A stretch of 64,000 bases of DNA from a virus, in IMG/VR virus record IMGVR_UViG_3300046171_000173, positions 15,594 to 79,593 of that record. One strand, 5' to 3'. How positions within the stretch are numbered: the first letter of the stretch is position 1; every line of letters begins with the position of its first letter. The notes beneath the pieces were generated by a model, which was not told the origin of the DNA, did not search any database, and saw nothing but the letters and a program-made list of their open reading frames with translations. Made by a program: the position numbers and the translations under genes. This document shows positions 1-64,000 of the stretch, piece by piece.

Positions 1-441
1 CCTGCCCCACCCACTACTGCAAGATCAGGTAATTGATAAACTGCAGCAGCCCTTAAGTAGTTTCTCTAATGAATTACTATCAAGTTGGAAACATGCATCT
101 TGAGATGGTAGAGATATCTCCTTCTCAGGTGGTGCAATAATAACTTGTGGATCTGCAAAGAAATATTTAACTTTTCTTCTTCCTTCACGAATCGTAAGAT
201 GAGTCTCCTCAGAAAAATCTAGGTCTGGATCTTGATGTAAACTCAATCCATTTAGAAACTGATTCAGATCATATATTGCAACATCTCTTGGGAAGTCTTC
301 TGGTATCTCTGCTTCAGCAAGAATATTCTTTGCAACAGATATCGTGCGAAGTTGATTACCTTTCTTCACAAGAATTGAATTATTAATTCCTGCAAAATTC
401 TTAAGGATACCTAAAGTGTTGTCACTCAAATTCATTGTCAT
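1..441 (-). CDS. gp45: Sliding clamp (T4 gp45-like); runs off the window start; apparent +1 indel near nt 51
   Basis: MNLSDNTLGILKNFAGINNSILVKKG...IYDLNQFL is typical of T4-like gp45. After removing one G the reading continues AAAVYQLPDLAVVG. Confidence 0.9.
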
Positions 442-446
442 AATTG

Positions 447-1052
447 TTAAGGCATTTGTTCAAAATTTCCTGATGGCATTGATGGTTCGCCATAGTGATT
501 ATCGAAGTGTAATAATAGCATAGCATAATGTATCACTTTCATCAAGTCCTTCTTATTCTTTCCGTCTTTGTTTCCATATCTACTTCCATACTTAAGTATG
601 TTTGCTTGACAGAATCCAGCTGCAAGTTCCTTTGATGCCATGAGATCGATTGTTTGAACATTGCGAAACTCATGAGACTTACCTGTGTAATGTCCTTTAT
701 ATGTTTGAGATACATATTCCTCAATGTCTTTTAGAATTTCTTCTTCGTGATATTTGAAATAATGTGCCATGTTTTTGTTGTCTAATTCCTTTAATTGTTC
801 TTGATGAAACTGTCTTGTCCACCCATCATTATATGATGAGTTTGCATTTGTAAAATGATGTGCTCGTTGATCGTCTATATCTGCCATGTATTTGTCATAG
901 TAGTTGTTTTCATAATCAAGACCATCATCTTCATAAGCAGTATTACCTGCTCCGACTTTAGTGTCGATAATCGGATACTCTTCGTCCATAGTTCCGTTCA
1001 AAGCCTCCCACGCTAAACTCCATGCATTAACCATATGTGAAAAGAAATTCAT
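447..1052 (-). CDS. Conserved phage protein with C-terminal DUF3310 / T7 gp1.7-like domain (probable start ~1034)
   Basis: HY...VQTIDL...GFCQANILKYGSRYGNKDGKNKKDLMKVIHY motif. Confidence 0.6.
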   Translation of the reverse strand: MNFFSHMVNAWSLAWEALNGTMDEEYPIIDTKVGAGNTAYEDDGLDYENNYYDKYMADIDDQRAHHFTNANSSYNDGWTRQFHQEQLKELDNKNMAHYFKYHEEEILKDIEEYVSQTYKGHYTGKSHEFRNVQTIDLMASKELAAGFCQANILKYGSRYGNKDGKNKKDLMKVIHYAMLLLHFDNHYGEPSMPSGNFEQMP

Positions 1053-1644
1053 TTACAAGACTCTCTGCTTTTTCTTTACCAAACTTACCACTCAGATATC
1101 CTGATACTGGATCAAGTTTAGTCATGTAAGCATCAAAGTCTTTATAGACACTAGTGTCTTCACCAGTGGGTTTCTCTAATTCTAACATCTCTTTATACTT
1201 TGTCAAGTAGGTTTGGAACATATCTAAATGTTCGTCCACCTCATCCATTGTACATTTGGCAATATAAACATTCTCAGAGAAATGATTTCCGGGTTCAAAG
1301 AACCGATAATCACCTTGACTCTTGGGTAAACCATCTACTGAAAACAAATGGTTCTCTACAGGATGTTGGAAGTCAAAGACAATAATGACCTTCTTGTCAA
1401 AGAATCCCATAAGATCCATACCAAAACATGGAAGATTACTGCCTGTTTTAGGATAGATGATGTTGTTGTATATGCTAGACTTTTCATTCCAAATCTCCAC
1501 TACTCTTGACTTGATTATGAAATCATGTTCATAGACTTTCGCAGAAAGCACAGTACCCTTGGCCTCCCAATCTGCCCAAGGATGAGCAAACTGGAGATCA
1601 AAGGTATCATGTAATGCTTTCTTGTAGTTACCCCACAGATTCAT
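1027..1644 (-). CDS. pebS: Phycoerythrobilin synthase (ferredoxin-dependent bilin reductase)
   Basis: IYPKTGSNLPCFGMDLMGFFDKKVIIVFDFQHP, YRFFEPGNHFS and MTKLDPV match cyanophage PebS, including both catalytic Asp motifs (MDL, LDP). Confidence 0.93.
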   Translation of the reverse strand: MNLWGNYKKALHDTFDLQFAHPWADWEAKGTVLSAKVYEHDFIIKSRVVEIWNEKSSIYNNIIYPKTGSNLPCFGMDLMGFFDKKVIIVFDFQHPVENHLFSVDGLPKSQGDYRFFEPGNHFSENVYIAKCTMDEVDEHLDMFQTYLTKYKEMLELEKPTGEDTSVYKDFDAYMTKLDPVSGYLSGKFGKEKAESLVNEFLFTYG

Positions 1645-2767
1645 CGGACTCCTTGTCGAAATCTACATCTGCATCTACTTTATCATACAATTCCATAAAT
1701 GACTGTTTTGTTTCATCATCGAAACGATTAACACAGTTTTGAATCGCTTTTGCTTTATCTTTAAAGATAGAGTATGCACGAATGATATGAACAAGTCTAC
1801 GAGTACTTACGATCTCTTCGATACCACCATCATAAAATGTACGACGGATGATGTCTGCCCAGTCTACAAGTTTCTTAATGAATCCATCATCATGAACACC
1901 AACACTTGCAGAGTGAAGACGCAACATCTTCTCTTCAATCTTAACATGAGGATATGATTGCTCAAAGGTCACAGGGAATCTCTCAAGGAATGCTTCGTTC
2001 AATACATTAGTACCGATGAATCTACCATCCTCAGATCCTTTACCTTTGGTGTTTGCAGTAGCAATGATATTGAATCCTGCAGCAGGTTTTACCCACTTTC
2101 CTATCTTCTTCAAGAAGACACCTTTGCCCTCAAGAATAGATTGTAAACATAGATCTTGTTAGATGCTAGATCGATCTCATCTAGAAGGAGTACAGCTCTC
2201 CCCTCTCCAAAGATTCGATAACTGGGCCCATTGTGCCACACAGTATTGCCATCAACAAGACGAAACCCACCAATAAGATCGTCTTCATCTGTTTCTATCG
2301 TGATATTCACGCGAATTAACTCTCTATTTAGTTGGGCACATGCCTGTTCAACAGAGAATGTTTTACCGTTACCTGACAATCCAGTGATGAATGTAGGATA
2401 GAATAACTTGGACTGAATAATCTTTTTGACATCAGCAAATGGGCCAAACTTTACAAATGTCTCATCCTTCATAGGGACTAAGTTTTGTGCAAGTGGTGCT
2501 ACAACTGCAGGTGCTGCTGCAGGGTGCTACAAATGCTGCTTCAATCTCTTCTACTACTTGTTGTGTAACTTCAAGATTCCACTTACCTTTTGTTACTTTA
2601 AATTCTTTCAGTTTCTTAGTAACTGTCTGATATGTAATATCATTCATTGCACACCATGCACGAACTTCTGGTGTGGTAAACTCTGAACCATATTGAGATC
2701 TTAGACCATCAATAATTTCTTCACGAGTCATTTTGATTTCAAAAGGGACGAATGTTTTTTTTGTCAT
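1628..2767 (-). CDS. cobS: CobS-like / MoxR-type AAA+ ATPase, split into 3 ORFs by indels
   Basis: Walker A GLSGNGKT, DEDDLIGGFRL, Walker B LLLDEID, ATANTKGKG, NEAFLERF and STRRL across ORFs 2462-2767, 2110-2472 and 1628-2113. Confidence 0.9.
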
Positions 2768-2769
2768 GA

Positions 2770-2853
2770 TAAAGGGGTTTCTTTGTTATGTACTTATTAT
2801 AGTCGATAACAACACCCTTACAACAAAAAGTGGACAGTTTGTTGACTGTCCAC
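2770..2853 (-). promoter_or_regulatory. Early promoter cassette upstream of cobS
   Basis: Perfect palindrome GTGGACAGT-N6-ACTGTCCAC (2830-2853), TATAAT (2796-2801) and CCCC tract (2774-2777). Confidence 0.8.
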
Positions 2854-2859
2854 TATTTA

Positions 2860-5055
2860 TTAAGCAACCATCTCAATAAACTTACTCAGAATCTTTTTAT
2901 TCATCTTCTTATTCTTAAGACTTTTCTTAAATGCACTTCTGATCTGAGACTTAGTTGCATCTTCTTGAACCTCGAACTCAGACTCATTTCCAAGTGCCGA
3001 TGCAGATATTCCAAGATATACTCTGTAACCCACATCTTCCATGATAAGAGTCCTAGTTCTTTTCCATGATTCTAGAAGTTTCTCAACTTTAGGATCGTTG
3101 TAATCATCACTATTCTGTTGAATAAAGTACTTAGCATCTCTACCTTCCATAACTCGAATACCAACAAAATTTACATTTGGCAATTCATCTGAAATGTTAC
3201 GAAGTAACATCTTAGTGTAATCATGATACTGATATCCACAGTTATATGTCTTACCAGTTTTACGATTACGAAGAACACATCCGTCATTGAAACTACCTTT
3301 ACCAAAGTAAGATTCACCCATAAGAGATCTATGAATTGTTCTATGATATTCAAGTTGATATCCTTCACCGTCAGTTAGAATTACACAGTTTACTTTCTCG
3401 ACTTTATTGTTTGCCTTGAACTGAGGAATAAGTTTATGTAAAGCCACGATTGTTTCATTCAATGGTGTTCCAGATAATGACATTCCGTAAGGTGTCACAT
3501 CTCTACCATGATAGTTTCTCATTGAATTTACAATACGAAATACATTGTATAGTTGATCATTGAGTTCTCTTGCACGAACTTTACTTGAGAAAAGATTCAT
3601 CAAAGAAAACTTACTATCAATATGTACCATATTATCTTTTGCATCATATAACTCAGGAAAATTATTGAACTCGTCAGTATTTGGAAAACATGTAGTGAAG
3701 GCATAAACTTCAAATGGGATTTGAACTTTCTTACAGAACCAAATTAGATTGTATAACTGCTTGATAGTGTCCATCATTACATTTGCCATTGAACCAGACC
3801 AATCAAGTATGAATACGAGGCCATGATTCTTACCTTCTGGAATCACAGATACCTTTTTGAATAAGTCTTCGTTGTACTTATAAGTATGTAACTTAGTTGT
3901 ATCAAGAATACCAGTACGACTTACGGTAGCACGAGCATATGCAGATGCAGACTTCTTACACTCAAACTCTTTGACAAGATAGTTGACTTCCTTTTGTGCA
4001 GACTTCTTGAACTTATTATAATCCTCTTCTGTGTCCTTTAAAAATTTGTCAAGAGAACTATCATATAAAGATCCTCTAAACATAGGGTCATATGAATTAA
4101 ATCTATCAGATTCTTTTTTTAGTTGTTCAGCAACATCAATCATCTTTTCTGCACAAAGTTCATGTATCTTTTTGTTTGAGATAATAACTTTGTCAATATC
4201 AAGATCAGGCAACTCAAGATATACATTCTCTCTGCTACCTTCGTTTGTAAGATTCTTAAGTGACTCTTCAAGACTCTCAACTGTCTCTGCAGATACTTCT
4301 TCAACACCAGTATGTCCACCTACATGATTATCAACTTTGATCTCAGTCTCTTCCTGTATTTCACCATCGTCATCTGCATCCTCATCAGATTCATCTGATT
4401 GATTCATTGGTATTTCCATACCTTCACCATCTTCATCACCATCACCATTCATTTCAATATCAAAATCCATATCAAGATCTTCTACCTTCTCCTGATCCTT
4501 TCTCTTCTCTTCTGAAAGACAGTAATCATATAATGCTTTAGCAGCCTTAAGTGCATCTTCAAATGTTTCACATAAATCAATCTTGTTTACAAAGAACATC
4601 TCATCAGAACTAAATGGAATATCATAGTAAGTACCAATCTTATAGTGTAGATTCACACGGTCAGCAAGCATCATCTCAGATATGTTTTTCTTCTTGACTT
4701 GAAAGAAATCATCATTGTGCAACTCAGTGTATCCTTTATAGAATGTCTTTGAGATACCATCATATCTTCTCTTCATCAACTTCTCAATACGAGCATCTTC
4801 AACTATGTTTACAAAACTTGGATGTACATCATATTCTTTCCACCACTCTTCATCGGGTGTATATAATGCATGACCAACCTCATGACTTACAAGCATATCA
4901 ATCACATTCTCAGATGCCTTATCCCAAAGTGGTAGAGTCAATACTCTTGTCTGTACATTGAATTGTGCAGTCTCTACTTTCTTATGCTCAACAACCAAGT
5001 CTTCTGTAGCAAGTAGTCTAGCAAGTTGTGATTTGATTTCGTGTCTGATGGTCAT
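2860..5055 (-). CDS. CobT-like vWA protein with N-terminal HExxH metallopeptidase-like domain and acidic linker
   Basis: HEVGH...NIVEDARIE; MIDAS DWSGS; GTPLNE; LTDG; adjacent to cobS. Confidence 0.85.
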   Translation of the reverse strand: MTIRHEIKSQLARLLATEDLVVEHKKVETAQFNVQTRVLTLPLWDKASENVIDMLVSHEVGHALYTPDEEWWKEYDVHPSFVNIVEDARIEKLMKRRYDGISKTFYKGYTELHNDDFFQVKKKNISEMMLADRVNLHYKIGTYYDIPFSSDEMFFVNKIDLCETFEDALKAAKALYDYCLSEEKRKDQEKVEDLDMDFDIEMNGDGDEDGEGMEIPMNQSDESDEDADDDGEIQEETEIKVDNHVGGHTGVEEVSAETVESLEESLKNLTNEGSRENVYLELPDLDIDKVIISNKKIHELCAEKMIDVAEQLKKESDRFNSYDPMFRGSLYDSSLDKFLKDTEEDYNKFKKSAQKEVNYLVKEFECKKSASAYARATVSRTGILDTTKLHTYKYNEDLFKKVSVIPEGKNHGLVFILDWSGSMANVMMDTIKQLYNLIWFCKKVQIPFEVYAFTTCFPNTDEFNNFPELYDAKDNMVHIDSKFSLMNLFSSKVRARELNDQLYNVFRIVNSMRNYHGRDVTPYGMSLSGTPLNETIVALHKLIPQFKANNKVEKVNCVILTDGEGYQLEYHRTIHRSLMGESYFGKGSFNDGCVLRNRKTGKTYNCGYQYHDYTKMLLRNISDELPNVNFVGIRVMEGRDAKYFIQQNSDDYNDPKVEKLLESWKRTRTLIMEDVGYRVYLGISASALGNESEFEVQEDATKSQIRSAFKKSLKNKKMNKKILSKFIEMVA

Positions 5056-5137
5056 GGGGTTTCTTATCTGATATACCTATAATAACAACAAAACCGCCCC
5101 CTGAGACGGTTAAGTGGACACTTTGTCAACTGTCTAT
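5056..5137 (-). promoter_or_regulatory. Early promoter cassette upstream of the vWA gene
   Basis: Imperfect palindrome 5114-5137, GC hairpin ~5092-5111, TATTAT 5079-5084, CCCC immediately before the ATG. Confidence 0.7.
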
Positions 5138-5140
5138 ATG

Positions 5141-5443
5141 TTAATCCCTTTGCCTCCAATCGTCTGATCGTTTATCATTTCGGAACCAATCTGCTATATC
5201 ATCAGCTCCACCGAAACCCTTTTTATGTTTCCTTGGATCCGAGTCTCCTATATCCAAGTACTTAAGAAAAGTTGAGTCATCATCCGTTTTTAATCTTCTT
5301 GCCGAACTTAACATTCCTCTTGCTGATGTGTTTGCCTTTGATAATTTCTCTGCCCATATCATATCTTCCAAGTTTACTTCTTGTCCTGCTGCGATTGCTT
5401 TGCAGATTCCTTCTAGTCTTAAACGGTATTGAGTGGATAGCAT
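5141..5443 (-). CDS. Conserved cyanophage hypothetical protein
   Basis: MLSTQYRLRLEGIC...DWRQRD; intact 100 aa ORF co-oriented with neighbours. Confidence 0.75.
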   Translation of the reverse strand: MLSTQYRLRLEGICKAIAAGQEVNLEDMIWAEKLSKANTSARGMLSSARRLKTDDDSTFLKYLDIGDSDPRKHKKGFGGADDIADWFRNDKRSDDWRQRD

Positions 5444-5451
5444 AGATCAGT

Positions 5452-6162
5452 TTATATGTCCAAAATATTTATTGTTGGTCTCCAACCAAGTTCTTTTAAT
5501 TTCGTGATATCCGCACATGTAGTGTCTCTTTCACCCGGAGTTTCCTCTTTTATGGGTAAATATCCCATACCCATCTTAGTTGCAAGATCAATAACTGCTA
5601 CAGGATTAGCAGTTCCTACATCTAGTACTCCAGTATAATCATTTTCTGCAAGAAGTGCAATTGCAGATACAATATCCTTGACATGTATCCAATCTCTCTT
5701 ATGTCTTGTGAGATATGTAGCAGTCTTGTCCTCTAGCATCCGATATAACATATCTGGACGACTTACCTTTTCTGCATACACATTAAAGAATCTCATGCCT
5801 ACACTATTTGGTGGTGCTTGGATTTCATTTACTTTCTTTGTAATACCATATGCATTGATCCACCATTCATATACAGATGCAGAACTTGCATATAAACATC
5901 TTACATTATTCTTCCTACAATACTCAAATATAGGAATTGATTTGGTAACATTGTTTTCCCAAAATGCGTCAGGATTTTCAATGGCCTCACGAATTGCAGC
6001 ATTCGCTGCAAGGTGTACCACCAAATCATATTTCTTATCTGTTTTAAAATCACCAAGATCATGTGGAATATCATAACCATCAACCTGATGTCCTTGTTGT
6101 ATAAAATATTCATACACATGACTTCCAATAAAACCAAGATGTCCAGTAACTAAGATCTTCAT
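5452..6162 (-). CDS. NAD-dependent nucleotide-sugar epimerase/dehydratase (extended SDR)
   Basis: TGHLGFIG, HLAA, YASSASVY, YGITK (YxxxK), RFFNVY, RDWIHV. Confidence 0.9.
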   Translation of the reverse strand: MKILVTGHLGFIGSHVYEYFIQQGHQVDGYDIPHDLGDFKTDKKYDLVVHLAANAAIREAIENPDAFWENNVTKSIPIFEYCRKNNVRCLYASSASVYEWWINAYGITKKVNEIQAPPNSVGMRFFNVYAEKVSRPDMLYRMLEDKTATYLTRHKRDWIHVKDIVSAIALLAENDYTGVLDVGTANPVAVIDLATKMGMGYLPIKEETPGERDTTCADITKLKELGWRPTINILDI

Positions 6163-7871
6163 GTAATCCTCCGACTAAATCCACGAACTTTATCAAACTT
6201 CATAAGATTATCAAACTTATCATGTAAGTCTGACTTATGAGATATAACAAATATATTAGCATCTTTAATGATGAATCGAATAATCTTCATAAATTCATCA
6301 ACACCAAATCCATCAAGAGAACTATCAAATACCTCATCCATAATTAATAGATTAGTATTTACAGAGTTCTTAACTCTTGCTACCTCTCTCCATGTAAATA
6401 AAAGTGCTAAGTCAATTCTCATCTTCTCACCTTCACTAAATGAAGCATAAGAAAAATCTTCATGTATTGGTGACTCTACCGTTTCATTAAACTCTTCGTC
6501 CAACTTAAAGTTGATATAGAAATCCATCATCTGCAGATAACGATTAACCTGCTGATTGATAAGCGGTAGATATTTTCGTATTATCTTAGTCTTGACTCCA
6601 TCATCTTTAAGTAAGGAATATGCAAAGTCGTGATGAACTATATCCTGATTTCTTTCAGAAAGTTTTTCATCAGTTGTCTTGAGACTAGTCTTAAACTCTT
6701 CTAACTTCTCATGCTCAGTATTTCTGTTTTTAAACTGCTCGGTAATCGTTTGAATTTCTGATTCAAGTTCTCTAATCTGTTTTTGGTTGATAGAGATGTG
6801 AGTATTGTTTTTAGAAATGCCATTATTGAGTTTAGAAATCTCCTTTGTTAGTTTGACAAACTGACGCTCTTTTTCTTTTTCTTCTTCGATTGTTTTCTCT
6901 AAGTCTTCAAAACCTTTCTTAAGTTTCTTAGCCTCAGATTGAGCATCTTCAATCTTATTTAAGCGAAAGTCTTCTTCTATATGCTGTGTACAGGTAGGAC
7001 AAACCGTATTCTCTTTGAAAAACTTATGTTCTTTGGTAATGGTAGATACCTTATTTGATATCTGTCCTTTAAAATTGTTCAGTTTGGACAGTTTCTTGTC
7101 AGCACCTACAAACTTTTCTTGACTCTTAGTAAGATCAGTAACTTGATTTTCTAAGTCACTATTGACCAAAACATAATTATCTGATTCAGATATTAAAGTG
7201 TCTATCTTCCTTTTATTTGAGTTGATGCTGTTTTTACTTTGATTTTCAAGTTCTTTAATAAACTTATCTTGCATTTTAATTTTATCATCTAAGTTCTCTT
7301 TCTTTAAACTTAATGATCTAACCTGTTCTTTTTGTATTCTTAGTTTATCTTTCAGTAAATTATTCATAAAAGAAAAGATACGAATATCAAGCAGATCTTC
7401 AATGACATCACGACGAACTGAACTTGACAGTTGCATAAAAGGCACAAAGGTACTACTTCCGAGTATGACTATCTGTGTAAATGATCTATAATTTACTTTG
7501 AGTATATTATCTTCTAATATTTTTTGATTTGATCGATCGTCAGCCTGTCGATGTAAAGGTTCTCCATTGACTTCAATATCAAATATATTTGGTTTGATGC
7601 CTCTTCGGACTACATATTCTCTTGCGTTTACATCAAACTCTAGTTCAACTAAGCAATCTCTTTCATTGACTGTGTTAAGTAATTGTAATTTATTAATCTT
7701 ACGAAATGGTTTGTTGAATAAAACAAAGGTCAGTGCATCTAACAAAGTGCTCTTTCCTGAACCATTGTGACCAATTATTAAGTTTGTATTCTTTTCAAGG
7801 AAGTCAATCTCTGTCCAGTGGTCTCCTGTTGACAGAAAGTTCTTCCATTTAATCTTCTTGAACTTTATCAT
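6159..7871 (-). CDS. gp46: Recombination endonuclease ATPase subunit (gp46, Rad50/SbcC-like)
   Basis: GHNGSGKST, CPTC zinc hook, FSEGEKMRIDL, LIMDEVFD. Confidence 0.96.
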   Translation of the reverse strand: MIKFKKIKWKNFLSTGDHWTEIDFLEKNTNLIIGHNGSGKSTLLDALTFVLFNKPFRKINKLQLLNTVNERDCLVELEFDVNAREYVVRRGIKPNIFDIEVNGEPLHRQADDRSNQKILEDNILKVNYRSFTQIVILGSSTFVPFMQLSSSVRRDVIEDLLDIRIFSFMNNLLKDKLRIQKEQVRSLSLKKENLDDKIKMQDKFIKELENQSKNSINSNKRKIDTLISESDNYVLVNSDLENQVTDLTKSQEKFVGADKKLSKLNNFKGQISNKVSTITKEHKFFKENTVCPTCTQHIEEDFRLNKIEDAQSEAKKLKKGFEDLEKTIEEEKEKERQFVKLTKEISKLNNGISKNNTHISINQKQIRELESEIQTITEQFKNRNTEHEKLEEFKTSLKTTDEKLSERNQDIVHHDFAYSLLKDDGVKTKIIRKYLPLINQQVNRYLQMMDFYINFKLDEEFNETVESPIHEDFSYASFSEGEKMRIDLALLFTWREVARVKNSVNTNLLIMDEVFDSSLDGFGVDEFMKIIRFIIKDANIFVISHKSDLHDKFDNLMKFDKVRGFSRRIT

Positions 7872-8133
7872 TATTAGTTGGAATCACAAGGTCATCGGGT
7901 GTGATGACAGCATACTTATAATTATACATGCTACAGGTCTTTATGGCAAGGTCATCATCAACTTCGATGATATCCATTTTACGATCTGCATCAATTTCTA
8001 AATCTTGTAGCATCAATTTATATCTTTCAGCATCATCCTCTTCTTCAAATAGAAAGAGAACTTTATCACCATTCGAGTCTTGAACAGCAAAAGCACCATC
8101 ATCTCTACGGTGTTTGAGTGAAAGAAGGAACAT
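7849..8133 (-). CDS. Conserved hypothetical protein between gp47 and gp46
   Basis: VLFLFEEEDDAERY motif; translationally coupled to both neighbours. Confidence 0.7.
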   Translation of the reverse strand: MFLLSLKHRRDDGAFAVQDSNGDKVLFLFEEEDDAERYKLMLQDLEIDADRKMDIIEVDDDLAIKTCSMYNYKYAVITPDDLVIPTNNDKVQED

Positions 8134-9167
8134 TATTCTACCTCGCAGGCTTGTCTGTACAGATCACGAAAAATGTTTTTTACAATTCCTTTGTCAAACT
8201 CAATCTCAGATTCATCAATATAACGGTTTAAAATTGAAATTGTATTTTCATCTTCTTCAATATCGAAGTCTTGATTTTCAATAATTGCAAAGTTTTCAAC
8301 AATTTTTAAATCATGAACTCCTGAACGATATAACTTATCGATAAATTTTTGGAATTCTTTTGGATCTGATTTCTTACGAACAATAACTTTTACAATTTTA
8401 TTTTGATATTCAGTTGTATTAAACAACTTATGATTAGTATCTTCATAATATACATTATAAAACAATTTATAAGGATTGTTAATTGGAGTATGTTCTAAAG
8501 TATCAGTATCAAACAATGTAAACCCTCTAGGATCATTTACATCATTCCAAAACATCTCATATGGATTACCTAGATAATGTATTTTACCGTCACTCGAACG
8601 AGTATGAAAGTGTCCTGAAAATACATCGTCAAACTTATCAAAGACCTTAACATCCATACCATCTTCCATCATATGACCGCGAGTTGCCTTAAATCCATTT
8701 AACTCAAGATGTCCCATTGCAATCTTAGATTTGGAATTTTGAATTGCTTCAAGACTTTCATCATGATTATCAACACTTATCCAAGGTAAAAGAAGAATAT
8801 TTAATCCATCAATATTAATATCAGTTGCCTTTGAATATGTTGTTATGTTATCATAATCAGTTAATAATAACTCAGGTGAATTTATTTCGTTTGTATTTTT
8901 GTAGTAACAGTCATGGTTTCCAGTGATTGCATGAACCTTATATTTCTTCATTGGTTCAAATACAACTCTCTTGGCCCACTCTAGACTATAGTAATCAATC
9001 GACTTTCGACTATCAAATACATCACCCATATGGATAATAGTATCAATTCCTTCTGCTTCCAACGAGGGGAAAAATACATTCTTGTAAAATAATTCAAAAT
9101 AGTCATGTAAAAGTTTTGATCCCTTACGAGCACCGTAATGAGTATCTGTTATAATAGCAACTCTCAT
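8133..9167 (-). CDS. gp47: Recombination endonuclease nuclease subunit (gp47, Mre11/SbcD-like)
   Basis: DTH, GDVFD, GNHD, GHFH metallophosphoesterase motifs. Confidence 0.96.
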   Translation of the reverse strand: MRVAIITDTHYGARKGSKLLHDYFELFYKNVFFPSLEAEGIDTIIHMGDVFDSRKSIDYYSLEWAKRVVFEPMKKYKVHAITGNHDCYYKNTNEINSPELLLTDYDNITTYSKATDINIDGLNILLLPWISVDNHDESLEAIQNSKSKIAMGHLELNGFKATRGHMMEDGMDVKVFDKFDDVFSGHFHTRSSDGKIHYLGNPYEMFWNDVNDPRGFTLFDTDTLEHTPINNPYKLFYNVYYEDTNHKLFNTTEYQNKIVKVIVRKKSDPKEFQKFIDKLYRSGVHDLKIVENFAIIENQDFDIEEDENTISILNRYIDESEIEFDKGIVKNIFRDLYRQACEVE

Positions 9168-9640
9168 CTATTTTTCTTCTGTGCAATATTGTCCTTAATT
9201 GTATTATACTCAGACATTGCTCCTGTCAATGCTCCATCTTCAACTGTCATGACTTCATCAAATCCAGTCTTTTCAATAATCTTATTCTTAATATCTAATT
9301 GCTTCTTCTCCTTCTGTATGCGTCTTAGAAAGGCATAATGAATAATCTGTGTAAAGTATGCAAAAGGATTGCGAGACTTCTCTGGATCGAAATTATGAAT
9401 GTATTGTACACAGTTCTCAATACCATCAGATATCATATCATCACGAAACATGTAGTTTACAAAGTTTGGTTTATATGACAGGTGTGTTGCGATCTTTAGA
9501 AAACAGGATCCAAGGTAATTGGTAATTCTAGGCTTCGGTAGATCTTTCTCTTTTGCAATAGCAACTTTCTCTCGATAGACTATCAATGCCTCTAAGAGTT
9601 CTTTGTTATTTACATAGTGTTCAGACTTCTTTCTAGGCAT
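9164..9640 (-). CDS. gp55: Late transcription sigma factor
   Basis: HYVNNKEL...NPFAYFTQIIHYAFLRRIQKEKKQ. Confidence 0.96.
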   Translation of the reverse strand: MPRKKSEHYVNNKELLEALIVYREKVAIAKEKDLPKPRITNYLGSCFLKIATHLSYKPNFVNYMFRDDMISDGIENCVQYIHNFDPEKSRNPFAYFTQIIHYAFLRRIQKEKKQLDIKNKIIEKTGFDEVMTVEDGALTGAMSEYNTIKDNIAQKKNR

Positions 9641-9667
9641 GACATCTTAATTGTCTTAACTATATTC

Positions 9668-9697
9668 TATTATAGCATATTTATTTTGATTGACAAG
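9668..9697 (-). promoter_or_regulatory. gp55 promoter region: TTGTCA-N16-TATAAT (extended -10 TGCTATAAT) overlapping a late ATAAATA box
   Basis: Minus strand reads cttgtcaatcaaaataaatatgctataat. Confidence 0.6.
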
Positions 9698-9760
9698 TTT
9701 AGTGACAAGATGACAATTATTTCAGTTTTATGAGGTGACAAGGTGACAAACTTAACATAC

Positions 9761-9789
9761 TTGACAAGACCTTCAAATACATGTACAAT
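9761..9789 (+). promoter_or_regulatory. Near-consensus sigma70 promoter on the antisense strand
   Basis: TTGACA (9761-9766), 17 nt spacer, TACAAT (9784-9789). Confidence 0.6.
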
Positions 9790-9814
9790 AACCTTTGTGA
9801 GGTTTGAAGGGTAA

Positions 9815-10294
9815 TTAAGACTCTTTTGAATCAGATTTAAAGAGCTCTTCAAGAGATTCTCTTTTCTTCTCTACACTAGATATATAACCTAATTTGGGGT
9901 CTCCTGATAATTTAATTTTACCTTTTTTAGATCTTGATTCTATAACAGCATCATCTTCTTCGTCTTTCTCATCAATATATTGCTTATAAATTTTAATAAG
10001 TTTTTGATCATGACACTCGATCATTGTAATTACTTTATCCATTTTGAGAACAAACATATCTTCATCACTATGTTCCATCCAAGGAGTTACCTTAATATAG
10101 TTTAAGTGATTCATTTGACTTAGTGTCTTCATTTTAATAGGATTATGTAAAATCAAAATAGGCTCATCATCACTCTCGTCTACACAAACGAGAGCAAATA
10201 TCTCTTCTCCTGAGACTAGTTTGAGAATGCTGTAAAATTCGTCACCCATATTACTTAAATGAAATGTTGATGAGATCATAATTAAATTTCTCAT
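9815..10294 (-). CDS. Conserved T4-like hypothetical protein between uvsW and gp55 (probable start MGDEF)
   Basis: LKLVSGEEI...PW motif; conserved position. Confidence 0.7.
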   Translation of the reverse strand: MRNLIMISSTFHLSNMGDEFYSILKLVSGEEIFALVCVDESDDEPILILHNPIKMKTLSQMNHLNYIKVTPWMEHSDEDMFVLKMDKVITMIECHDQKLIKIYKQYIDEKDEEDDAVIESRSKKGKIKLSGDPKLGYISSVEKKRESLEELFKSDSKES

Positions 10295-11726
10295 AGTTAT
10301 AGATCTTTAGTCTTTCTATGAGATGATTGAGTGTGTAATTGCGTCTTGTCTTGTAAGTAGTGTCATCTGCAATATCATATAAAGTTGCTTTTGTTTTGTT
10401 ATTCCCTTTCCGAAGAACACGACCTATAGATTGTAGATTCCTAATTCTTGATTTAGAGGGAGAAGCGAAAATGATATTATGAAGGTTTTTAATGTTAATT
10501 CCTGTAGAGAAAGTTCCATATGATGCAACTATTATAGCATTGTTTTGAAGTTCAGTAATTTCCCGAACCTTCTCTCGATCCTCGGCATCCACACCACCAT
10601 GAACAAAAAAAGTTTGACGCTGTTCAAGTACATTACTATTTATGAGGTCAAATAAAACCCTTCCGTGACCTTCAACTCTTGAAAAGAGTATAAGTGTATT
10701 ACCTTTAAGATCAAGTGCAAGATTTCTTATAAAATTATTTCTTTTTTCACTATTAATTATAAACTGTATTTCATCTTCAAATGTTTCAAACTTTTGTGGT
10801 GGATGCTTAAGTAACAAAATGTTAATGTCAAGTTTTGCAACATGACCTTTGGTCATGAGGTCTTTCGTCCCTATAATCTTGTATGAGGGCCCGAATAAAC
10901 CCTCTAGAACCCACTTGTGAGTCTGCGTACCATCCAATGTGCCAGTAAATCCAAACCGATACTTTGCATGGTCAAGTTTTGTCATTATAGATATTAATGA
11001 CTTTGATTTAAATTGGTGCGCCTCATCCCCAACAACAACAGAGAATCGCTCAAAATACTTTCTGGGGAGTTTGTAGATTGATTGCCAAGTAGTAATAATG
11101 ACTTGAGAGTCTGTCTCTCTTTCTTTTCCTGCGTAAATTTTATGACAAAATGAACCTACATCCCAACCATAGTCTGCAAAATCTTTATACATCTGTTCTA
11201 CTAACGAAGTCGTCGGAACGACTATCAGAGTATTTTCACCTCGCTCAACATAATATCTCACAATCGAGTATATCATCAGAGACTTACCTGAAGCAGTTGG
11301 GGATATCAACAACTTTCTATTATGTCTTAAAGCGTCGTATACTCCCTCAATTTGATAATCACGGGGAGCATACTTACTAATTGATGTTATATAATCTTTG
11401 ACACCCTCATATGAGATGTGCTCATTGACTTCAAATGGTGTGCCATAATATTCGTTGTCTACAAATGAATAACTATATTCGTGATCTTTACAAAATTTCT
11501 GTATCTTATCTAAAAGTCCAACATATATCTGCCCATTATTTACATTAAAGAGTCGAATCTTTCCATCCCAGTATCTTTTGCGATACTGTGGCATAAACTT
11601 AGCCCCCGGTAGTTCAAATGTAAACTGGTCTGACAGTTCATAGAACACATGAGGATCTGAGTCTATCTGAAGATAAACTTCATTCTTCTTCAATATTGTC
11701 AAATGAGACATGACTATAGGAATCAC
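10251..11726 (-). CDS. uvsW: SF2 DNA/RNA helicase UvsW
   Basis: PTASGKS, DEAH, TGT, QSIGRVLR. Confidence 0.96.
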   Translation of the reverse strand: MIPIVMSHLTILKKNEVYLQIDSDPHVFYELSDQFTFELPGAKFMPQYRKRYWDGKIRLFNVNNGQIYVGLLDKIQKFCKDHEYSYSFVDNEYYGTPFEVNEHISYEGVKDYITSISKYAPRDYQIEGVYDALRHNRKLLISPTASGKSLMIYSIVRYYVERGENTLIVVPTTSLVEQMYKDFADYGWDVGSFCHKIYAGKERETDSQVIITTWQSIYKLPRKYFERFSVVVGDEAHQFKSKSLISIMTKLDHAKYRFGFTGTLDGTQTHKWVLEGLFGPSYKIIGTKDLMTKGHVAKLDINILLLKHPPQKFETFEDEIQFIINSEKRNNFIRNLALDLKGNTLILFSRVEGHGRVLFDLINSNVLEQRQTFFVHGGVDAEDREKVREITELQNNAIIVASYGTFSTGINIKNLHNIIFASPSKSRIRNLQSIGRVLRKGNNKTKATLYDIADDTTYKTRRNYTLNHLIERLKIYNYEKFNYDLINISFK

Positions 11727-11739
11727 CTATAGTTATTTA

Positions 11740-12210
11740 TTACTCCTTTCTCTGAGTGAAATTGATACCTTCCATATGATCAAACTCATGTAAAAAGACT
11801 CTTGCAGGAAATCCATCTAATTTTACTTTATGATCAACTTTATTTTCATCTTCATACTTTACAACAATTTTTTCTGGCCTTAAAATATTAAAAGATTCGT
11901 CAGGAAAAGATAAACATCCCTCTTCACACCAAACCTTTTTATCATATGTCTTGACGATTCTTGGGTTAAAACATGTGATTGTTTCTTCTGTTTCCATATC
12001 GATCATCATTATAAACACTCTTTCATTGATACCAATCTGATTCGCGGACAAACCAACCCCTTCATGATGAATCATATTTTCACGAAGTATTTTACTCATC
12101 TCCACACGATCTAAGTCGTAACTACATTTTGTTACCTTTTCATGTAGTATCGGATGAGTATTGGGTGTTAGTTGTAATATCATTAGAATCCTGATTGAAA
12201 TCTCTGCCAC
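11740..12210 (-). CDS. def: Peptide deformylase (auxiliary gene)
   Basis: GVGLSANQIG, EGCLS, HEFDH. Confidence 0.95.
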   Translation of the reverse strand: MAEISIRILMILQLTPNTHPILHEKVTKCSYDLDRVEMSKILRENMIHHEGVGLSANQIGINERVFIMMIDMETEETITCFNPRIVKTYDKKVWCEEGCLSFPDESFNILRPEKIVVKYEDENKVDHKVKLDGFPARVFLHEFDHMEGINFTQRKE

Positions 12211-12611
12211 TCGATGGCATTTTTGATCTGATATGTGCGACCTGATATATTTCTGATTATCTCCTCAAGAAATTTGAGTGTGACATCATAATACCTTATC
12301 TTCATATCAACCTGACTCATTTTCTCATCTGCATCCAAATATCTTTGAATTGCATCTTTTTCTCTAACCTTAAAACTAAAAGGTTCTTCAACATAAACCT
12401 CTGCAGGTGCTTTGCCAGTATAGTAATTATGCCTATCAAGTTTGACTTTACTATATTGTTCTCTTGCTTTTTCACGCAGTAGTGTAATTGTATTGTAGAT
12501 TGTATAATACTTTGCGTGTAATTGAGGTATTTTTAATGACTCATCATGTAGGTTATCAGGGTCAATGACAGCATCACGCTCCCACATTTCCTGAATTTTG
12601 TCAAGGTTCAT
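12183..12611 (-). CDS. uvsY: Recombination mediator UvsY
   Basis: IPQLHAKY...RTYQIKNAIEWQRF. Confidence 0.92.
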   Translation of the reverse strand: MNLDKIQEMWERDAVIDPDNLHDESLKIPQLHAKYYTIYNTITLLREKAREQYSKVKLDRHNYYTGKAPAEVYVEEPFSFKVREKDAIQRYLDADEKMSQVDMKIRYYDVTLKFLEEIIRNISGRTYQIKNAIEWQRFQSGF

Positions 12612-13165
12612 AAAAGATTGCCAGATGTATCAACTATATTATACACAGTATAGCGGAAAGATGCACTTGCTGTAAAGTAGTTGATATCTGTTTCTGTTGC
12701 ATCGAAGTTTAAAGAGGTAATTGATACTGGAAATAAGTTCTTAAATTTAACAATTGCCACATCACGAAGGTTACTGCTCAAGATATGAAGTCCACCATCA
12801 CAAAACTGCTCCTCTAGGTCACGAATACCATCTGTATCGGTTGTCTTTTTAATAAACTGTTGTGGTGTTTCGGGAAATCCAAGTCCTGTCAACCAATTAT
12901 GTACTGACATGTAGTTCTCCATGTTCTCATCAACAAGAAAACGAATGTCCAAATCACCATAAGTTAGTTTCTCACCGGGAACATCTATATTCTTTAAGTA
13001 AGATGGTTGTTGATATGTTCCTAAGTTTATCTCTGGTATTGATGCAGAGTTGCAGAAGAAATCAATCTTTGGAAATTTTGCAAGAGAAAACTTGAACCCA
13101 ACTGGTGAGAGAAAATTACGATTACCAATTTGTCCGGCAAGTGCACCGCGAGATGATGAAGTCAT
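12608..13165 (-). CDS. gp3: Tail completion / sheath stabilizer gp3
   Basis: NFLSPVGFKF, FLVDENMENY...NW. Confidence 0.88.
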   Translation of the reverse strand: MTSSSRGALAGQIGNRNFLSPVGFKFSLAKFPKIDFFCNSASIPEINLGTYQQPSYLKNIDVPGEKLTYGDLDIRFLVDENMENYMSVHNWLTGLGFPETPQQFIKKTTDTDGIRDLEEQFCDGGLHILSSNLRDVAIVKFKNLFPVSITSLNFDATETDINYFTASASFRYTVYNIVDTSGNLL

Positions 13166-13479
13166 TTTTTAGTTTTCTTTTTCATTGAATTAATAAATTT
13201 GCGATAAATTGCTGCTTCTGCAGTTTTACCCATCACCCGTGCTCTCTGCTCCATTGCGATGGCTGCCTGAATCTTGTGAGCATGGCCTCGATTTGATTTT
13301 CTAATTTTCGCAACACTGGATCTTGCTGTTGATTCATCTTTGAATCCAAGTCCATGAATTGTTCCTTTTGGATCTTCATCTGTATATAAGTCTGAATGTT
13401 TTTTAGATTTTGCTGGTTGTCCCTTCTTTCTTGGGATTCTTGGATTAGAAGACTCTAAAAACTGTTGAAGTGTTTTCAT
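13162..13479 (-). CDS. Basic hypothetical protein with capsid-targeting-like N-terminus
   Basis: Starts MKTLQQFLE; Lys/Arg-rich. Confidence 0.7.
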   Translation of the reverse strand: MKTLQQFLESSNPRIPRKKGQPAKSKKHSDLYTDEDPKGTIHGLGFKDESTARSSVAKIRKSNRGHAHKIQAAIAMEQRARVMGKTAEAAIYRKFINSMKKKTKK

Positions 13480-13775
13480 TCACCTCCACCTCCTCCATTG
13501 CCTCCACCACCATTACCACCACCGTTTCCACCACCATTTCCACCGTTTCCGTTACCGCCATTGCCACCATTGCCATTTCCGTTACCATTACCATTTCCGT
13601 TACCATTACCACTATCTGAGCGATTATCTCCACCACGATAATACCTCCCACCAAAACTAGGATAATACTTATATCGTTTTGTTGGAACGCAACTCTTTAG
13701 TTTTGAATCGAATCTGTATCCTTTAGGGCACTTTGCTGATTGTGCCTCATCCAGAAACTGGTCTAGATTTTTCAT
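13476..13775 (-). CDS. Gly/Asn-repeat protein with capsid-targeting-like N-terminus
   Basis: MKNLDQFLDE, CPKGY...CVP, then (GN)n/GGN tail. Confidence 0.7.
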   Translation of the reverse strand: MKNLDQFLDEAQSAKCPKGYRFDSKLKSCVPTKRYKYYPSFGGRYYRGGDNRSDSGNGNGNGNGNGNGNGGNGGNGNGGNGGGNGGGNGGGGNGGGGGE

Positions 13776-13933
13776 TAGTCATTAAGAATCATGTAGTACC
13801 ATTCTTCACTCATACCACCAATAATGGTATCGGCATCAGTTTTATTTACAGCATAGTTTTCTGTAACAAGGTAGTCTACAATCTTTTCGTAAGCTTTATG
13901 TGCTTCTTTTAATTCTCTAGGTGATGGTTTCAT
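13775..13933 (-). CDS. Small hypothetical protein (52 aa, MKPSPRELKEA...MSEEWYYMILND)
   Basis: Read manually; TAATG overlap with the next gene; CTAAATA late-like box at ~13952. Confidence 0.65.
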   Translation of the reverse strand: MKPSPRELKEAHKAYEKIVDYLVTENYAVNKTDADTIIGGMSEEWYYMILND

Positions 13934-13958
13934 GGCACTATTAGTTTTAAGTATTTAG

Positions 13959-14143
13959 TTATTCAGTAACGACAGTAAATCCTTCCCAACCACCGTTCTT
14001 CCCATCTGTGTTTGTAGTTAGATATGTTGGATTATTTGTGTACTGTTTTCTTTCACTGTATGTGTCAGACCATCTTTTTCACCCATGTAGTAAACATCTA
14101 CAGATGAATTAAGTTGACTTGGTTTCTTGATGTGATAAGGCAT
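13959..14143 (-). CDS. Small hypothetical protein (MPYHIKKP...GKNGGWEGFTVVTE), one frameshift
   Basis: Read manually; the 185 nt span implies a 1 nt deletion near 14080. Confidence 0.55.
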
Positions 14144-14258
14144 CGTTCTTCAATTGATTTTTAACTTTTTTTGCGTACATAATCTCCCCTTTCGAGTATA
14201 AAAATGGATTCTTTTTTGCTCGTTTAAGGATTAATTTGGTTGCTTTTCTATCATTCAT
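14109..14258 (-). CDS. Small basic hypothetical protein (49 aa, MNDRKATKLILKRAKKNP...)
   Basis: Read manually; TATAAATA late promoter at 14264-14271 just upstream. Confidence 0.6.
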   Translation of the reverse strand: MNDRKATKLILKRAKKNPFLYSKGEIMYAKKVKNQLKNDALSHQETKST

Positions 14259-14278
14259 ATAGGTATTTATACGAAGAC

Positions 14279-14303
14279 AAAAAAAGAGGAGGTCTCCCTC
14301 CCT
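14279..14303 (-). terminator. Rho-independent terminator
   Basis: GGAGG-GAGA-CCTCC hairpin followed by a U-run on the minus strand. Confidence 0.85.
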
Positions 14304-14323
14304 TCTCTTAAACCTTTAGTGCA

Positions 14324-14470
14324 TTATGCAAATACCTCTCTACAAATGCGTTTACATGTATTTTGATTATCATCACACTCGATCAAACACTCGTAGTATT
14401 CCTCGACTAAATCGTTCCTAGATTCATATTTGGAGCTAGACAACTGATTGTATGAAATTAAATTGTGCAT
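14324..14470 (-). CDS. Cys-rich microprotein (MHNLISYNQL...YYECLIECDDNQNTCKRICREVFA); alternative in-frame start at 14503
   Basis: Read manually; Cx3C-x6-Cx3C; GAGG/AGGT upstream of the ATG; followed by a terminator. Confidence 0.75.
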   Translation of the reverse strand: MHNLISYNQLSSSKYESRNDLVEEYYECLIECDDNQNTCKRICREVFA

Positions 14471-14569
14471 TACCTGACCTCTGATGACTACTTTCCTACC
14501 CATAACAAAAGGGGTTTTTAGTGCATTGTTCTCTCCGCAATGACAAAATTATTTATGCAAATTAGGTCT

Positions 14570-14583
14570 GTATTCACTGATAC
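14570..14583. promoter_or_regulatory. NtcA-type binding site GTA-N8-TAC
   Basis: GTATTCACTGATAC in the intergenic region upstream of the Cys-rich ORF. Confidence 0.55.
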
Positions 14584-14617
14584 TTAGTAACAAAAATTTA
14601 TGCCTACGAGTTTATAC

Positions 14618-14977
14618 CTACTGATTCTTTTGAAGTCTCTCTACAACAGTTGATGCTTGCATTGGTGCGACATCATTTAGTCCATTTGCATCAAACCAAG
14701 GTGCATCTTCCCAACTAAATCCTTCTCCAAATGTATTATCAGGTGCGACAACATACCAATGACACTTTGCATCTGGTATATCTACAGCACAAACTGCCCA
14801 ATCATCTGCCCACTGGGGCACTTGCACATACATCACTGGTAAATGATTTGCATGTGCCGGTGAAGCCGCAAATGTGATTATGAATAAAACTAGACTTATG
14901 AAAATTCTAGGAATATACCTTACCGATATAGGACGCTTGTATGCCTCCATAACATCGTGGTAATTCAGGTGATTCAC
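14618..14977 (-). CDS. Hypothetical secreted/membrane protein of cyanobacterial type
   Basis: Hydrophobic segment ending in AHA (signal peptidase-like); VPQWADDWAVC and PDNTFGEGF motifs. Confidence 0.7.
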   Translation of the reverse strand: MNHLNYHDVMEAYKRPISVRYIPRIFISLVLFIITFAASPAHANHLPVMYVQVPQWADDWAVCAVDIPDAKCHWYVVAPDNTFGEGFSWEDAPWFDANGLNDVAPMQASTVVERLQKNQ

Positions 14978-15162
14978 TTTTTCTCTCCTTTTCTAGGGTT
15001 ATTTAGATTCCAAGTATTAATATTAAAAACATCTAGATATACCCATTTAGCATAATGAACACCTCTATAACACAGGAGAGCAAAGACCCTCTCTGGATTA
15101 TGGATATCTTCATCATATTCTGGAACTTCTGGTCGTTCCCAATTTACATTGATGTGTAACAT
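14974..15162 (-). CDS. Small protein with DUF4278-like LxYRGxxY motif
   Basis: LLCYRGVHY; strong AGGAGG RBS. Confidence 0.65.
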   Translation of the reverse strand: MLHINVNWERPEVPEYDEDIHNPERVFALLCYRGVHYAKWVYLDVFNINTWNLNNPRKGEKK

Positions 15163-15171
15163 TTGTCTTTA

Positions 15172-15203
15172 CCTCCTGTAACAATTATTTATTGTTAGGA
15201 GAT
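15172..15203 (-). promoter_or_regulatory. RBS-sequestering hairpin with a late promoter in its loop
   Basis: Minus strand ATCTCC-TAACAAT-AAATA-ATTGTTA-CA-GGAGGT. Confidence 0.65.
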
Positions 15204-15211
15204 CTTGACAT

Positions 15212-15239
15212 AAAAAAAAGACCCCCGAAGGAGTCTTTT
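15212..15239 (-). terminator. Rho-independent terminator after gp23 (cUUCGg tetraloop)
   Basis: AAAAGACTCC-TTCG-GGGGTCTTTTTTTT on the minus strand. Confidence 0.92.
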
Positions 15240-15260
15240 GAAGAAATATAAGCGTCTTGC

Positions 15261-16688
15261 TTACATTAGGTTTTGAACTTTAACTCTTCTGTAGTAACGG
15301 TTAGCGTTAACAGAAAGTCTACCAAGACCTTGAGTTGTTCCTTCAGCAAATGGGTTAGCAACCATACCATATCTGGTTTTGAAACCAATTTTTGGTTGGA
15401 ATGTATCCTGACCAACTGCTCTAACCATCTGAAGTGGTACATATGGGCAGTAGAATAGTCCTGCATCGTAAGGTGAAGAACCTTTGTATCCTACAACATA
15501 GTACTGATCAGCAGCTAAGTTTGCAGCAAATGGGTCAATGTACACTCTGTACTTACCTTGAAGTATACCAGCAAATGTATTGCCTGTATCATCAACATTA
15601 AGGTTAGCATTAAGTGCTGGAGTGTAATCTAGAACTCCTGCCATTGTGAGTGCAGATGCAACATCAGCAGAGCAGAGGATCATGTTACCCTTTCCACGAC
15701 GAGTTCTTTGTGCTATAGCGTTAGCATCTCTCTCGATTTGGAAGATAAGTCCTTTGAACTTCTCAACTGACCAACGACCGTTGCTATCAGTATCTAAGTC
15801 GAACGCACCGGCAGTTGCCACATTAGTCTGTGCTCCAGACTCAGCAACCTTATAGATTGTTCTAATAACTTCTCTGTTGATTTCAGCAAGTATCTCTGTT
15901 GAAAGGATATTTGCTAGTTCTGCTTCAGCATTCAATCCATGAATTGCCTTAAGATCTTGAGCAAGTTCTAAACTGTACTCTGCCTTTAGTGCTCTGGATT
16001 TCGCTGTAACGGTGACTTTCTCGATTGAGAATGCCATCTCGTTGAACAGTTGACCTGATTCACCTAGTGCTTCAGCGTCTTCTGTATCCATACCACGACC
16101 AACTGGGTATGTTGCTGCACCTTGACCACTTTCAGGGTTTAAGGCAGCAGGGTTTGATGCTTGTACACCACCTGTTGTACCGAAACCAACTGTTGCGCCA
16201 GTTGTAGCACCTTCATTCTGTGTGTAACCAGCAGATATATCTGCGCCACCGTCAGGATGCTGAGATGAGAACGCTGTGTCTGGTTCGTTGAATAGTGCTT
16301 CAGCTCCACTTTGGTTAGTGAATCTGGATCTCATTGCGAAAATAAGTCCTGTTGGGCCGCTCATTGGTTGTACACCAGCTAGGTCATATGCGACCAAGTT
16401 TGGCATAGAACGACGGATAAGACTTATGAGTACTGGGTCGAAACCAGCAACTGGGCCGGCAGCTGTTGCGCCAGCAGAGAAACCAGCAGTTGCACCAGAT
16501 GAACCGGTTGTTACTGTAGGTTGCTCAGATAAGAATTCACGCTCTTCGCGTTGTGTTTGCTCTTGGTTCTCTAAAAGAACTGCTGTGACCATTCTTCTAT
16601 GGTTGTCTTTGATTGGATCTAGTCCATCATAGTCTAGAAGCGGGGCCCACTTTTCTACAAGAGCTTCCTGATTAATAGGGGCTTGCAT
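15261..16688 (-). CDS. gp23: Major capsid protein
   Basis: EKWAPLL, GVQPMSGPTGLIFAMR, ELAQDLKAIHGL, FQPKIGFKTRYG. Confidence 0.99.
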   Translation of the reverse strand: MQAPINQEALVEKWAPLLDYDGLDPIKDNHRRMVTAVLLENQEQTQREEREFLSEQPTVTTGSSGATAGFSAGATAAGPVAGFDPVLISLIRRSMPNLVAYDLAGVQPMSGPTGLIFAMRSRFTNQSGAEALFNEPDTAFSSQHPDGGADISAGYTQNEGATTGATVGFGTTGGVQASNPAALNPESGQGAATYPVGRGMDTEDAEALGESGQLFNEMAFSIEKVTVTAKSRALKAEYSLELAQDLKAIHGLNAEAELANILSTEILAEINREVIRTIYKVAESGAQTNVATAGAFDLDTDSNGRWSVEKFKGLIFQIERDANAIAQRTRRGKGNMILCSADVASALTMAGVLDYTPALNANLNVDDTGNTFAGILQGKYRVYIDPFAANLAADQYYVVGYKGSSPYDAGLFYCPYVPLQMVRAVGQDTFQPKIGFKTRYGMVANPFAEGTTQGLGRLSVNANRYYRRVKVQNLM

Positions 16689-16735
16689 TTAAGAGTTACC
16701 TTTTTTTAAGTTTGTTTGAATGTATAATGTAAAAA

Positions 16736-17857
16736 TCACTTTTTAGACACACGGTTTAATGTCTGAAGATATGCTTCCATTGAACTGGATATATCCTGAT
16801 AGGTTGGAGTGTTTGTCTCTTCAGATAAATTCTCCGACTTGTCTCTTTGAGATCCAGCATTACTTGGGAAATAAGATTCCTTAAGTGTTACTAGTTTCTC
16901 ACGATAGTCTGACTCACTTTCAAACTCAACTTTTTCTACAAGGGTTGCAAGTTTTTCTTTCTGTGTTGATGCTAATCCTTCGGTTACTTCACCAAAGACT
17001 ACATCTGCAGATGACTCGGCTAATCTCCTGTTTAGAGCAACATTCTTTTCGATTTGCTCATTGAGTTTACCTTCCATTTCATCAAGTTTATCTACCATGC
17101 TTTCGATAACATCATATTTGTCTTCAGGTACGGATACATAATGTTCTTCAAAAAGACTCTTCATTCCAGTTAAGAATGAATCAGTCATTTCTGACTTGAG
17201 ACCGGATTCAACAGCAATTTGATTGTCTGCGATCCATTCGTCAGACACATACTCAAGGTATGCATCGACTCTTTCTTCAAGTTCAGATTTAATAGCAGCA
17301 ACTTCTTCAATGAGTTGCTCTTCATATTGAGCTTGAACGCTCTCTTTAACATCAGCAAGTTTAGACTTGATTGCTGCTTCAAAGATTGTTCTTGCCTTAT
17401 TTTGAAATTCTTCTGAAAGTTCTTCGCCTTCTAGAAGTGCATTAACATCTGCTTCGATGTCAATCTCTTCTTCAACGATTTCTTCTTCAGTTTCTTCAGT
17501 TGTTTCTTCTTCAGCAACGACTTCTTGAGTTTCCTCAACTTCAGTTGTTTCTTCTTCAGAAACTACCTCATCAGTCTTTGCTTCATCTTCAGCGACAACT
17601 TCGCCTTCGGAAGATTCATCTTCTTCCTTCATGCCCGCTGGACTTGGATCTGCAGGTTTTGCACCTTTAGAGACAATATCCTTAACCTGTTTTAAGGTTG
17701 TTCCGGGTGTTTTCAACTTGTTAGAATCATCATCAGGTTTTGAATTTTCGGGAGTAGGGCCTCCTAAATCTTCAACCGATGCTTGATTCGGAGTTGATAG
17801 AGCAAGTTTTGGCATTGGATCTGCCGATTTTGCCCCTTTGGTTACTACATTTTCCAT
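16736..17857 (-). CDS. gp22: Prohead core scaffolding protein
   Basis: Glu-rich; LSEEFQNKARTIFEAA; YLEYVSDEW; lies between gp21 and gp23. Confidence 0.93.
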   Translation of the reverse strand: MENVVTKGAKSADPMPKLALSTPNQASVEDLGGPTPENSKPDDDSNKLKTPGTTLKQVKDIVSKGAKPADPSPAGMKEEDESSEGEVVAEDEAKTDEVVSEEETTEVEETQEVVAEEETTEETEEEIVEEEIDIEADVNALLEGEELSEEFQNKARTIFEAAIKSKLADVKESVQAQYEEQLIEEVAAIKSELEERVDAYLEYVSDEWIADNQIAVESGLKSEMTDSFLTGMKSLFEEHYVSVPEDKYDVIESMVDKLDEMEGKLNEQIEKNVALNRRLAESSADVVFGEVTEGLASTQKEKLATLVEKVEFESESDYREKLVTLKESYFPSNAGSQRDKSENLSEETNTPTYQDISSSMEAYLQTLNRVSKK

Positions 17858-17925
17858 TTCGTGTTAATTTTGACCAGCGGACATTTGAATATTAGATTTT
17901 AAATAATCTGTATTTATTTATAATG

Positions 17926-18580
17926 TTACAGATTTGCTAAGAAATCTTGGAATAATCCAAGTTTATGTTCATCTAAAACATTTTGATCAACTAAAGTGTT
18001 AATCTTATTTTTTGTTTGTGAAGCAAGTTGTTCACGAAGGATTCCTCCTTCCCAAACCCACTCTTTTCCTTCCATGATTCCAGATACAAAAGCATCAGGG
18101 TGCTGATGGATCAGCAACGATGTCAGCAGCAGTTGCTAACATGAAATCTTCACCAACAACTTTGCATCCAGATGCAGTGTCTTCTTTCAATGATCCGACA
18201 CCACGAGACGAGACACCGAGGGTGACTCCTTCACCAATAAGATTTGATGCAATCTTACCCATTGGTGTTGAAAGTATTTGTGCCTTACCAACAAAGTTTT
18301 TACCTTCTTGACGAAGTGATGTAATCTTATGAGATACTCGATCTAGATTAACTGTTGGGCCATCTGGATGTCCAAGTTCTCCAAGTGCTCTTCCTTTCTG
18401 AACAAAACTTTCGTTATAACGATTTACTTCTCTTGCAAGAGTATTTACAGGGTATAATCTACCGTTACGATTTTTGATATCTCCTTGTAAGAAAACACCT
18501 TCGATATACATTTTTTTATTACCGCCTTTTCCTTCAACGATAAATTTAACCTTTTGGACTTCTTCGGTAATTAGTTTCAT
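17926..18580 (-). CDS. gp21: Prohead protease (one frameshift near 18100)
   Basis: NRNGRLYP, GELGHP, GVSSRGVGS, DIVADPSAP/DAFV. Confidence 0.95.
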
Positions 18581-18584
18581 TTTC

Positions 18585-18860
18585 TTAATTTGTGTATCCT
18601 ACTTTTGATCCTTTAACTGCAGCATTAGCAGCAAAAATAAAATGACCAGATTGCTTTTCAACTAATGCACTTTCTGTTCTCATTAGAGTGAAAGATCCAA
18701 CAGTTGTTCCACCTTGAGTTTCTACAATAGTTACTAAATGATCAGCACCTGTTGCTGTATTAACTAAACGAACTACAGTGGCATTATCAAAAGTTGATGC
18801 ACTACCTGACCCAGTTGGTAAAGCAGCTGCTTCCGCACCTTTAATTAATAGTCTAGTCAT
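18585..18860 (-). CDS. Small virion-associated hypothetical protein
   Basis: Intact 91 aa ORF in the head gene cluster. Confidence 0.65.
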   Translation of the reverse strand: MTRLLIKGAEAAALPTGSGSASTFDNATVVRLVNTATGADHLVTIVETQGGTTVGSFTLMRTESALVEKQSGHFIFAANAAVKGSKVGYTN

Positions 18861-19039
18861 CTTCTTCCTCTTGTGGTTCAGTATCTACTTCACTTTCATC
18901 GTCAAACATTCCGTTACCAACTGAAGGTCGAATGTCTTCAACCTTTCTTAGCAGCTTTCTGATATAATAGATCTTTTAATTCATCTGAAATCTTTGCAGC
19001 ATCAGAATCCTTTGCAATCATGTCAATAATGTTTTCCAT
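18853..19039 (-). CDS. Small acidic prohead core-like protein (gp67/68 position), one frameshift
   Basis: MENIIDMIAKDSDAAKISDELKDLLYQK... read manually; late box at ~19060. Confidence 0.6.
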
Positions 19040-19063
19040 ATTTTAAATAGGTATATATTTTAT

Positions 19064-20742
19064 TTATATCTCTGCTTTTTTGGTATCATTTGCTAGTTCT
19101 GCATCTGTTACTGCTGCTTGACCTTCTAGATCATCTTCAACTGGCACATCGCCTAAATCTCCACCTGCAATTGGTTCACCAGTTATTGGGTCAACTTGTG
19201 AAGGATCTGGTAAAATTCCATCCTTGATTTCTTGTTCGATTTGTGCATCAATCTCTTCAATTTCAGTGTCAGATTGACGAAGAACTTTCTTACGAAGATA
19301 CTCTGTTGAATAGTACTTACCAAGATATGGTTCGACAGTTGCAGCAAGACCTAATCTCTCATTCATCATTTCTGATTCTTTAAGTTCTGCAAACTGATTA
19401 TCGTATAAGAAATCATACTGAATATGATCACTCATCTTCTCCCAATCTTCTGGAGTAACAATGTTCTTAAGAATCAATTGAGTTCTCAACATGTCATTAA
19501 ACATGTTACCAAATCTCTTTCTTAATCTTCCAACAAACTTACTAAACTTAAGTTCATCTCTTAATATTTCAGATGATCTTCCTAAGTTAAATCCACCATC
19601 AGATGCGATTCTAGATTCTGGAACACCTAATGCACGATATAGTTTCTTTTGGAAGTATTCAATATCTGTAAGTTCACCTAAGTTTTGTCCACCGGGAAGT
19701 GTTGATATCTCAGTTCCTCTTCCACCTTCTCTTCTTGGCAACCAGAAATCTTCCATCATAGACATGAACTTACGATCATCTCTAACTTCACCAGTTTGTG
19801 CATTATAACTTAACTTATTACGATAGCGACTCATTACCTCTTTAAGGTACTGTTCTGCTTTTACTTTTGGAAGATTACCAACATCAATATAAAATATTCT
19901 TCTTTCTGGTGCTCTTGATAATCTGTAGATAACAAGACTATCTTCAATCATTCTTAATTGATTTAAGTGCCTTGATTGCTTTATGTAAGTATGATAAACA
20001 AGTTCCTTTATTACGATCAAATAAACCGGAGGTTACATAAGTTATTGAATCTTTAGCAATCTTAATGTTCTTTTCACGACCTGATGCAACGGGTGACATA
20101 ACACCTATTGGATAGTTAGGTTTTGGTGTATAAACATAATATTCTTCAATATCTGGATATGCAGATGTATTAACACTCTTAAGATTACTATAATCAACTA
20201 AACCATTTCCGGGTTTTGTATTACTGTCTTTCTTCTCTTGCCTAACGAATTTCATCTTCATCGGGTCAATATATCTTAATTCTTGTATTCCATCTTGAGG
20301 TCTCTTAACATCAATAACCTTCATGTAATATAATCTTCCATCTACATACCAGTTTCTAAAAATCTCATGAGACTTTTTATCAAAGTCCATGATTTCTTTT
20401 AGATGTCTAAATTCTCCTCTAATTCTATCTTTTAAACTATCACTTGCATTTACATTAGATAACTCAATTTCAATTGGAGAATCATATAGATCACTTACAA
20501 TTGCTTCATTTACAACATCTTCAATCGCATTGTCCGCTTCTGGATGCAATGCCATCTCACGATATCTTTTAATAAGATCGTACTCGGTCTTATATACTCC
20601 TTCTATATCTACATACTGTCCATAAAATCCAGACTGTATAAAATAGTCAACCCCGTCCTCATTATTCTGAGGCACAGGGGCGACTACTGAATCGGGCTTT
20701 CTTACCTGAATCATCAATGGAGAAACCGAAAAGTTTAGGCAT
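19064..20742 (-). CDS. gp20: Portal vertex protein (split by indels)
   Basis: MPKLFGFSI start at 20742; WYVDGR, NQLRMIEDSLVIYRLSRAPERRIFYIDVGNLP, EDFWLPRREGGRGTEI. Confidence 0.97.
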
Positions 20743-20745
20743 CGT

Positions 20746-20781
20746 ATAACACTATTTATTTCTATTATACACTATTTATCA
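20746..20781 (-). promoter_or_regulatory. Tandem duplicated late promoters upstream of gp20
   Basis: ATAAATAGTGT occurs twice, 20 nt apart, on the minus strand. Confidence 0.65.
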
Positions 20782-20795
20782 AATAAATCAACTTC

Positions 20796-21383
20796 TTAGT
20801 TGATCGCCTCTCCTCCGGCATTAGCTCCGGTGCCCTTGATTGCTTCCCACCATTGAACTTGGAATTCAACAGTAAACTCTTCAACGCTATCAACTGTCTC
20901 GTAAGATAGGTCAATTGCACTGATATTTGTTGGGAATATATCGTGGAACTTATAGGTTCTAAGTGTAGAACCGTCACGGTCTAATTGGTGAACATATGCA
21001 TCTGGTTGATACAATGCTGGATCTTGTGCTCCAGTTGCATCTTCCATACTATTAATGAAGTCCATCCATTTTTCCATTGCGGAACGAATGGAGAAGTCAA
21101 CATCATTAATAACTGTTACTGTCCATGTATCAAAGGTTCTGTCACCAGCAATCTTAAGTATCCTACCTCTGAAGTTAACTTCAATAGGTGTGATATTTGA
21201 CGCAGGTAATAGAGCAGCCTTAACTAAGAACCTTGATTTTTCTTTTACATCATTCTCGATCGCGATTGGATCGGGGAATGCTAATTCCACCTCAAAGAGA
21301 TTCGGTCTTGCACCGCCACCGGCCATCTTGCTCTTGAAGTCGGTGATCGTTCTAAGTGGTGGTCTGTTAAATTGGGTTGCCAT
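20796..21383 (-). CDS. gp19: Tail tube protein
   Basis: GGARPNLFEV, FRGRILKIAGDRTFDTW. Confidence 0.96.
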   Translation of the reverse strand: MATQFNRPPLRTITDFKSKMAGGGARPNLFEVELAFPDPIAIENDVKEKSRFLVKAALLPASNITPIEVNFRGRILKIAGDRTFDTWTVTVINDVDFSIRSAMEKWMDFINSMEDATGAQDPALYQPDAYVHQLDRDGSTLRTYKFHDIFPTNISAIDLSYETVDSVEEFTVEFQVQWWEAIKGTGANAGGEAIN

Positions 21384-21402
21384 TTTTGTTAATTACCTCT
21401 AG

Positions 21403-23566
21403 TTAAACAGTTCCAATAACTTCATCGAACGAGATGCCAGTTCTTGTGGCAACGAATGTAAGACCAATAAAGTTAATTGACCTTGCAGGTTTAATGAAGA
21501 TGTCTGCGACAAACTCATTACTATCTATGATGGCAGCAGTGTTATTTGTTTCATCACAAACAACTCTGAAATCAAAGATACCTCGTTTAGACTGAACATC
21601 ACGAAGGAATGGTTCAACAATGTTCACAAAGTTCGTTCTTGTGATTTCATCGTTAAACTCAAAGAGTTGGTCTCTTGCAGCAGCGGAAATTGCTTCTTCA
21701 ATGAAGATAAACAATCTACGAACATTGATACGATCAAATGCTGATGCTTTACCGAAACCGGTTTTATCACCGAATAGGATGATTCCTGCTCCGGGTGAAA
21801 AGATCACAGGGTTGATTCTATTACCATATAGAACATCTCTCTGTGTTTGATTAGGTGTATATGCAAGTTTAACTGCATTTAAAATTCCACCTCTCGCTGT
21901 TCCCGCTGGTGAGAACCAAGGGAAGTTGTTGATGTCATTTCTTGCACATGTTCCACCAATATCACCATTTAATGGGATATATCTGAATGTGTCAGAGAAT
22001 CTATCGAACATATACTTGTATCCACTATCGAATACCGCATATGAAGATGATGTAAGTGGTGCATAGAATCCAACCACATTACTTGTCATATCAGCAGCAG
22101 AGTTTAGTGTTCCTGTTCCGACTGCAGAGTCGTTAAGGAATGATCCTCTGTTTGGTGAGATGAATGCTACAACATCTTTTCTTAACTCAGCAATTGAGAT
22201 AAGTTTGTTTGCTAATGCTTGTGCATCTGCTTGTGGGTAGTTTGCAGAACCCATGAGTAAGAAGTCAATATCAAACTCTTCCTTGTTTTCAAACAAGTCA
22301 TATCCTGCAGTAATTCCACCTAAACTTGCACTCATTGCACCTGCTGTCAAGGTAGCAGCACCGTTATAGTTCTCTCCACCTGTAAGAGTCTTTGTTAAAA
22401 CTCCAGATCCAGCGAAAGAAATACCTTGTGCATCTTGATCCCATGCGACATCAGTTTGCTTAGTGAATCCACCAGCTACAAATGCAGTAGTTGTGATTCC
22501 AGATGATGCAAGTGTTGGGCCACCCATACCAAATATATTGGATGAGTTATTGTAAATATACTTTCTCCAGTAGGATGGTGATCCAGCAGAGAACTCAGCA
22601 TCTTTTGCTTTTGAAAGTCCTAAGTGCTTCTCAAGAACTGTACCAGCATTTCCTGTTACTGTTCCTTTGTCATCGATGACTACAACATGAACTTCATCAA
22701 ATCTTGAACTTCTTGCTGTTGCATAAGATGATGTTCCGGGTCTTTCTGCAATTGTATTCCAGTTGATAGTAGAGTTACTTAAAGTAATCTTCTGCTGATC
22801 AAACCAGTCTAAAGGTGTTGCTGCAGTTGTTGTGCTACCACCACCTGTGTTAGCAGACATACCGTAACTAATTACACCAGCACCGAATTTGTAAACTCCA
22901 CCGGGTTGATAATCCTTTGTAGTCTCAATACCTGCATTAGATACATGAGATACAAACTTAACACCGATTGCACTACTGTTTACTTCAGTAATGATTCCTT
23001 TAAAGTAACCATCAAGTAAAGAAGTTGTACCAGCACCGGGTAAAACTGTTCCTGAAGGAACTGCTTGAGTTACACCAGCACCAACTGTTAAGGTTGTTAT
23101 ACCTGCAGTTACTATCTGATCTGCTTTACCGTCAATTATGCAAACTTTAATATCGTTTGCCCAAGAACCGGGGTTTCTTGCTGCGACAACTGTATTTGAT
23201 AAAGCATTGAGATCATAACCTTTGTTATTATAATCTTGTGTACTTAATATTTTTATCTCAGGCGAACCATCGTCAGTTGCATTTGCTAGGTCGCTATCGT
23301 CCGATCTCACAACACTTAAGATACCACCATATGAAAGATATGATGAAGCAGTCAACCAATATTCATAGTGCTTGTCTATGTCTAGTGGTTCACCGAATGT
23401 ATCAATTAAGTCTTGTTCGTTTTCAATCGTAGTAGGTTCATTGACCGGGCCCCTTTTGGAAAGGAGCAACAATACCAGCAGCCTTAGTGGTTGCGGTATC
23501 GACTCTACCAATGGTAAGGTCAACTTCTCTAACAACGAGTCCGGGAGATGCTAAATTTAGAGGCAT
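21403..23566 (-). CDS. gp18: Tail sheath protein (N-terminus frameshifted)
   Basis: MPLNLASPGLVVREVD start at 23566; PWFSPAG, FDRINVRRLF, IKPARSINFI. Confidence 0.97.
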
Positions 23567-23647
23567 CTTGTATTCTCCGTAATGTCCAGAATTAATCTGA
23601 AATTATTTATTAAAACCCATGTTTATAGTGGGGAAACAGTGCATGAA

Positions 23648-23884
23648 CTACCAATCTGGGTATTCCCATTTGTTATTAATCGTCTTTTTAGTCCTTTTAA
23701 CTCTTAGTTTAGTACAATCTTTACATTCGTATGAATATGAGGATAAAGTGGTTCGATTTCTTCTTGTTACATAAAAATCTTCCATAAGAGTCTTAACAAC
23801 TCCGCATGACCTACATTTTCTTTCTGTAAATAATAGATGTTCTAATTCAACTTGATCATCTAAATCCACTAGTAATAATCCCAC
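23648..23884 (-). CDS. Small Zn-ribbon protein (CRSC...CKDC)
   Basis: Two CxxC pairs; conserved position between gp17 and gp18. Confidence 0.65.
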   Translation of the reverse strand: MGLLLVDLDDQVELEHLLFTERKCRSCGVVKTLMEDFYVTRRNRTTLSSYSYECKDCTKLRVKRTKKTINNKWEYPDW

Positions 23885-25517
23885 ATATATGATCGATCAC
23901 CATATTCATCCACCTGCCAAGTATCACCCTGACCATCAGTAAAGGAAGTTTCATCTAAACCATCTTGAATAAATCCGAATGGTGCCATATCTTGTTCAAT
24001 TTGATTTCTTTGTTCTTCATATAATCTCTTTCGTATATCATTATCAGTCATTTCTTTGAAATAATCTTGTGCAACTAACCATGCAAATATAACTAAACAC
24101 ATTGCTAAGTCATCATTACAACCCTCTTCTGCCTCAAAAGAGTTATGTTTTTGTGAAAAAGTAGTCAATTCTGATATGATTTCATAATCCTTCACGAGTA
24201 TTTTATCATCCTCAAGTAAAGTTTTGAGGTTTGAGCATCCTAATTTCTTAACAGCAGCAGTAGTTCTGACACCTAACTGTGTCTTTTTACCGGAAAATCC
24301 TGTTCCTACTACCTGTCCTGCACGACCTCTCATGGATGCCATGAGTAAATTATCATATTCAAGATCATAATGAATGATACTTGCAACCTGATCTCCGATA
24401 TCATTTACCTTCAACTAAAAGAAAAGCATCATTATATCCTTTTGCAACATCATAAATGACGCTAGGAAATAACATTGGTTTTATTTCGTTATTTTTATAT
24501 TTGGCAACTATATTGTATGGAAAATTAGTTATATCTACAACTATAAATGCTGAATAGTCATTGCCCAATCCACGAGCCACATCAACTGTAATTAAATACT
24601 GGTGATTAGGTATAGGTCTTTCATGCACATCTAATCCGGCATTTTTAGTTATTGGGTTTCTCATATACTAAGTTTTTAAGTTTAGCAGGATTAATAAGTG
24701 TATTGACAGATCCTAAGAACTCACATTCAAACTCAACTTTAAATTGTTGCTCTGATGTGTTTGCAATTGTTTGATCTCTCCATTCTTCATCTCTCCCCGG
24801 AACTTCTGACCAATGAACTTCTGTTGGTACATATTCATTTTTACCTCTTTCTGAGTCATGCCACATACGGTAGAAATGATTCATACCTCGTGGTGTCGAG
24901 ACTATTATGACTTTGGTGCTTTGGCCAGAAGAAATAGTAGGATAAACAGAGGCAAAGAAGTCGTCAGCAATGTGATTCGGGATAAAAGCGAACTCGTCGA
25001 GAAAGATGACATTATAGGAACCGCCTCGGACAGCAGATGAAGAAGTAGAGTTAGCTGATATTTTGGATCCATTTTCTAATTCCAGAGAACCTTTATTCCA
25101 TGCAATAATACCCTGTTGCATCCATTTTGGCAAGTTTTCGTATGCCAACTGTAATCTGCCTAATAAATCACGGGCAGTTGATGCTTTGTTTGCAAGTATT
25201 GCAATGTTTACATTATCATTAAAAACAGCATAATGTAATAAGTATGATACACAAGTCGTTGACTTTCCAGTCTGACGAGGCATTTTACAGATATTGAATC
25301 TACTCTCGTGGAAATTTCTAATTAATTTCTCTTGGAAATCATAGAGACTAAAAGGAACTAGTCCACTATCAAGAGAAACTATCTTAATATATTTTCTTGC
25401 AAAATAAACTGGATCTTCCTTACATCGCACAAACTCAAGTATTTGATCTTGAGTAAAGTTGATTGCAGTGTTTGCTTTTTTTAGATTCGGATTTCCAAGG
25501 TAAACATTATCAGACAT
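23869..25517 (-). CDS. gp17: Terminase large subunit (split into 3 ORFs)
   Basis: PRQTGKST, FLDEFAF, STPRG, DVARG, DDLAM. Confidence 0.97.
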
Positions 25518-25524
25518 AATTTAA

Positions 25525-27884
25525 TCAGCAGTTCCAGCGTCTTCGTGCTTGTCTTAATCGACTATCCGGATCTTTTGCTGCTTTTGGAAACTTTTTCATT
25601 TGCCCTGCACTTCGTGCACAGTAACTTTTTCTTCTATTCGATGCTTTAGAACCTTTCTTTAATTTGGAAGGTTCTGTAGTTACAGCAGTCTTTAATTTTG
25701 ATCCGGGATTTTTACGACGATATGCTTCGACACCTTTTTGTGTCATTCCAGCACCTGATTTTGTGGGTCTCTTGTGTCCAGACTTGACACTCATACCCTT
25801 CATATCGTCTTCAGATAACTTTTTTACTTCGTCCTTACCCTCATAACCTATTTCATCTCTCCAGTTTACCATAGATTCACCGACTTTTTTCTTCACACAG
25901 TTTGGATATCTCTTACCAAACATAGTTTTCATACCTTTCTTCTCATAACCTTTCCAGCACTTTTCATCTAGATTCTCTTCCTTCATACCTTTTTTCTTTT
26001 TCTTAGCAACCATTAAGTCCATGATTCTCTGTTTCTTAGAGATTGCAATTGCTGCCTGTTGTGCAGGATTCATTGCTTCACTTGTGACACCTGCTTTTGA
26101 TCTTTCTTTTTCAGAGATGCTCTTAATGATCATCTTTAACTTTGCTCTCTTACCATATGGATTTGGTTTTTTATTATCAAATCCTGCCATTGCACCTTTT
26201 GGTTTACCATCTCCTTTAAAGATACCGTATGATGCACCTTCAGCAGTTGTAGTGGTATGATCTTCATCAGGAGTGTTTGTTGCAAGATTTTTTGCTTTTT
26301 GTTTTTTAGAGATCTTTGGGCCACCTATCGGATCGCCATACTCATCTCTTTTCATTTCACCTAAATCAGTTCTCCAATCAGAAGGATTAAGTGGTTCTGG
26401 TTTGATGATATCTACTGCTTCAACTTCAGTAAACTTGATATCGTCTTTCTTCCAATCTTGAACTAACAATTCACTCTCAATCACACTGTTTTCTTTCATG
26501 TGATCTGCTGCCTTGTATAAGGGTTTACCAGTCTTCACACTCTTTTTACCTGCCTTATAATCCTGATATGCTTTGGTATTTGCTTTTTTATCAGCGTTAG
26601 TTACAGTCATTGGCATTTCTAATCCCTCTGACTTATTACCCCAGTTTGCAGCACCTACTTTACGACACTTAACTAATGCACCTGATGCATATGCACTTGG
26701 CCATACAGAGTATCTTGACTTAACTTTATGATAGCAAGCATCTTTAGATCCACTACCTTTACCTTTCTTATCTTTTACTTCACTAATAATATCATATATT
26801 GTTCCTGTTTCTGAACGATACTTTTCTTTTGGTTCATTTGGTATTACATACTCAACACTAAGTTCGTCTCCAACTTCTACATTGTTCTCTGCAAACCATC
26901 CACGATTTACTTCGATTGCTAATTCAATCGCACCTTCTGAATATACTGGACTGGATTATTTGGTTCTAATTCTTTAATACTTTCGATAACACCATCTTCT
27001 CTGATAAATGCAATATCAAGAGGAATCTTAGTTTCAGTCATATGAAAAGACTGTTGTGCAATATTATCAAATACAAAAAGCATACCGCCATCTGTATCTA
27101 AACTTTCACGGAACATTAATCCTTGTTTGAAATCTAAAGAACTCTTGTGGAAGTTCTAATCTCAAAGGTAATGTTGTAAATTCTTCTTTCATTTTTTTCT
27201 TTGGATCAGTTGATACCATTGTTGGTGCTGCTGCACCTGATTTTTGTGGTTGACCGGGATCTGCTGCTCTTTTTCTTCTTGCAGCACTATCTCTTTCCTT
27301 ATCACTCATAGATGATCTCTTTGATGAAGAGGTACATTTAGGAGTTGTTTTTTGACCGGGTTGGCGAGCACAAGGGCTTACCATCATATTTACCACCAAC
27401 TTGAACCCAACCTTTTACTTTGCGTCCAGACTTAGTAGTTCCACTTGATTTACCAAACCAAGCACGAAGACCTTCTTCGTTAACTTCTTTACTATCAAGA
27501 TAATCTGCAGCAGTATCTAAGTAATCAGATGCCTTAGTTATCTTTGATTGAACCCATGCCTTGAAATTGTCTTTCTTGCGTGAATGTTTGACAATCCTCT
27601 TAGATGCTCTACCTGCAGTCTTCAATTGATTACGAATCATTTCTGGTTCATGATCACCATGCTTATCTTCATTCATTGCTTTTTCTAAATCATCTGCTTG
27701 TTTTGCATGTGTTTTAGAACCACTCTTTAGTTTTTTAACCAAATGTTTTATAAATGGTTTATCTTTTTTATCTAAAGTTTCTTTCATAAGGAAACCATCA
27801 TCACGAACGAATAGATCCTTCGGGAATTGGTTTACACTTCTGATCAGTGTTGCAATAGTAATATCCTTTTTTACAGGATTTCAT
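25525..27884 (-). CDS. Large modular basic protein (~785 aa after correcting ~4 indels) with a DUF192-like domain and a C-terminal DUF6321-like module
   Basis: Starts MKSCKKGYYYC at 27884 (TAATG overlap with gp16). Fragments 27338-27787, 27106-27399 and 26919-27116 join by single-base shifts, and the frame is open from ~26940 to 25525. Motifs GLMFRESL..GMLF and RRKSYCARS..RRRWNC. Confidence 0.7.
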
Positions 27885-28321
27885 TATTCAGTAGTTTCTG
27901 AGTCATTATTATTTAGAATACCTTGTTTTAGTAATTTTGACAACTCGCTTGTAGATCCAACAAATAAGGCATTATTCGTGACATTATTTTGTGTTTTAGT
28001 ACCCTCTTCATCTATATCTTTCATCTTCTTCTGAAGATCCATCAACTTATCTGTACTATCTGCAACTGATTTAATTAACTGTCCTGCAACTTCATATGCT
28101 CTTGGACTTGCACTTTCACCAGCAACTTCCATAATACCATTGATTGCTTCTTGTCCCTTTTCAATTAGAGAATATAATTGACCTCTTGTATACTTATAAT
28201 CTTTCTCAACATCATTCTTTTTTAAAGCAACATTAGGTAAATCAGGTTTTGATTCATCTTTTTTTATAATCGATGTTTCAACATTTAAAGATTTTTCAAT
28301 ATCACCAAAATTAGTGTTCAT
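27884..28321 (-). CDS. gp16: Terminase small subunit
   Basis: SPRAYEVAGQLIK, NALFVGSTSEL. Confidence 0.92.
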   Translation of the reverse strand: MNTNFGDIEKSLNVETSIIKKDESKPDLPNVALKKNDVEKDYKYTRGQLYSLIEKGQEAINGIMEVAGESASPRAYEVAGQLIKSVADSTDKLMDLQKKMKDIDEEGTKTQNNVTNNALFVGSTSELSKLLKQGILNNNDSETTE

Positions 28322-29367
28322 TATGAGTCTGTCCTTGTTGCAGGATTGAATTGTAATGAATCAGTAAAGATACTGGAAGATTCACTAAATCCAAAATCGT
28401 CACCAATATCTATAAGATTATCATCTGCTGTAGTTAATTTATTAACCTTTGCCTGTTCAAGATGCTCGACTTTAAGTGTTCTATCAAATCCTCTTTTAAC
28501 GACCAAAGTAGGTTGCATCAGGTTTTTCTTTCACCTGCATTACCTCACTATCAATTACAATACGATCTCCAACAGAGAAGTTGGATGTATCATTTACTGT
28601 TATTCTAACTGCTGTTGCTGAGATGTTAAATGTTAGAACTTCTGTATTCGCACCATCATAATCTTTAACTGCTTTTGGTGTAGCAACATAACGAAGTTCT
28701 CTTCTCTTATTCTCACGATCCATGTTAGTGTGATAATCCAACTGAACCTTCTTAATAAGTCCTTCAGGAGTATCAGCAACAGGGCCGAATAGATAAGTTT
28801 TAGCAGTAAAACTGAGTGTGTATATTAATGCTCTTCTTGTTGCAAAATCTCCTTCGTAATCATCTTGAATGATATATTATCTAATACAACACTAATATCT
28901 CTTTTCTCTCCAATGACACTTACTAAGTCTACAGTTAAATTAAAAGATGGTTGAAAGAATGGTAGTATTTGTTCAACTATCTGAAGTCCATCATCGTTTA
29001 GTTTAACTAAGACATTTAATTCAAAACCAATATTATATGGAACTGGCATGAAAACTTTTCTTAAATTTGTTCCATCAGATGCTTTGAATGTTTGTGTAAT
29101 TGATGATTTTCTTGTTGCATCATAAGCAATGTTTGTCATCTCAAAAGACATTCTAGGTAATGTAATTTGAGTTGCACGATTTAAATCAGGTTGTTGTTCA
29201 ATTCTTGCTAAAAACTTTTGCATTGGGCCGTATGCCAAAGCAACTTTCATATCGCTAATTGATTTACCAGTATTATCCTTATGACGTATATGAATATCAT
29301 TGAACAATGTTCCAAACGATATAACCGTCTTTCTAAGTATTTCGTGATAAAAATAAGTGCCTAACAT
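28321..29367 (-). CDS. gp15: Proximal tail sheath stabilizer (split by indels)
   Basis: YFYHEILRKTVISFGTLFNDI, LPRMSFE, QIVEQILPFFQP. Confidence 0.93.
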
Positions 29368-31031
29368 TAATATGTACCAAATGGGTTAGTTTCTGCAAAA
29401 TCAATGATGTTATCTGCCTCAAGTTCAAATTCATCATTATCACTGTATGCATCGTATATATCTTCCTGTTGATATTGGCGAACATTGTATGCAACAAATG
29501 ATGTTGTACCTATGGATATTGATGTAGTTGTTACACCAGTGTTTATAGATGGATCGGCAATGGTTATTTGACTATTTCCAATTCCTATTATTGTAACCCC
29601 AAGTCCAATGACATTATCAATCGCTGATACTGCAGCACCAACTGTTAAACCGGTGGTGTTAACACCTGTCAATACTGTGGTAGATATACCAATTACTGTT
29701 GTTTTATCACTAGAAGGGACAAAAATTGTTTTATATGATCTATGTCCTGTTCCGGCATCGATGCCAATTTGAATTCTAACTTCTTCACCCGGAATAAATC
29801 CATTCACTGTTGATCCAATTCCAACATTAGAAATCTTAAGAACCTTAGTATCTGCATCCCATGATTTGACTCTTGCTTCTGTATGTGATGTCTGACCAAC
29901 AATAAGATCATTAAGTAAGTAATTACCACGACCAGTAATAATATTTGGATCTCCGATTGTAACTGCTGGTGCAACTGTATATCCAACTCCGGGGTTAACG
30001 GGTCTTATAGACGATACTTTCGCATTTCCGACATCAACCACCACTGATGCAGTTGCAGTCGTTCCAGCACCGCTAGGCCCTGCAATGGTGACAGTTGGTT
30101 GTGTAGTATATCCTGATCCTTCTGCAGTAATCGTATATGATATCACACCTCTTCCAGATGTTGTCAATCCACAAGTTGCGATTGCTCCACTTCCACCACC
30201 ACCAATAATACTAATATCAGGTGCAACGGTATATCCAGCACCTGCGTTTGTTAGTACAAGTTCTTTAATTGAGAAGACACCATTCCTTTCAGTTGTGATT
30301 GCAACAGCAGATGCGTTTACACCTGTTGCAGATCTTGAAGTTGAAATGAATACTGTTGGTAATGATGTATAACCAGATCCATCATTAAGTATTGTGAGTG
30401 AATTTAGATATCCTGATTGAGCAGGTGCAAGAGTTGCAGATGCAGTCGCTGTTGCACCTGACCCAACAAGATTGAGTGTTGTAATAAATCCTTGATCTTC
30501 AACCTCAGAATCAATTATATCTAAACCAGTATCAATAACCTCATCCTCATATTCAAAGAGTTCACATTGAAGTTGATAAACATAGTTCTTACCTAACTGA
30601 TAGAAAGGTTGTTCATGTTCTACAAACTTAACTTCAAATAATCTTGATCCTAATGGGAAGAATATTAAATCACCCTCTCTTGGTCTTGATCCCAATTCAT
30701 AATCAGATGGATCTAAAAATGGAGCAATAAAATCTGTAAATCTTTCTTGCGATATTGTAAGTGTAACCTCATCCTTCAAACTTACACCAAACTTCGTCAT
30801 AATATCACCAGCACCTGAATATCCCTCATATGTATTCACATATGCTTCCAATAAAAAATTATCATCAAATTTAGATGATTGTACCTCTTCTATAATTGAT
30901 GTTTTGTTTACAAATTTTCTCGGAATATAAGTAATCTCCACCCCATAAATTTGCAGTTGCTCATTTATGAGATTTTGTATTAATCTCTGTTCACCGGGAG
31001 ATCCTTGTAGAAAAAAGGGATTGAGTGCCAT
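29367..31031 (-). CDS. gp14: Neck protein with inserted Gly/Thr-rich beta repeats
   Basis: RPREGDLIFFP, FEVKFVEHEQPFYQLG, DFAETNPFG. Confidence 0.92.
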   Translation of the reverse strand: MALNPFFLQGSPGEQRLIQNLINEQLQIYGVEITYIPRKFVNKTSIIEEVQSSKFDDNFLLEAYVNTYEGYSGAGDIMTKFGVSLKDEVTLTISQERFTDFIAPFLDPSDYELGSRPREGDLIFFPLGSRLFEVKFVEHEQPFYQLGKNYVYQLQCELFEYEDEVIDTGLDIIDSEVEDQGFITTLNLVGSGATATASATLAPAQSGYLNSLTILNDGSGYTSLPTVFISTSRSATGVNASAVAITTERNGVFSIKELVLTNAGAGYTVAPDISIIGGGGSGAIATCGLTTSGRGVISYTITAEGSGYTTQPTVTIAGPSGAGTTATASVVVDVGNAKVSSIRPVNPGVGYTVAPAVTIGDPNIITGRGNYLLNDLIVGQTSHTEARVKSWDADTKVLKISNVGIGSTVNGFIPGEEVRIQIGIDAGTGHRSYKTIFVPSSDKTTVIGISTTVLTGVNTTGLTVGAAVSAIDNVIGLGVTIIGIGNSQITIADPSINTGVTTTSISIGTTSFVAYNVRQYQQEDIYDAYSDNDEFELEADNIIDFAETNPFGTY

Positions 31032-31036
31032 ACATT

Positions 31037-31894
31037 CTACCCGATAAAGTCAAGAGGAGGTAACTCGTATTCGAGTTGCATCTTCTGTTTGATTGCATCT
31101 AATTCTCTTTGGCCATCGTCATATATTTCTCTTCCGTTTAACTCCAATCCACCCGGAAGTTTAACTCCTCTAAACTTAATTAAATTCTGACCCCACTGTC
31201 TTTTTAGTAATGCAGTAAAATACATCTTTAAAAATGGATCATTGTAAACCTTTGTAAAAGTATTTGGATCTAAAATTCTTTGGCAGTCAATAACTATAAA
31301 ATCACCAGCATTTATGGAGTTATAATCCATGTCAAGATATAAACGATTTTGTTTTTTATTAAATCTTATTTGTTTTTCTGGTGTAAGTAAAAAATCAATA
31401 TCTTCAAGATATGATTTTGTCATTGAATACTGCATAAGTTCAACTGAGTTGAAATAATACAAGTCATTCAAAAATAACTGATATTTAATACTGAACATAC
31501 CACCAGATATTGAACTACTATCAAACTTAAATATTTTTTCAATTCCAATTACAGAATCTGGAATCTGAATAAAGTTTGAGTTCTCGACAAAACTTGATGT
31601 AGTAGTACCATATCCACTTATTGTGGTAGAAGTACCTGTTGTTGTTACAATACCTGCAGTTGTAGTAGCATCTGTTTCAGATGTGGCCTTACCTCTATCA
31701 ATTTCATCTTGAGTAAACTCGTGTTTGAGAAACATTTCCTCAACACCATCAAAATGTCTTTCATTAAAGACTTGTATCGAATCATCCAACAAGTCATCAA
31801 TCTGATCATCATCAATATTAATTTCCAGCACGGGAGCACCTAGTTGCCTAAGTCCGTAGTCAATTAATCCTTGTCTTGATGATGGTTGTGCCAT
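31037..31894 (-). CDS. gp13: Neck protein
   Basis: LGAPVLEIN, KRQWGQNLIKF..LPGG. Confidence 0.94.
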   Translation of the reverse strand: MAQPSSRQGLIDYGLRQLGAPVLEINIDDDQIDDLLDDSIQVFNERHFDGVEEMFLKHEFTQDEIDRGKATSETDATTTAGIVTTTGTSTTISGYGTTTSSFVENSNFIQIPDSVIGIEKIFKFDSSSISGGMFSIKYQLFLNDLYYFNSVELMQYSMTKSYLEDIDFLLTPEKQIRFNKKQNRLYLDMDYNSINAGDFIVIDCQRILDPNTFTKVYNDPFLKMYFTALLKRQWGQNLIKFRGVKLPGGLELNGREIYDDGQRELDAIKQKMQLEYELPPLDFIG

Positions 31895-32106
31895 TATTCT
31901 GCTTCTACCTCAGATGCTAGGTTTTCATACTTAGTTTGCCACTCAAGTGCTTCTGCTGCCAATTGAGTTTTCTCATCATTAAAGTCTGTCATTACAGTTG
32001 TCAATTTCGCTTCCAAAAGAATATTTTGGTTAGTTAATGTAGAAATCTTTTGATTATAAATTTTAATCAAAGTGTTTACATCAACATCATTATTAGAGTT
32101 TGTCAT
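31894..32106 (-). CDS. Small coiled-coil hypothetical protein
   Basis: Coupled ORF; NILLEAKL. Confidence 0.65.
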   Translation of the reverse strand: MTNSNNDVDVNTLIKIYNQKISTLTNQNILLEAKLTTVMTDFNDEKTQLAAEALEWQTKYENLASEVEAE

Positions 32107-32114
32107 TGTTTAGG

Positions 32115-33791
32115 CTAGAAAGTTCCCCCGTCGATCGTTGTTGTCCACATGGGTTTGCTAGTGTATGTAGTCGAGACAGCAGAAGGTGTTTTTCCAGTAC
32201 CAGCACCGTTCAATATAAGATCAGCAGAAGTGTTAAATGTTCCAGTTACACCAATCAATGTAACAGTGGTTCCAGATGATGATGTCTTTACAACACCTTG
32301 CTGTGTTCCACCACCTGCTTGGGTAACTAAATCACCAGCAGTTACTGCTTGAGAACTACCTAATGTAATTGCAATCTCTGTAACAGCAGTTAATAACTGA
32401 GTTGAAGTAATTGTTGCTGCACTTGGAGCAGTGGTTGAGTTCTGTAAACCAGCATTATCAAAGTATACAATACCATGAGTTGCAAAGTCGCCAGACTGAT
32501 AGTAGATACCTTTGATATCTAAATTACCTCTTGTACCTGTTACAACTTCATTTGTAACTGTTGCATCAGGGATGTATGTGAAACTTCTTGCTGGTGCAGA
32601 ACTGTTTTCACCAGTTCCGTCATTATATCCAAAGAAACCTATTTTAGTGTTGGCAGTACCAGCAGCAGTATTATAGTTGAATGAAATACCACGATCTGTG
32701 TTTGTATCATATGCATGAGTAACAGTCAACTGAGTTGTTGTTACAATACCTGCAGTTGTATTATTACTAATAAAGATTGTACCAAGACCAACTCCACCAG
32801 CTGGAGGAATATATGAATGAACTGAACTGTTACTTGGAATACTTGAACTTCCTGTAACAACATCACCTGTGTTAACACCAACTACAGAATCTATTACAAT
32901 TGTAGATGATCCAGATCCAACTGTTGTCATTACAGTTCTGATACTAGTAACATCACCAACCTTCATGATTGCATCATTTAGAGTTGCAGTTGTGGAGTTA
33001 ACAGTAGTTGTCGTTCCATCAACTTGTAAGTCACCTTTGATGATAACTGTACCTTCATTACTTAATCCATCTGGATACGGGTCAATGAATAGTTGATTTC
33101 CACCACCTGCTCTTGTTGCAATTATATTGGATGAAATACCAATATTATCAACTTCAATTCCACCTGTGATTGCAAGTTTGCCACCAAAAGTTGAAATACC
33201 AGTTACATTTAAGTTTCCACCAATATTAACATTCTTCTCTACACCTAATCCACCCTCTGTAAATATTGAACCTGTATCCTTACTATTTGATTGAGTTGCA
33301 ATATTAATTCTTACATCAGCACCAGTTATATTTAATTGATCTGTACCATTTTCATCATATTCAATTTTTGAATCCTTACTTGTACCAAATGTCAAGAAAG
33401 TATCATCAGGAATAACAACTTCACCTGATCCATTTGGATCAATGGTTATATCTCCATCAGTATTAGATGAGGATAATGTATTTAAATCAAGTGTTAAGTT
33501 ATCTACATTCCACTGGTCAACTTTTCTATTCTGATCTAATATCGCAACAAATCCGTTGGACGCTGTAGTTGGGTTTGATTGACTGGCAACCAATCCTGGC
33601 CCATGTGCCATTAAGTCTGTGAAATATCTACCACCAACGACATCCACATTACCTGCGTTGTCACCGACAAATAGTCTTTCACCTTTATTCGCTTGTGTTC
33701 CAGCTCCGATGGTTAAACCAAGTTCACCGAAATTAAGACTCGAAGGAGCAGTTGCACCCGTCGATCTTTTTACTCGTATAATGCTGGCCAT
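32115..33791 (-). CDS. Virion fibre-like structural protein
   Basis: IRVKRSTG..P..L..GELG N-terminus, GDLQVDGTTTTVNST, C-terminal IDGGTF. Confidence 0.7.
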   Translation of the reverse strand: MASIIRVKRSTGATAPSSLNFGELGLTIGAGTQANKGERLFVGDNAGNVDVVGGRYFTDLMAHGPGLVASQSNPTTASNGFVAILDQNRKVDQWNVDNLTLDLNTLSSSNTDGDITIDPNGSGEVVIPDDTFLTFGTSKDSKIEYDENGTDQLNITGADVRINIATQSNSKDTGSIFTEGGLGVEKNVNIGGNLNVTGISTFGGKLAITGGIEVDNIGISSNIIATRAGGGNQLFIDPYPDGLSNEGTVIIKGDLQVDGTTTTVNSTTATLNDAIMKVGDVTSIRTVMTTVGSGSSTIVIDSVVGVNTGDVVTGSSSIPSNSSVHSYIPPAGGVGLGTIFISNNTTAGIVTTTQLTVTHAYDTNTDRGISFNYNTAAGTANTKIGFFGYNDGTGENSSAPARSFTYIPDATVTNEVVTGTRGNLDIKGIYYQSGDFATHGIVYFDNAGLQNSTTAPSAATITSTQLLTAVTEIAITLGSSQAVTAGDLVTQAGGGTQQGVVKTSSSGTTVTLIGVTGTFNTSADLILNGAGTGKTPSAVSTTYTSKPMWTTTIDGGTF

Positions 33792-34019
33792 TTAAAAACT
33801 TCCTCCGTTAATGTCCAAATTCTGTGTTGCTCCCGGTGTTAACTCAAGAGTTGCTGTAAATTTTGCTGTTGTTGCATCATAAACAAGAACCATTCCGTTT
33901 TGTGGGTCGGTTACTTCCACATCAGACAAACCCGCTAGGGTTCCACTAACATTACCTGCTAGTGAAGAAACAACTTTTACAGCGTTCTGTTGTCCTACTC
34001 TGACTTTTATGTTTGCCAT
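33792..34019 (-). CDS. Small virion structural protein
   Basis: LAGLSDV..GMVLVYD; C-terminal INGGSF. Confidence 0.65.
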   Translation of the reverse strand: MANIKVRVGQQNAVKVVSSLAGNVSGTLAGLSDVEVTDPQNGMVLVYDATTAKFTATLELTPGATQNLDINGGSF

Positions 34020-34363
34020 TAGCGTGTGACTCCTTGCCTTACTAAAACGGATCCTTCCACAACTCGTGTGACTTCACCTGCACTATCGGACACGACTACA
34101 TCATAGACATATCGGCCGGGTTTAATTGAAGCAGTTGTAGTACTTGTCAACCCAATCTGTATTTTTCCTAGTGATGCATCTGCTACAGATGCTGTAAATG
34201 TACCCGCAATGCCTGTACTCCCTGCATGCTTTCTCATTTGTGATGAGATAGTGAATCCAGCGATATCTAAGGCAGAATTAGAAGATACATTCTCTAATTC
34301 AAATTGTTGTTGGAATGTTGAACCTGTATTAATTACAAGGTTACTGACATATACTGCTGCCAT
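34019..34363 (-). CDS. Virion structural protein
   Basis: PGRYVYDV...TRVVEG..V..GVTR; TATAAATA late promoter at ~34392-34399. Confidence 0.7.
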   Translation of the reverse strand: MAAVYVSNLVINTGSTFQQQFELENVSSNSALDIAGFTISSQMRKHAGSTGIAGTFTASVADASLGKIQIGLTSTTTASIKPGRYVYDVVVSDSAGEVTRVVEGSVLVRQGVTR

Positions 34364-34417
34364 CTATTCAATAATATGATGATCTATGTTATATTTATAT
34401 TTGATATATTCCGAGTA

Positions 34418-34618
34418 TTAGGACTGCTTATTAACTAATTCACTAAGTAGTGATTTTAGTAGATCAATTTCATCTCTCATCTCATCAAGACGATCTTGTT
34501 GAGACTGTTTTTTGATTTTTGATCTCATGTACATATTATATCCTGTGTTATCACAATTTATAATTGCACCTGATTTTTCATCTCGATAGAGATGTTTATG
34601 TCCTTCTACTGGAATCAT
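34418..34618 (-). CDS. Conserved small hypothetical protein
   Basis: VEGHKHLYRDEKSGAIIN. Confidence 0.7.
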   Translation of the reverse strand: MIPVEGHKHLYRDEKSGAIINCDNTGYNMYMRSKIKKQSQQDRLDEMRDEIDLLKSLLSELVNKQS

Positions 34619-37600
34619 GCTAAAGCAATTACTCTAAGATCTTTGAACTTAGGTGCTTCTGCTTCATTGGTTCCGTTAAATACGATTTTAATTTGGAATC
34701 CAGTGAACTCAGTTAAATCATCAGCAGTAAACTGATAATCTACAAACTCACCACTTGTGCTAGCTGGAACCTTAGAATCTGCACGACCAGTATTCTTAGA
34801 TGCGTCAACTACCAAATCTCCAAATCCATCACCATCTGTGTCTGTTAAGTTATCGAATCCGGGGAACAATTCATATGATTGCTCAATACCTTCCGAATCG
34901 GGTCTGAATAACTTAAACAGTGTTCTGAAATCAGCAGATGTCTTTCTATCAGAACTAATTAAAACTTTAATTGATGTCGCTGGTTGCTTTAAGTCCACAC
35001 GGTTGGAAATATATATTCCCGAATGTGGATCACCAACATTTAGGTTGACCCTTTCATCATTTGCATAATCTGATACAGGTTTATTTAACCTGCTCCTACC
35101 AAAGATAAGAGAACCATTCATAGTATCTACAACAGGTGATAGATTTTCATCAGTTGTTGTAAATCTCATTGATAATGTGGTTGATCTATTTTTTGGTAAA
35201 TCTGTCAATCTCGCTGTCTCATTGACAGGAGAAGCAACTAATCTTGTAGATGTCAATGGATTAATCTTATTCAATTCAATGCTCTCATAACCTTGATCTA
35301 AGAATGAAATCTCAGAACCACCAGCACTGGTTCCACTTACAGTTCTGATTTGAGAACTTAAAGTCGTCTTTCCTGGCTGGAGGGTGTTGAATCTTGGGAA
35401 TACACTATTGAATTGTATATTCTTAGATGCATGTATTTCAGTTCCACCACCAGATCTTTCATCAGTGAAAGATGCCATGATATCATTTGCTGATAAATCA
35501 GGCAATCCTGTTCTACCAGATCCTCTTGGAACTTCAATATAGTAATTATCAATATCTTTCTTACTTGCAAGTAAGGCAGAACTTGGCATATCATGAGTAG
35601 TGTTAATACCAGTCAATGATAAACCATTAAACTGATAACTGAATGATAGACTTCCAATAGCATGCTCACGAATTGCTGATCCATTGATTCCTCTTTCTGC
35701 AATTCCGATTGATGTAATTCCAATTGAATCGTATCTTATAATTTCGTTATTTACCTGTACATATCCTCTTGAAGTTGTAATACCCTCAAATGTTGCAAAT
35801 TTACTAGTATTTGCAGCACCGACTACAATGAAGTTATCAGTTAAACCAAGTTCAGCAGTTAAAGGTGCAGGTTCGGTTGTTGGTGAAACATTTGATATCT
35901 CAACTTTATTATTTCCAGCAGACATACCATGACCATACTGAGATACTTCAAGTACATTACCAGTAAATAGATCACTTACCACTGTATTACTTGTAATATC
36001 TACAGCACCTGATTGTGGTACAGCACCATTAATAACTAAATCTTGTCCAAGTGTGTAATTTTCTCCTTGTACATTAGTTAGATATAGTGTATCTACTCCA
36101 GTTATAGCATCAATACTAATTTGTGCACCACCACCAGAAACCATATCTGCAGTTGTAAGTCCAACAAGGTCTCCTTTTGAATACCCATGTCCTTTTTTAC
36201 TAGATGTGATTGATACTGCACTTGGAACTCCACTGGTAACTGTTACAATACCAGTCGCACTCGATCCAGCACCGGTGATTGCAAATAAATTAACATTCGT
36301 ATAAACTCCATCTGAATATCCAGCACCTACTCGTGAAACAGTCAATGCATTATTAGATGTTGCGATTTCAGATCCGACTCTTTCAAGAGTTCCCATTGGT
36401 GCAGTGGCAGATGCACTACCTTCAGAAATTTTAACTCCAGATACTAAACTATTAACTGTAGCACTTGTAGTTGTTTTTGTAATACCAAGTTTAAGTTTTC
36501 TTGGATATGCTTTAACAGCATTATTAAGAAGATCAGGAACTAACTGACTCTCATAATTTAATTCTGGATTATAGAAGAATGCTGTTGCGTCAGTTGTAGT
36601 AAACTTAGCCTTATTCAATTTGATCTTCATATCCTCAAACTGACTAGGTGTCCAAATACTACCATTCTGAGATTTGAATAAACTACCACCAATATACTGT
36701 TGAGATACAATTACACTTTCAGAATCTGGTAATGCTTGTGTTTCGATCGTAGGATCTCCCATTCTTGAAATCCATGCCTCATAACTATTTGAAGTTGGTG
36801 CTAATAATACAATACAATATTCCTTTCCACCTTCTAAGAATAGAGGTGATGGGAATTTAACATTAGTTGCTAATGATGCATCCTCAGATATATTAACTTG
36901 AGAAGGATCTAATACAACTTGAGCAAATTCTTGAACCTGAATTAAAGTTGGAGTTCCTAATTCCATAGTTCTGACTTGAACAGTCAATTGCTCTTTGACA
37001 TCTTTTGATCTCATAAAGATATCAACAGATGTTAGGAAACATCCTGTCTCATCAACTGTAAATGATTGTGCTAACGGATCACCATTATCTACAAATACTG
37101 TTCTTATAATTGTATTTGTAATAATTACAGGAGGTGGAGGAGCTGGAAGATTTCTTATAACAACTTCTGTCTGCCTTAGAGTATCTACAACACCACTTGT
37201 TCTATAAGTAGCATCTGCTGAACTTATTGAAGGTGCTCCGATGTCTGCAAGAGCGTTTGTGCTACTTGAAGTTATTCTAAATGTTTTCTCACCATTCTTA
37301 AATCTTACTGATGGAACAGGTGTTGATAATGGATCTCTAAAGAAGAATGATCCTTGCAAACTACCTACATTATCAGAAATTAATCTTATGTTTGATACGG
37401 TTGCGGTTGCACCACTTGTTTTACCAACCAACTTGATTCCATTTTTAATATAACCAAAGAATCTACCTTGTGCTTCTTCAGTTAAAGATGCAATATCCAC
37501 ATTAACAATTGTTGATGATGCAGAATAAGTAGTCGCTAAAGTTACTGATGTATTATAAGGATTTGATCCAAAAGTTGATGACGGTGCTGATATACTACCT

Positions 37601-40600
37601 GCTTTATGATTTGGTTGGCATGTTCTAAATGAAATTAATCTATTTGTGCCCTCAAAACCTTCTACAGTTTCATTAATCTGGAATACACCAGAATTCATTG
37701 TAATTTCAATTAGTTTAGGAATAATATCTAATCCACTTGAACTATCGAAGAAAGGATAAAATCTTGTATTTGATTTGATACTTGATGCATTAAATCCAAC
37801 ATTTCGTGAACGAATATGTGTATCTGGTTCACTACTTACAAGAACTTGTGATGTGAATGTGTCTGCTCTATCACCAAATACAGTTCTTGTTCCATCACTT
37901 AATATTATATTTCTTGTCCATGTATCTGCACTTGGATTTAGCACCACACCACCCTTAAATACAATCTGAGCAAATGGGTTTACATTTTCAACTCTTGATG
38001 CTAATGGTTGATTTAATAGTATATCTTCTTCATAATCTAGTGTAATTAGATCACCAGTCTTTTTAACTCCTGAGTCTAATAAAGTTAAATCTGAAGAAAA
38101 ATCAGCAGTTGTTGAGTCAATTGATGGATCTAAGGCTAATTCTGGTTTAACTGAGTAAAAATCAGTTGGTACAATCAACTCTTCTTTTGCAGAATCAACA
38201 TCTGATTTGCAATCAGGGTTTGCTAAATCAAATAATGAATTATTTTTAAAGTCATCTACGAAGAATCCAGACTTAAATCTTGATAGTCCATCAGCATCTT
38301 GAACTTGGAATGTTTTTGTATCAAGTTCCAATAAACTTAATGATGTTATTTCTTCTAAGTTAGAAACTCTATCTTCAATTTTACCAATATCTCTCATGGT
38401 AAATCTACGATTATCAACTACTGTAATTACAACATCATCTACATCATATAAGTATGCTGGCATTTCAATCGTTGCGACTGTCATACCTGTTTCAATATCT
38501 TCAGGAGTCACAGAATTTTCTGATGAAATACCTTTTATTATTTGAAATTCACCTTTAGTATATGCTTGATTAATATTAGCAGATGGATCAAGTATTAACT
38601 TATCAGTTCTTGGAAGATAGAAACTATAACCAATCTTTGATGCCTCATTTGGAGTAACAACTAATGTCGGATTGACACCTGCAGATGAGAAGTTTCTGTT
38701 TGTAAAATCAAATGGTGATGAAGTTGTAGCAGTAAACTCTGCAACTCTTGGTCTGAAATCTAAAGTATCAGTGGCCCTAATACCATTACCTAATATTGGA
38801 ATATCTTTTGAATATCTTTCTTCATCATAAGATCCAACTGTATAAACATCACCAGTATCATTTGATGGTACACTGTAATGATTAACGACAACTGTAAGTC
38901 TACGATTTGGAACTCTTTCACCAGCATTTCTTACGATTCTTGAATAGTCATAGAAACTCTGTCTTTGGCCTTTATCTAGTGTATAACTTGAGGTTACATC
39001 TAAGTAAGATCCTTCTGTAATTCCTTGTAAGTTTGTAATAATATTTGATTCTTCAAATGTAACTGTTTCTCCAACTCTAAATTTATTTTGAGTTAAATAT
39101 GCGATCTCCACAATTGTTGCAGAAACACGATCAGTAATCTGTGCAATCGCACCACTTGTTGATCCAATTATTTTCTCCCCTAATACTGACGCTGTATTAA
39201 GTGCCAATCCACTTACAAATACAAGACGATCTAAAACAGGGTTGATTGTTGTAAGAGATTCAAAAACACCAACAACATTCACAACATCAGGAATATTGAG
39301 TGATATAACCTTATCTTCAACTCTTAATCCAAATGCTGTTGTATTTTCTGTAAGACCATTTGCTGTTGATATTCCAGAATTTGTTAAAGTTACATTTATT
39401 TTTTTACTTCTATCAAATGATTTTTGTTTAATCTTAATATCATTCTTACGAACAGTTGCATTCACAGCAACATTGGTTGCTCCTGCTCCTACAAAATTAG
39501 ATCCAGTTAATCCTTGAATTGTTAATGTCTGACCATTATTTGATATTGTAACTTGATCGGATGTTAAAGGTGCAATATCACCTGCCTTTCCATGAACTGA
39601 ATATCTATCTTCATCAAAAGTCTCAAATATTGCATTTGATGCAACACCAGTATCAGTAATATTTGCAGTGAATACACCAGTCGCACCAATGGCCACACCT
39701 GTAATTTGTGTTTTGACTGATAAATCTGAGTTAGTTAGTGATACATCTGAAACATTTTTATTCTCAAGTTGTGCAAATAATCCATTTCCTTCATCTTGTA
39801 TTACTGGTATTGCTTTACGGACACCTGTTGGAGTATCAGCACCTAAAGTTGCTACATTGACTCCACTTACTGCTGTAGTTGCTGCTAGTGTGAAGTGATT
39901 TTAAATCTGCACTTATCGCAGTAATTCGATGTATTCTAGGGTCTGTATCAGTGGTTTTGCTATAAGTTATATGATCACCAACTTTTAGCGATCCAAATGT
40001 TTTGCCAGCACAAGTTAATACATTTGAACCACTGATGTTTATTTCATCTGAAGGAGATAATTCTCTAATTGGTGTTGACTTTAAAACTAAATCTGCACTA
40101 AAATCATATCCAAATCCTGCAAATAACCCATTTGTATTCCGATAAACTGATTTAATATCCTCAAGTCTATGTGCTGTGACTGTTTTAATACTTCGAGAAA
40201 CTGTAGTAAGACCATTAATTTGTATCTGTTCTCCTACAATAAATGTTCCTGAAGTATCACTTAATGTAATAGTTGCACTGTTACCACCAGCAGATGTTGC
40301 AAAACCAGAAGCACCACTACTTAGACCCTCTACGAATGCAGTATCTGGTAATTCTGTGCTTGATACTGCAGTATTTAAAACTAGACTTGTAAATGTCTGA
40401 ACATCAAAAAGATAAAGATCAAATTTAGTAGACGCACCAGAATATGCAGCATCAGTATTCTCAAATGCATAAATCTTTGCGGATCCTATCTTCTGTTCCA
40501 CTGGCTAAAAGTTGCATTCGCAGTTGTCTTTTCTTTGATTTCTTAATGATATTGTATTATCAATATTAATTCCTAACTTTGGTGTACCATTACATTGTTA

Positions 40601-41801
40601 ATTTGGAAATTTATTTCCAAACTTAAATGGTACAGAAGATAATTCTATTTCTTTCTTATCTCTTGGTTTTTCAATATCTAATATTGTACTTACAGGTCTC
40701 TCAATATCATATCCTCTTACATATGCCTTTCCGGGAGATACTTTTAGTGCAAATAAATCATCAGTCGGTGTTGCACCTTGGTCAGTATTTTCTCCTGAAT
40801 TAAATACACCTTCATTTGATATACCATCATTTAAGGATTCAGCAGGTTCTATTTTGAAGTTTCCAACTGAATAGTTACCAGATTCTTCGTATGTTCTCTT
40901 TGCAAAGTAATCTTTAATTAAATTATATTGTGTTTTATTTTGAACTTTCTTTAATTCACCGTCATCAAGACGCATGATTTCAATAAAATTCTTATCATTG
41001 TAGTCTGTTAGACCTTTTTTTGATAAAGTTGTAGATATTTTTAAACGATCTGCACCCGGAGCCGCAAAGTTTGAGAATCCTCTTGCATTATCATAGAGAG
41101 AATCATCATCATTTGCAGTTACTAATTGTTCTTCGATGAATAATCCAACTCTGTATGATGGTGTATTTGTATAAGGGTCAAGAACTAACTTATCAGCTGA
41201 TACATTTACAAAATGTCCACGAATAAAGAAAACTCCATCGGCAATAGAAACTCTACATCCAGTTGCTGATGCGCCTATGTCAACTAAAGTTGCTACAGTA
41301 TCTCCTGAATTAATTAAAGTATTTCCATATACAAGAGACTCTTGTATTAAAAGATTTTCACCATCTTCTAAAAATTTTGAGGTATTATCGTTTCCTGCAT
41401 CAAGATATTTTACAAAAAATGTTAAATCTGTAATTCCTGTAGCATCATTTGGTAATGAATAATCATCAATTAATATTTTGATACCAGTGCTTTGTCCTTC
41501 TAATATTTTTCCTTTTAATTGGTCAACATATAATGATACTGGAATACCTAAATGATTAGAATTTAACTTTATCGAAAAATATTCTGAATCATATTGACTA
41601 TTTCCGGGAATCACCATTGATCCCTCTTTGAACATATGACTACCGAACGATTCAATCTGATCTTGTAAGATAGATTGTAAAGTTGTTAATTCCCTTGCCT
41701 GAACAGGCTTTACCCGGATTAAATAATACCTTATAAAAGTTACTATCCTTTGAAAAATCGTCGTAATATGGATTTATATTTAAATTAGTTTTCTGTGGCA
41801 T
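34615..41801 (-). CDS. Large VrlC / DUF4815-like virion structural protein (~2400 aa, split by indels)
   Basis: MPQKTNLNINPYYDDF start at 41801; APGADRLKI, RTYEESGNY, MRDIGKIEDR, DPLAQSF, KDLRVIALA. Confidence 0.85.
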
Positions 41802-41804
41802 TTT

Positions 41805-43367
41805 TTAGAATTCCAGAATGATTTTAACATCTTCTTTTTGTCTTGAGTTCCTAGTAATAGTCGCTCTATTGTCAATGTAAATTACATCACCCGACCCTTT
41901 ATTTATCTCAGGTGTAGCAAGACCATTTGTGAAAGTCACTCCGAGTCCTACATTCTTTGAACTTACTGTGGTAATACCAAGACTGAATGTAGTTTCAATT
42001 GATCCACTAAATCCACTTGGCCCTGAAACTTGGTTTGTTGATGATTCAAATCCAAGAACTTGACCTGCAGTTGAAATACCAACATAATCTGTCTGATCAG
42101 TTGAGTTTCCAAAATATAATGATCTATCTTGAATGTATTTCATCACCTTTGTTTCTGCATCAAATGATGCAACATAACCAACTGCTTTAAGTCCACTTCC
42201 CAAAGTTTGAGTAATTTTTTCACCAATTGATGGTGTTGTACCATTTGTTGATGTGAATTTAAATGCACTTAATGATGAATAAGAATCACCAAAGTAAATT
42301 GATGTAGTTCCGATTGATGTTGGATTTTTAACCAACTCAACTTGAGCAAATTTAGTAGTTAGTGGGAAATCTTTATTATCTCCACCAAACCTTGCGTATA
42401 CTAATACACGATCAGTTCCTAGTTCTTCATATACATTATGTCCATGTCCCTTTGATGGAGGAATAATTGGTATTAGTTTTGCTTTTGTTGAGGCATTTGC
42501 ATTAATTGAACCTAAGTCAACTAATCCATAACTATAACCTTTACCACCAGAAGATACAACTGCATTTGTTATTTTACCACTTACAACATCAACTACGACT
42601 TTACCACCAGTACCATCCCCAAGAATACTAAACTCTTGTCCTAGTCCACCAGAGTATCCTTCACCTTGATTGTCAATATAGACTTTCTTAATTTGGTTAT
42701 TGTTTGTATCAGAATCTCCATTCTCTCTTACAGATTGAATTGAAGCATCATTTGTAGTCGTCCATTCATTTGGAACTGCAATAAAGTCAGTTGAGTCAAA
42801 CTTTATAATATCACTTGGTGAAACTGTAAATAAGTATTTCCAAATATATCCATCACCACTCTCACCAGCTTTAGATGGTTCTAAGTCTGTAAATGTCGGT
42901 ACATCCTGAGATGCATTACCTGTTGTGTTGATACCTGAAGAACCATTGTCTATACAAACATAAACATTAAAGTTCTCATTCATTACATAGTATCTGGCAT
43001 CATATAAACGAGATGACTGTGTAATTGGAGATGGTGAACTTACACTATAATCATGACGATACATTTCATATCTTGTTCCCTGTGTCCAATTAACTCTACG
43101 AACTAATCTTCTCACATTCTTACCAATTACTCTTTTTCCAAATAAACTGGTATCGCCAATATGATTGACACTATTAATATTATCTACTGGGTTTGGAGTT
43201 GCTGTATCCCATGTGGATGTTCTACCAAAGCCAACAACTGTAGGATTTGGTAAACTAACTGACACATAAAATGAACTAGATGGATCAGTACCTCCTACCC
43301 CTGTAACTGTATCAACAAAGTTACTTGCATTTAATATTCTAAACTGATCTGTTACAACTGCTGGCAT
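41805..43367 (-). CDS. gp8: Baseplate wedge subunit
   Basis: DGYIWKYLF; C-terminal IYIDNR..TR...QKEDVKIILEF. Confidence 0.92.
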   Translation of the reverse strand: MPAVVTDQFRILNASNFVDTVTGVGGTDPSSSFYVSVSLPNPTVVGFGRTSTWDTATPNPVDNINSVNHIGDTSLFGKRVIGKNVRRLVRRVNWTQGTRYEMYRHDYSVSSPSPITQSSRLYDARYYVMNENFNVYVCIDNGSSGINTTGNASQDVPTFTDLEPSKAGESGDGYIWKYLFTVSPSDIIKFDSTDFIAVPNEWTTTNDASIQSVRENGDSDTNNNQIKKVYIDNQGEGYSGGLGQEFSILGDGTGGKVVVDVVSGKITNAVVSSGGKGYSYGLVDLGSINANASTKAKLIPIIPPSKGHGHNVYEELGTDRVLVYARFGGDNKDFPLTTKFAQVELVKNPTSIGTTSIYFGDSYSSLSAFKFTSTNGTTPSIGEKITQTLGSGLKAVGYVASFDAETKVMKYIQDRSLYFGNSTDQTDYVGISTAGQVLGFESSTNQVSGPSGFSGSIETTFSLGITTVSSKNVGLGVTFTNGLATPEINKGSGDVIYIDNRATITRNSRQKEDVKIILEF

Positions 43368-43403
43368 TTTATTGCTTTTTTCCTATATTTATACTAGTTT
43401 TTA

Positions 43404-46400
43404 TCATGTTAAGTTTTTGCGGAGTGCACCAGTGTCACGAAGACCAAAAACTCTTCGTTGCAATGTTGGGAAAGTACCTATTCCAACACCAGTTGTAAGA
43501 CCCTACCGTATTACCGGTAACACCGATAGCAACTGGATTTGCTCTATTAAATACACCTCCTCCACCTGCATTAAATAGTCTTCCCCATGAGAATCGACCA
43601 TTTACTCCACTGTTAATACCAACAGTCACACCCAATCCAGTTGTATTTCACACCCGAATGAACATTAACTAAAATTTCAGCAACAGTTGCATTTTTAGTA
43701 ATTGACTTGAATCATGTATACATTATCTGCAAAAGAAGTTCCAATTCCAACAGTATCTGCATTTGCACCACTAGTATTTAATGAAGTTACTCCATTACCT
43801 ACATGAGTATCAAATATGTATATTGGATATCCAGCAACTAAATCATTAAAGTTACCTGATGCTTTTTGTAATCCAATTCTCAATCCAAGAGTTGAAACAC
43901 CTACAGTAACTGTTTCAATTGCAGTGACAATACCTGAGAATCCTTGTACATTTTTAATATTAGTAATACTTTCTTTTATTACATCTGGAGTTGGTGCTAA
44001 AACTTCAGGAACATTTGTATTTGTGTAACCAAATCCAACATTATTCATTGTTACTGATGCAATAGATCCATTTGTAATGTTTCCAGTTGCAACTGCAAAT
44101 GTTGAAACTCCTGCAACTGCAAATTGAGTTGCGGCCACTCCAACTGGTGCTGCTATTGAAATACTTGTTGTCGATCCCACATAACCACTACCACCACTTG
44201 ACAACAGTAATTGCAGTAACTTGACCAGTATTTGAAACTGTTGCAGTTAATGCTGCAGCAACTGGTGATATATCATTCACGACTAATACACCAATATCAT
44301 TAATTTGGAAACTAGTTGCAGAATTATCTTCTTCATAATCGAAGAATTTTGCATCATCGACAAATATACTAGTTCCTTCTGCAGTACCTGTACCCTAAAT
44401 CTCCTATCAATCTTGCAGTTGGATAAATTAAAGGTTCAATTGAATCTCTTGCTTTGGATATAATATTACCACCAATCACCTTATCAACTTTTTGTTTAGT
44501 CCAATTAAGTGGTTTGAAGTTAACTTCATCAATACCGACACCAGTATAGATTTCAGTTTCAAAAGTATCTGATGTTGTAATACCAACAATTGTTCGACTT
44601 GATTGTGCAATTGTACCAGATATTGCATTATTGCTTGTAATATCAACCACATCTCCAGTCTTAACACTTTCAACAACATCAACCACTATAGTATCAACAC
44701 CAGATGTTCCTTTATAGAAGAAAATTGCGACATCATCACCAGCATCTGGAGGTGAAGTAAAGTTAAATGTTGTTCCACCTTCAAAGTCATAGTCAACACC
44801 GGGATGTTGAATAACACCATTTACAAATATCAATAATAGATTTTTCATGTCTATTAATGAAGAATCTGCACTATTTCTGTCTATTTCAAAACTCAATAGT
44901 TGTGAATTAAGTCGTATTGGGAAACGAGTACGAACTCCATCCTGTAAAGTTGTAATTGGGTCAGTATAATCAAACTCACCAAAGTCCCATGATGCAAATT
45001 CATCTGTGAATATTTCATTAACTGTCAATTCAAAATCAGTGAGAACAGCACCACGAGCAGTAACTAATCCTACTGGTTTAATTTTATCTCCTTTCTTAAA
45101 TCCAAAACCATTTCTAGCAATCTTAAATGATGATACTGTGAATAATGTTGAACCTATTCCTGTAGTTGCATTTGCACTCACATCTACTGTGACTTTTAAT
45201 CCCTGACCAGTATCTGTAGTTGCACCAATACCAAGACGAGATATACCAGTAACTTCAAGACCCTCATAAGAAGGATCTGGAATATTTAATCTTGGATTTG
45301 TATAAGATACACCTGCACCGGCAACAGTAAAGGCCAATGTTCCACCAGCACCAACTGTAGCGGTTATACTTGCTCCATTTCCTCCTCCACCACCTTGTCC
45401 TACAAAGACAGTGATTCGTATTAGTTGTAACCTGATCTAATAACAGTTGCAACTACCAACAATTGGATCACCAGTAGAAGAACTTGGTGTTACTCCAGAT
45501 CTTGGATATGGATGTAAACTAGAGAAATTATCTTTAGAGCATCTGAATACAATACCACCAGTATCAATACCAACATGATTACCGACTGATAAACCATGAC
45601 CTGCAATGGTAAGTTCTAAGAATCCAGTATGAGATGTGTAAACTGCATTTGTAGCAGTTTTAGAAGTACCATTGAATATATTTGCAGCACCTGCTTGAGT
45701 TTTAATTGATCCAATACCAGAACTTGCAAATACATGTTCATACGCAATATCAGTAATACCAATCGCAACTGTTCCTCTATAACCAGATCCATGAACATCA
45801 GTTGTTCCAATTCCAACACCAGTTATCTGACCATTATCATTCTTAACTGCAGTTACAGCAGCACCCTACTAATGGTGCAATACCTTCACCACCTGTTGAT
45901 CCTAATGATACAATTACTCCACCTCTTGGTAATTGATTTAAATTAACATCATGCCTGACTAAGAATTTTTTCTCCACTTGTTGAACTAATTCCAGTGAAT
46001 AAAATATTTGTAGCGGTTGTTCCTACACCAACAAAATCATAATTGTTTCCACTATTATTTGCTGTAGTTGGTTTTTGGAATATTCCATTTAATAAAACTA
46101 CAGTACTACCAGTTTGAATACCTGTTGTATTCACACCACTGACACTCATGTTATGTGTTGCACCTATTCCAGTAAATCCATCAGAAATATCATCAAAGAT
46201 TCTATTATTTGAATAATCATTTCTTAGATATACTCTTCCATTAAATTCTGATCTTGGGAACTCCTAAGTTAGATGCATTTCGACTTACATTATTTGTTCC
46301 TTTTGGAGCATCTGTAAAGAATACTTTACTATCCACAATATTAAATGATCCTGTAAACTTTCTAATTGCATCACTATCTGAGTGTGTTGCTGCAGTGCTA

Positions 46401-49400
46401 CCCAATGATCCTCTTTCAACACCAACTAAATTAATTGCACCACCACCTGATATTGGGCCAACTGATGTTGTACCAACACCAACAGATGTTATCTTCATTA
46501 ATTCAGTTCCAACTTCAAGAATATCTCCCTCTGATAATGAAGAAATACCTGCAACACTAAAGATAGTTGAGGTTGATGATATATTTCCTCCAACATTATT
46601 TGAAACTGTAGTATTAACTGGTGTAAATGCTATTGGTGATTGAATTAAACCATCAATATCAATAACAGTTTTCTCAAGTTTCTTAGTCATCTCTAACTGA
46701 TGAATATTACCAGATCCTAATGATACAAAAGTAACACCTGTTCCAGCATTAGCATTTGACTTGCTAGTTGCTAATTTAAATGTATCTTTTGTAAGTCTAA
46801 TCGCAAATACATCTGTAGGAACATTTGTATTATGTGCAGTTGTCATTGCTGTTGCAGCCAACACCAACAAATGAACTCTTAGGTGTATACTTTAATTTTT
46901 CTGCAGTTCTAAAGAAGTGATCCGTGATTGTAAAGACACCAGTTGCTGCATTTAGTGTTGATGTATCAGTTGGTCTAAACTGTTTCGAGAAAATAGGTAC
47001 ATTATTAGACTTTAATTCAAACTCTTTCTTATTTGCTCTATCACCATTAACTGCATTGTATTGTCTTACTTTTACAGATTCTACGACTCTACCAAATGTT
47101 AAATCTGGAGGAACATTGAATATGTCAATATCTCTGTAGAATACTTCACTATATGCTTGCACTTCTACATCACTAAATCCACTATCAGGATTAAATCTTA
47201 AGTTAAATTAGAACCTGAGAAACTAGCAGTAAATGTTCCAATACCTGCTGTGCTTCCAATTGAAATAAATGGGTAATGCACAGTAGATGTACTAGTTCCA
47301 TCATGCATTGCAATTACTTGATGCATCGCATGTGTTGTTCCTTTAGAAACTTTAACTATACTCTTGATTGCATTATATTTGTTTGAATCAACTCCAACTA
47401 TAGTTGATAGTGCACTGACTCTCTTATAATTTGATTGTAAATTAACAGATCTTTCAGATCCAGCAAGTTGTGTTGCATCTTTAAATCTATATGTTCCAGT
47501 TCCTGCGGTTGTTGTACCAAATCCAACAGCCTTTAGCACGAACATTAACTGTATTAATTCCAGTATTAGAATATTCTAATGATAATATATTTGATTGAAG
47601 ATTTGATGTAAATGTTCCTATAAAATTAGATGAGAAGTTTGCTATATCTCCACTGTCAACATAATATTCAGTAAAGTATGAATCAGTACCATCTGTTGTT
47701 ACATAGATATCGACTAGATTTTTCTCGTCTGTAGTTGTATCTTTAACCTCAACAGTTGCATAGAAAGCAGATGTAAGTCCGACAGGTGCTGAAACAATGT
47801 TAGTAGTTACCGCTGCACCAACATTTGTACTCACACCAACAAGATTTATGAAACCAACAGCCTGCGTACCAACACCTGATAGAGTACTGTTAAATTTATT
47901 TTCATAAACTTTAATATCTAAATCATCATCAAATGGATTAGTTGGTGTTATTCTGAGTGTGGTGGTGCTTGTTGATGCATCAGTAAACCCAATCACATCT
48001 ACTATCTTGTCAGTACCAATACCTAAACTGTTTTTCTCGAATGTGAATGTATCAGTTGAATCTTTAAATACTACAACTTCATCTATTCTAATTTCATTTG
48101 TACTAGGGTTTCTTGTTTGAATTACAAAATTACCATAATCTTCAGTTAGAGGTATATCGATTCTATTATTCTAAGTGCTTTCTGCATTTGAAAATTGTGA
48201 ACTAATATCATCAATAGAAATTACACGGTTAGTTCTACACTCAATATAACTTGCAAGTTTTTTGTTCTTAAATTTAATAAATTTAGATTTTGTATTATTT
48301 TCAAGTGTATCGGTATCAATTGATAAATCAAAATTATTAATAGTGTCAACTCTTTTTTCCGTAATTAAATCTCTTGATAACACTAAAGCAGAAATAGATG
48401 ATATTCCGGAAGCAGCAGTCGATGTTATTCCTGTGTCTGAGAAATTCTTTAATCCTGTTGTATGAACTAATCTATTAACTGGATCAACTATATCTGTATA
48501 TGCAATTGGACTCTGAACAGTATATGATAAATTTTGATAATAATCATTATCAGGAAGCACTTGATAGTCTTCACTCAATTTACCAGTTTCAGTATCCCAT
48601 CCTCGATCTTGTTTTAGTGAGAAATCTATATTAAATCTTCCTTTATTTTGACTGATAGAGTTTATAGTCGCAATAGTACCACTTATTTCACCTCTAATTT
48701 GATCACCTATGACTAAATCATATGATCCACTTACTTTTATAAATTCATCAGGATTATTTTCAAATACAGATAAATTAACAATTACAAAATTATTACCAAT
48801 TTTGACTGCTAGTCTTTCACCTGCTTTAAATTCTGATGATGATTGTGTTGTTCTAAATGTTGGATAATCACTAAATTTAGTAATTGTTGCATAGTTACTT
48901 TGTGTTGTTTTTGCAATACCAATAGCAGTTGTTGTAATTCCGGTCATATCAAACTTAACAACAGCAGGATTGGTATTTGTATATGAAGTTACTGTAAAGA
49001 AATTAAATCCGTGATCAGTTGAGTTGTAACCAGATCCAGTGGATGATTCTAATTGAATACCTTCAACAAATATCTGTTCACCAACTGTAAATACAGATGT
49101 TGAGAATCCTGCAACAGGTGTAACTAGTGTACAAGTAACAACACCAACAGTTGTTGTAGTAGACATTCCCAACAACTTGAGATATTGATACACCATTAGA
49201 ATTATTAATTGTTCTAATTCTTTGTTCAATTGGTTTTAAACCCTTTGGAGAACTAATTACATTTACAGCAGATATAGAACTTGATGCCAATTCTAATTCT
49301 ATAACACCCTGATCAGTTAATAATCCAGTCTCAGGATCAACAACAACTAAATCAGGTGCAGAAATATAATTTTTACCACCAGATATTACTTCAATCTTTC

Positions 49401-52400
49401 CAATAACATCAGAGTTAATTAAGGTTATTGTCGGAGATATACGAGCATCAGGCCTTAATGTTTTATCGGAATGATATTCAAAACCGGGATCTAGGATTCT
49501 AACATCATTAATTTTATTAACAGTATCAGATAGTGCGAGAATTTTTGCATTAATTCCATTTATAGATGTGATGCTTGATATTCCGGGAATCCTCTTATAT
49601 CCAAGTCCTGATGATGTTAAATTAATTTTACCAACACCACCACTTGCAAGAGATGAATTAGTGATATAAGATAACTTATCTACTTGTGAAGATGTATATG
49701 ATAGTCTTTCTGGTATTTCATTTAGTGATACATTAAAAGATGTAGTGCCAACTCCGAATACAGAATATGATCCCTCATATTCACTATCCATATATGAAAT
49801 TCTAGATCCATCTTTAACATCAGTATCAGAAGTGCTTATAAAACCAGATTTTTCAATCGCATAATATAAATTAATCGGATTATCATCAGAATATTTTAAT
49901 GTGACTATAGAAGTAGTTCCAACACCAACAGTTCCTACACTTGATAATACAAATGGTGTAGTAGATCCAGTAGATACAAATTGATTGTGAAAATCAGGAA
50001 TCATAATATAAATTAAAGTCGTAACCTGATAAAGAGGAATCTGAAACATAAAATACTAAATCATTATTTTTGACAATGGATAATGGTGGATTAATTAATG
50101 ATAGTTCTTGAGATGACTCCACCTGTATTAGTTGTGATACCTACAACTTTTGGTGGTTCATTATCTACATCATATTTTGTTTCTGCTAATTGGAATGTGT
50201 TATCATCAAGTCTGTAGACAAAATAAGTTCCAGTTGTTAATCCAGTAGCCTGAGTAGTTTTACCATCATAATAAACTTTCTGTCCAGTTTTATATCCATG
50301 ATCTGCTAAAAATATACTATCATTTCCTATATTTGTCTGTGCTAACGGAACAGTATTAATTAATATCTTATCCTCTGCTGCAGAGTATTTAACTGTAACT
50401 GAAGTCGAAATACCTGTACCTCCAGAAATATTAGAATCTAATGTTAAATCTATATTACTACCATTAGTAAGATCATGAGATGTAGATACTGCAACATGAG
50501 CAGTAATCTTTTGTGCTTTACCTAATACCTGTGTAAAGTTTGATTCGATTGAATATTCAAAACTATCTGTACCATCATTCTTAAAGAATATTGTTTCAGC
50601 TACCTCTGAACTGTTGAAATACCAATTAAATCCTTAGAAATATTTTTGATGAAGACTGTTTGACTGTCACCACTTAATGGTAAGTTAAAACTTGCAGCTA
50701 CTGCAGTTGTTGTTCCTGTTCCACATGAAATTGCATTTGCACTTGTTGGTTTTTTAAGAATAACTTCTTGATTATTAACAAATGGATGATTAGGGTATGA
50801 AGATACTCTTTGAAGGAACAGATATCACTTTTGATCTTTCACCAGTTGTGAACGATTTTGCTAATCCAATTGAAATACCAGCTGTTGTACCAACACCAAC
50901 TTGCTCTTCTGGATTGAAGAAAACTATATCATTAATCTTAGATTCAAACGGAGATGTAATAAGATCTATATCAAACCTATCAGGAACTGTAAAGACTGGT
51001 GTGGATAATGTATGAGCAGCACCTACAACACCTCTCTTGACTCTTAATATACCTCTTTCATTAAATGTATTAAGAACTAATAAACTCTCAGTACCAATAC
51101 CAATACTACTTCCTGCAGATACTACATCTGGTATCTTAGAAACATAGATGTCTGTTACAACACCAGCACTAGCATTTGCACCTAATTCTTTATATAATAC
51201 AACTCTTTCTGAAGAAACACCAATTTTATGTGAATCAGTAAGTTTTGGAATGCTTGTTGATAATCCAGAAACTGCAATTGTATCATTATTTGAAAGAGTA
51301 TGTGATGTTGATATAAATGCGGTTACTTTACTATCGTTCTTTCGCACATATACGACATTTGTATAGGTCTCTACGCTTGTATTGACACTAGTAATAGTTT
51401 TACCTTCAACATGTGATACAAGGGCACTGGCTCCCCCACCAGAGGTATTAAGATTATCAAAGTTTAAAGTATCACCTACCTTATAATCACTACCTGCTTC
51501 TACAATTTGGAAATCTTCAAGATTACCTCTAGTTACTGATTCTACAATTGCACTTTGTTCAACGATCTCATTTGATTCAATTAAGAAATCATTATCAGCA
51601 GTATCATCAGAAACTTTGTATGGAAGAGTATTTCGGATAACATTTGATCCATTAAAATCAAATGTGCTTTGATTTATTAAGAAATTATCTTCAATTGGTT
51701 CGGATCTATAAGTGTCTCCGATAAAATAAGGGAATTTTGGAATCTGATTACCCTGATTACCTGTTTGTATACCAACAAAGTACGCATAAACTCCATTTGG
51801 ATAGTCGGGAGTTTTTGTAAATCTACCATTACTCGAATCCAAATCTCCATCATCTGTATATCTGTAATCTTCAACAAAAAATCCTGATACGAATGATGGT
51901 CTATTAGTTACATTTGAAGTATCTAATGTATAACTTGTATTTAAAATTTTAATTGGTGAGTTTGTATTATCTGGATCACTATATCCGTAAGGGCCATAAA
52001 TTGGATTACCATCATATGCCCAACCTATAATTGGTGAATGTCCTCCACCAGTATCTCCCAACTCAGTTCCATAAATTGAAGTATTGTATCCTACAACAGC
52101 ATATTGTAAGTTTGTAATTGATTCCTGTAGTAGAATCTCATCATCAAATCTTTCTAAGTTATTAACTGACAATGATCTGACAGAGGGTTCAAATATTTGC
52201 CCAATACCAGCAGATTTAACTATTATTTCGGGTGCAGATGTATATCCAATACCGGGATTGATTATCTTAACATCAGTAATCTTACCGTTTTCAACTACAG
52301 GTCTTAATCTACCACCAATACCAGATCCAATTCCAACGACTTCCAAATCGGGAGGTGAGAAATATTCTTTTCCACCAAATCTAACATCAGTTGTAATTAT

Positions 52401-55400
52401 CTTACCATTTGAAATAACTACATCAATTTCTGCTTCTTTACCATTTTGTATTTTAACACTTGGTTTTTTCTCAAAATTTAATACACTAGATCCATAGTTT
52501 GTTCCACCTTCATACAAATAATTATCAACAATAGATCCACGAACAATAGGTGTTACTACAAGAGATTCAGTTAAAGCAACTGAAACAGGTGAATATACTG
52601 CGTTGACTGTAAGAACTATAGGAGGGAATGCAAATTCTTGTAAACCAGTTCCCGAAGAAGCAAATTTAACATAATCACCTCTCACATAATCATCATTAGA
52701 TGTGCTTGCAAGTCTAAATGTATTATTATCAAGTTTTATTATACGATACTGACTTGTTGTACTTAACCCAGATATAATTGAACCACCTGCAGCGAAATTA
52801 TATTCAATTGTATCACCACTAATAAATCCATGATTATTGAATTTTATATTATTATCAATAGTAGATATGTTAACTGGTTTAACACTCAATTTACGGTTTA
52901 TATAATCTGATCCTGCATTCTCAACTATAACTGATCTTAAATGATTTTTTGCATTAAGTAATTTAAATTTATGTGTTCCTAAAGTATTAACTGTAGTAAA
53001 TCCAACAGTATTAATACCAGCATTGTAATCTGAGAAACTTTCAAATAATCTAATTGAACTAATTCCTGTAACTTCCGGATAATATACAGATCCATTTGAT
53101 AAAAATCTATTTTGATCTGCATTATTTGATGTATGGATTCCAGCAAGAATTGTTGACACACCTAATGGTGAGTTATCATTACTATCATAAACTAAAGGTT
53201 CCCCACTTAATAAATTATGTCCACCATTAATTGTTATTATATCGGTATTAATATTAACTCCACCACCGATAGTTGACTGTCTACCATCAAAAGATATCTC
53301 CCTAACTCTCTTTGTTACTATTGGTCTTAGAGAGGCACCTGAACCTCCCCCACCAGATAAAGTAATTGATAAAACCTTATCAATATCAAAATTTTGTTGA
53401 TCTACAATAACTTCTTTTAAAGATCCCTTTATAACTGGTTGAACTAATGCAGTTGTTCCTGATCCTACTTGTGGAATTACAACTTGAGGAAGATTAATTG
53501 CATCAAAGTTTGATCCACCATTTAATATGTCAACTTTTAATAATGGGCCATAATAAATTAAATCATCTGATTTATAGTTTATAACTTCAACACCATTAAC
53601 TAAAATACCAGTTGCACCCGGAATTGTAGCAGTAGATTTACCAGATTTGATATTTGGTTCTACAGGAAACTTTTTAAGTATTTTTTGTACACCAATCTGT
53701 TCATTTTTATGTCTTAAAAGAACAAAAGTCTGTTCTCCACTTCCTGATGGTAGTGCAGTAAGTTCTAAATTATCAGCAATTGTAATAAATGATCTGGATG
53801 CATACAACTTAATTTGTTTTTTATCTGCCAAAACTTCAACATAATATACATCTTCAGTTAATTCTGCAATACGAGTTGTTTGTGGTTTGTAAAATACTGC
53901 ATCACCAGTGATAAAAGGAACATCTTGCGGGAAAGATATAATTGAATATTTTTGGGTGATATTACTAAAACCTTGTAATCTAGTTCCATTGGGCTTCACT
54001 AATAGTACTCTTATCAACTGTTTCAGTTATATCATATGCTGGCATTGAAGATGATGCCACATAAAATTCAGTATCATTTAAATTATAAGTATTTTGAACA
54101 TTAGAAGTTATAACATTATTACCAAACTGTAGAGTAGAAGTACTGCTTGATGCTGTTTTTAATTTTCTTCTAAGATTGTAATCAATTCCTATTGTAGGAG
54201 TAAATCCTCCAATATTATTTAAAAATAACTGATTAGAAGTAGATGTAACTGTTATAGTTTGTATAGTGGCATCAGAAACATCAACTATTTCTGTCCCTCT
54301 TCTTATAATCTCAACAGTATCTCCCTCTTTGAGGTTAGATTTATCAAATTCAGATTTTAAAATGAATGTAGATCCACTAATTGTATCAATCTGAAAAGTA
54401 CATGATGTATTGTAAATCCAAGAGTTAAACCATACTTCTTTTTTGGTTTTATAAAGTGTAGGATTGGGAACTACTTCTCCAACATTTTTAACTGTTATTC
54501 TCTCACCTTCAGACGCAACACTTGATCCAACAGTTGGTAATAGTTCAAAATTAGATAATACACCAGTAATTCTAAGTTCAACTTTTTTTGTTATATCCCC
54601 ATCTTCATATCCAAATACATTTTCATCAGATCTTAAATCATCAGTAGTTGATATTGCTGTTGATACACCAGTACAATTTAAAAATTGGTTTACTGTTTTA
54701 TCAGTATATGTAATTGTGTTTATTCCTGATATCGCGATACCAGTAGATCCAAATCCAACGGTTGAATCAACAGTAATTACAGAAGATCCAACAGATACAT
54801 TCCCAATTACCTTTGTTTTACCGGGAATCGTAAATGTGCCTTGAATACCAGTTCTATCATTAAATCCAACAAATAAACTTATTTTATAGAATGTCTTACG
54901 ATTACGAGTAACTATTTCAACTTCAGATACCGATGCCTTAGTTTCAGAGTCAGTTGACTTTGTAATTGTTTGTCCAATTAATTTGTTTGGATCACCACTA
55001 ATTACCTCTGCAAGTATAATTTCTCTACGAATATATTCTGCAGATGATGGTTTAACTAAAAATTCCTCAAGGTCAACAATCTTAGGAGTAACTCCAAATA
55101 AAACATTAAAGAGAATACGGAATGACTCTGCAGTTCCTTTAGATTGGTATAATGATTTGGATTCTTTTATAAAATTACTTACATCAAGATTAGATACAAA
55201 ACTTGAATCTTCAAGGCCTGGAGTCAATGTTGATTTGACTTTCTTATAAAACTCTTGTAAAAATAAAACACTCAAATTATTAACACTTACACCAGTTGTA
55301 TGAATACCTGCAGTAGTAGTTGCAAAAACCAATTCACCGGGATTATTTGGATCTGTATATGATGTAATACCACTAAAACCTCTTACACATCCTGTAAATG

Positions 55401-55749
55401 TATTAGTTGTTAAACCAGTGTATGTAATTATCTCATCATCTACCTTTAATAGTCCATATTCGTTTGGAAAACCTTTTGTAGTAGATACAGTAATTGTATC
55501 TGATGTAGAAGTTATACCAGTACTTAAAGTTGTGACACCTACAACTACTTCAGGTGTAAGATTGTCTAATTTTAAATACTGATCTAAGTTATCTGCAATA
55601 TCAATTGCACCACCACGATACTCTTGTGATCGATAATATTGTTTTAAAAAGTCAACAGTCTTTGGGCTCTCTGAGAGAATAAACTCAGGGAGCTGACTTT
55701 CGATTATTTGTTGTATTTGTATACGCTTTTCAATACCAGTTCCGATCAT
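43404..55749 (-). CDS. gp7: Giant baseplate wedge initiator (gp7-like, ~4100 aa), split into many ORFs by indels
   Basis: N-terminal QLPEF..FLKQYY and LYQSKGT; HSPIIGWAYDGNPIYGPYG; DNDYYQNLSY..LVHTTGLKNF; C-terminal GRFSWGRL...RDTGAL; lies between gp6 and gp8. Confidence 0.82.
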
Positions 55750-55750
55750 A

Positions 55751-57649
55751 TTATGTCCTTGTTAGTTCTCCATTTGCATAAGATGATGTAACTCTATATC
55801 CAACACCAGAAATTTGTTCACCGGAAGTTATTGTATCTTTAACCATATTTATAGTACTATTCGGAATGTTAAATTCTAGATACAAATCTTGTAATCCTAT
55901 GACATCATTTGAGTCTGGGAATGCCTGAACTTCTACTATATTATTCGGTTTATCAGTAGATACTATATTAATGGTTGTCAAATTAACTTCACCTTTAACA
56001 TAATCTACGGTTCCTGCTGATTTAACAACAACGATATTAGTATTAGTTGCTTCATCCTTCTTCACAATTGATATAATACCAGTTAACTTATCAGTATTTG
56101 GAGTATCTGTGATGAACACTGTATCAGTAGTTCCCTGAATTCTAAATCCTGTGCTCTTAATATTCAATCCTTCCGGTTTTACATTAAACTTATTACCAAA
56201 ACATAACTCATATTGAGCAAATTGATTAACCAGTGCATTTAAGTTTCTTCTAATTTTAATTCTAGTGATGTTAGATGTAATTGACTTATCAATATTATCA
56301 ATCACATTCAAAACTTTACTATACTTAAACCTTCCACCAAATTTATTTAAGTCAGATGAACTTGAATATGTTGTCAATGAAGTTGTAATTTTTGATTTTA
56401 AATCATTTACATTTGCAACTTGTGATGAATTGTAGTATATAAAGGAATCAACTTCAACATAAAGAACCTGAAGATCAACAATTTTTTGATTTATACCAGT
56501 GAGAGAATAACTTTTCAATTTGGATAATATATTGCCTTTATCAAAGTCTGATACAAATTCACCATTTTTAGGTTTAATTGTAATGAATACTGTTCCAAAT
56601 TCTGGAGGTGAAAGTTCTTCCCCACCAACAACAGATACACTTTCAGTATTTGGGTAAATGGATTGTATTATTGACTCATAATCTCTAGCCGTAACCGCCC
56701 TGTACTGTGCAGAATATAGTCTAGGTGCAAAATACTTAATCGAATCCAAAGTTTCTATCTCACCACCATTTGCTGCAGCATTGATAGTTGTAATTGTTGG
56801 AACGACTGTTGGTACAACTATATTTCCAAGAGAATCTTGTAGACTTCCTGCATAACTGAATATAGATGGGCCATTACCATCAATGCCTGAAGTAACAATG
56901 TACTGAACAGTAATTACAGCACCATCTTCAACTTTGGCACCAAAAATACCATCACCGAATAGAATTTCGTATCTTTCATCCTGAATCTCCTGAATTAAGT
57001 AAGTTTCAGATGATGAATTAACATTTACAATATTATCAACTTGCCTATATTGTTTTCCAAGACCGGGATCTGCAGATCCTTTGACATAAACCACAATAGA
57101 TGATGAATCAATTGATCCATTCTCTAATATAAATCTCTGTTCAAGAGATCCATCAACAATAAATTGAGAAGTAAGGAAAGTTCCTTCCAAAACATCTAAA
57201 GGTTCATCAGTAGTTCCAAATTGTGCTATTCCATTGTTTACGACTGTGGTTATTTGTTCTGATATTGAAAAAACAAAGGAAGTATCATCTTGTGCACCAG
57301 TGCATATAAGTCCGGGTTGAAGAGTGAGTGTTGGACTTGAAGAACCTGTTTGCACCTGAAATAATATTGATGCTCTTGCTGCTGTTTTTGATCTTGGAAC
57401 ATATCCAATGTTTCTTGCTAATGAAACTACATTCTCACGAAGTGTTGCAGAATCTAAAAATGACTCATTAACGACTAAGTTTGAGTTAAATGCAGTAATA
57501 TAGGTATTATATGCTAATGTGTCAATTAAAACTGAAAAGTTAGATCCTTCAAAGTCAAAATCCGTAAAATTAGAGTTTGCTCTTAAGTAGTCTTTAATTT
57601 GAGTCCTAATCTGATCAAAGTCAAGATTAGAAAATTTTGCGAAAGGCAT
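55751..57649 (-). CDS. gp6: Baseplate wedge subunit
   Basis: LDFDQIR, DFDFEGSNFS, QYRAVTARDY. Confidence 0.95.
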   Translation of the reverse strand: MPFAKFSNLDFDQIRTQIKDYLRANSNFTDFDFEGSNFSVLIDTLAYNTYITAFNSNLVVNESFLDSATLRENVVSLARNIGYVPRSKTAARASILFQVQTGSSSPTLTLQPGLICTGAQDDTSFVFSISEQITTVVNNGIAQFGTTDEPLDVLEGTFLTSQFIVDGSLEQRFILENGSIDSSSIVVYVKGSADPGLGKQYRQVDNIVNVNSSSETYLIQEIQDERYEILFGDGIFGAKVEDGAVITVQYIVTSGIDGNGPSIFSYAGSLQDSLGNIVVPTVVPTITTINAAANGGEIETLDSIKYFAPRLYSAQYRAVTARDYESIIQSIYPNTESVSVVGGEELSPPEFGTVFITIKPKNGEFVSDFDKGNILSKLKSYSLTGINQKIVDLQVLYVEVDSFIYYNSSQVANVNDLKSKITTSLTTYSSSSDLNKFGGRFKYSKVLNVIDNIDKSITSNITRIKIRRNLNALVNQFAQYELCFGNKFNVKPEGLNIKSTGFRIQGTTDTVFITDTPNTDKLTGIISIVKKDEATNTNIVVVKSAGTVDYVKGEVNLTTINIVSTDKPNNIVEVQAFPDSNDVIGLQDLYLEFNIPNSTINMVKDTITSGEQISGVGYRVTSSYANGELTRT

Positions 57650-58050
57650 TATCTTGCTGCTTGTAGTATGAATGTAAAGTCCTGTGTCGGAAACTCTTGG
57701 CCTATAATATCGAATAATACATTCACCTCAAACTCATTGGTATCTGGTCGAGGATCAACATTCACCTGTAAATTATCAACTCTAGGTTCAAAGTTTTCAA
57801 TAGTTGTGATAATTTCTCTCTCTATAACGGACGCTGTACCAAAATCAACGAACCCAAAGAGACTATCACGAACCTGAGAACCCAAAATTGAGTTAAAAAA
57901 CCTTTCTGTCGGTATTGTTTGCACCAAATTACGCACAGACCTCTTAATTGCGTTCTCATTGCGCAAAACAGTGATGTCTTTAGTAACTGGATGTGCATTA
58001 AAAGACAAATTTATGTCCTTAAATGCCCTAGATATGCGATTTACCGCCAT
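57649..58050 (-). CDS. gp25: Baseplate wedge / sheath initiator
   Basis: FKDINLSF..HP, AIKRSVRNLV, FEPRV; TATAAATA at ~58068-58075. Confidence 0.93.
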   Translation of the reverse strand: MAVNRISRAFKDINLSFNAHPVTKDITVLRNENAIKRSVRNLVQTIPTERFFNSILGSQVRDSLFGFVDFGTASVIEREIITTIENFEPRVDNLQVNVDPRPDTNEFEVNVLFDIIGQEFPTQDFTFILQAAR

Positions 58051-58076
58051 TTATAGTATTTTTTTATTATTTATAC

Positions 58077-58427
58077 CTATCTCGTCAAGTCTGTCATATT
58101 GTAATCATCAGAATCAAAGTAATTTAGTACCCACCATGCAACAGATCGTGGATTTTTGTTCCCACATGTGAAAATATCGATTGCTACACACCCTTTTTCA
58201 GGCCAAGTATGGCAAGATAGATGACTTTCTGCTAAAGATATGAGTGTAGTTACACCATAGGGGTCAAATTGATGAGAAAATGTATTTAAGATAGTCAAAT
58301 TTTCACTTTTGATTGCAGAAATACATGCCTGTTCAATTTTTTCTTTATCATTTAACTTATCAAAGGATACATTATATACTTCAACTAATAAATGTTCGCC
58401 CATATGAGCATTTTTCACAGTTTTCAT
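58077..58427 (-). CDS. speD: S-adenosylmethionine decarboxylase proenzyme
   Basis: HQFDPYGVT..LAESHLSCHTWPE..DIFTCG; E/SH pyruvoyl self-cleavage site. Confidence 0.93.
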   Translation of the reverse strand: MKTVKNAHMGEHLLVEVYNVSFDKLNDKEKIEQACISAIKSENLTILNTFSHQFDPYGVTTLISLAESHLSCHTWPEKGCVAIDIFTCGNKNPRSVAWWVLNYFDSDDYNMTDLTR

Positions 58428-58534
58428 TCAGATTTTTTAGTTTTTATCGATTTTGGGTGAATTGCAGGATATTCACTTACTAATATTTTGCCACTTTTGA
58501 CAAATTCCTTACTCTTATCAACTTTTACAACCAT
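58424..58534 (-). CDS. Small hypothetical protein (36 aa, MVVKVDKSKEFVKSG...)
   Basis: GGAGG RBS; ATGA overlap with speD. Confidence 0.55.
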   Translation of the reverse strand: MVVKVDKSKEFVKSGKILVSEYPAIHPKSIKTKKSE

Positions 58535-58556
58535 TTTGCCTCCATTGTTACAATAT

Positions 58557-59288
58557 TTATCCAATATCTTCTGGTGAAGGGATACCTTTACTTTCTACAA
58601 AGGACTTATCGTTAGTTTCATAGTCCCAATTTTCTTCATTTTTGCGTTCTTTAGATGTTTTCCAGAAATAATTGTCCTCTGAACCCAATCCATCACGATC
58701 ATGACCATTCTCAACCTGATAGTACACTGTTGATACCTTAAAATCAGGTACTTTTGGCTCTTCTGGAGTAATACTGTTGTCATAGATACGCATTCTATTG
58801 TTTGGATAAAGACAAAACTGCCCATTATCCAACTCTAAGAGGTTATGAGACTTATGTTCGGCAGGTTGTTCACTTGTAGAGTAGTCAATTGCGTCTACAT
58901 CTTGATGATAGTTATCTAAGGTGCAAATATAAGTACCTGTTTGATTACCAAAGTCTCTTGTCATCACTTCAAAGTGCATTGAACCGATAAATTGCTTCTG
59001 AACTGCTACCACACCATAGTCCATACAGTTCCAAAACTGTAAATTATGTAATGTCATATCTGGTGTAGGAGTTTCTGGATCGCTTGTAAACGCAGAGATT
59101 GGTAACTTATCGAACATTGCTGCATATTCAGGTAAATATGTTTCAAAATAAAATGCTCGACCGGGTATACTCTTCGCAGATACCCATACTCCCTTTACAA
59201 ATTCGCCATGACCACTCTTATGGTCGGTTAAGTATTCTTTTCTTACCCATACCTCATAAGAAGGTAAATTCGCAATTAGACAAGACAT
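58557..59288 (-). CDS. Conserved cyanophage hypothetical protein
   Basis: WVRKEYL.DH..GHGEF, EHKSHN, YPNNR. Confidence 0.75.
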   Translation of the reverse strand: MSCLIANLPSYEVWVRKEYLTDHKSGHGEFVKGVWVSAKSIPGRAFYFETYLPEYAAMFDKLPISAFTSDPETPTPDMTLHNLQFWNCMDYGVVAVQKQFIGSMHFEVMTRDFGNQTGTYICTLDNYHQDVDAIDYSTSEQPAEHKSHNLLELDNGQFCLYPNNRMRIYDNSITPEEPKVPDFKVSTVYYQVENGHDRDGLGSEDNYFWKTSKERKNEENWDYETNDKSFVESKGIPSPEDIG

Positions 59289-59426
59289 TTATTTACCCTG
59301 CCCTCTTGGTCTTTTACGAGCCGAGTTACGCGAGGTAGCCGCATATTTCGAGTGCTTTCCAGTTCCTTGTCGAGTTTTTTTGGGATGAGTTTGAATACTT
59401 TCACCCATACTGTATGTTTTTGCCAT
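59289..59426 (-). CDS. Small basic protein (45 aa, ...PKKTRQGTGKHSKY..RPRGQGK)
   Basis: Read manually; coupled to both neighbours. Confidence 0.65.
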   Translation of the reverse strand: MAKTYSMGESIQTHPKKTRQGTGKHSKYAATSRNSARKRPRGQGK

Positions 59427-59593
59427 TAGTCTGTTTGTTCAATCATTTCAGTTGTAAATTCACTGGGATCATTTTTCCCTGTGAGGTAGAATTCGACTGC
59501 ATAGTCTTGCATTCGATCAAAGTATTCTCTTTCTGATAAGTCTGAGAACACTGCCTTTCCATTTTTAAGTATTGTATACTTAGTTTCACGCAT
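59426..59593 (-). CDS. Small hypothetical protein (55 aa, MRETKYTILKNG...)
   Basis: Read manually; TAATG overlap. Confidence 0.6.
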   Translation of the reverse strand: MRETKYTILKNGKAVFSDLSEREYFDRMQDYAVEFYLTGKNDPSEFTTEMIEQTD

Positions 59594-59666
59594 GCGGGTT
59601 ATAGTAAGTAACTACGACGAGTATGATAAAGAGTATCAATAATATTGAAAAGAATGTAATGACCAT
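59586..59666 (-). CDS. 26 aa single-transmembrane microprotein
   Basis: MVITFFSILLILFIILVVVTYYNPHA; TAATG overlap with the upstream gene. Confidence 0.5.
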   Translation of the reverse strand: MVITFFSILLILFIILVVVTYYNPHA

Positions 59667-60505
59667 TAGATTACCCTTGTTTTCTCATGTCCGACACGAA
59701 TCCGAGGATCGCACCAGATTTCATAACCTGCTTCTTTGGCATCGAGACAGAACGAGACATCTTCGCCACACATATCCTGTACAGCACCAGACTCAAAGAC
59801 CTGCATCTTTGGAGCAAACCAAGGATAAGGTAGGTTCTTGTCTTCAAACACACCTTTCTGTATGAGTAACCAACCGAATCCTGCATAGTCAACAGTGAAT
59901 GGTTTCTTTCTCTTCTGTATTGTTTCGAGAGTCTCGTGATTCATCACACCTCCATTTGATGAGAAGTCCTCTTCATCTAACCAGTGAGCAACCGATGTAG
60001 TACGACCATCTTCAGTACAGTACCAACCAGATACAATTGGTCTTGTCTTTGCATCATCAACTATTAAATTCTGTCCAACGACCTTATCATTCTCGATTAC
60101 ATTCTCCTTTCTGACTGCTTCTGCAGGAACTGAGTTTAAAACTAACTGATAAAACTTTGCGGTATCAAAAACAATATCACTATCAATCCATAACTGCCAG
60201 TCATACTCTAACTTACCATCCCAAGGTAACTGATCAGGGCCTCGAAGAACATTTGCACCTAAACACTTACACCGAGCAAAGTTCACCATTGAAGAATAAT
60301 CCTGAGATATCTGTATTCCTCCACCTGCTTGTACAATATCAAAACATAACTGTACGAAATTCTTTAAGTAAACATAAGAAACTCCTCTGCCGGGTAAACA
60401 GAAGACAATCTTTTTTCCTCTTATCAATTGCTTTGCTAATTCATAGTCCCACTCTGGTTCTTTCTGAGTCGGTGCCTTTGATTTAACCTTAAAACCTTTT
60501 GCCAT
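59666..60505 (-). CDS. GT-A-fold glycosyltransferase-like conserved cyanophage protein
   Basis: WIDSD (DxD), GFGWLLI, GEDVSFC, VGHEK. Confidence 0.65.
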   Translation of the reverse strand: MAKGFKVKSKAPTQKEPEWDYELAKQLIRGKKIVFCLPGRGVSYVYLKNFVQLCFDIVQAGGGIQISQDYSSMVNFARCKCLGANVLRGPDQLPWDGKLEYDWQLWIDSDIVFDTAKFYQLVLNSVPAEAVRKENVIENDKVVGQNLIVDDAKTRPIVSGWYCTEDGRTTSVAHWLDEEDFSSNGGVMNHETLETIQKRKKPFTVDYAGFGWLLIQKGVFEDKNLPYPWFAPKMQVFESGAVQDMCGEDVSFCLDAKEAGYEIWCDPRIRVGHEKTRVI

Positions 60506-60527
60506 AATTAATTCATTACATAATTAT

Positions 60528-60556
60528 ATTTTACATCAATATCTATGCAATGTCAA
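60528..60556 (-). promoter_or_regulatory. Sigma70-type promoter
   Basis: TTGACA-N17-TAAAAT, 22 nt upstream of the ATG at 60505. Confidence 0.7.
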
Positions 60557-60735
60557 TAAGAACTTTCTTCTAATGTTGTAACTAAATCTTTCGTGTTTTC
60601 CGTAACACATGAGTAGGTTATCTCTTCTTTCCAATAAGAAGTATAAAGTTTATTCCATATAATATCAAACTCGTGTTGATCTAAATTTTTAAATAGACAC
60701 TTATCGTTTAAGTAGATGTGGTAGGTATTACACAT
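60553..60735 (-). CDS. Hypothetical protein
   Basis: YHIYLNDKCLFKNL; coupled ORF. Confidence 0.6.
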   Translation of the reverse strand: MCNTYHIYLNDKCLFKNLDQHEFDIIWNKLYTSYWKEEITYSCVTENTKDLVTTLEESSY

Positions 60736-61234
60736 GATGTACGATTGGTTTGTATTTGTTAATTATACTATACAATACTGTATTCTGTCCAGCAGACACA
60801 GGTACAAACTCAGTCTTTTGATTAAAGTCTTTGTCTCGTACTGCCTGATTAATTACAATCGATCCATTTGCTCCTGAGATAGAGCGATGGTATGTTTCTT
60901 TCGGAATGATAAGTGCTCCACTATCTCGATTCAGTTCTACAATATGATAGGGATTCGTCCACTTCGGATTAATTAACTCAAAAGTTCTCTTTCCTGCTAA
61001 AACACGATTATAATCAACCTGATGATAATGAATATAGAACTGCTTTGCTCCAATCAAATCATCAGGAGGACTAATGGCAGGGCCTGTGTGCTCAACCAAA
61101 TCTGTGGCATTACTGTCTTCAACTGATATATCGTAGAATATTACATCTTGAGTTTCACGAAACACTTTGTGCTTTGCGAAAGTAATCTCCAGATAATCTT
61201 CACTCATCACTTTCTGTGATAATAACTTCGTCAC
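60728..61234 (-). CDS. Cupin-like hypothetical protein (probable start ~61207)
   Basis: FYIHYHQVD...LIIP..YHRS His pattern. Confidence 0.55.
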   Translation of the reverse strand: MTKLLSQKVMSEDYLEITFAKHKVFRETQDVIFYDISVEDSNATDLVEHTGPAISPPDDLIGAKQFYIHYHQVDYNRVLAGKRTFELINPKWTNPYHIVELNRDSGALIIPKETYHRSISGANGSIVINQAVRDKDFNQKTEFVPVSAGQNTVLYSIINKYKPIVHHV

Positions 61235-61373
61235 CGTCTGTTTTCCAACTTAACTTTGTATCTTCATACCAATCCATTTCATTGATAATCCACTCTGGTA
61301 TTATAACATGATACTCTCCAGTTACCATATCAACTTCTATGGAAGAAAAATAGCCCCCGGAATTTTTTAGCAT
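61200..61373 (-). CDS. AbrB/MazE-like small DNA-binding protein
   Basis: GEYHVIIPEWIINEMDWYEDTKLSW...VII pattern. Confidence 0.55.
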   Translation of the reverse strand: MLKNSGGYFSSIEVDMVTGEYHVIIPEWIINEMDWYEDTKLSWKTDGDEVIITESDE

Positions 61374-61537
61374 CGAATGAAATCTTATAGTCGTTTTTAT
61401 ATAGCGAAAAAAAATTTTAGAGTTCGTGTAATTTATGTCTCGCTTTCGTAACACTTTGTAGACTAGGGGTGTCACGCATTTTCATATCAGGGGGCATCAA
61501 CCCCCCGATCGCTGCCACTGCACGAACGAACGAATGG

Positions 61538-62482
61538 CTACCCCCGTGCCATTCGACTGTGATTAAAATTTATATGGGCTGAACACCTCTCTGTTTATTA
61601 ACTTATAAGTTCCAAACCCATTATCAAAGACATACCCCTCATGCTCTGCTTCGTCACCTTGAAAGTAAACTTCTATGCTGTGGTCATGTCTGCACTGATA
61701 TAAGCACTCTTCTTTCATGAACTTAACCAGTAAGCCATAAGACGGATCAGGTTTATATCACATACCTCTGCGAACAGTTCCGGGCTCAATCTCCAACCCC
61801 TCACGAATACAACTGTTAAACATTTTTTTAATCTCTGCTGCTTCCTTCTCTGTTACAAACTCAACGGATGCTGCGATCTGTCGGGCAAACTCTACACGGT
61901 TTCCTAACTGGAACATAGTGTTTTTTTGCTCCAACTGGTTATAAGTAGCCTGTGTATATGTACGCATTCGGTTGAACGAAGCGACAGCCATCGGTTGACT
62001 TCAACTCACCCTTATTGATTGGCAACCCGTAAGCATCCTTTAAGACCCGTCTTCACCAATTCATAACGAGTATGTGGAGCCACGATGATGTCCTCCTGTA
62101 TATGCTTCGGGAACATATAGGTTAATGTATTGGGTGTATATTCCCTCTCACCACCGAAACCGATAAAATCACCCTGATAGATGTATTTTGTATCAGGTAG
62201 GTTATCTAAACAGAAAATTAGGATCTGCGCAAGCATTGGGACAGCATGATAAAACTTTCAATGTCTGCGTGATTCTCACATATGATAGGTCTTTTCTTAT
62301 TAAAAACGGACTTGGTACCCACGAACTGGTGGCCGGTCTTTGGATTGCGTCCCCATACAACAGCGGGAGCTCCATCAATTTTAACGGATAAACGACCCTG
62401 GTGATTGAAACCAGCCGAAGATATCCAGATCACCCGTGAGGATTGTGTCCTCTGGGTGTTCGATGTGCTTAATGTTTGTCAT
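61538..62482 (-). CDS. DUF6267-like protein with ligase/nucleotidyltransferase-like motifs (heavily frameshifted)
   Basis: KHIEHPED start; SVKIDGAPAVVWG, FVGTKSVFNK, YQGDF, HEGYV and YKLINR in successive frames. Confidence 0.65.
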
Positions 62483-62718
62483 TATGCGTACCTCCCTGCT
62501 GGATGTGGGTTAGATGGTGTGCAACCGAAAGAGGCGAAGAACGCATCCATCTGCTCAAGGTTTAAATCTGGATCATCAAAATCAACCTTTGCGATTGATT
62601 GGACTCCCCACTCTGCAACCTCATCTATAAAGGTGTCGAAGTCTTCACATACATAAGCAACATTTTCAAAGTTGCCTACTTCCTTGATTCTGTTGATAAG
62701 TCTTTCTGTTTTTGTCAT
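62482..62718 (-). CDS. Small early hypothetical protein
   Basis: Downstream of a promoter cassette; TAATG-coupled to the next gene. Confidence 0.65.
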   Translation of the reverse strand: MTKTERLINRIKEVGNFENVAYVCEDFDTFIDEVAEWGVQSIAKVDFDDPDLNLEQMDAFFASFGCTPSNPHPAGRYA

Positions 62719-62805
62719 TTGGGGGAAATTCGTTTGTATACTAATATTATAAAGGATGAAAGGGGCATTTGTAAGTACCCCTTGTGCCAGTTTGTTAACT
62801 GTCTA
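62719..62805 (-). promoter_or_regulatory. Early promoter cassette
   Basis: Palindrome 62784-62805, hairpin 62760-62783, TATAAT 62746-62751, C5 tract 62721-62725. Confidence 0.8.
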
Positions 62806-63010
62806 AATGTGCTTCCACTAACTGTGAGATGTCGTTTAATACATCTAAGTAAAGATAATTTGCGGATTTTAATAGATCCACTCCATCACACATTGGATAG
62901 TTTCCGCTGTCTTCTGCTTCTGCAACGACTTCTGCCACGCATGCTTTCATTAATCCTTCATTAGTCAATTCGTAGTTTGTAGGATCGATGTAAGTAAAAA
63001 ATCTGTTCAT
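62795..63010 (-). CDS. Small early hypothetical protein (MNRFFTYIDP...)
   Basis: ATG at 63010 lies downstream of TATAAT and the C-tract. Confidence 0.6.
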   Translation of the reverse strand: MNRFFTYIDPTNYELTNEGLMKACVAEVVAEAEDSGNYPMCDGVDLLKSANYLYLDVLNDISQLVEAHLDS

Positions 63011-63085
63011 AATCAATGGGGGTTTGTTTATACTACTATTATAGGAACAGATGCCCACGACTGCGAGCACCTGTAACAAAACTTA
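63011..63085 (-). promoter_or_regulatory. Early promoter cassette (variant upstream box)
   Basis: TTAAGTTTTGTTACA box, hairpin 63048-63073, TATAAT 63038-63043, C5 tract 63018-63022. Confidence 0.7.
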
Positions 63086-63541
63086 ATTGGGTAAGTAACC
63101 GGCTACTTCCATACCCGGCTCATCATAAAACCAACTGATTCCAACATCTGGATAGTCTTCGCGGATTTTGTCAAAGATTCCAGATGCAGGGGCCCATGCG
63201 GTTTGAAACTCAAACTCTGCGTAACTTTCGTCCACTTCCGCACCAACTAAGTTGATATCCCACTTAGTTCCCCAGTTATTAATACACCAGTGATACCAGC
63301 GATCGTCGTTTTTGTCATCTGGGAAATCATAGGTAATTGTAATAATTTCGCCTTTGTCGTTTTTCATTTCCCTTTTTACTGGAAGTTCGCCTTTATCGTT
63401 TGGAATTGTTTTCCAGTCTGGTTGAGGATAGATTTCGTTAAAAGGTCTTTCAACTTGAAATTTAGCCACAAGTTTCTGAAACTGGGAATCATCTTCAGTG
63501 TTGGATGAGATTGTAACTCTGTTAGTGCACCAATTTGGCAT
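63083..63541 (-). CDS. YubB/Api92-type ferredoxin-like-fold early protein
   Basis: MPNWCTN, WYHWCINNWGTKWD, FQTAWAP, YDEPGM..AG. Confidence 0.75.
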   Translation of the reverse strand: MPNWCTNRVTISSNTEDDSQFQKLVAKFQVERPFNEIYPQPDWKTIPNDKGELPVKREMKNDKGEIITITYDFPDDKNDDRWYHWCINNWGTKWDINLVGAEVDESYAEFEFQTAWAPASGIFDKIREDYPDVGISWFYDEPGMEVAGYLPN

Positions 63542-63627
63542 AATCTTAATGGGGGTTGTTATACTTTATTATAATAGAAAATCCCCCAAAAAACTGGGGA
63601 TCAATGTGACAGTAATTAAACTGTCAT
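63542..63627 (-). promoter_or_regulatory. Early promoter cassette
   Basis: Palindrome 63606-63627, hairpin 63581-63601, TATAAT 63568-63573, C5 tract 63551-63555. Confidence 0.8.
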
Positions 63628-63951
63628 ACCTGAGACGAAAGGAACCACTTGACCTGTTAGTCTGTCAGATACGAACCACTCCCAGTTCTTTTGAAAAATA
63701 CCCATGCTCGGAACGAACTCATCTAAAAGTGCGTTAAGTCTGGATTTTGTGGTCACGGACTGCCACCCACCATCTTTGATAGTGAGTTTGTGGGTTGCTG
63801 TATCTAAAGATGCAATGTGGTTTCCATGTAGGAAAACATCAACATCAGTTGTAACACCATTTGTCTTGAAGCATTTTACCATAGTGTTTTGCTTTGACAT
63901 GTTGCGTCTGTAACGGATCGCTGTGTTCATGTCTCTTTCAATTTTGCGCAT
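63616..63951 (-). CDS. Conserved early hypothetical protein
   Basis: MRKIE..M, VFLHGNHIA, DGGWQSVTTKSRLNALL, FQKNWEWF. Confidence 0.75.
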   Translation of the reverse strand: MRKIERDMNTAIRYRRNMSKQNTMVKCFKTNGVTTDVDVFLHGNHIASLDTATHKLTIKDGGWQSVTTKSRLNALLDEFVPSMGIFQKNWEWFVSDRLTGQVVPFVSGMTV

Positions 63952-64000
63952 AACTTAAGGGGGTGATTGTTTGCTTACTCCTATTATAACCGATAGGAAA

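What the first reader, a model, noticed from the sequence alone, without database searches (positions are those of the whole stretch)
25525..27884. Candidate capsid-packaged polyprotein cut by the prohead protease into a set of basic peptides
Seen: five annotated fragments between gp16 and gp17 join into one ~785 aa frame. It consists of unrelated short Lys/Arg-rich modules: CKKGYYYC..CKP, WVQSKITKASDYL, GLRAWF..GWV, a DUF192-like domain, DACYHKVK..WPSAYASGALVKCRK, KCWKGY..PNCVK and RRKSYCARS..WNC. Most modules begin right after a hydrophobic-X-Glu motif (MKE, MNE, VNE, ISE, LGE, LDE, VGE, LSE). Established: T4 gp21 cleaves head proteins after (L/I)-X-E, and T4 internal proteins are ejected with the DNA. 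Inference: a 'string of beads' cargo protein processed during head maturation to deliver several DNA-binding or anti-defence peptides, with modules exchanged between phages.
Basis: inference. Interest (0 to 1): 0.75.

Follow-up and report, generated by a model that had tools for sequence, protein, structure and literature searches.

The report
Cyanophage head-cargo polyprotein, broken by errors
The five gene fragments between the two terminase genes of this T4-like ocean cyanophage are one roughly 785-residue gene split only by sequencing errors; it encodes a chain of small, mostly basic, shuffled modules joined by the motif that the T4-type head protease cuts, and relatives are found in virions, so it is probably a capsid cargo cut into peptides, though no cut has been measured.

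Summary
Observation confirmed. The five pieces at 25525-27884 (minus strand) are collinear with intact single ORFs of 548-1041 aa in 53 of 53 complete related loci. The closest relative is 789 aa and 89% identical. Short-read contigs from four independent seawater studies differ from the window by exactly one base at each of the four frameshift sites, and at two more in gp17. The breaks are therefore assembly errors, not biology.

The protein is a string of modules: CKKGYYYC, WVQSKITKA, EGLRAWF/PCARQPGQ, DUF192, DACYHKVK, KCWKGY and DUF6321. Most modules are basic, and several carry two conserved Cys. Module order and content vary between phages.

In 472 distinct contexts, 86% of modules follow [LIVMFTY]-x-Glu, against 11% by chance. 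The same modules also occur as stand-alone genes with leaders like the T4 capsid-targeting sequence, two of them in this window. Homologs were detected by mass spectrometry in purified S-SM1 and S-CREM2 virions. The phage encodes a Peptidase_S77 (gp21) protease.

Cleavage, head location and ejection remain inferred. This scan reached the same reading earlier on several other cyanophage genomes. I found no published description of the polyprotein idea.

The parts
27804..27884 (-). Piece 1 of the polyprotein gene: the start codon and the CKKGYYYC..CKP module (27 aa before the first frameshift). The ATG overlaps the gp16 stop (TAATG).
27374..27810 (-). Piece 2: LRDDGFLMKE|TLDKKDKPF.., the WVQSKITKA helical module, VNE|EGLRAWFGKS.., up to GKP.
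   Evidence: phrog_727 positions 39-143
27147..27375 (-). Piece 3: the PCARQPGQK..PKC basic two-Cys module up to KKMKE|EFTTLPL.
   Evidence: phrog_727 positions 141-202 and phrog_3477
26950..27146 (-). Piece 4: the core of the DUF192 domain.
   Evidence: Pfam PF02643, E 1.4e-16; PDB 3pjy and 3m7a matched by profile
25525..26949 (-). Piece 5 (474 aa plus stop): the DUF192 tail, the DACYHKVK..VKCRK module, variable modules (VTNADKK, LLVQDWKK, KRDEYGDP, GASYGI..KLKMII, NPAQQAAIAI), KCWKGY..NCVKK, and the DUF6321 C-terminal module ending RRRWNC.
27808..27810 (.). Frameshift 1: one extra base in the window.
   Evidence: one letter left out in contigs of X1, X3, X5 and X6
27372..27376 (.). Frameshift 2: one extra base in the window.
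27144..27147 (.). Frameshift 3: one extra base in the window.
   Evidence: X5 record 24 is identical over 27059-27211 apart from this one gap
26947..26954 (.). Frameshift 4: one base missing in the window.
   Evidence: one letter put in, in all four runs
27884..28321 (-). gp16, the terminase small subunit, immediately upstream.
   Evidence: Pfam DNA_Packaging and phrog_445, E 1.5e-54
23869..25517 (-). gp17, the terminase large subunit. It starts 7 nt after the polyprotein stop and is itself broken by two one-base errors (24657, 24410).
17926..18580 (-). gp21, the prohead protease (Peptidase_S77), which is the proposed processing enzyme. It is also split by a frameshift in this assembly.
   Evidence: Pfam PF03420, E 1.9e-30
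13162..13479 (-). Stand-alone module gene MKTLQQFLE|SSNPRIPRK.. The same domain is the N-terminal module of the S-SM2 and Bellamy polyproteins, but here it carries a leader like the T4 capsid-targeting sequence.
13476..13775 (-). Stand-alone module gene MKNLDQFLDE|AQSAKCPKGY..C.. with a Gly/Asn tail. It is equivalent to the CKxGYYYC + GNGNG module of the S-SM2 polyprotein and has a CTS-like leader.

Best explanation
The region is one late gene, about 785 aa once four sequencing indels are removed, tightly wedged between the terminase genes gp16 and gp17. It belongs to the cyanophage family T4-GC119 / phrog_727.

It encodes a 'string of beads'. These are small modules, most of them basic and several with two conserved cysteines, plus one acidic DUF192 domain. 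Short linkers ending in hydrophobic-x-Glu join them.

The most likely mechanism has three steps, and all three are inferred:
1. The protein is built into the prohead.
2. The phage's T4-type prohead protease gp21 (Peptidase_S77) cuts after the junction Glu residues, giving roughly a dozen peptides of 22-134 aa.
3. The basic peptides stay with the packaged DNA as internal proteins and may enter the host with it.

The motif-bounded modules behave as exchangeable cassettes. The same modules occur fused in different orders, or as single genes behind a capsid-targeting-type leader that ends in the same motif.

What is shown: one ORF, the module anatomy, enrichment of the junction motif, cassette exchange, the protease gene, and virion presence of homologs.
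For: One ORF:
- 53 of 53 complete loci have an intact ORF.
- The closest homolog is 789 aa.
- Public contigs correct every frameshift.

Synteny: gp17 starts 7-19 nt downstream in 50 of 53 loci, and where gp16 is seen on the locus it ends 0-20 nt upstream in 28 of 37 (1.8-4 kb away in the other 9). In the window the ATG overlaps the gp16 stop.

Junction motif:
- The same module after different upstream modules is always preceded by phi-x-E.
- 86% of 472 distinct contexts carry the motif, against 11% by chance. P3 is L/V/I/M and P1' is A/K/E/G.
- Cassette indels have Glu at both ends in 14% of cases against 0.9% in the null, and both Glu plus hydrophobic P3 in 8.5% against 0.08%.
- The junction Glu residues E138, E235, E369 and E673 are at least 90% conserved within variable linkers.
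- A natural 54-aa cassette loss bounded by TAE| and TSE| appears in three metagenomes.

Protease: Peptidase_S77 scores E 1.9e-30. T4 gp21 cuts after L/I-X-E (PMC9026906). The window's own gp23 has FLSE|Q at the position expected for its maturation cut.

Targeting link:
- Three ORFs of the 79.6-kb contig start with MK[TN][LF]xx F[LI]x(0,1)E, like the T4 sequence MKTYQEFIAE (PMC8442874).
- Of 109 small homologs of the SNPRIPRK module, 30 have such a leader and 32 sit internally after phi-x-E.

Virion presence: S-SM1 GC119 with 13 peptide counts, and S-CREM2 ORF160 with 7 peptides.

Charge: products have pI 9-11.6.
Against: - No cleavage product has been measured anywhere. The published proteomes give only peptide counts.
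- The polyprotein N-terminus (MKSCKKGYYYC..) has no capsid-targeting leader, so its route into the prohead is unexplained.
- P3 is often V, M, F or T rather than the strict L/I of T4.
- Syn9 has the gene, but no peptides were detected.
- Lys/Glu-rich linkers raise the background of x-x-E motifs. The phi..E and E.phi controls are also mildly enriched, at 1.5 and 1.3-fold.
- Virion detection does not place the protein in the head.
- The full-length AlphaFold model is poor (mean pLDDT 47.5), and motif sites are not preferentially in low-confidence blocks.
Confidence: 0.55

Rival explanations
1. It is an uncleaved, or only end-trimmed, multi-domain virion protein. The modules stay linked by flexible Lys/Glu-rich linkers. 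The phi-x-Glu pattern marks cassette boundaries for another reason, such as linker or helix-capping preference or recombination between similar linker codons, and is not a protease site.
For: - Virion detection gives no size information.
- There is no N-terminal targeting leader.
- Other spacing controls are mildly enriched too.
- P3 is broader than the T4 L/I.
Against: - The Glu is conserved while neighbouring linker residues, and the codons around them, vary widely (MNE, VNE, LDE, MTE, TSE, LGE, ISE). This argues for selection at the protein level.
- The same motif ends the capsid-targeting-type leaders of stand-alone copies.
- phi-x-D, phi-x-K and phi-x-Q are not enriched at cassette ends.
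Confidence: 0.2
2. It is an assembly helper of the prohead core. The protein enters the scaffold, is cut by gp21 like T4 gp22/gp67/gp68, and most fragments leave the head before DNA packaging. On this view it serves capsid assembly or size control rather than cargo delivery.
For: - T4 core proteins are cut into many fragments at the same motif and mostly expelled (PMC9026906).
- The gene sits within the morphogenesis and packaging cluster.
Against: - Peptides of homologs are found in mature CsCl-purified virions of two phages.
- Gene length and module content are extremely variable (276-2985 nt). This is unlike a size-determining scaffold.
- The products are strongly basic, whereas the window's own gp22 scaffold protein is acidic (Glu/Asp-rich).
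Confidence: 0.12
3. It is a polyvalent effector protein in the sense of Iyer et al. 2017. It is delivered with the DNA but processed, if at all, by an embedded or host protease rather than by gp21.
For: - Distant family members fuse the same modules to a Zeta_toxin/AAA_33 kinase domain and an HExxH region (P0252).
- The architectures are shuffled and multi-domain.
Against: - The window's protein has no peptidase or enzyme domain.
- The junction motif matches the S77 protease family's specificity.
- The polyvalent-protein survey does not mention cyanophages or DUF192 and notes a paucity of such proteins in cyanobacteria.
Confidence: 0.08
4. The fragments are several independent small genes, or a decaying pseudogene.
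For: Taken at face value, the window sequence has four frameshifts that are not in long homopolymers.
Against: - Every frameshift is absent from near-identical public contigs of four studies and from four related loci.
- The essential genes gp15, gp17, gp20 and gp21 are broken in the same way.
- 53 of 53 complete relatives have one ORF.
Confidence: 0.02

Closest known systems
Cyanophage gene cluster T4-GC119 / PHROG 727 ('hypothetical' or 'structural protein'; S-SM1 SSM1_115, S-SM2 SSM2_109, Bellamy gp123)
   Same: Direct sequence homology, the same position next to gp17, and the same modules. The S-SM1 member was detected in virions.
   Different: Nothing essential: this gene is a member of the family. 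The literature treats it as an unexplained variable hypothetical protein, and one paper lists it as part of a mobile cassette (PMC3037559). No processing or cargo role has been proposed.
Phage T4 internal proteins IPI, IPII, IPIII and Alt: capsid-targeting sequence plus gp21 processing
   Same: - The same protease family (S77).
- A cut motif after hydrophobic-x-Glu.
- Small basic head-internal proteins.
- Stand-alone copies of the modules carry MKTLQQFLE / MKNLDQFLDE / MKTFKEFIHE leaders resembling MKTYQEFIAE.
   Different: - Many cargo modules are fused in one chain rather than encoded as one gene per protein.
- The chain has no leader.
- There is no sequence similarity to the T4 internal proteins.
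- The modules have paired cysteines.
- Cleavage and ejection are untested.
Inner-body and ejection proteins of phiKZ, 201phi2-1 and SPN3US, cut at multiple sites by a diverged gp21 homolog (S/A-X-E)
   Same: Head cargo proteins are cut several times after Glu by the prohead protease, and the fragments are retained with the DNA (PMC9026906).
   Different: A different phage group, large unrelated proteins, and a different P3 preference. They are not built of shuffled mini-modules.
Polyvalent proteins of phages and conjugative elements (Iyer et al. 2017, PMC5512222)
   Same: One polypeptide combines many independently mobile domains and is predicted to be packaged and delivered. Some distant relatives carry a Zeta-toxin-type kinase and an HExxH region.
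   Different: The modules here are tiny, mostly non-enzymatic and basic. None of the hallmark domains of that class was found in this protein. Processing is proposed to be by the head protease acting in trans. Cyanophages are not covered in that survey.
T4 prohead core proteins gp22, gp67 and gp68 (source of internal peptides)
   Same: They are cut at many L/I-X-E sites during head maturation.
   Different: Those are acidic scaffold components that are mostly expelled. This protein is basic and hypervariable, and its homologs are recovered from mature virions.

Membership tests
T4-GC119 / phrog_727 cyanophage virion protein family | Sequence homology across several modules, in collinear order | tested here: met
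   phrog_727 hits from pieces 2, 3 and 5 at profile positions 39-143, 141-202 and 258-337. tblastn to SSM2_109 and Bellamy gp123. 89% identity to P0001.
T4-GC119 / phrog_727 cyanophage virion protein family | Single ORF next to the terminase large subunit gene | tested here: met
   gp17 starts 7 nt downstream in the window and 7-19 nt downstream in 50 of 53 loci. The single ORF is restored by public contigs.
T4-GC119 / phrog_727 cyanophage virion protein family | Protein present in purified virions | not testable with these tools
   Shown only for homologs: S-SM1 and S-CREM2 ORF160. Not detected in Syn9.
T4-type internal head proteins (CTS-targeted, gp21-processed) | N-terminal capsid-targeting sequence of about 10 residues ending in Glu | tested here: not met
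   The polyprotein starts MKSCKKGYYYC. The feature is met by the stand-alone module genes at 13162-13479 and 13476-13775.
T4-type internal head proteins (CTS-targeted, gp21-processed) | Genome encodes a gp21-family (Peptidase_S77) prohead protease | tested here: met
   PF03420, E 1.9e-30, at 18095-18580.
T4-type internal head proteins (CTS-targeted, gp21-processed) | Cleavage after (L/I)-x-Glu during head maturation | not testable with these tools
   Only the motif is shown: 86% of module starts against 11% by chance. No cleavage data exist.
T4-type internal head proteins (CTS-targeted, gp21-processed) | Sequence homology to IPI, IPII, IPIII or Alt | tested here: not met
   Pfam and PHROG scans of all pieces returned only DUF192, DUF6321 and unknown-function PHROGs.
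Polyvalent proteins (Iyer et al. 2017) | Hallmark effector or processing domains in the same chain, such as the ARTs or the MuF and ArdC-N domains named in the passages read | tested here: not met
   None was found in this protein. A Zeta_toxin/AAA_33 domain plus an HExxH stretch occur only in a distant relative, P0252.
Pfam DUF192 (PF02643) | Profile match above the gathering score | tested here: met
   60.8 bits against a cutoff of 27 for piece 4. 85-99 bits in intact homologs. PDB 3pjy and 3m7a are matched.
Pfam DUF6321 (PF19846) | Profile match above the gathering score | tested here: met
   43.9 bits against a cutoff of 28.5. The AlphaFold model of the module has pLDDT 77.9, and its only fold matches are other DUF6321 viral proteins.

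The most novel reading that the evidence does not exclude
T4-like marine phages use the prohead protease as a decoder for a combinatorial cargo system. A hypervariable gene between the terminase genes strings together exchangeable, Glu-bounded mini-protein cassettes, including invariant two-Cys basic modules. These are released inside the capsid and injected with the DNA as a cocktail of DNA-coating, anti-defence or host-takeover factors. The same cassettes move freely between this fused form and single genes with a capsid-targeting leader.
Probability: 0.3. Interest if true: 0.8.

Novelty: new variant of a known kind. Interest (0 to 1): 0.6.

Why it matters
The family is very large, with 19,381 clusters at 50% identity, and it is present in nearly all sequenced T4-like cyanophages, which are among the most abundant viruses in the ocean. 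Yet it is annotated only as 'hypothetical' or 'structural'.

If the reading holds, it would have three consequences:
- It would identify the missing internal-protein system of cyanomyoviruses.
- It would give a simple sequence rule (modules bounded by hydrophobic-x-Glu) for parsing thousands of unexplained phage proteins into functional units.
- It would provide a natural example of polyprotein-style cargo delivery in tailed phages, testable by re-searching existing virion mass-spectrometry data for non-tryptic termini.

For this particular window, the practical result is that the gene fragmentation is an assembly artefact.

Tried and rejected
The genomic context of the most divergent family members (P0252, P0188, P0214) therefore could not be checked, and neither could a covariation test between junction motif and protease type.
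- Breakpoints taken from raw BLAST HSP ends were too noisy to be useful. They were replaced by cassette-indel and fixed-offset tests.
- The full-length AlphaFold model was poor (mean pLDDT 47.5, pTM 0.22) and did not discriminate motif sites: 17 of 22 lie in blocks below pLDDT 60, and 71% of all blocks are below 60.
- The fold search with the DUF6321 module gave no PDB match with Foldseek, and a best VIA-align Z of 4.3, which is within noise. No function could be inferred.
- The ESM Atlas search for the DACYHKVK module gave only weak leads (score 0.87 or lower) to small viral hypothetical proteins, plus one cluster with DUF5872 on 13% of its members.
- The profile search of PDB found only the two DUF192 structures of unknown function.
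- The DUF192 and DUF6321 literature gave nothing relevant.
- The polyvalent-protein paper does not cover cyanophages.
- A literature search for cyanophage gp23 cleavage data found none.
- The S-SCSM1 homolog is named 'Virion protein' in UniProt, and that paper reports a virion proteome. I did not verify that this ORF is among the detected proteins.
- Complex prediction was not used, because an enzyme-substrate pair is a poor case for it.

Full report
**What is in the sequence**

The window is part of a 79.6-kb contig of a T4-like cyanophage, with the morphogenesis genes on the minus strand. gp16 lies at 27884-28321 and gp17 at 23869-25517. Between them are five open stretches in three frames.

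tblastn with intact relatives shows that the five stretches are collinear parts of one protein. The closest homolog, P0001, is 789 aa and 89% identical, with the same module order. Four one-base indels separate the pieces, near 27808, 27374, 27146 and 26950.

**Are the breaks real?**

No. Several lines agree:
- The same kind of uncompensated one-base indel also breaks gp15, gp17, gp20 and gp21.
- Contigs of four seawater or viral metagenome runs from four different studies were laid on the window. They differ by exactly one base at each of the four sites and at the two gp17 sites. Some of these pieces are otherwise identical to the window.
- In 53 of 53 complete related viral loci the gene is a single ORF of 548-1041 aa.
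- In 50 of 53 loci it ends 7-19 nt before gp17; gp16 ends 0-20 nt upstream in 28 of the 37 loci where it is seen, and 1.8-4 kb upstream in the other nine.

**Anatomy**

The restored protein is lysine-rich, with net charge +64 and pI 9.7. Its modules, in order, are:
- CKKGYYYC..CKP
- a helical WVQSKITKA segment
- EGLRAWFGKS..GWVQVGG..PCARQPGQK..PKC
- DUF192
- KDKKGKGSG-DACYHKVKSRYSVWPSAYASGALVKCRK, which is almost invariant across the 54 aligned sequences
- several variable modules
- KCWKGY..NCVKK
- a C-terminal DUF6321 module

Four modules each carry two conserved cysteines, invariant in three of them and at least 90% conserved in the fourth.

AlphaFold gave a poor full-length model, with islands of moderate confidence at the modules. 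Modelled alone, DUF6321 gave a confident small helical fold (pLDDT 77.9) with no match among solved structures.

**Modularity**

Module order and content differ between phages:
- S-SM2 and Bellamy start with an SNPRIPRK domain and place CKxGYYYC later.
- Close relatives gain or lose cassettes.
- S-CREM2 has KCWPGY before DACYHKVK.
- Distant members add other domains, including a Zeta-toxin-type kinase.

The family has 19,381 representative clusters at E up to 0.001. Among isolated phages it occurs almost only in T4-like cyanophages. Pelagibacter podophages carry only DUF6321, as a stand-alone 93-aa gene in HTVC010P, the one record examined.

Within natural populations, a 54-aa cassette bounded by TAE| and TSE| is present or absent in three metagenomes.

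**The junction motif**

Hydrophobic-x-Glu is 1.8-fold enriched over composition-matched shuffles, more than any control motif. More tellingly, the same module placed behind different upstream modules is still preceded by the motif.

- Over ten module types and 472 distinct upstream contexts, 404 (86%) have [LIVMFTY]-x-E at a fixed offset, against 11% at random positions. P3 is mostly L, V, I or M.
- Large indels between relatives have Glu at both ends 14% of the time against 0.9% expected.
- Both ends lie within two residues of the motif 18% of the time against 1.7% expected. The same motif written with Asp in place of Glu is far rarer at cassette ends (3%, though above its 0.3% null), and with Lys or Gln it is not enriched.

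**Link to T4 biology**

T4 gp21 cuts head proteins after L/I-X-E. Internal proteins enter the prohead through a 10-residue leader, MKTYQEFIAE, that gp21 removes (PMC9026906; PMC8442874).

This phage encodes a Peptidase_S77 protease and a T4-type scaffold. Its gp23 has FLSE|Q where the maturation cut is expected.

Three ORFs on the contig begin with a closely similar leader. Two of them, at 13162-13479 and 13476-13775, are stand-alone versions of modules that are internal parts of the polyprotein in S-SM2.

Of 109 small homologs of the SNPRIPRK module:
- 30 carry such a leader
- 14 carry another short leader ending in the motif
- 32 are internal behind the motif
- 28 start bare
- 5 are internal without the motif

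**Virion evidence**

The S-SM1 family member (SSM1_115, T4-GC119) was detected in purified virions with 13 peptide counts. It was not detected in Syn9 (PMC3037559 Table S8). S-CREM2 ORF160, a 297-aa homolog with three of the modules, was detected in CsCl-purified virions with 7 peptides (PMC10665884).

**Interpretation**

The best-supported reading is a capsid cargo polyprotein processed by gp21 into a set of mostly basic peptides. It is a fused, cassette-built counterpart of the T4 internal proteins. I give this reading 0.55.

What remains inferred is the cutting itself, the location in the head, the route of entry without a leader, and any role after injection.

The rivals are:
- an uncleaved flexible virion protein (0.2)
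- a scaffold-like helper whose fragments are expelled (0.12)
- a polyvalent effector processed in another way (0.08)
- independent genes or a pseudogene (0.02, effectively refuted)

**Novelty**

The gene family and its virion presence are published, but only as an unexplained hypothetical or structural protein. I found no paper proposing protease-defined cassettes.

This scan had already reached the same reading on several other cyanophage genomes, so this window adds a further member rather than a new kind.

Noticed in passing
window 20000-29000 (e.g. 28867, 28512, 24657, 24410, 23445) and 17926-18580, 19064-20717: The assembly carries frequent uncompensated one-base indels, roughly one every few hundred bases. 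They split the essential genes gp15, gp17, gp20 and gp21. Public contigs correct the two in gp17. ORF-level annotation of this contig is unreliable.
   Followed up: partly
window 13162-13775, and contig position ~8495 (minus strand, outside the window): Three small ORFs start with leaders like the T4 capsid-targeting sequence: MKTLQQFLE, MKNLDQFLDE and MKTFKEFIHE. They are candidate internal head proteins of a cyanophage. About 0.04 such matches would be expected by chance among the 817 Met starts tested.
   Followed up: partly
window 26084-26245: A 162-nt in-frame segment (the GASYGI..KAGVTSE cassette) is skipped in contigs of three independent metagenomes. Module presence or absence is therefore polymorphic in natural populations of this phage lineage. 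Other skips of 72-682 nt within the gene were also reported but were not analysed.
   Followed up: partly
window 26650-26790 (DACYHKVK..NWGN module): A roughly 40-residue stretch is almost completely invariant across 54 relatives that are otherwise 41-92% identical. Even so, AlphaFold gives it very low confidence in the full-length context. The constraint is unexplained.
   Followed up: no
proteins P0252, P0169, P0188, P0260 (distant family members, not in the window): Some relatives fuse the same modules to other elements. P0252 has a Zeta_toxin/AAA_33 kinase domain and an HExxH stretch. P0188 and P0260 have hydrophobic, membrane-like segments.
   Followed up: partly
L082:1681-2217 (S-SM1 SSM1_114, T4-GC403): In S-SM1 the gene between gp16 and the polyprotein is an abundant virion protein of unknown role (60 peptide counts). 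No counterpart lies at that position in this window.
   Followed up: no
window 27916: A CTAAATA late-promoter-like sequence lies inside the end of gp16, about 30 nt upstream of the polyprotein start codon.
   Followed up: no

Follow-up and report, generated by a model that had tools for sequence, protein, structure and literature searches.

A run of four or five cytosines stands shortly before the start codons of a set of early genes in a fragment of a T4-like cyanomyovirus, and comparison with related loci indicates that this C-run genuinely belongs to the translation initiation region. The C-run is tied to start codons and not to the promoter cassette. It is a variation on known early-gene cassettes and on known start regions that lack a Shine-Dalgarno (SD) sequence.

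Origin of the DNA and distribution of the early region

The analyzed stretch, referred to below as the window, covers the final 64 kb of a linear virus contig of 79.6 kb with a completeness of about 41% (CheckV). All genes of the contig are on the minus strand, and its GC content is about 35%. The DNA of the contig is similar to that of T4-like cyanomyoviruses only, with the best matches to the single-cell virus AG-345-L05 (75%) and to the P-SSM2/P-SSM5 group (about 71%); judged by these matches, the contig is a fragment of a T4-like cyanomyovirus. Searches for Rfam families and tRNAs found none. Neither a phage-encoded bS21 nor an S1-domain protein was found on the contig, which represents about 41% of a genome. 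The part of the contig ahead of the window (contig positions 1–15593, L120) carries genes for a split glycine-cleavage P-protein pair (GDC-P, 538 bits) and for a DruA-like-domain protein, together with regA, hsp20, and denV; the coordinates for this set are 5298–7750, 8522–9661, and 4192–4632.

The early region is present in seawater metagenomes and metatranscriptomes from 14 studies, and the clade that bears the C5 tag is uncultured and common in the ocean. Contigs from RNA libraries differ from the virus contig by single-base indels at positions 61780, 61945, 62045, 62049, 62055, 62255, and 62395 (window 61700–62400). Therefore, the frameshifts in a ligase-like early gene may be assembly errors or strain differences. 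The relatives used for comparison are IMG/VR loci fetched around orthologues of five genes, and much of this sampling is phylogenetically non-independent.

C-runs in the leaders of early genes

The whole contig was scanned for runs of at least four cytosines on its coding (minus) strand. Such runs are rare, with 33 occurrences, and four of the five C5 runs are located in the leaders of the genes starting at window positions 63951, 63541, 63010, and 62718. The C5 at 63959–63963 ends 7 nt before the ATG at 63951 of a gene of the Kyano_Gp96 family (63616–63951; TATAAT at 63983–63988) and is kept in the orthologue leaders L081–L099. The C5 at 63551–63555 is positioned 9 nt before the ATG at 63541 of a gene for a 152-residue protein (63083–63541; TATAAT at 63568–63573), which has a clade of orthologues with C5. 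The other two C5 tags are at 63018–63022, 7 nt before the ATG at 63010 of a 71-aa gene (62795–63010; TATAAT at 63038–63043), and at 62721–62725, 2 nt before the ATG at 62718 of a 78-aa gene (62482–62718; TATAAT at 62746–62751).

The remaining runs are of four cytosines. One, at 2774–2777, precedes by 6 nt the ATG at 2767 of a 101-aa gene (TATAAT at 2796–2801). Another, at 5056–5059, directly abuts the ATG at 5055 (gap of 0 nt) of a 731-aa gene, which was called the vWA gene in an earlier note and has no Pfam match; the -10-like box of this gene is TATTAT (5079–5084). The evidence here is weaker than for the four C5 tags, and the C4 is not conserved, since orthologues alternate between CCCC, CCTC, CCACC, and ACCA. 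A seventh run, at 14511–14514, is separated by 7 nt from the ATG at 14503; a late-type ATAAATA box and a mini-ORF (ATG CAC TAA) are located upstream of it. All seven runs are on the minus strand.

The initial annotation had described C-runs 0–9 nt before the ATG of six cassette-driven genes and a further AACCCC before the ATG at 14503, and all seven are where it placed them. Its count of six out of six depends on the definition of a cassette: the runs are present, but two TATAAT-proximal early-region genes, with ATGs at 60735 and 60505, have none. In many of the relatives shown, the ATG corresponding to 14503 opens a mini-ORF of a few codons. C-runs of at least four nucleotides that end 0–12 nt before an ATG occur at 6 of 113 ORF-genes (7 with the gene at the contig edge), whereas 5000 shuffles of the upstream regions gave 0.6 such genes on average and never more than 4. 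For C5, three cases were seen against 0.08 in the shuffled regions. A chance origin is unlikely, as had been argued from the AT-rich composition, with the reservation that the cassettes are related repeats and the six C-runs are therefore not six independent events.

None of the seven C-run leaders contains GGAG, GAGG, or AGGA at SD spacing (in the six cassette leaders, within 16 nt of the ATG), and the AGGAG in the leader of the gene at 63951 adjoins the TATAAT box, 25 nt from the ATG. The reported absence of a purine SD at normal spacing from these six leaders is correct, and so is the reported use of GGAGG or AGGAGG by non-cassette genes, which we found at the late-promoter genes 58533 and 15162. 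The tract itself is not an SD site: CCCCC is not the purine complement of the CCUCC tail of 16S rRNA.

Similarity to promoter-early stem-loop cassettes

A terminator-like C4/G5 hairpin (63583–63599) precedes the TATAAT box of the 152-aa gene, and a G4/C4 hairpin (62762–62781) that of the 78-aa gene. Stem-loops also precede the boxes at 63038, 5079, and 2796, and they are kept in orthologue cassettes. Five of the cassettes have the exact -10 sequence TATAAT. They contain no TTGACA-like -35 element at a distance of 17 nt because the hairpin occupies that position. To our knowledge, promoters of Prochlorococcus generally lack a -35 box.

The stem-loop, host-type early promoter, short leader, and start codon form a composite unit like that of the promoter-early stem-loop (PeSL) cassettes of T4-type phages (Arbiol et al. 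2010, PMC2839356; Comeau et al. 2014, PMC4122927). As with PeSLs, the unit is repeated before small genes without an assigned function in a plastic early region, the gene content of which varies among relatives; different sets of genes are found between the cassettes in loci L502, L504, and L511. Published PeSLs end in an SD sequence, whereas here a C5 (C4–5) run takes its place. In cyanophage S-PM2, a report on a deletion saw no PeSL density comparable to that of other T4-like phages (PMC4503421). In one RNA-library contig, the hairpins of two cassettes are directly joined (62757 to 63596), skipping 838 nt and with 15 other letters between them. The short side of the joint is 29 nt, and it is a weak candidate for a natural deletion variant that arose at the cassettes.

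The likeness to PeSLs raises an alternative explanation, which we consider unlikely, that the C-run has no specific function and is the legacy of a leader module carried through one clade by PeSL-like mobile cassettes. The run would persist since any unstructured leader free of G would work in a host that rarely uses SD sequences. The cassettes match the architecture of PeSLs, which mediate modular shuffling (PMC2839356, PMC4122927). The direct joint of two cassettes in the RNA-library contig, the variable gene content of the three loci, and the lack of conservation of the C4 at 5056 are consistent with such a spread. The tag is also found mostly in one clade, and sister lineages do well on AU/UC-rich or SD leaders. 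Nevertheless, runs of five cytosines are hardly ever seen at other places in these AT-rich genomes, and the explanation has to be weighed against the position of the run relative to the start codon.

Spacing to the start codon

Among 39 distinct TATAAT leaders of the relatives, the distance from the end of the C-run to the ATG is 7–8 nt in 25 (s.d. 2.2), whereas the distance from the TATAAT box to the run ranges from 4 to 26 nt (s.d. 3.9). The same peak appears when all loci are considered: the next ATG follows 7–8 nt downstream of 83 of the 630 runs of at least four cytosines, compared with about 10 or fewer in most other distance bins, and of 39 of the 178 runs of at least five, compared with about 4 or fewer. 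Neither G-runs nor A-runs have a peak in their distance to the ATG at these loci. Fourteen of the 53 distinct C5–7 modules precede ORFs without a -10 box, and nine of the fourteen hold a spacing of 7–9 nt. The module of C4–5, seven or eight nucleotides, and ATG is also conserved behind the late promoter of the 14503 locus.

The C5 run recurs before at least ten unrelated families of small early genes in the IMG/VR relatives, and locus L504 contains eight C5 runs, positioned 3–10 nt from ORF starts, within about 2.5 kb. The mean pairwise identity of the flanks of the run is 0.39–0.41, which is the background level, except for the A directly before it (86%). The leaders are A-rich and nearly free of G, and they are essentially unfolded, with a mean minimum free energy of -1.65 kcal/mol over 43 nt (z = +0.3) and a probability of 0.91 that the C-run is unpaired.

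The fixed distance to the ATG with or without a TATAAT box, together with the variable distance to the TATAAT, favors an element acting at the level of translation over a part of the promoter. The spacing, the modules without promoters, the drifting flanks, and the unfolded leaders place the constraint at the start codon, and they argue against simple block copying. An inherited module without function does not readily explain why the run was kept while both flanks drifted to background identity, or why its spacing to the ATG was held in at least ten gene families, even without the promoter part of the cassette. A signal at the level of transcription, with the run clamping the early elongation complex as an rC:dG hybrid or causing a promoter-proximal pause, is highly improbable. 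The run is located at about +5 to +20 from the presumed transcription start in cassette leaders, after an A/U-rich stretch, but its distance to the -10 box varies by more than 20 nt while that to the ATG is fixed, and the same spacing is found on genes without a nearby -10 box and behind the late promoter. Both the inherited module and the transcriptional role fit the spacing data less well than SD-independent ribosome loading, the reading that we prefer.

Other arrangements were considered for the leaders. A hairpin displaying the C5 in its loop is ruled out by the lack of folding. Termination-reinitiation, with a stop codon just before the run, found no support among the C5–7 modules. The mRNAs would not be leaderless, as the -10 box ends 25–32 nt before the ATG, with the start sites assumed from the TATAAT.

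Start signals of the host

In samples of 400 kb from each of two Prochlorococcus genomes, taken as candidate hosts, runs of at least four cytosines precede 0.3–0.6% of ORFs, which is equal to the frequency in shuffled sequences. An SD core precedes only 7–9% of the ORFs, and pyrimidine runs are mildly enriched upstream of them. The combination of promoter cassette and C-run occurs at the control level in four host genomes. Leaders of host psbA genes contain neither an SD sequence nor C4 and end in CGUCCUC or CGAACUC. The shuffle-level frequency at host ORFs and the psbA leaders rule out that the C-run copies a strong start signal of the host. C-tracts are also absent from late genes of the phage; the initial annotation had suggested a comparison with late and host genes, and the counterevidence that it named, equally common tracts before such genes, was not seen.

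The 16S rRNA of Prochlorococcus ends in ...GGAUCACCUCCU and has no G-run in its last approximately 45 nt. Pairing of the C-run with the 3′ tail of 16S rRNA is therefore excluded; the initial annotation had proposed looking for a complementary GGGG(UU) in the host 16S rRNA. The remaining runs of four or five G in the 16S rRNA are presumably in paired regions, as judged from the helices of E. coli. C signals upstream of non-SD genes have been described in Cyanobacteria (Nakagawa et al. 2017, PMC5397173).

Distribution of the tag among orthologues and cyanophages

Within a contig, the tag tends to be all-or-none. A tree of the 152-aa gene places the C-tag leaders together in a single well-supported clade (9 of 13 rows), some rows of which have changed over to GGAG or a U/C-rich tract in that position. 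Orthologues from sister lineages likewise have GGAG or a U/C-rich tract in place of the C-run. Looser versions, such as CCC-UUU-CCC, C4-U4, or AGGAG followed by C5–6, occur in other lineages.

None of the TATAAT-proximal leaders of P-SSM2, P-HM1, Syn9, and AG-345-L05 contains a run of at least four cytosines (0%), and the combination of promoter and C-run is present in these viruses at the control level only, which rules out a general feature of cyanomyoviruses. From the available sequences, the C5 tag appears to be private to one uncultured clade of T4-like cyanomyoviruses. The class-specific signal put forward by the initial annotation thus stands in so far as the tag is non-random, limited to one class of genes, and linked to start codons; its attachment to the promoter cassette does not, and the tag marks one clade rather than the early genes of cyanophages at large.

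Proposed mechanism of ribosome loading

We tentatively favor a mechanism in which the C-run helps the 30S subunits of the host to load onto early mRNAs without SD pairing. If transcription starts about 7 nt after the TATAAT, the early leaders would be very short, comprising about 20–25 nt of RNA. Such a leader would expose a single-stranded A-CCCCC 7–9 nt upstream of the AUG, in the place of an SD sequence, and the run may serve as a pyrimidine-tract docking or standby site for 30S subunits. The contact would most plausibly be made by ribosomal protein S1 or by the platform; the candidacy of S1 derives from the general properties of this protein and of pyrimidine tracts. The mechanism is favored because the spacing is fixed as in SD sequences, the run is single-stranded, it is exchanged for SD sequences in orthologues, and the host seldom uses SD. 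That the run promotes initiation, and through which contact, is what we infer from these sequence features.

Several observations speak against ribosome loading. C4–5 runs are at the shuffle level in the host, where some use would be expected if its ribosomes favored them, and the cultured cyanomyoviruses that infect the same genera lack the tag. We know of no C-rich tracts that act as translational enhancers in model bacteria. The leaders described here share with S1-type non-SD initiation (Boni et al. 1991, PMC333546; PMC5397173) an unstructured, G-poor leader with a single-stranded pyrimidine tract, and a host with infrequent use of SD. Known S1 sites consist mainly of U or of A and U and vary in their placement, whereas the tag is a pure C5 at a fixed distance of 7–9 nt. 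The tag also differs from S1-type initiation in that it is not a feature of host genes and is confined to one phage clade.

Possible recognition of the tag by a phage factor

The all-or-none distribution of the tag among genomes, as expected if the sites co-evolve with a phage factor, fits a phage-encoded reader as well as it does the ribosome. The C5 tag might accordingly be an operator, or a shared address label on early mRNAs, through which a trans-acting factor of the phage represses or stabilizes the whole class. This is the main alternative to ribosome loading, and we regard it as rather unlikely. Candidate readers are the RegA homologue of the contig and an RNA with a G5 loop, which would correspond to two of the mechanisms offered by the initial annotation, a translational repressor and a G-rich RNA, beside ribosome recruitment and a nuclease.

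The regA gene was identified by a match to PF01818 (G000:C1:4225–4587, 153.8 bits). T4 RegA represses early mRNAs at their start regions. The tag would resemble RegA operators in a class-wide control of early mRNAs at the start region; the presence of the homologue and the AUU-AUG context are further parallels. On the contig, 44% of early starts have (A)UU-AUG, compared with 7% of other genes. In the contig, P-HM1, and AG-345-L05, TT or ATT directly precedes the ATG in 33–44% of TATAAT-proximal genes and in 7–14% of other genes; the preference does not hold in P-SSM2, Syn9, or the hosts. However, T4 RegA prefers U-rich RNA, the T4 sites are AU-rich without a C-run, RegA is common in cyanomyoviruses generally, including those without the tag, and its binding to the tag is putative.

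The candidate partner RNA is a hairpin at 61531–61555 (minus strand), about 10 nt after the stop codon of the ORF at 61563–61718; its G5 loop is closed by a stem of 8 bp (CGAATGGC/GCCATTCG). It is present in all ten tag-bearing contigs that cover the region and absent from contigs without C5 tags at 7–9 nt from the ATG, and it is conserved in 17 contigs, all from the C5-tag clade. The G5 is invariant, whereas the flanks of the loop vary, and two variants of the stem maintain pairing through G-U pairs, in the sense strand only. A second, different hairpin with a G5 loop is located upstream of the tag cluster in loci L504 and L511. In these two loci (L504:540–840 and L511:1100–1400), beyond the end of the contig, there is a repeat-rich non-coding stretch with CTCGAC and ATGTGCAT repeats and a 10–12-bp hairpin with the loop UGGGGG.

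We consider it very unlikely that the C5 is a private address tag on 8–10 or more early mRNAs that would be read by the GGGGG-exposing hairpin at 61531–61555. The co-occurrence of hairpin and tag is inseparable from shared ancestry, and the 17 contigs belong to one clade that offers neither loop variation nor covariation. The complementarity of the G5 loop and the C5 spans only 5–6 bp, and lineages with C4 or C5–6 leaders (L515, L517, and L523) lack the hairpin. Contigs from RNA libraries run across the hairpin, which is therefore not obviously a separate small RNA, and a collection-wide scan for the G5 hairpin added only chance matches in unrelated phages. The arrangement resembles that of RsaE/RoxS-type small RNAs in that many mRNAs could be reached through one tag that they share at the ribosome site, by pairing with a short, homopolymer-like loop. 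The polarity is the opposite: the C-rich loop of RsaE/RoxS-type RNAs pairs with a G-rich site, whereas here a G5 loop would pair with a C5 tag. If such recognition took place, one short loop-to-tag pairing at the site of ribosome loading would turn all genes of a temporal class off or on together.

Other conserved leaders in the window

The C5 at 61490–61494 was rejected as a sequestered start signal: in relatives, a TTATATAAAA box comes after a conserved G6/C5 hairpin, and translation actually starts at an (A/G)TG about 15 nt further downstream. The surrounding region (61470–61530, minus strand) is a strongly conserved non-coding block upstream of a 91-aa gene, found in more than 50 cyanomyovirus contigs (L443–L499). 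It consists of a TTCGTTCGTG box, CAGCAGT, a G5–7/C5–7 hairpin, and the TTATATAAAA box, followed about 4–5 nt on by (A/G)TG. From this order, the block looks like a promoter that would produce a leaderless or nearly leaderless mRNA.

The region at 14500–14580 (minus strand; L324–L345, and near position 2360 in P-HM1) is a conserved late-promoter leader with two mini-ORFs before a start of ATG CAC AAT. The first mini-ORF is ATG CAC TAA, with its own GGAG; it is followed by C4–5, seven or eight nucleotides, and the ATG that opens the second, few-codon mini-ORF. In this contig, the second ATG (14503) happens to share the reading frame of the gene; the start of the conserved protein is the following ATG-CAC, as seen in many of the relatives shown. 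At 5079–5135, the upstream unit of the 731-aa gene, present in all relatives' loci examined (L242–L321), contains a palindromic box of the GACAGTTGACAAAGTGTC type, a GC hairpin with a T-run, a -10 box, and an SD-less leader of about 22 nt.

Implications for translation initiation

We found no description of a C-run start signal in cyanophages in the searchable literature, probably because none of the viruses of the clade that carries it is in culture. Much of the picocyanobacterial population of the ocean is turned over by marine cyanophages. How start codons are chosen without an SD sequence is still an open question for cyanobacteria and several other phyla. The C-run points to what may be an undescribed signal for starting or controlling protein synthesis. 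A pure C5 at SD spacing, swapped with SD sequences in orthologues, offers a clean natural system for the study of SD-independent initiation or of translational control across a class of genes.
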